Source of the DNA: Lama guanicoe
Lineage: Eukaryota
Assembly: GCA_013239625.1 (NCBI GenBank)
Contig: MU054925.1
Coordinates: 34,451,538 to 34,515,537 of the forward strand
DNA: 64,000 bases
Reading direction: 5' to 3'
Shown here: positions 1-64,000 of the stretch, one piece after another
How positions within the stretch are numbered: position 1 is the stretch's first letter
How the letters are laid out: each line of letters opens with the position of its first letter
Notes under the pieces: model-generated
The model's input: the letters and a program-made list of their open reading frames with translations, nothing else
Database searches by the model: none
Told to the model about the DNA's origin: nothing
Position numbers and translations under genes: made by a program

Positions 1-198
1 AGACTGGTCTGTGTTCTTTAAGGTTTCCTCTGAACACCTGGGCGTCCCCTCGAGTCCTCATTGAGTGAACTTGTGTCTGTCACGTGCTAACCCTTGTGGA
101 TGTGCACCTGCGAGCATCTGCATGTCCTAACGCCCCAGTTCAGCTCACGAAGGTTGGATCCTTTTCAGTGTCTTTACGTATTTAATCTTCTTCCATAG

Positions 199-25419
<25,221 letters not shown>

Positions 25420-25540
25420 GCCGCCGCCCTCGGTCTCCTTGTCCTGCTCCCGCTCCCGCTGGCGGCTGGGCGGCCTGGTGGCCGGGCGCCCGGGGTGAGC
25501 GTGGGCAGGGAGACGGGCGGTGGGTCCCCCACAGAGCCTG

Positions 25541-25627
25541 GCTGACCGGAGGGCAGCCACGCTGCCTCCTTGACGTCTCAGCTCGAAGCCCCTGCGGTGA
25601 GCCGAGGCCGACCTCTCCTCCGTCAGC
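25541..25627 (+). promoter_or_regulatory. SECIS element (type II, non-canonical UUGAC/CGAC core) in the TXNRD3 3'UTR
   Basis: TGAC 25571-25574 and CGAC 25609-25612 form the quartet. Helix II is GTCTCAGCTC 25575-25584 : GAGCCGAGGC 25599-25608 (one A.C mismatch, one G.U). Unpaired AA at 25586-25587; mini-helix GCC:GGT; helix I GCTGAC(C)GGAGG : CCTCCGTCAGC. About 160 nt downstream of the Sec codon. Confidence 0.88.
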
Positions 25628-25995
25628 TTCCCTCTTCTCCGTCAGGGAGACCTGGTCCCCGCGGGACGCTTCCCGACCGACGTTCCAGGTTCCTAGTGTT
25701 TGTCCTCTTGCTCTGTTGGTTCTGTGGGAAATTGTCTCAGTCAGAAGCAGGCAGTGAAGTGGGCATCTTCACCGTCGGGGCCTGGACGCCCCCCCAACAG
25801 TGGCTGCGGGGTGGTAGGTGCGCTGGGCACACTGGGCTGCCGTGTGGGCGCTGACTCCTCCCGGCTTGCGTCTACCCCTCAGACCCCTCCTCCCACTCAC
25901 CTGGTTGCCGTGGTGACACAGCCCTGGACTGAGCAGGATATCCCACATCAGAGACAGATGCTTGAATTTCTGCTCATGTTGATCTCAAGAGGAAT

Positions 25996-26001
25996 ATTAA
26001 A
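25996..26001 (+). terminator. Candidate polyadenylation signal (ATTAAA) of TXNRD3
   Basis: First common PAS hexamer I saw after the SECIS, at the GC-rich to AT-rich transition, followed by CA and T/GT-rich sequence. Confidence 0.55.
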
Positions 26002-26919
26002 CAGTTTTCAATACAGTATTATGTGAAATCTAAATTCGGACTATTTAAAATGATTCAGTTCACAATTGATATACTTATAATCAGGTTCAGTAAATGACCA
26101 GGTGATGTTGGGAATTCCGTTTAAATTCGCATACCTGTTAGCATCTGCAAGGCCTTTGAGGTGGGAGGCCTGCCTGGGGTCCCTTTGGGAAGCCCATTTC
26201 CATGAGGAGCAGACCTCACAGCATCGAGTTGAGGCTTCTGGACGGTAATGCTCCCCTGAGCCCACGCCGCCCACTAGCCCCCCGCTCTGTGGTCAGAATT
26301 TCTTGGCATACATTTTAAACGAGCATGGAGGCCAGTAAACAGCTAGGGAGCGCCCTCTGTGGGCGAGGTGTTTCGCTGCCCTTGTGGGGACAGGCAGAGG
26401 AACCAGCGGAGTGGGGTCAGACACCCAAAATAACGGATGCAGAATCTGGTTCCTGGGTCGCCTTTTGTTGGGGAGGGAAGAGCTCAGGGTGCAGTCGCTG
26501 TGGAACTGAGGACGTGGTGACTCCCAGGATGTGGGCGGCGGGGAGGTAATTGAGCAGAGTTAACTGAAGCGGCTGTATTTGGGCTAAATCATGAGGGATG
26601 AATAGGATTTTAAAGATTAGAAGCAACGTGGAGACGGCTCTGGACTATGCTTTCAACACTTCAACAGAAATACTAGATAAAATCATTTTTTTACAGAAAG
26701 TTTTGTTACTGTATCGCTGAGCAACACACACAGCACAAGCACACACACACACACACAGAACCCAGATGATGTGAACCAGGGACCCTGGCTGTCCTGATGC
26801 TGCTTTGCACCAAGCGTGGGGTGGGAAAGCTGAACACAACAGCCGAGCCAGGCGAAGGCGATGGAGGCCTGTTGACCCGTCCAGCCCTGCGGACCCCACT
26901 GTGGTGGGCAGTCCCGCCC

Positions 26920-27335
26920 CACTGGTGACAGAAGCACAGACAGAAGGGATGGCACGTCATCTCTAGGATTAGGTCGTACAAGGACTGCAGCTTAAGTTTT
27001 GGCCGCTCACGTGCACTCTCCCCAGGTCGCTGGCTCTGGGAGAGGGCAGCTGCAATGCCATGGGGAGGCCCAGATGGCGAGGAACTGAAATCTCTGCCCA
27101 ACAGCAGGAAGCTCGGGCTGCTGGCATCTGTGCGGACAGGCCGGGAAGAGAAGCTTCTCCAGGAGCCTCCCTGCCCCCCCGACCCCTGGCCAGCAGCCTG
27201 CCTGCACGCCCTTAGAGACTTTGGGCCACAACAGTCCACTTGGGCCACTCTGAGTCCTGACCCTCAGAAACTATGAGATACTTACTTTTCAAGCCACTAA
27301 GTTTGGGGGTGATTTTTCCACTGATAGATAATATG
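26920..27335 (+). mobile_element. Old MLT1-family LTR
   Basis: ggcgaggaactgaa...ccaacagc and tcctgaccctcagaaactatgagata...ttcaagccactaagtttgggggtgattt end motif. Confidence 0.6.
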
Positions 27336-28769
27336 TTCACCAAGGAAAATTAAAACTAGTACAGATTCGATCAGATAACTGAAAGGTCCAAGGGACTCTT
27401 CCCTAGGGCTGAGAAAATAAACCCCTGCCGAGCTGGGATTTCAGCCAGAAGGCACTGGAGCTCAGGCTAGGCCTGAACTGCCTCATCCTCGTAGATACGG
27501 GGAGACCCAGGGGTCTCAGTAGGGGTCCTCTGGGTCAGTGTCTCGAGCTGTGGCCGTCCTGGGTCCCCGCTATGCCCCCTTGGAGTGTCTGCGGTGGTCA
27601 CAGCTCACGAGGGTCACTCAGAAACCCCTGTCTCGCTGAGCTGAGCTTGTTAAACGCTGCAAGGCAGGGCCTGGACCAGGCCTCAGCACCAGCTCAGGGG
27701 GAGTCAGGTGCTGTGGGGCTTGGACTGGGATCTGTCAGGGCGGCTAGGTGGCAGAGGTGAGTGAGTCTGGGCAGCTGTTGGTCGGAATGTGTCAGGCTGG
27801 TGGCTGGGGAGCGTCGGGGTCCCCAGAATCTGGGATGTCGGAGGCCACGCTGGGCTCCTGTACTGGGATTGTCTCTCGGAATGTGGAAGTCTGATTGTGC
27901 TCATGGTAGAACGGTTCCGGGTTCAATCATTTGTGCCGTGACTGCTTAGAGCATTTTGTATGTTTGTATGTCCAGCTCTTCAAGGGGTGTCTGTTTTACT
28001 TCCCGGTGGAGAACTGCCCGTGTTCGAGGCCAGGAGCGCAGGGGGCCTGCTCGGAATTCGCTGCGCGAGATCATCAGGTGCCCATGTGGCCTGCGCTCCT
28101 GCCTGCTAGAGTAGCGGACCTGACGCAGCGTCCGTCCGTAAACAAACTGGGGAAGCGGGAAACGACTGCCCTCGGACTGTGCGGCGCTTGGCCCCCAGGG
28201 GAAGGAGGATGTGAGGTGACCCCTGCAGTCGCCCCAACTTTCTGCATCAAAGTGGTTTTCAAACAGCAAGCATGAGGGAGGAACAAACAGCCTGGCATCT
28301 AGCTGAATTGAGGTGCAGATTGGATGTTGGGGAGACACAGGTGGAGGGGGCTTTGCAGGAAAAGGCCCCTGAAACCTGCAGCAGACCCCCTCGAGTTGGC
28401 TGCAGACTCCACCACACATCCTCAGAGTAAAATCCTAGAATGTCAGGCAACAATGACAAGGAGTTACCAGCTGAACACTTGGTCTCAGAAGGTGAGGAGA
28501 AATCCTGACTCTGACCACAGGGGGACCCTCAGTAAAGCCCCCGGACCTGAGTGGAAGCCCTGTAAGGAGTCATGCTCTCGTGATAGGGTTGGACCAGCCC
28601 TGGAGGCAAGTCTGCTTTGGACTCACACTAATAACAGAGTCTGAAATAGGCCTTAACGGGGCCAAGGTGACCCAGAAGTCCCAGCTGCGAAAGACACCAG
28701 AACCGTGCTGGTCAGCCTGGTAGCCGAGGTGGGGGCAGTGCAGTGGAGCAAGCAGTGAAAAGCAGACAG

Positions 28770-29340
28770 CGGAAGGGAAGATGTGACCTGTCTTTATTTG
28801 CAAATAACGTGATTGTGTACCCAGAAAATCCTAAGAAATCAACCAAAACACAAAACGAAGAAAAGACAATAACTACTAGAACTTCTAAGTGAACTTAGGA
28901 AGTCGAAGAATACAAAATCAACATACAAATATCCACTGAAAGATGAATAGATAAATTGCAGTGTATTCATAAAATACCGTTCAACAGTGAAAATGAATGA
29001 ACTGCTGACATCCAATGGCATGGATAAATCTCAAGACCATTTGGCTGCACAAAAGCTGGGCGAAAAACACACACTATTGTGTATAAAATTCTAGAAAAGA
29101 GCAACGTGGTTGACAGTGACAGAAAGCAGCTCAGGGGTTTCCTGGGGCTGAGGGCTGGTCGTGGGGAAGGTACACAGGACTTCCTGGAGGAACAGAAAGT
29201 TCCAGATCTTGTTTGTGGTGTGCCTAGATGGTTGCACGATTCGTTAGTTCATCAATGAGCCGCAAGTCAAGATGAATGCTTGAATGGGTGTGTTTTATTA
29301 TAGGTAAATTATACTTCAGAATCAACTTTTTTCAATAAAT
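28770..29340 (+). mobile_element. L1 ORF2 and 3'-end fragments
   Basis: tctttatttgcaaataacgtgattgtgtacccagaaaatcctaagaaatcaac; atggataaatctcaa; taaattatacttc. Confidence 0.6.
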
Positions 29341-30989
29341 GGAACATCTACTAAAGGGTAGGTGCTGACTGGGTGAGATGATGTGTGTCGAAAGAGGAAC
29401 TGAGGGGTCTCGAATGTTCCCAGCTAATGTGGCTGAGAAGAGGGGACTGAGGGAGGTGGAATGCAGGTAGAGGGGTGAGTCTAGTCGTGCATGTGTGTGT
29501 GCACATGCATATCTTGGGTTGGCATCTGTGATAATGGTCTCAGAATTTGCGCATAGGTAGACTGGTAATTTTATAAAGGCCGTTAATTAACGGACAGTGT
29601 GTGCCCTCAGCACTGACAGACCGCCCTGGGGTTCAGCTCCTCGCCGCAGGGTGGTGGGCTGCCAGGAACCGCGGCTGGGAAGAGAGGTGTAGGGTAGCGC
29701 CCCGCTCCACTGGCAGCTCCGTTTCTGCCCTTTGCACCACCACTTTGTACTCCTGTGGGTTGAACCAGGTCACCCAGATTTCTTTCCTTCCACTTCCCCC
29801 TAAATGCAAAGAAGAGACATGATTGTCACAGTTTGAGGAACAGTAAGCTTGGTTTCACTTCTTCATTGTGGCTTTTCCCGGAGGAAGCGTCCACCTCAGG
29901 GGGATGCGGGATGGGAGCTGGTACTGTTTGCGGGGTGTTGTAAGCCCTGGGTGAAATCACTGCAGGATGTTGCCAATGCTGTGTGGTCCGGGTGGGCCTT
30001 GTAAGTAGGAGCCCTCAGCGTACCCACTCATAGCAGACATGCTGTGACTGTTACTCCAGATCGCCTTCCGGAAACACGGTTTCCTCCCATATTTCCTCTG
30101 TGTGGTGTTAGTGACCACAGGCACCGTATCACAGATGCCAGCTCGAGATGTGCACATACGTGGTCCCTGCCCTGGAGTGCGTACAGCTGAGTGGGCATGC
30201 CAGGTGCAGATAAACAGTCGACTACAAAATTGGCCATCGACATGGAAGGGAAAAAATGTTGAATTCTGCATAAGCCAGAGTTACAGATTCATATGCTGAT
30301 GTAACGGAGCCATCTCAGTCACACTCAGATAGCAGACGAGGAAACCATGTCCACGGGGAGGGTGATGTGGGGAGCCAGTTTCACACCTGAGCCTCTTGAC
30401 TTCAAGTGTCTTCTTTCTCTGCCGCGTCAAAGCAGCAAGAGAGGATGCTAATGCATCCGTGCATTAGGGCTCTGTGATCAGGATGTTTTAGCCTCTTTCG
30501 GAGGAAGGGGCATAATTTGTCTGCTGTCTTCCACCTCATTAAAACTGCCACAAAAAGTGGATACAAGTTTGAGAGATGTATACCCTTACAGGCAGAAAAT
30601 TTCTCTACTGATGGAAATTGTAGCATCTCAGAGGGATCAGAGACCGTTCTGTGGGTTTCCGAGCAGTTCAAGTGAAGCCTTCAGCCACCGTGAGAACCCA
30701 GGACCGGCTTTTGTCCCACTGGGACGAACGTTGGGTGGGACACGGCTCGTCAGGAACTCGGGCTTTGCCTCATCTGCTCCTCAGCCACCTCGTGTCCCTC
30801 CAGGAACTCCGTGGCCTCTGGCTGCTCTCCCGCTGCTGTCAGCCTGGCTCTCGGGGCCGCCTGTCCAGTCTCCCCCTGGGGAAGGCCACACGTCCCCACG
30901 CGAGGCTTGGACCCATGTTTACATATTTTGATTTCTAGAAAGTTAGAACATTTTCCATTTGTGTTGTAGGCGACAAAACCAACTCAGTT

Positions 30990-31800
30990 TGATCTGTCTT
31001 GAGCACTTTTTTTTTCAGCATTTCAGGTCTGCTAGAGACTAATTTCCTCGACTTTTATCTGCCTGAAAATGTCTTTATTTCAGTTTCGTTTCTGAAGGGT
31101 GTTTTGGGCAGAGAAGTCTGCTTTGACATCCTTCCCCTCAGCACTTCAAGGAGCTCCTCCCGTCATCTCGCTTTTGTCTTTACTGGTGGGACGTCAGCCG
31201 TCACCCTTACTGTTTTCCCTGTGGATAATGTAGCCTTTTGCCCTCTTTGACCACCTGTAAGATTTTTTATTGAATTTTCAGCTGTTTGGCTCTGATGTGC
31301 CTGTGTATGCTTTTGTTTATGTTTATCCTGTTTGGGCTCTACTGAACTTCAGATATGTGGGTTGGTATCTTACACCAGTTTTGGAAAATTCTCAGCCGTA
31401 ATTTCCTCTAACGTTTCTTCTACCCATTCTCTTTCCTCCTCTTCTGGAATTCCAGTTACGAGTGCATTTAGACTTTTTATTGTCCTAGTATCGCAGACTC
31501 TGAGTTACTTTTCTCCCTGTAATTCAGTTTGGATGCTGTCTCGTCTTCTGGTCACTGATTCTTTCTCTGCTGTGTCCAATCTACTGATAAACCTATGAAT
31601 AGATCCTTAGTTTATGGAGTTGGACTTTTCCCATTTCCTGGGTTCTTGTTCATGTTTTCACCTCTCTCCTCAAATTCCCCATCTGTTCTCACATAGAATC
31701 CACCTTTTCTTTAGACCATTTAACACATTTACATAGTTTTAAGGCCTCTATTTCTAACACCTGAGCCATCTCTGTGTCTGCCTTTATTGAATTTTATGTC
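30990..31800 (-). mobile_element. Antisense old L1 fragment
   Basis: tttggaaaattctcagccgtaatttcctctaa, ttctggaattccagttacg, tctctgctgtgtccaatctactg. Confidence 0.6.
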
Positions 31801-32699
31801 TTGTTTCTCATAGAGACTGGATTTGGTAGCAGAATCTCAGTCCTTTATTTGGTGGCCATGTGTCCATGGCTGTTCAACTCCTTTTCCGGTCCTGCCCTGC
31901 CCTTCTGAGGAAGGCAGGCGGTAAGAGGCACTGGCAAGCGTGAGTGCTGGGCCTGGAGCCATACTTCCAGGTGTTACGCTGCGGTGGACAGAGGTAACCT
32001 GATGACCTCTGTTGGCTTACCTGGTGGAGGGGCACACAACCTGCATTTCCTCATCATGGCCAAGCAAGAATGGATCCCACTTGTCAAAATGTTTTAAGGT
32101 GAAACCCTGAGAAAGTTCCTGTTCAAATCAACAGTAACAGTGGAGCTGGTATCTACTGGGCTCTGTGCCAGACACTGCATGTTCATCTTCGACTTCCCCA
32201 CAAGTCTGCTAGGTGGGCACCATGTTTATTGTCCCCGGGAGACATGCGAGGCAGACGCAGATTCCAAAAACTTGCTCAGGGCTTAGAGGTATAAGTGATG
32301 AAAAAGATTTGAAGCTGGGTGGTCTGTCTTCTAATCCCCGCGCTTCCAACCTTTGACCAAGGACTCTCCCCGCTTAGCTCTGGCCCCTGGTTTGAGGGAG
32401 GGCAGACGCCACTGCTGCAGGGAGTGGGGAAGGATGACAAGGAGGAGGGTTCCAGGTGGTTCCCAGAGGTGCAGTGGCAGGTCTGGCCTGAGAAGGGCCA
32501 GGGTGGAGGGGCAGAGCCCTCTGCAGGCACCTTCTGCCCAGTCAGTCCCTTCTCTTGTAAAGGCGACATGTATGGCTCCTGTTGGGATTATGGGAAAAGA
32601 GCTCAGAGAATCAGGGTGAAAATAGACTTAGTACCTAGGGCTGGGGGTCTTTCTGCCGCTCATCCTACAGAATTCTGCAGCCTCACGCCCTGAGGCTGT

Positions 32700-35530
32700 A
32701 AGAAGTAGGAGTACTGGTAATGGTAACTACAAAGGTGAATATTAAAGCCAGTATGATTGTGTTTATGTTCTGTATGAATTAAAAAGCAAGTGCATAAAAC
32801 AGTAATTATGGATCTGTGTTAATGGGTGCACAGTATGTGAAGATGTAATGTATGACAGTAACAGTATAAAGGGGGTGGACAAAGACACATGGGAGCAGAG
32901 TGCTTGTGTACAATTTGAACCGAGTTGCTGTTGTTCACATTAGGTTGTTATAAGTGTATCTCCAAGATAACTGCTAAATGAGTAACTAAAAATATACAGA
33001 AAAGGACAAAGGGGAATCAGAATTGTGTACTACAAAAAAACAACTAAATACAAAAACAAGGCAGTAGTGGAGAAATTGAGGAACAGAGAATATCTAAGAC
33101 ATGAAAAAAGCAAAGACTAAACGGAAGAAGTCCCTCCTGCCAGCAATTACTTTCAGTGCTAATGGATCAAACTCTCCAATTAGTAGGCAGAGATTAGCAG
33201 AATGTATTTTTAAAAAAGGTGGGGGGTTCCTTTTCTGTGCTGTCTTCAGGAGACTCGCTTTGAGCACCAGTCACATAGAGGCTAAAAGTAAAAGGATGGA
33301 AGAAGGTGCTCCATGGAAGTAATAACCAAAGGAGAGCTGAGTGGCTAGATTGTCAGGCAAAATAGCTCTAAGTTAAAAACGTAACAAGAACATTAAATAT
33401 TGATGAAAAGGTTAGTCCACGAAGATATAAAAAATTCTGTACGCAGTTTACAGAGCCCCCAAATGTATCAAACAAAAACTGACAAATTCTTGACAAAACT
33501 GAAGGGAGAAATAGACAGTTCTACAGTATAATAGTTGATGACTTTAATACTCTGATTTCAATAATAAATAGAACCTGACAGAAGATTCGTAAGGAAGTGG
33601 AGCTCTTGAAAAACACTACAAACAATTAGCTCTAATAGACATACACAAAACTCACCCAGCAATAGCAGGATATATGTTCTTCTCAAGTGTACGTGGAATG
33701 TTCTCCAGGATTTATTAGACCGCAAAGCAAGTCTTAATAAATTTCAAAGATTCAAGTCATACGAAGTATATTTTCTAATCATAGTGGAACAAAACTAGAA
33801 GTCAATTACAGAAGAAAACCTGGAAAATTTACAAATATGTGGCAATTGAACAACACATTCTTAAATGACCAATGGATCAAAGGAATCACAGGGATTTAGA
33901 AAATGCCTTCAGATGAATGAAAATAAAAACCGCAACTTACCAAACAGATGTAGAGAAAGCAGTGCTAACAGGGAAATTCATGCCTCTAAATGTCTGTGTT
34001 CAAAAAGAAAAAACATCTCAAATTAATAATCTAACCATACAACTTAAGGAACTAGAAAATGCAGAGCAAACTAAAGCCAAAGCTAGTAGAAAAAGGAAAC
34101 AAGATTAAAACAAAGAGCAATAAAACAGAATAGAAAAACAGTAGAGAAAAATCAACAAAACCAAGTTGATTTTTGAAAAAAACACTGTCACATCTTTAGC
34201 TAGATTGACTTAGAAAAAAGTGAAGATTCAAATTATTAAAATTAGAAGAAAGTGGAGACATTACTACTGATTATACAGAAATTAAAAAAGGATTATAAGA
34301 GAATACCGTGGACAATTGTATGCCAACAACAGGATAACCTGGATGAAACGGACAAATTCCCAGAAACGCACATCCGACCGAGGCTGAATCATGAAGAAAC
34401 AGAAAAATCTGAGTAGACTCACAAACAGTAAGTAGGTTAATTCAGTAATCAAAACCCTCCCAACAAAGGAAAGTCCTAGACCAGGTGGCTTCACTAGCGA
34501 GTTCTACCAGATACCTAAAGCTGTAACATCAAGTCTTTCTGAACATTTTAAACACTTCCTAACTCATTTTCTGAGGCCAGCATTGCCCTGAAACCAAAGC
34601 CAAAGATACTACAGGAAAACTTGTATTTCCCATATGAATACTGATGCAGAAATCGTCAACAAGATACTAGCAAACTGAATTCAGCAACATACTGAAAGGG
34701 TTATACATCGTGACCAAGTGAGATTTATGTCTGGAACGCAAGGATGGCTCAACGTGCAAAAACTGATCAATGTAATACAACCACATTACTAGAATGAAGG
34801 AAAAAAGTCATATGATCATCTTAACTGATGCTGAATTCAGCACACATTCCTGATAAAATTACTCAACAAGCTGGGACTAGAAGAACACTACCTCTACATA
34901 GTAAAAGCCATAGATGGAACTCCCATGGTTAACCTCTACCTCAAGGGCAGACACCTGAAAGCTTTTAGTCTCGGGTCAGGAACAAGGCAAAAGCGCCTGC
35001 TTTTGCTACTTCTGTTCAGCATAGTGCTGGAAGTTCTAGACGTAGCAGTTAAATAAGAAAAAGAAATAAAAGGCATCCAAATTTGGAAAGACAGAAGTAG
35101 AATTATCACCATTCACAGGTGGTATGATCTTACATGTGGAAAACCCTAAAGACACTGCACACACAGATACAAAAACTATTAGAACTAAATGAGTTCAGCA
35201 AATAGCAGGATATGAAGTCAACACCAAAAATCAGTTGAATTTCTATATGGTAACAATGACCAATCCAAAAAGGACATTAAGAAAATAATTCCATTTACAA
35301 TAGCATGAAAAAGAGTAAAATTCCTAGGAATTAAATTAACCAATGANNNNNNNNNNNNNNNNNNNNNNNNNNNNNNNNNNNNNNNNNNNNNNNNNNNNNN
35401 NNNNNNNNNNNNNNNNNNNNNNNNNNNNNNNNNNNNNNNNNNNNNNNNNNNNNNNNNNNNNNNNNNNNNNNNNNNNNNNNCAGGACAATCCCTTTCAAAA
35501 TTTCAACAATGATTTTTGTAGAAATAGGAT
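32700..35530 (+). mobile_element. Long sense L1 remnant (end of ORF1 and ORF2 endonuclease/RT region), frameshifted
   Basis: ORF2-like remnants (EKAVLTGKFMPLNV...SQINNLTIQLKELE; aagtcctagaccaggtggcttcact; aagaaaaagaaataaaaggcatccaaat); N gap 35347-35480. Confidence 0.85.
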
Positions 35531-35544
35531 GAGCTGCAAAAAGG

Positions 35545-37520
35545 GCCTTTCCGATTCTTTTCCATTGTAGGTTATTACAAAATACTGAACACAGTTCCCT
35601 GTGCTGTACAGTAGGTCCTTGTTCATCTATTTTGTGTATACTAATGGTATGTATCTGCTAATCCTGTACTGCTAATTTATGCCTCCCAGCCTTCCCCCTG
35701 GTAACCATAAGTTTGTTTTCTATGTCCGTGAGTCTGTTTCTATTCTGTAAATAAGTACACTTGTATTATTTTGTTAGATTCCATGAATAACACGTTTATC
35801 TTTATCTCTGTCTGACTTACTTCACTTACCAAGAAAATATCTAGGTCCTCCCACATTGCTGCAAACGGTATTATTTAATTCCTTTTTGTAGCTGAGTAAT
35901 ATTTCATTGTGTACATATGCCACAGCTTCTTTATCTGGTCCTCTGTCGGCGGACATTTAGGTTGGCTCCACGTCTTGGCTGTTGTCAGTACTGCTGCTGT
36001 GCACACTGGGTGCATGTGTCTCTTCTGATTAGTTTTTATCTTTTCCAGATGTATGCCTGGGGTGGGACTGCTGAATCATACGGTAACTTTTTAGTTTTTT
36101 AAGGAACCTCTGTACTGTTTTTCTTAGTGGCTGCACCAGTTTACATTCCCACCAGCAGTGTAGGAGGGCTCCCTTTTCTCCACACCCTCTCCAGCATTTA
36201 TTGTTCTTGGACNNNNNNNNNNNNNNNNNNNNNNNNNNNNNNNNNNNNNNNNNNNNNNNNNNNNNNNNNNNNNNNNNNNNNNNNNNNNNNNNNNNNNNNN
36301 NNNNNNNNNNNNNNNNNNNNNNNNNNNNNNNNNNNNNNNNNNNNNNNNNNNNNNNNNNNNNNNNNNNNNNNNNNNNNNNNNNNNNNNNNNNNNNNNNNNN
36401 NNNNNNNNNATGAGCTGTCTGTAATTCTGAAAATTAAGCCCTTGTTGGTTGCATTGTTTGCAAAAGTTTTCTCCCATTCCATAGGTTTGTCTCTGTTTTG
36501 TTGGTGGCTTCTTTTGTTGTGCAAAGGCTTGTAAGTTTGATTAGGTCCCATTTATTTATTTTTGCTTTTATCTGCTTTGCCTTGGGAGACTGATCTAAGA
36601 AAATATTGCTGCGAGCTATGTCAGAGACTATTTTGCCTATGTTCTCTTCTAGGAGTTTTATGGTGTCTTGTCTTAGATTTAAGTCTTTAAGCTATTTTGA
36701 GTTTATTTTTGTGTATGGAGTGAGAGAGTGTTCTAACTTCACTGGTTTACATGCAGCTGTCCAGTTTTCCCAGCACCACTTGCTGAAGACTCTTTTCTCC
36801 ATCTTATGTTCTTGCCTCCTTTGTCGAAGATACACTGACTGTGGGTCTGACTTTATTTCTCTCTATTCTGTTCCATTGATCCGTGTGTCTGTTTTTGTAC
36901 CAATACCATGCTGATTTGATGACTGTAGCTCTGTAGTATTGTCTGAGATCTGGAAGGGTCATTCCTCTAGCTTTGTTCCTTTTCTTCAGTGTTGCTTTGG
37001 CAATTCTGGGTCTTTCGTGATTCCATGTAAGTTTTAGGATTATTTGTTCTAGTTCTGTGAAAAATGTGCGGAGTAATCTGATAGGGATCGCATTAATTCT
37101 GTAGATAACGTTGGGTGGTGTGGCCATTTTAACAATGTTAATTCTTCCAATCCAAGAGCATGGGATAGACTTCCATTTCTTTGAATCATCTTTACTCTAT
37201 CAATATTTTATAGCTCTCAGGGTATAAGTGTTTCACTGCCTTAGTCAGGTTTGTTCCTAGCTACTTTTTATGTGATTTTTCAAAATGGGATTGTTTTTTA
37301 AGTTTCTCTTTCTGATACTTCATTGTTGTGCAAAAAATGCAACAGATTTCTGTATGTGAATCTTGTGTCCTGCTGTTTGTCAGATCTAGGAGTTTTTGTG
37401 TGGAGTCTTCAGGGTTTTCTATACAGAGTATCCTGTCATCTGCATATAATGGTAATTTTACACTTTCCCTTCCAATTTGGATACTTTTTATTTCTTTTTC
37501 TTGTCTGATTGCTATAGGTA
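35545..37520 (-). mobile_element. Less-diverged antisense L1 (3' UTR plus ORF2 C-terminal half)
   Basis: Minus ORFs [14 protein letters not shown]...[34 protein letters not shown]; 3'UTR gttccctgtgctgtacagtaggtccttg; N gap 36213-36409. Confidence 0.88.
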
Positions 37521-37539
37521 GGGTTTAATAAAGTTGATT

Positions 37540-38270
37540 GTAAAAAAATAAGCCAACAACAAAAAAAACCTAGGACCAAATGGCTTCGCTGGTGTAATTC
37601 TACCAAACATTAAAGAAGCATTGGCACCAGTCCTCAAAATCTTCCAAAAAATTGAAGAAGGGCCACTTCCCAACTCATTCTGTGCGTTAGTTTTACCCTG
37701 GTGCCAGAGCCAGACAAAGGCACTGCAAGGAACTGCAGACCAGCACCCCGATGAATATAGACGCAAAATTCCTCAGCAGGTACTAGCTCGTTAAACTTCA
37801 CAGCATACTGGAAGGATTATATATCACGAGCAAGTGAGTTTAATCCCTGCGGTGCAAGGCTGCTTCATAATAAGAAAATCAATCAACACAGTGCACCACG
37901 TTAATAGAACGAAGGGCAGAAAACACATGATCATCTCAACTGGTGGAGGAAAAGCATTTGATGAAATCCAGGCTGACAAAGCCACAGATGAAAACCCACA
38001 GATCGCACCGCATTCAGTGCTGAGAGACCGGAACTTCCCTCTACGATTCGGAACGAGGTGAAGATGCCGCTCTGCCTGCCGCCCATTCAGCGCAGTGCTG
38101 CAAGATGGGAGAGAGCAGCTGGGCAAGAAAAAGAAAGAAAAGGTATTCACATTGGAGAGGAAGATGTAAAACTGCCTCCGGTCAAAGATGACTTGATCTC
38201 ACGTGTGCAGAGCGCTAGCAAGTCCGCAAAAACTGTTCGTGGTAATAAATGAACCCGTCAAATCTGCAGG
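37540..38270 (+). mobile_element. Sense L1 ORF2 RT fragment
   Basis: LIPAVQGCFIIRKSINTVHHVNRTKGRKHMIIS...KAFDEIQ; QEKERKGIHIGEEDVKL. Confidence 0.8.
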
Positions 38271-41200
38271 GCACAGTGGAGACTGGCCTGGGGACAGGTG
38301 GCCCGGGTAACGTGGCTACGCCGCCTCCAGGTCAGCTCCTCCACCTCCTCGGTCCTCAGCCCCCGCACAGGAACAGCCCTGCGTGAAACGGAGCGGCCCT
38401 GAGACGCAGCTGTTTCTCAGCTTCACACCGCACACCCATCCTCGCTCCTGGAGCCAGGTCGTCCCCTGGCTTTGGTGACACCTCTGTCCATGTCTGTGGG
38501 TGGCAGGCATCAAAGTCACGTGATCATTAAGTAGCTTAACACTCAGCCTGTTGCCCTCCGACCTTCCCCTCCTGCCTCCCCCGCCCCCGTCAGGTGATCA
38601 TCTTCCGGTACTGCCGGCAGACCAACCACCCCAGACTTCACCCTTCTGAGTCTCAGGCCCGGGTGTGTGGCTCCCTGCGTTAAGGGGCGTCTCGGAGGGT
38701 CAGACTCGGCCTTCATCCAGTCCCATCTGGTGGCCAAGAGGGAGCGCAGCATGGCCTGGGAGCCTGTCAGACCCCCTCCCCACGCTGAACGTCTGTCCAG
38801 CCCACCCCTTCCCCGCCGTTTCCTGTCGGCCCCTCACTCCACCATCTTGGGGTAGTTTCTGGCTTGGCGGCCGCCTGGCCGGCCCGTCTGATGCTTGGTC
38901 TCTCACTTTGTTGTCCACGTGGACACCGGAGTGGTATTTCCAAAGCACGTGTCCTGTCGTTTCTCTCCTCACTGACCATCGATGGCAGCCTTGGGCCCCT
39001 CCTGGCCTCGCCTGGCGCCACCGTGCTCTCGCCGACACCGGCCTCCTTTCAACTTTTCAGTGCTTGGCAGTCAGGCTGGAAAGGGGGTAAAGAGGCGTAG
39101 GAGAGATAACTGGGCCCCACCTGGCCCACACATCCGCCCCTTCTGGGACCACGGCTCACGTCCCTCACGTCACGCATGGGACATCAGGCCAGTGTGACAC
39201 AAGGACCCTCAGAAAGGTCTCGCCCTCCTCACCAAGGCCTCCGAGAGGGTCGTGGGTGCCCCGGGCCCCTCCCTGGGCCCCAAGCACCGAAGAGCTCCGG
39301 GGGGCCCGGCCCTGGGCAGACTCGCAGTCGCCCCGACACTGCCAGACACACCCCCTCCTGCTGTTCCTCTTAAGCTACCGTCCAGGAAGTGGGAGGATGC
39401 TCTGGCCCAGAGAAGAGTGAGGGAAAAGTCCTGCTTGGAACTCCTGCCCGCACAACCCTGGGCCCCCGGGCGTCCTGTTCCCTTCCCTTCGAAGCCCCCT
39501 GGGGGTCTCCTGGAGGCGCCGGCTGTCTTTCCATCGCACTCACTCCTGCCTCCGTCTCTTTCTACTTTACGTGGTAGAAGCTCAGCCCCCAGACCCCTGG
39601 ACCAGGTGGTGCCCCCAGCCCACAGCTGGGGGTGCTGAGTCATCCCTGCTGGGCCCAGGCGGTGGCACCGCAGGCCCCACGTGGAGATGAGTTGTCCCCA
39701 CTCAGGGCAGGGGCAGCGTCCCTGCAGGGCTCCGCTGGGACCAGACACCAGCTCAGAGTTGCCCCGGCCTGTGTCCTCCCTCGGCAAGTCGCTTGACCAG
39801 AAGCCCATCTCCGGCTGCATCCAGGGACCCTAACCTAACACTGCGTTCTCACCCGTAGATGAAGGCCTCAGACGCCAGGCAGAGAGTGGTCTTGCTTCTT
39901 ACCCTTCCCCCCTCCCCTCCTCTCACCCCCACTTCTGAGGCAAGGGTCCTGACCTGGGGGGACTCTCCATAGCCTGCCAGGTGTGCCGGGCTAGTGCCGA
40001 GCCCCGTGGGGCCTCCGTGGAGCAGCAGGGTGTCCTGCCATACCAGACAGGCCTTGGAGCTGCGCCCTGAACCCCCGCGCGACTCAGTGGAATGATTCCT
40101 GTGAAGAGGAGCTTTTCTGCGGCCAAAGTGAGTTTTAGCTGTTCGTAGGCTCTGTCCTGCTTGCAGTCTGAGTTGGGGGAGATCTCTGCTGCAGAGTGTG
40201 TAGATGTGGGTGCCCCCATCCGAGGCCCTTGAAGCTGGACTGCCTGCCAGCCCACCACATGTGGCCACCTCTGTGGCCCCTCCCTGGTGGCTCAGCAGCT
40301 GCAGGGTCCCTGGTTGTGACCTCAGGGCCTTCTGATGTTGCAGGGAGCCTGGAGGCCTGGCCCGCCCGGCCCCAGGGCTAGTGCTCGTGTGGTGGCGTGG
40401 CAGCCAGGACCATGGCCAGCGCCCACCCCCTCTGGCGCCACACAGGCCAGCCCGTGAGCAGCCTGCCCCTTGGGAGGCTCCCTCGCCCACCCCTTTCTGG
40501 TGGGTGCTCAGGGCACCTGGGGCTGTGCCTTTCCATGTTGCTGTGCCAGCCTTGGGGCGGGCAGGGGACCTCACATAGGCGTCTTCCCAGCCAGTGCTCC
40601 AATGCACACCGCCAGGATCAGGGAGGTGCCCCACGTCAGCCTGGACCCGGCAGCGCCCTCCTGCCCTGCAGGAAGCAGGCCCAGAGTGGTTTGCAGGGTC
40701 AGGTGGGGACGCCCCTCCCTCTCCTCCCAAGCCCTGGGTGCGTGGGCCTCTTCCTCCCTGCCCTCCCCAGGACCATCTGAGCCACGTGGCCTGACCCCCA
40801 CCCTGGGCACCCCCTCCCGCGTGCTGTGGGGGGTTGCAGTCAAGCTTTCAGATCCCCAGCTTCCTTACCTGAAAATGGGGTAAGGGCTGTTCTCCATCCA
40901 GTGGAGAACACGGACCAAGCTGTTGCATGGAGCTTAACAGACATGTCTCCCTGTGCTGACACAGTCCCGTCCAGGACCAGGGCCCTCGCCTGGCTCCTCA
41001 GAGAGTTTTGCCTGAGGGCCAAGGGCTGGGGGCCAAGTCCAGGGAAGAGACCCCAGTGTCCTCAGAACAGCCCTGGTCCCACGTCAGGCTGCTCAGGCCC
41101 CCCCAGCCAGCGCTGGTGTAGAAACTTCCCCTCAATGGGGCCCTTTGCTGGCAGTGGGGCAGGTAAGCAGAGGGGTCTCCATGCAGGAACAGGAGGACTC

Positions 41201-41588
41201 CTTGTGGGGCCCGGGGGACAGGTCACAGTGGGACTGCAGCATTTCTGGGCCAGGTCGGAGGCCCCCTGGGTCCCAGCCTGCTGGATAGCTGGTGCCCTGA
41301 ATCAGACTGGGGCAGCCCGGAGGGAGTGGGGCCCATGGGCCAGGTCTTCGCAAGTGGCCTTGTCCGGGGAGTCTGTGCCCAGTGGGCTGTGACCACACGG
41401 AGAGTGCCCTGCCCAAGGCCGCCCTCGAAGTCCCTGTGGGGAGCAGCCTGGCTTCACCTCCACCAGGAGAGAAAACCAGGTCCCCACCGAGACAGAGGCC
41501 TCCTGGGGACCCCAGCTGACTTGGGAGGGGGCACCTTGTGTCCTGAGGCTTCCCTCCAGATTTCACTAGATCTTTGATCATGCCAAGT

Positions 41589-41602
41589 GTTGCCATGGAA
41601 AC
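41589..41602. promoter_or_regulatory. RFX X-box motif GTTGCCATGGAAAC upstream of the C3orf22 coding exons
   Basis: 13/14 match to the palindromic X-box GTTGCCATGGCAAC; function not shown. Confidence 0.45.
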
Positions 41603-42614
41603 CAGCTGCTGCGAATAGAGAAGAGGTGGGGGAGGGCAGCCCCGCCTGGATGGAGGAGGGACTCCAGTTCTGACAGGGAAGGAGGCGCAGAGACAGCTGG
41701 CCCAGAGCTTGGGGGGTGGGGTGGGGGCAGCAGTGCTGGGGCCAGGTGGGCCGCCTGTGTGCCTGAGTTTGCAGGTGTCCTCGTGTGTGCATGTGTGTCC
41801 TCCTGTGTGCACTCACGTGTGTATTAGAGACACACAGGGGTGGTCGGGGGGCCTGCTCCATGTTCGCCTTCTCAGCCTGGGTCCCAGTGAGCGCAGACAC
41901 TCCCACGACTGGTGGGAACAGGCCGCTGCTGGTGTGAGTCTCGGACCTCTGGCCACCCCGAGGCGAGGCTGCAGGTGCAGCCGCTTTATCTAGGGGCTGC
42001 TCCGGCAGCACAGGCCGGGGTGGGAGGTAAGGAGGGAGAGGGGTTCGTGGTGTGCTGTCAACCAGTCCCGCGGGTCCTTTGTGGGTGGTGGGGAGCGCAG
42101 CTCGGGGCTGTCCTGCCCCCAGGGCCCAGGCAGCTGGGCCTTCTCTCCTCCGCCCTCATCCCTGTGTCGCTGGTGGGGCTGCTTCTAATGGCACCAGCTC
42201 CCAGGGACTTGTCTTGCCTGCCGTCAGGCAGGGCGGCTGGCGCAGCCTCCAGGCATAGAGCTGGCGTGTTTGCAGGGCACTGACAGTGTCAGCGCCAGTG
42301 CCTGCCTGAAACCGCAGCCCTACCGGCTCCTGGGGCCCTCTGTCCACTGGGGCCCGCCCCACTGGGCCCCTCCTGCCAGCCCAGGGACCGAACGTGGAAC
42401 CCAGTGCTGGCGGGCAGCTGCCATTGTCACATCAAGGTCACATGTTGAGGACCCGATGGCTGCTCAGACCCCAGCGCAGCCACACTGGGTCAGCAGGGCT
42501 TTGACGGGGAAGGTCAGGGATGTGATGGTGGCGGTGGCACCGGTGCTCAGATCCCAACCCGAGTCGTTCTCGGCCCTGACTTGGCTTATCCTCACCCGCA
42601 CCGGGCGCTTTAAA

Positions 42615-43060
42615 GGAGATACACTCACTCACGCACTGCTGGTGGGCGTGTAGAAGGGCACAGCCACTCGAAAGCCACGTGGTTCTCGTGAAAACTAAAA
42701 ATGGACTCACCAGCTCAGCAGTTGCACTCTTAGGTGTGTAGAGGAGAGAAACAAAGACACCTCCGTGCAGAAACTTGTACATGAACGTTCGTAGCAGCTT
42801 TATTCACAATGTTCCCAAACTGGGAACTGCCCGGGTGTCCTCCAGGAGTGATGCCAGCCCAGCTCGGCCCCGGCAGGGGCCCGTGCAGACACAGCCCCGT
42901 GATGGTTCCGGAGGGCAGGACGCTGGCGGAGGGAGGCCCGTCTCAAGGGTGCCTCCAGCCCGGCTACACCCATGTGACAGTGTGAAATCATGTCCTTCCA
43001 GAGACGGGGATGGATCAGTGGCCCCAGGGTTACGGTGGGTCGAGGGCAGAGCTGCGAAGG
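42615..43060 (+). mobile_element. L1M 3'-end fragment
   Basis: cactgctggtggg...cagttgcactcttagg...acttgtacatgaacgttcgtagcagctttattcacaat. Confidence 0.65.
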
Positions 43061-43424
43061 GGCAGCAGGGGGAGCCTCCTGGGCCGGCATCTAGGGTCCC
43101 CTGGACTGTAGGGACGACACGGAGCCGCACATGGGATAAAGCTGCAGAGGGCCACAGGCACACTCACACACATGCATACACACTACACACAGTAACCCCT
43201 GGGCAAGCATCCTGGCGCCGTGTGGTGAGGGGCCCGGAGCACAGGCGGCTTACCCAGCCCCTCACTTGCCCCGAGAGGCCGGCGGGGCTGCATCCCGTCT
43301 CCTCCGGATAAGGATGCCTTGGTCGGTCTGGGGAACGCCGTGTCCGTCCAGGTCCTGACCGGCTCCCCCCACGGGTCTTCCAGCTGCGACTGAAGGGTGC
43401 ACCCCAGCTTAGCCCACTTCCATG

Positions 43425-43513
43425 ATGGATGCACAGGCCCCCAGGAAGTGCGGCCGGCGTAGGAAGAGCAGGAACTAGACCCAGGAGAAGGTTGGCAGGA
43501 AATTTCCATACAG
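43425..43513 (+). CDS. C3orf22: C3orf22 first coding exon (acceptor at 43383/43384; ATG 43425, upstream ATG 43422; TAG 43476-43478)
   Basis: gtcttccag| acceptor, ends KFPY AG|gtacaa; 89 coding nt. Confidence 0.8.
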
Positions 43514-44169
43514 GTACAAGACGCCTACCCCACGGCCAGTCCTGCTCCCCTCGGGCGCCCCCGGAATGCACTCCAGAGGCACAGGGCGGGAGCTGGGAGG
43601 GTCTCTGTCCACAGGGAGCGCTGGGACCCCGTCCTGCCTGAGCTGAGGGCCTCCAGAGGGGTGCCAGGACCCCCAAGCACCCAGAGCCTTGGCAGGTCTT
43701 CCTTCAGGGCCAGCGGCCATCCCACCTGAACCACCGAGGAGCCTGTTCATGACCCTTGCTTCCAGGAGGGTATGATGGGAGGAGTCTGCAAAGCCCCAGG
43801 GCTCTGGGGACCCTCAGGGGCCCACAGGCCGGGCGGTGCAGGGCCCCAGCCAGCAGCGGCCTGTTTCTGAATGTGTTGACCAGGCAGGCTGGAGCCTGCA
43901 GTCCCTCGGTCAGTGTAGCTAACAGCCTCCTGGAGAAAACGCAGAGAGAGGGAGGGCTGGTGGCCGCCCTGGGCTGAACCTCCTCTGTGCGCCTGTGGCA
44001 GGTGGGCTGGACGCCTGTCCTGCCTTGCGCCTCATCCTGTCACTGGGCTGCAGGCTGTCCTGTGAGGCCCCGTGTGGCAGGTCCACGTGGCAGAGTGACC
44101 CTTGTGAGAAACCTAGGGGCTGGGGCCCCTTGGGCCAGGCCACCACTGCAGGGCTGAGATGTGGCTCTG

Positions 44170-44330
44170 GGCCAGCCCAGATCCCAGCTCTGCTGCTTCC
44201 TGTCTGTGTGACCTTGGGCAAATCACTTAACCTCTCTGTGCCTCAGTTTCTCCTTCTGTAAAGTAAAGTGTGCATAGCACTACCTACCTCCCCGAGTGGT
44301 TGTAAGGTGCTCAGAGCAGTGCCGGGAGTG
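44170..44330 (+). mobile_element. MIR SINE
   Basis: tgtgtgaccttgggcaaatcacttaacctctctgtgcctcagtttctccttctgtaaa core. Confidence 0.8.
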
Positions 44331-44405
44331 TGGGCACTTGCAGATGAGGGAAAGCTACTGCCTGCAGCTGGGCGGCAGCCCCCAGAGATGCCAGGTGCCC
44401 TGCAG

Positions 44406-44537
44406 GTTCTCCTGGCCGACGGAGACCAGCACAGAGAGCCTGCAGCCCTGGAAGTTCACGAAGACAAACAGCTCGCTGCGGGATCGGCTGCCCCTGCAGA
44501 AGACCCTGGTGCCAACAAGGTCCATCCCAGTCAGAGG
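44406..44537 (+). CDS. C3orf22: C3orf22 middle coding exon ([44 protein letters not shown])
   Basis: ccctgcag| ... GG|gtaagt, 132 nt, phase 2-2. Confidence 0.88.
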
Positions 44538-45845
44538 GTAAGTGGCAGGCACCATTGCTGGCGTCCCCACCTGAGAACCACACCACTTCCAGCGGAGGAA
44601 ACTGAGGCCCGGGCAGCTCCAGGAGGGGGCTCATCCACAGGTGGCAGGGCAGGGACGAGGGCCCGAGAGGAGGGAGAGGCAGCCGGGGTCTGGACTCCAT
44701 ACAGCTGCTCTGAGGCTAGAGGTGCTGGCAGGGGACCCCGACACTGGGCAGCCCTCAGCCAGCCACATACCCACAAGCACACACATTCACGCGTGCCCCC
44801 CACCTGGGGGGACACACAGCGAAGCACCCAGATACACTTGGAAAGACCCACACAGGAAACATAAAGACCCACAGACACACACACGCTGACCCTAAACTGG
44901 GGGTCAGATCTGGCTGTCCCTCAGATGACACCAGCCATAGATAGGGAGGGGCTTCCGTGACTCCACCCTGCCCCTCCGAGTACCCCAGCCCTGCCCCGAC
45001 TGCCTCGCCCCCCACCCCATGACTCCTCCAGCAACTGGGTACGGGGGCCTCGGAACTGAAGGCAGTATCTGTCCTGACCAGGGATGACCTGGCTGCATGC
45101 TCCAGGTGATCACCCCGGCAGGTCACAGAGATGTACACGGTCCCCCAGTTGGAACCGAGAGGCCGTGCACATGCCCCCCCCACACGTGCACGCATGTCAC
45201 ACACACCTGCCACACACACGCACCCCACAGCAGCACGGGTGGTGCCCATCCCCCATCCACACCCGCCCTGGCTCTTGTCCCAGGCCTCAGCAGCCCCCCT
45301 CACTCGGCTGCGGGTTTCTGCTGTGAACCTCTGAATGGACTGGCTTGGGGCTGAAGGCACAGGTGTCCCTGGGTCTCAGTGTCCCCTTTTGCTGAAAGAG
45401 TCAGTGAAGGCAGGGCCCTCAGGCTGTGCACGACGGGGAGGAGGCTGAGGCCGGGCCCAGGGCTGCCCTCCCTCACAGTTGGGGCCCCTGCAGGGAGGGC
45501 ACTGCGCTGCTCGATGCCAGCACTCATCGGAGGGGTCGTGGGAGCCGCTGGAGCCTGGGTCACAAGGGGGAGGGTGGTGTCACGGGGAGGGGGCCACCCG
45601 ATGCTGTGCCCTTCCCGCAGGTGACAGGCCTCCTGGCAGGCACAGGGGTGCTGCCCGCTCCCAGGCTGGGCAGGCCCAGGGTCCACACTGGGTGGCATCA
45701 GGGCTGCTGGCCCTCTGGGCAGATGGTGCCTGGGAGGTGACAGAGGTCCACATGGGGCGTGAGGCCGGTCTCAGTCACGACACCAGCCACCTTCTCTGGG
45801 CCGGGGTCCCCGAGGGTCAACACGGGGCTTGTGTGGCTTCTCCAG

Positions 45846-46095
45846 GTTCGGGGCCCCGGATTTCACGTCACTGTGCAGCCTCCACCTGCCGCCGCCGCCG
45901 CCGCCGCCGCCAAGCCACCTCTGGGAACTGATGCTGCTGGGCCACCGCTTCCTGGGCCGCCTGCCCCCTGGGGGCCTCCCTGGGGCCCGGCTCTCAGCAG
46001 CCTCCCTCTCCGCCCCCTGGCCCAGGGCGCCCGGGGCAGCGGCCGCAAGGAACTGCCCCCGGGCTGAGGTGACCTGCCGGGAGGAGCAGCCCTGA
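45846..46095 (+). CDS. C3orf22: C3orf22 last coding exon (FGAPDFTSLCSLHLPPPPPPPPSHLWELMLL...EEQP*)
   Basis: cttctccag| acceptor; TGA 46093-46095; variant PAS AGTAAA at 46121-46126. Confidence 0.85.
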
Positions 46096-46521
46096 GAGGC
46101 CCCAGAAACGTCACGACGGGAGTAAATGCTGCTGATTCTGTTCCCTGAGACGGGCACGCTCCACGTCTGCACTGCCTGTTCCCATCCGTAAAGGGGTGGT
46201 GGTCGCTCCTGCAGCCCGTGACTGCCACGCCCAAGAATTTACCCCAAAGGTAGTCTCTCATGTGTAAGGAGAGAGATTTGGACAGTGATACTCATTCCAC
46301 TGCTGTAGGAAACAGCAAAAGGTTGGAAACCACCCAAATATCCATTAATGGGGCTTTAAGTAATGCCACCACTGCACCCCCGAAGTGTGAGGCAGCCACT
46401 GAGATGAGGGAGCAGCTGTTTCCGCTCTGATCTGGGACCGTCTACAGAGCGTGTTCAGACGTTGTTTAAAGCACAGCAGAGAGAGTGTCTAATCTGCTGC
46501 CTTTTGCGTATTTTAAAAAAC

Positions 46522-46730
46522 GGTGTGTCCATGCGTATGTGCACGTGTGCATATGTATACACGTAAAGGTGTGCCTGCACGCGTGTGCACGTATGTATAC
46601 ACACAAGGGTGTGTCTGCACATGTGCGTGCACGTGCACGTATGTGTACACGTATGGGTGTGTGTACACATACGCATGTGGTGTGCCTGCGTGTGTGGGTA
46701 TGTGTACATGTACGTGTGTGTGTGTGCATC
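46522..46730. repeat. Degenerate alternating purine-pyrimidine (TG/CA/CG/TA) tract
   Basis: About 200 bp of tgtgcacgtatgtgtacac-type units. Confidence 0.85.
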
Positions 46731-49700
46731 TGGCAGTGCATGTGGAGCAGGGAACAACTGTTGCTTTGGGTAGAGAAACTGGGGATTTGGGGACAGGACT
46801 GAGGGGGGGCGTGCCATTTTCTGAATTTTTAGTGTGTGAACCTAGTGCCATGTTGCTGGTGCGTTACCTCTTTAAAGAGAAGTTGCATGGACCCAAAGAG
46901 GGGCGCTCCCGGCCTGCTGACAGCCAGATGCTGGCGGAATCCCTTTGGAACTGGCAGTAGCTGCTCAGGTGGGAGGCTGATGCTGAAGATGTGAGGTGTC
47001 CCCACCGCTCTGCAAACAGTCACCTTAGAGCCTTGGCAGAACGGGAAGTCGGGCAGTCACTGGAGCCCTCTCCCCGGGGCAGAGCGGCGTGGGGGCCCTG
47101 GGAGTGGGCAAGTGTCCGTCGTCTTTCTGGTGGACGTTTGGTTGGGTCCCCCCTGCCCTGGTGGCCAGTGGTGCTCTGGGCCTTCCTGCCCCTTCCCGTC
47201 TCCAGAGAGGACGTGCTGGCCAGGGGCTCCTGAATGCCCACCCTCACCGGTAGGCACCGCCCTGTCTCCCAAGGGGCCCTCTGCACATGGCTACGAGCAG
47301 CTGATAGAAGGTCCTTCAGCTCCACCTCCAGGTGCCCTTGCCGTGGCCCCAGAGTGTCTAGGACACGGAGCAGGGGGCCGTCGGGGCTCCTCCGGCACAG
47401 GGGCAGAGCCGGCGGTTCTGTCGGGAGAAAAGGCTCAGCCCATCACCTGAATCCAGAGTCATGAAAGGTGCTGGGTCTTCAGGGGCTCCTCCCCTGAGTT
47501 TGCTCTAAAGGAAGGATATTTAGGGAGCAAGGAACAGCTGCTGGTCCCACAGTGTGCTCAGCACTTGTACGCGGCGTCCTCAAAGAAGGAAACGACGCAT
47601 CTGGAAGCAGGTCTTGCAGGGAAGTGGGCCGCGGGCTGGCTGGCTGCCTGCTGTCGGGGATGGCTCGGCAGTGCGCGCCCTGCAGGTTATCCCGGACCTG
47701 AGGGATGACCACGCGGCCCCTGCAGCAGCTCGGGGTCTGCTGCCGGCGTGTGGGAGCGGCCACCTGACCTCGGTGGTCCCCGTGAGCACGGTCACAGCAA
47801 AACGCGAACCAGCTCGGGGCTGAAGCCGCCCAGGGAGCGGGTGGCCGGGGGTGTGGGCCAGCCTGCAGGAGTTGCGGGGCCCGTGTGGGAAGGACTCGGG
47901 TTAACCAAACTGCCTATCACTTAGGGACCAGTGAGCTGAGGGCACCATGTCTGCAGCGGATCCTGCAGACCCCTGCCCGGCTGGACCCTCCCCAGAGCCT
48001 GGAGACCAGGCTGTGCATGCAGGTTGTTTACGTGGGAGGCGGTTCCAGGAAGCGCCTCAGAGAAGCAGGGACTGCATGCCCTTGAGCTGGCCGCCACCGC
48101 GGGCCCCCAGGCTGAGTCCCCGGCTGCACCCAGGGGAGAATGCTGCCGAGCTGGCCTCCCACTTTCCCCAGACTGGACTGAGGGCTGCTCGGGACATGGG
48201 CTCCCCCCACCCCCCACTGCTGTGCCTGGAAGTGGCTACTGTGAACGGCTCTCGCTCTGCCTCCCCTGCAGTGGGCGCAGCAGGGGTCCCTCTGAGGAGC
48301 TCTGGAAACAAAAGGTACAGCCCAGCTTGTGTCCTCGGAGGGAGCTAGACACTCCTGTGCCTGGACGGCAGGGACCATGTAGACGAGGGCTGTGCCAAGG
48401 GGTGGGGACACCAGGACAGAGGGGCCTGCGTGTCCTACCAGGCCCAGCAACCACGTCTGCATGGGAGAGGCCAGCTGGAACCACCTGATGTCAGTGACCA
48501 TTGGTGCCCTTTGAACAGGCAGCGACCCCCACCCATCACTGGAAGAGCCAGCACCCAGCCCTGGGCTGCAGACCCCTCGGAGTGTCTTGGTGACAATCTT
48601 GTGAGCAGACCCAGGCCTTCATCCGCCCCAAGGCCATTGGCCAGTTGCTGAAGCCGGCAGACGCAGCCGGCTGCAATTCTGGGGTAATGCGTGAAACGGT
48701 GTGGTTACAGAGAGCTAGGGATTTATTTTAGAAAAATTCTAAACCATAGAAATACGCCTCCCAGGAAGCTGCTTGGATGACAAAGCCACAAAATAAAGCT
48801 CAAAACAGAAGCAAACCCACACTGGAACTCCAAAAATCTGGGAAACATTTTTCTGACAATGAAAGCCAGAAAAAGCAAAAGAATGATGAAACTTTTTAAA
48901 AACAGGTCTCTGTAACCCAGTCCACCCCTGTCACTTCTACCTGGGGAGGGTACCGACCAGCACCACCAGGTCTGGAGAGACTGGGACGCTGCGAAGCGTT
49001 AGACGGTCCCGGCAAGTCGGAGTGCCGCGTGACCTCACTGACACGCGGCTCTAGCGGAAATCCCCTGTCCCGAGGGGGCACCTGACTGAGAGCCCACCTG
49101 GACACTCGCATAGCTTGTCCAGCTCTGCCCATGAGACCCGTCTTACTCAGGCCACCCGGTGACCGAGCCGTGAGCCCACCCTTGGGAGTGGGCTGCCAGC
49201 CGGTGATCTATTAGGACCGATGCTCTGGCACCAGCAGACCCCCAAGGCAGGCGAGGGACGGGCAGGGGGCACCACTATGTGCGCACAGCAGAGGTGGGGG
49301 CCGTGTGGTGGGCTGCAGCACGTGTGAACCGAGTTCACACACGGGAGAGGCAGAGGGACTGTGAGTGCCTGGGACGAGGGTCAGAGGGCAGGAGGTGCTA
49401 AGAGGTGACAGCAGATAGAGTCATGGCAGAGCAGGAGGGTGACTTGTCACTGTGGTGCTCCTGGGGTGTGGCTTCTGGTTGGGAGCTAACTCAGCAAACA
49501 GGTCACTGCACAGGCTGCTTGGGTAACAGGGTACTGGTGACTAAGACCATGGCCCCTGGCTGTCCACAGCCCATCCCTCCTCACCCTGGTGACAGTCCAG
49601 GACCAGGGGTTTTCAGGGCCCCCACAGCGGGGCAAGGCTTCACAGGGAGCCCCCTGGCAGAGGCAGCCCCTTCCCAGGCCCACGGGGGTTGACTGCCGCT

Positions 49701-50476
49701 GACCCACGCTAGCCCACAGGCACAGTGCAGCGGGAGCTCAGAGGGGCAGGCTCCTGACACTCAGGACTTGGGGCCCGGCCTGGGGAGGGACGGCGTCACT
49801 CGCAGGCAAGGGAAACGGCATAAGTGAACCTCAGGGGTGGATGCGGCCGAGCTGCCTGTTCTGGCCAGTCCAGCCCCCACCGGCCAGCACAGCCCCGAGA
49901 CCCGCGTTCCAGGCCCTCGCCACAGAGCGCGGGGGTCCGCAGCTGGGGTTTGGCCTCATCCCTGTGAGGCTGTCCTTCCTCCGTTGTATTCTGATCTCTG
50001 TTTTTCAAAACCTGAAGCGTGCCCTGCCCTGTTCTTCCCGAAGTTCTGGCGTTTTGATTTATCATCCACAGACACTGAGAGGACGTCATCTATTCATCCA
50101 TCACTGAGGAGACATTTCCTCCCAACAGACTCCCATGACCGGCTGTCTCTCCAGAACGTGCACACAGGCACACACACACACATGCCCCAGGGTGGGAGGC
50201 AGGCACGGCACAGGGCTTGGCTCAACTGGGTTGGCTTTAATCCTTGGCCCTGGCAGAGTGAAACGATACATTGTCCCCAAGCATCACTGTTGCCCGTGGA
50301 GCCAGAATTTAGGACCCCCGTGGGGTGCCCCCTCCCTGTACCACTCCCCATTTGGCCTGTGACACCTGCAGGCTGCCGTGAAGGTGATCCAGGCTCAAGA
50401 TCAGGCAGCCTCATGCCTCCTGAACAAATGGCAAAATGAGACAGAAACTCCAAAATGTCAGAAAGTAACAAAACAC

Positions 50477-50482
50477 TTTATT
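50477..50482 (-). terminator. Polyadenylation signal AATAAA of CHST13
   Basis: Plus-strand TTTATT about 490 nt past the CHST13 stop, followed on the minus strand by GT/T-rich sequence. Confidence 0.75.
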
Positions 50483-50869
50483 TCAAAACCATGAGCTCCC
50501 CAGGTCTTACAAAACCTGCCACCGTTACTGCACCCTGGGCGCAGGACAGCCTAGCCTCTGACCAGACCGAGACCAAGGGTGGGGCCAGAACAGGGCCCCC
50601 AGCTGCTCCCGGCCCAGGACTCCTAGGCGGAAGGCGGAAGGGAGGGCTCCTCTCCCTGGCCAGGGCTGTCCTTACCAGGCAGGTGAGGTGGGGAGGGCCC
50701 TGGGATAGGCCCCGGGCTGCGCAGAGCCAGGGTACTAATCCTGCACCGCGGACAGGTTCCGGGACAGAGTTGACAAAAAACAGGCTCTCACGACCTAAAA
50801 AACTCTTACCCAATCCTCACCCCCACCCAGAGGTCCTGGGGAGGCACTTGCCCGCCGGAGCGCTTCCAG

Positions 50870-52010
50870 GAAGCAAGCATCAAGCGGCGGGCAGGGCAGG
50901 GCAGGGGCCCGGCCCCCCGAGGCGGCTGCGCCCAGACCCGCCAGGGTCGAGCCAGTGAGCGGCCCCGGGCTAGCGCAGCCGCAGGTAGGAGGGGGCCGAG
51001 TAGTTGAAGAGCAGGAAGTCCATCCTGTAGAGGCCGAAGAGGCGCCGCTGGTAGAAGGGGCTGATGTCGCGGAAGAGGCGCGCGGCCCGGTCGCGGGTGG
51101 CGGCCGCCCGGGCCCGGGGCGGCGGCTCGGGGAAGCGCAGGCCGGGCGCGCCCACCAGGCCCAGCACGAAGGCCGCATCCTCCGCCAGCGTCTCGAACTT
51201 GCCCACCACGTCGTAGCNNNNNNNNNNNNNNNNNNNNNNNNNNNNNNNNNNNNNNNNNNNNNNNNNNNNNNNNNNNNNNNNNNNNNNNNNNNNNNNNNNN
51301 NNNNNNNNNNNNNNNNNNNNNNNNNNNNNNNNNNNNNNNNNNNNNNNNNNNNNNNNNCCTGGGCGCGGCCGCAGGCGCCTCACGATGCTCGTGCCGAAGC
51401 GGCGCTGGAAGGCCGCGCTGTAGGGCCGCTCCAGCTTGTTGCGGTAGGCGGACGCCAGGCGCTCGAAGGGCTCGCGCACGAAGAGGAAGGCCAGGTAGGC
51501 CCGCAGGCGCCGGTTGACCTCGGCCGGGCTGAAGTCGGCCAGCGAGCGTGGGCGGCCCGGCGCGTGNNNNNNNNNNNNNNNNNNNNNNNNNNNNNNNNNN
51601 NNNNNNNNNNNNNNNNNNNNNNNNNNNNNNNNNNNNNNNNNNNNNNNNNNNNNNNNNNNNNNNNNNNNNNNNNNNNNNNNNNNNNNNNNNGGGGGGCGCG
51701 CCGCTCAGCGCCAGCAGCACGCGCTTCCAGTTGGTGCAGGCCACCTTGGGCACGTAGCAGTAGAGCAGGCCGTGCGCGTCGTCCACCAGCACGTGCCGCA
51801 GGTCCTCGGGCTGCAGCAGGCGCTGCCGGCGCGTGTGGCGGCTGCAGGTGCGGCGCAGCAGGTCGCGCCGCTGCCGGTGCACCTCGGCCAGGGCGGAGCG
51901 CGGGCCCTGTGGCGACAGGAGCCGGGTCAGGGCTGTGCTGGGGCGGCACGCGCCGGGGGCCTGGGCGTGTGTTGGGGGGGGGATCTACCCTTGCCCGGGC
52001 GCGTGGGAGG
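50870..52010. other. CpG island over the CHST13 last exon
   Basis: Dense CpG and very high G+C; the assembly gaps fall in the most GC-rich part. Confidence 0.75.
50970..51906 (-). CDS. CHST13: Carbohydrate sulfotransferase 13 (chondroitin 4-O-sulfotransferase 3), last coding exon, interrupted by two N gaps
   Basis: Minus-strand acceptor gtcgccacag|GGC. Translation [17 protein letters not shown]...[19 protein letters not shown] (5'-PSB) ...[19 protein letters not shown] (3'-PB) ...[14 protein letters not shown]...[18 protein letters not shown] gaps at 51218-51357 and 51567-51690. Confidence 0.94.
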
Positions 52011-52649
52011 GTGTGACTCATCCTGTGGTGGGCGCTCAGGGCCCCAGGGAGCCTGAGATCCAGGGTGCGACGTCAGAGTCAGCCTGGTAAAGAAATGTGA
52101 CGCCAGAGTGCTACCCGCGGTCGCCAATGGAGTGTCTGCTCACTGTTGACCGAAAGCAGGGAGGGGTATAGACAGTAGCTGTAACTGCGTTTGAATAGGG
52201 GTGAAGATGCTGCCTCTCTCAGGCTGGCAGCATGTTTTTTGTTCAGTAATACAGTGAGGTGAGTCGGTACTTAAGAGTTGACACGTACCCTTTGAGTCTT
52301 GATTTCTTTCCCACCCCCACAAATTCCACCCCCAGTGCTTGGGCAGGAAGTTTGCCCTATGGGAGCCTGGCCCACCTCTGTGAAATGATATCCAGGGTGT
52401 ACCCGGCCCTCAAGGGTCCTCCCTGGGTGCCAGGACCTTGCTGTGTAGTTTGCAGCTCTGTGTGTGAGGAGAGTGCCCCGCCCAGCACCTCCCAGCCAGC
52501 CTCAGCCACGCAGGGACTCGAGCTGCTGCCCCCAGGCTCTCCCCTCTTTCTTCAGGTCCTTTCTGCCCTAAATAGGGTCCCGGCTTCCACGACTAACCCT
52601 CCCCTCCCCACCCTTCCCCTTGGTGGCTAGTAATCTAAGCGCTCTTAGC

Positions 52650-53200
52650 TCCTCAGAAAGTAAGCATATGACCCGGCAATTCCACTCCCAGGTGTTTACC
52701 CAGGAAAACTAAAAGCGAGCATCGCACAAGAACTTGTACGTAGATGTTCATGGCAGCATTATTCACAGTGGCCAAAAAGTGCGAAGAGCCCAAATGTCCA
52801 CCAGCTGATGGATGGACTGTGGTATGTGGTCCTCCATGTGGTGGGTGTTACTCAGCCATGAAGAAGAGTGATGTTCCGACTGCCGGACTGACGGACTTTG
52901 CAAACATGCCGCTAGGTGGACTTGGCCAGGCACGGAAGGCCACACGTTGTATGATTCTGCTTGTGTGCTATGTCCAGAACAGGTCCACAGAGACCGGAAG
53001 TAGATCGCAGTTGTCAGGGCCAGGGAGAGGGGGACTGGGGAGTGGATGCTGGTGCGTGCTGCGTTCCTTCTAGGAGTGATGGAAATGTTCTGAAACCAGA
53101 TTATCGTGATGGTTGTGCAGCCTTGTAAATATGCCGAGAACCACCGAATCACACACTTTAAGAGTGACCTGTAAGGTGTGTAGTTAATCTCACTTAAGAA
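52650..53200 (+). mobile_element. L1MB-like 3' end in CHST13 intron 2
   Basis: catatgacccggcaattccactcccagg...atgttcatggcagcattattcacagtggccaaaaagtg...gtgatggttgtgcagccttgtaaat. Confidence 0.75.
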
Positions 53201-54544
53201 ACAAGACTTCAGGGTGTTTCCATGTCAGAGGAGGCCGGAGCGGCCTCTGGAACGGTGGGCCCACAAGGGCACATCTTGGGGGGTGGGGAGCATCCACGTG
53301 CAGGTGCGCGGGGGCTTCTGATGCCTTCAGACATATCCGCAGATGTGCAGATCCTTGCAGTGAAGACACTGAAGTGTAGAGCAGGATTTGACATGCCGCA
53401 CATGGGGTTGAAGAGGGCGGGGCAGGAAATAAAAATGTTTCAAGGGGGATGAGTTGTAGGAAGTCCCTCAGATCTATACCGAAATAGTCACAGAATCAAC
53501 AAGGCTGGGATTTGCTTCAGAATAATCCCAGATGGGCACGGGGGACAGGGGTCTGATGAGGCGAGACTGGACGGAAGTTGATCACCGTTCAGCCCGGGTG
53601 GGGACGCAAGGGCTCATTGTGCTGTCTTCTCTGCCTCTGTGTAGGTTGGAATTTTCCAAAATGAAAAGGTGAAATAGAGAAATGGCTGTAGATGAGGTGT
53701 GTTCAGCACTGCACACACGCCCGGACTGCGTCTGGGAGGCGCTGGGCCAGGGCGGGAGGGAGGGAGGGAGGGGCAGGTCCTCTCGGGGCGCCGAATGTCT
53801 GACCTCATGCTCCTGACTTTTTCCAGATCTCGCCGTGGGGGTGACTGCCAGGTTCAGCCATGGCTGTGGGGTGCTGAGGGCGCTCAGAGGGTCCTGTTCC
53901 CATCCTCGGAGGCACTGACTCACATGATTGGCCTCAGAAGCCAGGCTCGGCCCGGGTGCCAGGAGCAAGCTGTGTCCAGGGGCCCCACAGCCAAGGTCTG
54001 CTTTCGGCGTCCAAACAAAGCAACGTGTTTCTTGTGGCAGAGAATGTTGGCCATCCACCTGTCAGTCACCCCCTCCTGGCCAGCAGAACACTGTTGGTTA
54101 GCCTCAGGGAAGGACCAGTCACAGCAGCCTCAAACACCTGCACTAAAGTGATGAGTCCAGGTTGGGTATGTGGCCTGGTTCTGACCAAGCCAATGTAAGG
54201 GGAAGTCTGCTGGATGGCTGCCAGGAAAGACTCTCCTTCAGGACAAAAAATAAAGGCTCCTGAAGGGAAAACAAAAAACAAAAAAAACTTCCCTACCTGC
54301 TTCCTTTCTCCGTGGGATGCTGTCCCATGTGGAGATGTCTGGAGCCCTGGCAGTAACCTTGCAGCCATAAGGCAACAGGTCTCTGACAGAAGTCAACATC
54401 CAGAGGGTGATGGAGGGCAGCATGTGTCTTCTGTACCTTGGGGCTGCTAGTCTTTGAGCATTGAGAAGTGAGCAGTGACTGTCCTGATGGCTTCAATTGG
54501 CCTGTTAGCTTTTCTGTTGCTTGCAGCCCCATGAATACCAAGAC

Positions 54545-54925
54545 CCTCAATACTATTCCCATTTTACAGATGAGAAAACTGAGGCTCAGAGGAACTGCAT
54601 TGCCCGCAGCTCTCAAGTAGGGAAGCTGGAACTCCAAACTGTGTCCAGGGGCCCCACAGCCAAGGTCTTGGGACTCAGAAGCCAGGGCTGTGCCTGCCGG
54701 TCTAGGGCCGAATTCTACAGCCACAGCCCTCATCCTCGCCAGCCTGGCCGGACCCAGCTGCCTGACCCTTAGCCTGGCTCGAGTTCTTTTAGCTCTGTGA
54801 CTTTCTCAGGGCCCTTGGCCCCCCGTGCCTGCCTCCTCATCTGTAAACGGGGTAATGACGCCCCATCTTACAGCGCTGTCGTGAGGCCTGCACGCGCTGG
54901 CAGAACCCGAGAGCCTGGTGCATGG
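54545..54925. mobile_element. Two MIR fragments in opposite orientations
   Basis: cccattttacagatgagaaaactgaggctcagag (about 54558-54591) and cctcctcatctgtaaacggggtaatgac (about 54832-54859). Confidence 0.6.
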
Positions 54926-55510
54926 TCAGCACTTGGGGTCAGATTGTTCTGTTCTGTGTGAGGGCAGGGCCCAGCCGATCTGCTCACCGCGAATCCATCT
55001 GTCCTGAGCCCAGCCTGAACACAGTAGGTGCCCAATGATGCTGTCTGCATGGGTCCCGGATGTGCCTGTTGGGGTGTGTGAGCTGGGCGTGGGGCTCTCA
55101 GTGGCACAGCCATGTGCGTTGGGGGCATGTGTGGCCCTCACAGGCCCATGTGGGGCCAGCCAGGGGGCCGTGTGCCTGTGAACAGCCCACGACCAGGGAC
55201 GCCCGAACTATTTCTCGTTGCAGCAGCACTAAAACGCGTGGTGGGGGGAACTCATTTTTGCCTCTGGCTATGGTCAGCACACAGTCCACTGTCAAGTCCA
55301 CCACACGTGGAACTGCTGATGCGGAGCGTGGCCTCAGTCTGGTGGCGGGCAGGTGGGCGGCTGGAGACCCCGAGACCGCCCGCCCCCGCCTCCTCTCCCG
55401 AGATAGAGCCTGGCGGTGGCGGCAGCCCACCGCAGGTCTGCATGGGGCTCTGTGGTTCCAGGTCAGGAGGCAGAGGAGGTGCCCTGGATGGGAAGGGTGG
55501 GTCTGCCTAC

Positions 55511-55593
55511 CTGGTCCAGGTCGTAGAGCCTTTGCAGCGGACTCCTGCTCTTGCCTCCAGGCCTGCCAGCGCCCGCAGCCCCGCCTTCAAGCC
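55511..55593 (-). CDS. CHST13: CHST13 exon 2 (LEGGAAGAGRPGGKSRSPLQRLYDLDQ); exon 1 lies beyond the window end
   Basis: Minus strand cttcgcccccag| ... CAG|gtaggc, 83 nt. Ends RSPLQRLYDLDQ, like recalled human RSPLQKLYDLDQ, and joins the last exon in phase 0. Confidence 0.9.
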
Positions 55594-56369
55594 CTGGGGG
55601 CGAAGGGAGAAGGGTCGCTGGTGCTCCAGGCAGGCTGGCCACGGCCCGGGGACCCGGCCTGCTCCCCCGGGCGCGTCTGGCCCACCTCTAGGGCTCAGCT
55701 CCCCTCCGTGTCCTGCCTGCCTCTGGGGGCTGGCGGCGTGCAGGGGCACGACAGGTCCCTCCTGCCCGCGAGTATTGCCTTCCGAGGTTGGAGGGTGCCA
55801 GGCAAGAGGGGACGAGAAGGGATGGGGAAACCACAGCCCCTGGGAACGCCCGGACCACCAGCCTCACCCACCTCTGTCTGTCTTCCTCCCCGCCCCTCCC
55901 CCGCCAGCCCACGTTCATGGAGCCCTGCAGTCGCCATGCTGGCTGCTGTCAGCATCCCCAGATCCTGGCAGCCTTGGAGGGGACACGGCCAAGCTGCAGG
56001 TGTCTGGGGGTAGCTCAGGTGACCAGTCGGGTGGCCCCCACTGGTGCGTATGTCACCACTTGGTAAAGGCAGGCTTTGCTGCCCCCAGGCTGGAGGTCTC
56101 CGTCGGTAGGGACGCTGTCTTCTTGTCTCATTGCTGTGCATTCCTCAGTCTTCCTAAAACTACCAGAAACTCTGCTTTCTGAGCTTATTCTTCTACTCAA
56201 AATGTGTTTCTAAGGAATATCCTCCAACATATTTAATTAATGTGAACATAGTCTTAGTAACATAGTCAGTGTAAGTAAGGGTAGGTTCATGACCTTGTGC
56301 TTCTCAATCGTGTTCTTCTTAACTATGATTGTACTTAATAAACTAATAAAATAAAATGCAGTCTTTTAA

Positions 56370-57490
56370 AATATCACCAAAATTGGAAAATCTCTGGATA
56401 GACTGACCAAGGTAAAAAACGAATGAAGACTCAAATTACTAAAAGTGGAGGTAAAAGAGGAGATGTTAGTACTGGACCTTACAGAATATAAGAAAGGGCT
56501 GTCAGCATGTGATATGCACAGCTGTACGACAGCAAATTTAACCTATATGACATGGAAGAATTTCTAGAAAGACACAGATTGCTGAAATCTCAGTAGACAT
56601 ATGACAAGTAATGAGATGCAATTAATCATTTAAAAAAATTCCCACAAAGAAAAGCCCAGGATCAGATGGCTTCACTGGTGAACGTTACTAAATATTTAAG
56701 GAAAAATTAACACCGATCTCTTCCAAATTCTTCAAAAAACAAACCAACCAACAAAAAGAAAGAAAGGAACACTTCTCAGTTCATTATATGAGCCCAGTAT
56801 TACCTTGACACCAAAATCAAATGAAGACTGTCCCAAGGAAGGAAAGCTATATACCAATGTCTCTTACGAATATAGATGCGAAATCCTCTACAAAATACCG
56901 ATGCTGTGAGTCCATCAGCATATAAAAACGGTTGTACACCATGGCCAAGTGAGACTCATTCCAGGAAGGCAAGGATGGCTCAACATGCAAATATCAACCA
57001 AGGCAATACACCGTATTAATAGGATAAAGAAAAAGCCGTGTGATCATCAGTACGTGCAGAAAAAACTGCACAAAATCCAGTACCTTTCATGGTGAGAAAC
57101 TAAAACTGGGAGTTGACAGGAACTTCATCACACTGATCAAGGCCATCTGGGAAGAACCCACAGCTAACACACATAATGGCGTACAAATGAATGAAGACCT
57201 GCCACCTGCCACCACGTGGGTGACCTTGTACCATGGTACTGGGTGAAAAAAGCCAGTCACAAGAGCCTGGGTGGTGTTTGGCTCCACCCACACGAAGTGT
57301 CCCGAGCAGACAATTCCATAGGGACAGACAGCACATGAGTGGTCCCACGGCTCCGGGGGGCACTGCTGATGTGACGTTCTGGAATTACACAGTGGTGACA
57401 TTGCACAGCTTTTACTATGCTAAAAACCACCGAATCGTGCCCTCTGAAAAGTGAATTTTATGGAATGAGAGTATTCTCTCAGTAAAAATA
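56370..57490 (+). mobile_element. L1 ORF2 and 3'-end fragments in CHST13 intron 1
   Basis: cccacaaagaaaagcccaggatcagatggcttcactggtgaa; caaggatggctcaacatgcaaa. Confidence 0.8.
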
Positions 57491-57819
57491 AAGAAAAATA
57501 TTGATCAAAAAATAATATATCCAAGAACATTTTATGTACATTTAGTTTACAAATGTAAATATATTCAATGAGTATCAGTAAGTTGTTGAATTCGTAAGAG
57601 TATGGAACATTCATAAGAAGAATGGCTTCAGGAATTCAAGATTATATGAGAAAATAGTATATTCATAAGAAGATTGAATTTTTCCAGGATCCTTGGCTTT
57701 CAACACAATGAAGAGTCTTTAAAATGCTGCCAAGATCCAAGAGTTTTCCTTAAGACAAGTTTTTGGCAAACAAATAAACTTGGACAATTTGATGAACTGA
57801 TCTGTCGGCAACCTGACCA

Positions 57820-57985
57820 CAGGCGGTGTTGTCAAATGCTCGCGGGCCTGGGCTGTTGCAGCATAGAGAGCTGGGCCCCCACGCTGAGGTTCCGGCTCAG
57901 CAGGTCTGGAGCGGGCCCAGGAATCTGCATTTCTGACCGTCCAGCAATGTTCTGCTGGTCCGGGACACACAGAACTGCTGCGAGC
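57820..57985. mobile_element. MER5-like hAT-Charlie relic
   Basis: cagcaggtctggagcgggcccaggaatctgcatttctgac...tgctggtccgggacacac. Confidence 0.6.
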
Positions 57986-59584
57986 AAAGCCTGGTGGAGG
58001 CTGTTTGATGAATGAAACCTCCAGAGCCCTCCATGTGCACCTGACAGCCACAGTCCAGGCCGCCTCAGGGCCCTCCCACTCCAGTGTCCCCAGAACAAGG
58101 TCTGGGCTCTCCTGTGACCAAGGCACGTGGAGGAGTTAGGCCCTCAGGGCGAGCCTGTGTCATGGGGTCATCATGGTCCCAAGACGTGAACCTCTGTCTC
58201 CTGGCAGCTGGACACATCCCAGGAAAGTCGCTGGCATCAGATGAGCTGACAGAGAAGGCAGCGCGATTGGCTGGCCCCTCAGGGTACGGGGAGGCCCTAG
58301 GGGCGGGGCCCAGGTGCAGTGGCCCTGGGAGCCCCGGGCACTACCCTCACACAGCTCTGTGCACGGCCCTGGGAGGAGGGGTCCACCGTGCTGCCCTGCA
58401 GGGAGGGGATGAGCTCCCCTAGGGGACACAGCTGGGGACTGAGAAAGGGCTGGTGCCCACTGGGGTGGTAGGGGTGGAGGGTGAGCAAAGCCAGGCCGTC
58501 TCTGTCCTGGGCCCAGCACCCAGCCTTCTGGAAGCAGCAGGCCTTGTGTGGGCCTGTTTCCTGGCCAGACCACAGCCTGCAGGACACTGGGTCCCCCACC
58601 AGACCCTGGGAGCCAGTGGGTGGAGGGCCAGAGGCCCAGAATAGCTGAGGCCAGTGATTACAGGGCTGGCCACCCTGCCCAGTGCCACCCCGGCCACCGT
58701 GCAGAGCAGAACCGTGGTCCCACAGGGTGGGCAGGCTGGCTGGGCAGGGGGTCAGATGGGTCTAGCAGGGTCTGAGGGGAATGCCTCGGACTCCCTGGGT
58801 CCAGCCCTCAACCCCGCACGGATGGAGGCCAGGGCTCTGCGGGTAGGGGTCGCCCCAGCTCAGCCCCCAACTCGCCGTGCGGAGGCAGCCTGCAGCCTCC
58901 ACTCCCATGGCCCAGGCCCTCTTGCCTGCGTCTCTGCCCCCCCAGCCCCTCCACTGGCTCCAGGTCCCAGGCCCCCCTACCAGAGGCACCACGGAGCAGA
59001 CAGGCCAGGAGAGCCAGGCAGGCAGGCCTGATCTCATGGCGGGGGGTGGGGGGGGTGGGCTTGGGCCAGCCCAGAGCAGCCACAGGCAAAACCGCAGGCG
59101 GGTTCTGCTTAGAAAAGGAAACAAAAATAGCAAGAGGTTAGAGAGAGAGAAGGACAGAGCCGGGAGAGTGGCGGGAGGAAGGTGGGGCTGCTGAGGGGAG
59201 CTGAGACAGACGGACAGACAGAACTACACACACGGGCCGGGACAGCAACCGGGAGGAGAAACAGACATGCAGGGAAACAGCTGGGCATGTGAAACAGCTC
59301 ACAGCAAACCTGCTGGGCGTGGAGGGGAGGGAAGCGGAGAGGGTGAGCTGCCCACAAGTGGGGAGAGCCCGGGGCCCACGCCCACGGGGTCCCAGCCCAG
59401 GGGGCCTGTGTGAGGACCAACCCAACACCCCAGCACCCACTGCACGTGGGCTGGAAGAGCCCGGGCTGCACGGGTCTCAGTGGGGAGGTGGGGAGCTGGA
59501 CAGGAAGTACTGGGTGCGGCCAGGCCCACAGACTCAGGCCAGGGAGCACCGTGCCCATGCTTTGCTCACTGACACGCTGACTCC

Positions 59585-59645
59585 TGGTGGTAGAAACTGT
59601 TATTACTCCCATTTGACAGATGGGGAAACTGAGGCTCAAGGAGGA
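59585..59645 (-). mobile_element. MIR core fragment
   Basis: tattactcccatttgacagatggggaaactgaggctca. Confidence 0.65.
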
Positions 59646-60249
59646 GGCCTCACAGCAGGTGAGGGCCAGAAACAGGTTTGCCCCCAGGCCCTGGTGCGCG
59701 TGAGTGTGTCCTTAACTCCACTGTGCCCCTAAGCCGCGCTCTGCCCTGCACACGACCCTGCCCGTCCTTGGCACCCAGGCTGCTGGGTGACGCACCGCAC
59801 AGGGAAGCCGAGAGCAGAGAAGCCCAGCTGGTGGTCCAGGCACACCTGCCCCCAAGGACCGCTGGGGGAGCCCTGTGTGGGGCCCTGTCCAGGAGGCAGA
59901 GGTCACAACACGGTCTCTGGTTAATGAGTTCCAGCCAGGCGCATGTCGCAAGACCGCACGGCAGGAGCAGCGCTGCCCGGCCCGTTCAGTCCCCAGGATG
60001 ACCTGCGGGCCCCGGGGCAGGGATGCCCCCTCTGGTGATCGAGCAGAGCAATCCCACCTTTTCTTCTTCTCTTTTTTGAGAGAAGTAGAGATCTCTCCAC
60101 CTGTGTTTAAAATTCAGACTCTGTTCGCGATCCCCACGACCCACTGGAATGGGGCCCTGACTGGGCAGCAGTGTCCACCCCGCCCAGGACCACCACAGGA
60201 GTCTCCTCACCAGCTTCCTGGCAACCTTAAACCCACGTGGCTTGCCACA

Positions 60250-60605
60250 GGCTAACAGCAATCCCAGTTCCTTCCAGGGCCCCTCCCGGCTCGCCACCAC
60301 TTCCCTGCTCCCTCACGCAGCTCCAGCCACACTGGCCTCCCCGAGTGGGTGAACACGTGGGTGCCTGCACCTCCGGGCCTTTGCACTGACTCCGTCTGCC
60401 TGGGATGCTCCTCATTGTCCGGCTCTCAACTCAAACGTCCCTCCAGAAAGAGGGCCTCTCCAGTGAAGGGTCTCCACTCACGGCCCTCGTTACTGCTGGC
60501 ATCATCTGGTGTGTGTGTGGGCCGACATCTGGCTGTCCCTCTGGAAAGTCAGCTCTGTAAGGAGGGGGCTGTCTTCTTTTCTTACAACCCCTGTGCCTCA
60601 GCTCC
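60250..60605 (+). mobile_element. L2 3'-region fragment
   Basis: ctccagccacactggcctcc...gggcctttgcactg...tctgcctgggatgctc. Confidence 0.6.
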
Positions 60606-63600
60606 TGTGACCATTTAGTTAAGGACTGATGGCCCTTCCTGGCCATAGGGACAGCACCCCCATTCCTCGCAGGCCATTCAAGGCCGCTTATGCTGGGGCC
60701 CAACCTATAGCACCTTGCCAGCCCCCACGTGGCCATCCCTCTCATGAGCCCTGAGCTCCGCCCACACACACCCCTCAGGCCCCTTCGCTCCTCCACACTC
60801 CTCTGTGCCACTCCCTGTGCCTGTGAGTCCCTTTCCTCCCTCCCCACCTCGTAGGCTCCTGGGCAGCCTTCAAAGCCCAACCCCAGTACCCCTGGCCTGT
60901 GGAGCAGAAGGTGCAAGGGACTTGAGTCCTAGCACCCACACTCCTAGCGGGTGGCCTTGAGCGAGCCACTTCCTTCTACTGACCCGAGAGCCTTCTTCCA
61001 TCATGCGGCCTTTACTCTCTGGAGGCCAAGGAGGAGCCGCAGAGCTGGGCGCCCTCTGGCGCGCAGGAGAGCGGTGGCAGCACGCTGCTTCTCTTGCCAG
61101 GGCTTCCAGAGCCTCCTCCCTCCGTTTGGCAGCACATCCGATGTCCCTGCAGGAGCAAACCTGCTTGCTCCCTTCATGTACTTCTGATAGGTGCCCCCTT
61201 CCCACAGCTGGTGGGCAGACATGTGGCCAGGCCTGGCCAATCGGAGCCTCACGTCCCTTTCTGCCACAGCAGTTGGCTCAGAGGCGAGCACGCGTGACCA
61301 GCCCATCCCTGGGGCCCTGGCTGGAGCCATGGGTAAAGGACCCGCCCTCTGCCTGGGAAGCTGGGAGTATCAGAGAGAAGCTAGACCTGGAGCCCCTGGG
61401 TCCATCCATGCCTGAGAGCAGCTCGTTTGGGTCTGAGTCGAATGCCCTCTGGGGGCTCCCTGTCTCTGAGCCTTCCCCGCGATGAGTCCCAGGGCCCGGA
61501 CTGGGAAGGAGTCAGGGGCCCCACTGGGCAGAGCTGTGAAGGTCCCAGTTAGCACACATCGCCCGTGGACCTTAGACAGGAAGCGGGGCCCTAAGGGAAG
61601 GGGTGTGTCCCGGAGGAAGAGGAGGCCAGCAGTCCAGCCCAGAAGGGGGGGTGGGCCCCCTGGCAACAAACCCCTTACCCAACTTCCCTCCTCATACTCC
61701 CTTCCTTCCCCCAACCCTAGGGTCCCCTGGAAGTGGACAGAGGCCCAGCCTGGCTCTAAGAGAAACACCCTTGATTTCCAATAGCAGGAAAGGTGCTCAG
61801 CCCTGTGAACCGGGAAGGGGTTGGAGGTCAGAGCGGGGTGGGGGTGGGGTAGCTCCAGCACCCAGCAAGGCCCCTGCGGACCAGCAGGGGTGGGGACCCA
61901 AGGTAGCAATGTCATGGCTCTCCCTGGGTGTGCCTCTGGCAGCAGAAGGTGCACCCTGGAGATCTGGGCTTTTCATGTTAAAGCAGCAGCTCTGGGAGGG
62001 CAGTCTATCAGCACGCTCTGTCCCAGCCCAGACAGACGCTGGAACGAGCAGGTGCCGGCGAACACGTGGTGAAGGGCATCACACAGACGCGGCCACACCA
62101 CCAGGCAGGCTGCCGGGGACGCCAAGCATGGGAGGGCACGGGGATGGCGGGGTGCTGAGGGCAGCAGTGCCCTGGGCAGCTGTCCCGCCTTCCCTGGCAT
62201 CCTCCTCGACCCCAGGACCCTGCACGCTAGTCAGCTTTGGCCTGAGGGGCACCAGGTGGGCCACTCCAGACTTCCCACTAGAAGAGGGGCAGCGGAGCCC
62301 CAACCTGGAATGGCAGCCTTTCAGGGGTCCCCTGCCCATCTCAGGACCACTTCTGCTTTGGAGACCCGCCTGCCTGGACGAGGAGGCTCCCAACCATCCT
62401 GGGCCCGGAGCCCTATTCCCAGGCCAGAGGCCATAGAGCCACACTGTCCGCCCCCTTCCAACTCGGGCCACGCTGCCAAGGGCCCTACTGGGGCGTTTCC
62501 AGAGGCCTTGGTCGGAGGGGCCACGCTTCCTGCCCAGTTGTCTCCCCACCGTCTACTCTGCCTGCAGAGCCACCGTGCACAGCCTCCCTGGCCCTGGAGG
62601 TCGGGGGCTCCAGCGCAGGGCTTGGCAGGAGAAGAGCCTGCAGGGTAAGTTGGCTTGTCCGAGGTCACCCTCCTAGCTCTGGTGGCCAGCAGCAGTCCAT
62701 GGAGAAAGGTCTGAGGGTCCAGAAGGAATAGAAGAGAGCTCTGGGAGGCAGAGAGACAGCTCGTCCCTGTCTGGGGCAGTGGAAAGAGGGCTCAAGAAGG
62801 GTCCGCCACACCAGACACAGGAAGGCCAGGCTGCTGGGTGAGAGGGTCATGGCCAAGGATATTGGTGTCACAGGTGTAGCTCAGGTGGGGTACGGCCTGG
62901 GTAGAGGTTAAGCAGGTGACTGGGAGTCCCTGCAGAAGAGGGAGGAGGTCAGAAGGACTGAAGCACAGATGATGTCACCTTGGTTTGTTCCCCATCTCCC
63001 AAACCTGCTGGGGGAGGGTGTGGCAGGAGGGAGTGTCCAGGCAGGGAAGACACGGAGACACCCAACTCTCACGCGGTCCCTGAACCTGCCTACTCCTTTG
63101 CAGACACTTCCGGCGCCCACCTCACACACTGGGTCCCGACGCTCTGGGTTCGCTCTCTCCCCACACTGGGGGCTGGACCCTGGGAGCTGGGAACCACCAT
63201 GCCCTGCCGTGCCCAGGTCCTGGTCAAAATTTGTCTTTGAAAGGCTGGGTGGACAGAGTGTCGTGACCACAGACACTAGGACCACAGCCCACACTGGGCT
63301 GGGGGACCCTCTGCTCAGCTAACCCCTGCCATGAGCCAGGAGCACCAGCCCTAATGGCCAGCCAGCTCTCAAATGGGCAGAGGATGGACAGCCTGATCTG
63401 GGCCCCCTCCCATGGGCTTGGGGAGATGTCCAGGTCTGGGCGGCTGTGTCCAGACATAGAGGGGACAGTGGGAGCGGCAGGGTGACTGCGCAGAGACTCC
63501 AAAGCCCGGCTCACCTGGCCCCTAGCCCAAGGAAGGAAGCCCCTTGCCCCAGCATAGAGGGGGCACCTTGCCACCCCGGCTCCGTGAAGAGGCTGGGGAC

Positions 63601-63922
63601 TGCTCCCATTAACTCCACCTCCCAGAGCCCTGTCAGGAAATCCTGAGCAGCCCATTTATAGGTGGGGTCCTGTGGCCCCGAGAGGGCAGGGAGGGCACCC
63701 AGCAGGTAAGGCTGTGGAATGACCCTCATCCACCAACTCAGACCCAGCCAGGTGGGGCAGTGCTGCCTCGCCAGCAGCCTCCACAGCCTCGTCTCTGGGG
63801 CCGCCCGGACCCTGGGAAATGGCTACTTTTTCCTGGACCCTGTCTGCCAGGCCACAAAGAGGTGTGCTCCAGGGATTGTCAAAGAGCCCCCAGGGGGTGG
63901 GAGGAGATGCAGACCCGCAGCA

Positions 63923-63991
63923 CACACACACTCACGCACACACACACAGCCACACACACTCACGCACACACACACAGCCACACACACTCAC
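63923..63991. repeat. CA-rich 28-bp tandem repeat, about 2.5 copies
   Basis: cacacacactcacgcacacacacacagc at 63923-63950 and 63951-63978, plus a partial copy. Confidence 0.9.
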
Positions 63992-64000
63992 ACCAGAAAT

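What the first reader, a model, noticed from the sequence alone, without database searches (positions are those of the whole stretch)
25541..25627. Non-canonical TXNRD3 SECIS: UUGAC core and a three-way junction with a switchable side hairpin
Seen: the base 5' of the UGAN quartet is U (TTGAC 25570-25574) rather than the usual A of AUGA. Helix II, the apical AA and the mini-helix are well formed. Between helix I and the core sits an extra perfect hairpin GCAGC-CAC-GCTGC (25553-25565), so the usual internal loop becomes a three-way junction. GGAGG (25548-25552) has two possible partners: CCTCC 25617-25621 (helix I closed) or CCTCC 25565-25569 (side hairpin extended, helix I broken). Known: SECISBP2 binds the kink-turn, and its context affects UGA read-through; from memory the human TXNRD3 SECIS is also atypical at this base. 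Inference: two alternative folds could tune the ratio of full-length Sec enzyme to a product truncated at Gly-Cys.
Basis: partly seen in the sequence, partly recalled or inferred. Interest (0 to 1): 0.75.

Follow-up and report, generated by a model that had tools for sequence, protein, structure and literature searches.

The report
TXNRD3 SECIS with odd core base
This is very probably the ordinary selenocysteine-insertion hairpin of a thioredoxin reductase 3 gene; it has an unusual U next to its core and a small extra hairpin, and folding calculations give no support for the proposed structural switch.

Summary
The sequence is as described. A TXNRD-type last exon ends ...Gly-Cys-UGA-Gly-UAA (UGA 25411-25413). 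160 nt downstream lies a type II SECIS-shaped hairpin, 25541-25627. It has UGA/GA at the core, 15 positions on each strand up to an unpaired AAG, a 2-bp mini-helix and an 11-bp helix I.

My pattern finds it once in the 601-nt 3'UTR, in 0 of 3000 shuffles, and nowhere else on either strand of the window. I found no AUGA alternative up to 31000.

The departures from consensus are real. U25570 stands where A/G is usual. The 3' core reads CGAC, not KGAW. A perfect 5-bp hairpin (25553-25565) sits in the 5' internal loop. Rfam gives no SECIS hit at E<=10.

The "switch" is not supported. The alternative pairing needs a bulged G and costs 2.4 kcal/mol. Its predicted occupancy is 1-2%. A hairpin of this kind arises by chance in 1-3% of such segments.

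Conservation and expression could not be tested.

Verdict: a genuine, probably weak SECIS. It is a slightly atypical member of a known kind, of modest interest.

The parts
25351..25419 (+). Last coding exon piece of the TXNRD3-type gene: [24 protein letters not shown]-stop. The Sec codon UGA is at 25411-25413 and the TAA stop at 25417-25419.
   Evidence: An AG acceptor lies at 25349-25350. The preceding exon, 24865-24990, matches Pyr_redox_dim and TXNRD1 residues 436-477.
25541..25552 (+). Helix I, 5' strand: GCUGAC (25541-46), bulged C25547, GGAGG (25548-52).
   Evidence: Pairs with 25617-25627. Pair probabilities are 0.98-1.0 for the outer part (0.53 for C25546-G25622) and 0.91-0.94 for the inner part (0.45 for G25552-C25617).
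25553..25565 (+). Side hairpin GCAGC-CAC-GCUGC in the 5' side of internal loop 1.
   Evidence: Pair probabilities are 0.98-1.0. It is worth 9.3 kcal/mol against an open loop (-39.5 vs -30.2). By chance it occurs in 1.3-2.9% of such segments.
25566..25570 (+). Remaining 5' internal loop CUCCU, ending in the non-consensus U25570. U25567 is the 'T 3 nt before ATGA' / 'Y at -4' position.
   Evidence: Consensus from PMC2647825 and PMC2761289 section 15.
25571..25574 (+). 5' half of the non-Watson-Crick quartet, UGAC.
25575..25585 (+). Helix II, 5' strand: GUCUC, A25580 (opposite C25603), GCUCG.
   Evidence: Pair probabilities 0.86-1.0.
25586..25597 (+). Apex: unpaired AA (25586-87; the AAG motif with G25588), 2-bp helix 3 GC/GC (25588-89 / 25594-95), loop CCCU, unpaired GG (25596-97).
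   Evidence: mini-stem probability 0.91.
25598..25608 (+). Helix II, 3' strand: UGAGC, C25603, GAGGC.
25609..25612 (+). 3' half of the quartet, CGAC. The GA (25610-11) is present; both flanks are C instead of K and W.
   Evidence: Consensus KGAW from PMC3753652 and PMC2647825.
25613..25627 (+). 3' internal loop CUCU (25613-16) and helix I 3' strand CCUCC + GUCAGC (25617-27).
25631..25645 (+). Second copy of the helix I 3' strand (CCTCTTCTCCGTCAG), 14 of 15 bases identical to 25612-25626 and offset by 19 nt.
   Evidence: Predicted use as a pairing partner is 0.0.
25996..26001 (+). ATTAAA, the only poly(A)-signal hexamer in 25420-26700. It implies a 3'UTR of about 600 nt.

Best explanation
25541-25627 is the working SECIS element (type II / form 2) of the TXNRD3 orthologue. 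The tandem G.A/A.G pairs formed by UGA (25571-73) and GA (25610-11) make the kink-turn-like core that SECISBP2 binds. Helix II sets the AAG motif 15 positions above the core. The complex brings eEFSec and Sec-tRNA to the ribosome, so that UGA 25411, 160 nt upstream, is read as the penultimate selenocysteine instead of a stop.

The element departs from consensus at U25570 (usually A, sometimes G) and at both C flanks of the 3' GA. It also carries a 13-nt hairpin in the 5' side of internal loop 1.

My reading of the hairpin (inferred, not shown) is a tolerated insertion that folds on itself. That folding keeps the effective internal loop at 5 + 4 nt, the usual size. I do not read it as a switch.

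The element is likely a weak SECIS, also by inference. It has the T at -4 together with a G-C pair just above the quartet, the combination that marks the weak human class. The human 'Trxr3' SECIS itself falls in that class.
For: Gene:
- The last exon ends GC-UGA-G-TAA.
- Ten exon pieces with TXNRD motifs lie at 1865-25419, with no stop inside the conserved parts.
- Exons 9902-10075 and 24865-24990 hit Pyr_redox and Pyr_redox_dim.
- Their best PDB matches are mammalian TXNRD1, at 41 of 58 and 33 of 42 identical residues (my count on the match lines). TXNRD2 scores lower (60.9 and 50.7 bits against 83 and 72.6).
- This fits the third, TXNRD1-like paralogue. Mammals have three TXNRD genes (PMC13134290 and PMC9352919, passages).
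- A Sulfotransfer_2 gene lies on the minus strand about 25 kb downstream. That matches my recollection of the human order TXNRD3-C3orf22-CHST13.

Element:
- It is the only SECIS-pattern hit in the 3'UTR and in the whole window, with 0 of 3000 shuffles giving a hit.
- No AUGA candidate was found in 25420-31000.
- All helices are in the minimum-energy and centroid folds, with pair probabilities 0.86-1.0.
- Helix II has 15 positions on each strand. The literature gives 14-15 bp (PMC2761289) and 11-16 bp (PMC2647825).
- G at position 1 with C at 1', and U at -4, fit the extended consensus.
- Only UGA/GA is said to be invariable.

Weak class: PMC2761289 abstract, passages and section 15.

Sequence correctness: run X1, not flagged as a possible source of this DNA, holds 1.00 of the 78 sampled 31-mers of 25330-26060.
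Against: - Rfam's covariance models give no SECIS hit at gathering score. They give none at E<=10 on 3 kb, 181 nt or 59 nt around the element. I had no positive control for that model.
- U at -1 is outside the published 'A' or 'R'. CGAC is outside KGAW.
- The energy z-score is only -1.77.
- In a 341-nt context, the predicted minimum-energy fold swallows the element, and SECIS pairs fall to 0.0-0.05.
- UGA-to-core is 160 nt, under the 207-5207 nt range quoted for mammalian selenoproteins. It is above the 51-111 nt experimental minimum (PMC3316567 section 14).
- There is no conservation, expression, binding or recoding evidence.
Confidence: 0.8

Rival explanations
1. The element is a bistable three-way junction. 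GGAGG (25548-52) alternates between the 3' CCUCC (helix I closed, SECIS active) and the 5' CCUCC (side hairpin extended, helix I opened). This sets the ratio of full-length Sec enzyme to a product ending at Gly-Cys.
For: Both partner sequences exist. [quoted passage not shown] A rearrangement there would therefore matter. G25552 does toggle between two partners (0.45 / 0.54).
Against: - The alternative needs G25553 bulged and is 2.4 kcal/mol less stable.
- Its pairs have probability 0.004-0.018 in 87-nt and 181-nt contexts, at 37 and 33 C, and with a second parameter set.
- The outer 6 bp of helix I stay closed in both folds, so helix I is not 'broken'.
- CCUCC-like runs are common in this pyrimidine-rich, 69-70% G+C stretch.
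- No trigger is known.
- I found no paper linking a SECIS to a three-way junction (1 hit, in an unrelated reference title).
Confidence: 0.06
2. The element is a SECIS in decay. U25570, the C flanks and the 13-nt insertion are lineage-specific, mildly harmful changes in a dispensable, testis-specific gene. Much of the protein then ends at Gly-Cys for want of recoding, not by regulation.
For: There are three departures from consensus in one element, and no Rfam hit. First-stage notes on this window (unchecked) report a Tyr-to-Cys change in TXNRD3, whose SLNWGCRL I saw. They also report a premature stop in the neighbouring C3orf22 orthologue.
Against: - The invariant UGA/GA, the spacing, the AAG motif and helix I are all intact.
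- The TGA codon and the conserved exon motifs are intact.
- Only UGA/GA is invariable in real SECIS elements.
- Weak SECIS elements are normal in working human genes.
Confidence: 0.1
3. This is a chance hairpin. The true SECIS is elsewhere, for instance a CC-type element further downstream or in an unrecognised 3' exon.
For: PMC2761289 (figure 1 legend) says the human 'Trxr3' SECIS has CC in place of AA, which this element does not. Weak CC-type candidates exist at 26156 and 26872.
Against: - 0 of 3000 shuffles give such a pattern.
- The CC candidates are branched, poorly paired, and start with UUGA as well.
- Both lie beyond the only poly(A) signal found (25996).
- PMC3316567 section 14 finds CC only in SelM and SelO among vertebrate SECIS elements.
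Confidence: 0.03

Closest known systems
Eukaryotic SECIS element, type II (form 2), as in mammalian thioredoxin reductase mRNAs
   Same: It sits in the 3'UTR after a penultimate UGA. It has UGA/GA tandem sheared pairs, a helix II of 15 positions, an unpaired AAG, a short helix 3, and a helix I that closes an internal loop. G/C at positions 1/1' and Y at -4 also fit. TR2 and TR3 were type II in all species surveyed (PMC2647825, passage).
   Different: U instead of A/R at -1. CGAC instead of KGAW. A 13-nt hairpin in the 5' side of internal loop 1. No match to Rfam at E<=10.
Human 'Trxr3' SECIS and the weak class of human SECIS elements (Latreche et al. 2009, PMC2761289)
   Same: It is presumably the orthologous gene. 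It shares the pair of features that mark the weak class, a T 3 nt before the (A)UGA and a G-C pair just above the quartet (section 15). My mapping of their '+2' onto G25575-C25608 is an inference.
   Different: The human element is described with CC in the apical motif; this one has AA. The human letters are in figures that are not held, so the -1 base and the internal loop cannot be compared.
GUGA-type SECIS elements (green algae, sponges; PMC3473315)
   Same: They are working SECIS elements in which the base before UGA is not A.
   Different: There the base is G, still a purine. Here it is U. I found no paper giving UUGA or TTGA in a SECIS. One search gave 4 hits, all unrelated by title. One search gave 0 hits.
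k-junction (kink-turn elaborated into a three-way junction; TPP riboswitches)
   Same: It is a kink-turn-type core that forms part of a three-helix junction.
   Different: In k-junctions the extra helix is on the non-bulged strand (PMC10573300, abstract as shown in the listing). Here the hairpin is on the strand that carries the loop and UGA. No tertiary evidence is available.

Membership tests
Eukaryotic SECIS element | Lies in the 3'UTR downstream of an in-frame UGA of a selenoprotein gene | tested here: met
   The core lies 160 nt after UGA 25411 of a TXNRD-type last exon. This exceeds the 51-111 nt minimum.
Eukaryotic SECIS element | UGA on the 5' strand and GA on the 3' strand at the base of helix II (tandem G.A/A.G). 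The source calls this the only invariable part. | tested here: met
   UGA 25571-73 and GA 25610-11 are in register. PMC2647825 passage. The geometry itself is not testable here.
Eukaryotic SECIS element | Unpaired A (or R) directly 5' of UGA. This is consensus, not invariant. | tested here: not met
   U25570. Consensus.
Eukaryotic SECIS element | 3' half of the quartet reads KGAW. These classes are seen in 70% or more of elements. | tested here: not met
   CGAC 25609-12. Consensus.
Eukaryotic SECIS element | Fixed distance from the core to an unpaired AAR (or CC) motif: helix II of 14-15 (11-16) pairs with little bending | tested here: met
   25571-85 against 25598-612, 15 positions on each strand, one A/C mismatch, then AAG 25586-88.
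Eukaryotic SECIS element | Helix I closes internal loop 1 | tested here: met
   6 + 5 bp with one bulged C, probability 0.91-1.0 except at the two junction pairs.
Eukaryotic SECIS element | Internal loop 1 of ordinary size (8-9 nt in the two elements dissected in PMC2761289) | tested here: inconclusive
   The loop is 18 + 4 nt as sequence and 5 + 4 nt if the side hairpin forms.
Eukaryotic SECIS element | Type II apex: helix 3 above the AAR bulge | tested here: met
   Two G-C pairs, 25588-89 / 25594-95, probability 0.91, with a 4-nt loop.
Eukaryotic SECIS element | Match to a curated covariance model (Rfam) | tested here: not met
   No SECIS family was listed at gathering score or at E<=10. The sensitivity of that model for mammalian TXNRD elements is unknown to me. 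SECISearch3 was not available.
Eukaryotic SECIS element | Binds SECISBP2 and supports UGA recoding | not testable with these tools
   Needs EMSA and reporter assays.
Eukaryotic SECIS element | Conserved in orthologous 3'UTRs with compensatory changes in the helices | not testable with these tools
Relatives look-up was blank.
Bistable RNA switch | Two mutually exclusive folds of comparable stability | tested here: not met
   ddG is 2.4 kcal/mol. The alternative pairs have probability 0.004-0.018. This is thermodynamic prediction only.
k-junction | The additional helix is on the non-bulged strand of a kink turn | tested here: not met
   The hairpin 25553-65 is on the UGA-bearing (bulged) strand. 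Definition taken from the listing.

The most novel reading that the evidence does not exclude
U at -1 together with a self-folding hairpin in internal loop 1 is a conserved, TXNRD3-specific SECIS architecture, not a quirk of one lineage. It would set a deliberately low or testis-tuned recoding efficiency. It might also explain why consensus-based tools and the older human 'Trxr3' annotation (CC apex, weak activity) disagree with later surveys. If so, this would be a first natural pyrimidine at the -1 position and a three-helix SECIS core region.
Probability: 0.12. Interest if true: 0.55.

Novelty: new member of a known kind. Interest (0 to 1): 0.3.

Why it matters
Rules for finding selenoprotein genes lean on the (A/G)UGA...AA...GA pattern. 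A working SECIS with U at that base and a hairpin inside the internal loop would show the rules are too strict. It would also give a natural test case for how the region next to the kink-turn sets recoding strength, which Latreche et al. named as the main determinant without explaining it. If it is only a lineage quirk, the finding is an ordinary annotation: the SECIS of TXNRD3.

Tried and rejected
Tried, with no useful result:

1. Rfam, run four ways, gave no SECIS hit. The few listed hits at E 0.12-9.4 (mir-325, HOTTIP, MEG8, KatA thermometer and others) all score far below their gathering scores, and I take them as chance.

2. My first constrained scan did not enforce its constraint. I discard it and replace it.

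3. Literature on the -1 base or on the TXNRD3 SECIS.
- PMC5397149, PMC13134290, PMC4466519, PMC9352919, PMC12628022 and PMC4615290 were read as passages only.
- In PMC9352919 the word SECIS occurs 0 times. In PMC12628022 TXNRD3 occurs 0 times. In PMC4615290 all my gene terms occur 0 times. None of the six says anything on either point.
- The two classic mutagenesis and structure papers (PMC1369597, PMC102651) are not held.
- Supplements are closed and figures are not held. SECISaln's Supplementary Table 1, SECISearch3's Supplements S1-S4 and Latreche's figures 1B and 6B may hold the -1 base frequencies and the human TXNRD3 letters. I could not see them.

4. The relatives look-up in the scan's notes was blank.

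5. Three further energy-parameter sets were loaded and gave identical numbers. I count them as one alternative set only.

Considered and rejected:
- An alternative helix I using GCUG 25561-64 with CAGC 25624-27. It has only 4 bp (by eye).
- Use of the duplicated 3' strand 25631-45. Its predicted probability is 0.0.
- The other GA, at 25604-05, as the core. It would leave a 5-bp helix II.
- The k-junction, because the extra helix is on the wrong strand.

The joined (spliced) protein model was not built or searched. Exons were searched one by one.

Full report
WHAT IS THERE.

Reading 25301-25900 and the ORF list shows a last coding exon beginning after an AG at 25349-50. It encodes [20 protein letters not shown], then TGA (25411-13), GGC and TAA (25417-19). 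This is the Gly-Cys-Sec-Gly end of a mammalian thioredoxin reductase.

The preceding exon (24865-24990) matches Pyr_redox_dim, and an exon at 9902-10075 matches Pyr_redox. Their best solved relatives are mammalian TXNRD1. Identity is 41 of 58 and 33 of 42 residues (my count on the match lines). TXNRD2 scores lower. Human and rat TXNRD1 hit with the same scores, so this is not TXNRD1 itself but the TXNRD1-like third paralogue.

Mammals have three TXNRD genes (PMC13134290 and PMC9352919, passages). Motif searches of the three forward frames found further exon pieces at 1865-2047, 3581-3724, 7706-8032, 15051-15341, 17873-18133 and 22174-22470. None has a stop inside its conserved part.

A Sulfotransfer_2 gene lies on the minus strand about 25 kb downstream. 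A first-stage note places a C3orf22 orthologue between the two (unchecked). That is the order I recall for the human TXNRD3 locus; this is recalled, not tested. I did not build or search a joined protein.

THE ELEMENT.

From 25541 to 25627 the parts are as follows:
- Helix I: GCUGAC/GUCAGC and GGAGG/CCUCC, with C25547 bulged.
- Side hairpin: GCAGC-CAC-GCUGC (25553-65).
- 5' loop: CUCCU, ending in U25570.
- Quartet: UGAC (25571-74) over CGAC (25609-12).
- Helix II: 5 bp, an A/C mismatch (25580/25603), then 5 bp.
- Apex: unpaired AA (25586-87), a 2-bp helix 3, loop CCCU, unpaired GG.
- 3' loop: CUCU.

From the U of UGA to the last helix II pair there are 15 positions on each strand. This matches the 14-15 bp of Latreche et al. 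(PMC2761289, passage) and lies within the 11-16 bp of SECISaln (PMC2647825, passage). G25575-C25608 and U25567 fit SECISaln's extra consensus positions: G at 1, Y at 1', and Y at -4 in type II.

IS IT MORE THAN CHANCE?
- A simple pattern asks for UGA, 10-13 nt, AA, GA in register, and at least 10 helix II pairs. It finds this site once in the real 601-nt UTR, in 0 of 3000 dinucleotide shuffles, once on the + strand of the whole window and never on the - strand (for the listing).
- A second scan with enforced helix II pairs found no AUGA candidate between 25420 and 31000. The other candidates there (27636 CUGA; 26872 and 26156, UUGA with CC) are branched or poorly paired.
- By energy alone the 87 nt are not remarkable: z = -1.77, with 9 of 200 shuffles as good. 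The stretch is 70% G+C.

DEPARTURES FROM CONSENSUS.

Published consensus gives UGAN/KGAW, an unpaired A 5' of UGAN (elsewhere 'the conserved R'), and a run of As. Only UGA/GA is invariable (PMC2647825; PMC3753652; PMC3473315). Here the -1 base is U and the 3' half is CGAC.

Full-text searches for SECIS with UUGA gave 4 papers, all unrelated by title. Searches with TTGA gave 0. Within that library I find no description of a U at this place.

Rfam lists no SECIS family at its gathering score, nor at E<=10 on 3 kb, 181 nt or 59 nt. I had no known SECIS to use as a positive control, so I treat this as a failed diagnostic and not as a refutation.

THE SIDE HAIRPIN AND THE 'SWITCH'.
- The hairpin is predicted with pair probability 0.98-1.0. 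It is worth 9.3 kcal/mol against an open loop (-39.5 vs -30.2).
- With the hairpin formed, the internal loop is 5 + 4 nt. That is similar to the 4 + 5 loop of the strong SelX element described by Latreche et al..
It has to share C25565 with the hairpin, so G25553 must bulge and one hairpin pair is lost. The best such fold is -37.1 kcal/mol, about 49:1 against it.
- Its pairs have probability 0.005-0.018 in the 87-nt and 181-nt contexts. They reach 0.004-0.015 at 33 and 37 C and with a second parameter set when core and helix II are held fixed.
- The outer 6 bp of helix I persist in both folds. Only G25552 really toggles, 0.45 with C25617 and 0.54 with C25566.
- A perfect hairpin of 5 bp or more occurs by chance in 2.9% of shuffled 18-mers of this composition, and in 1.3% of shuffles of the segment itself.
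- A caution on all of this: in a 341-nt context the predicted fold is entirely different, and SECIS pairs drop to 0.0-0.05. The energy model knows nothing of G.A pairs or of SECISBP2.

HOW IT MOST LIKELY WORKS.
- Shown: the sequence anatomy of a type II SECIS, at the right place, in a gene that needs one.
[quoted passage not shown] The internal loop and helix II set recoding strength (PMC2761289).
- Inferred: this element recodes UGA 25411.
- Inferred: it is weak. It has the T at -4 together with the G-C pair above the quartet, found in 100% of weak human elements against 25% and 12.5% of moderate and strong ones (section 15). The human 'Trxr3' SECIS is one of six weak elements.
- Inferred: the hairpin is a tolerated insertion that tucks itself away.
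- From general kink-turn knowledge (recalled): the base at this position stacks on the non-canonical helix, so a pyrimidine should weaken folding but not abolish it.

WHAT COULD NOT BE DONE.
- No mammalian nucleotide collection is reachable, so conservation and covariation of the U, the hairpin and the CCUCC copies are untested.
- The look-up of sequencing runs showed that DNA runs of five coded organisms hold 0.95-1.00 of the 78 sampled words of 25330-26060.
- One of them, X1, is not flagged as a possible source and holds 1.00. This makes an assembly error at 25570 unlikely. My estimate is about a 3% chance that a given base is covered by no sampled word.
- Five RNA runs and one run guessed to be RNA hold 0.26-0.29 of the words. 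They come from four studies, several labelled reproductive system. This fits expression of part of the stretch in reproductive tissue and no more.
The transcript end, the RNA base at 25570 and the covered part are therefore unknown.
- The only poly(A) hexamer in 25420-26700 is ATTAAA at 25996.

COMPARISON AND VERDICT.

It works like a SECIS, and I file it as one: the type II SECIS of TXNRD3.
- It meets the one invariable feature and all the spacing and helix features.
- It fails two consensus positions and the Rfam model.
- It is not a k-junction, because there the extra helix is on the non-bulged strand (listing).
- It is not a bistable switch by the energy test.
- Latreche et al. flag the human Trxr3 element for CC in the apex. 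This element has AA. Mariotti et al. find CC only in SelM and SelO (PMC3316567 section 14). I cannot resolve that disagreement without the figures.
- A first-stage note on another piece of this genome reports a GUGA core in GPX4 (unchecked). If that is true, non-A bases at -1 may be less rare in this lineage. It is a lead only.

Scores:
- Interest 0.3.
- Probability that the unusual architecture is conserved and functional about 0.12.
- Probability that the element is the real SECIS about 0.8.

Noticed in passing
window 25198-25270, minus strand: A tRNA-Ala(AGC)-like sequence lies in the last intron of the TXNRD3-type gene. Rfam tRNA scores 44.4 bits with non-standard acceptor pairs marked, and ARAGORN calls tRNA-Ala. 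It is probably a tRNA-derived SINE or a tRNA pseudogene, not a working gene.
   Followed up: partly
window 25612-25626 and 25631-25645: Direct repeat with 14 of 15 bases identical, offset by 19 nt. It duplicates the 3' internal loop and the 3' strand of SECIS helix I. The second copy is not predicted to pair with the 5' strand.
   Followed up: partly
window 50973-51215 and 51691-51882, minus strand: Two N-free pieces of a Sulfotransfer_2 (PF03567) gene, E 1.1e-12 and 1.7e-10. It is probably the CHST13 orthologue; that name is recalled from human gene order. The gene is interrupted by masked runs, which I did not touch.
   Followed up: partly
window 7706-8032, + strand: A TXNRD exon piece reads ...[16 protein letters not shown].... 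This is the Cys that a first-stage note (s1-861189) reports in place of a Tyr.
   Followed up: no
window 25420-26150: Composition breaks sharply inside the 3'UTR: 69% G+C for 25420-25900 and 38% for 25900-26150, near the ATTAAA. In a 341-nt context the G+C-rich part is predicted to form a long alternative duplex that competes with the SECIS.
   Followed up: no
another piece of the same genome (note s1-861167): A first-stage note says the GPX4 SECIS of this genome has GUGA instead of AUGA. With the U seen here, that would make two selenoprotein genes with a non-A base before the core in one genome. I have not seen that sequence.
   Followed up: no
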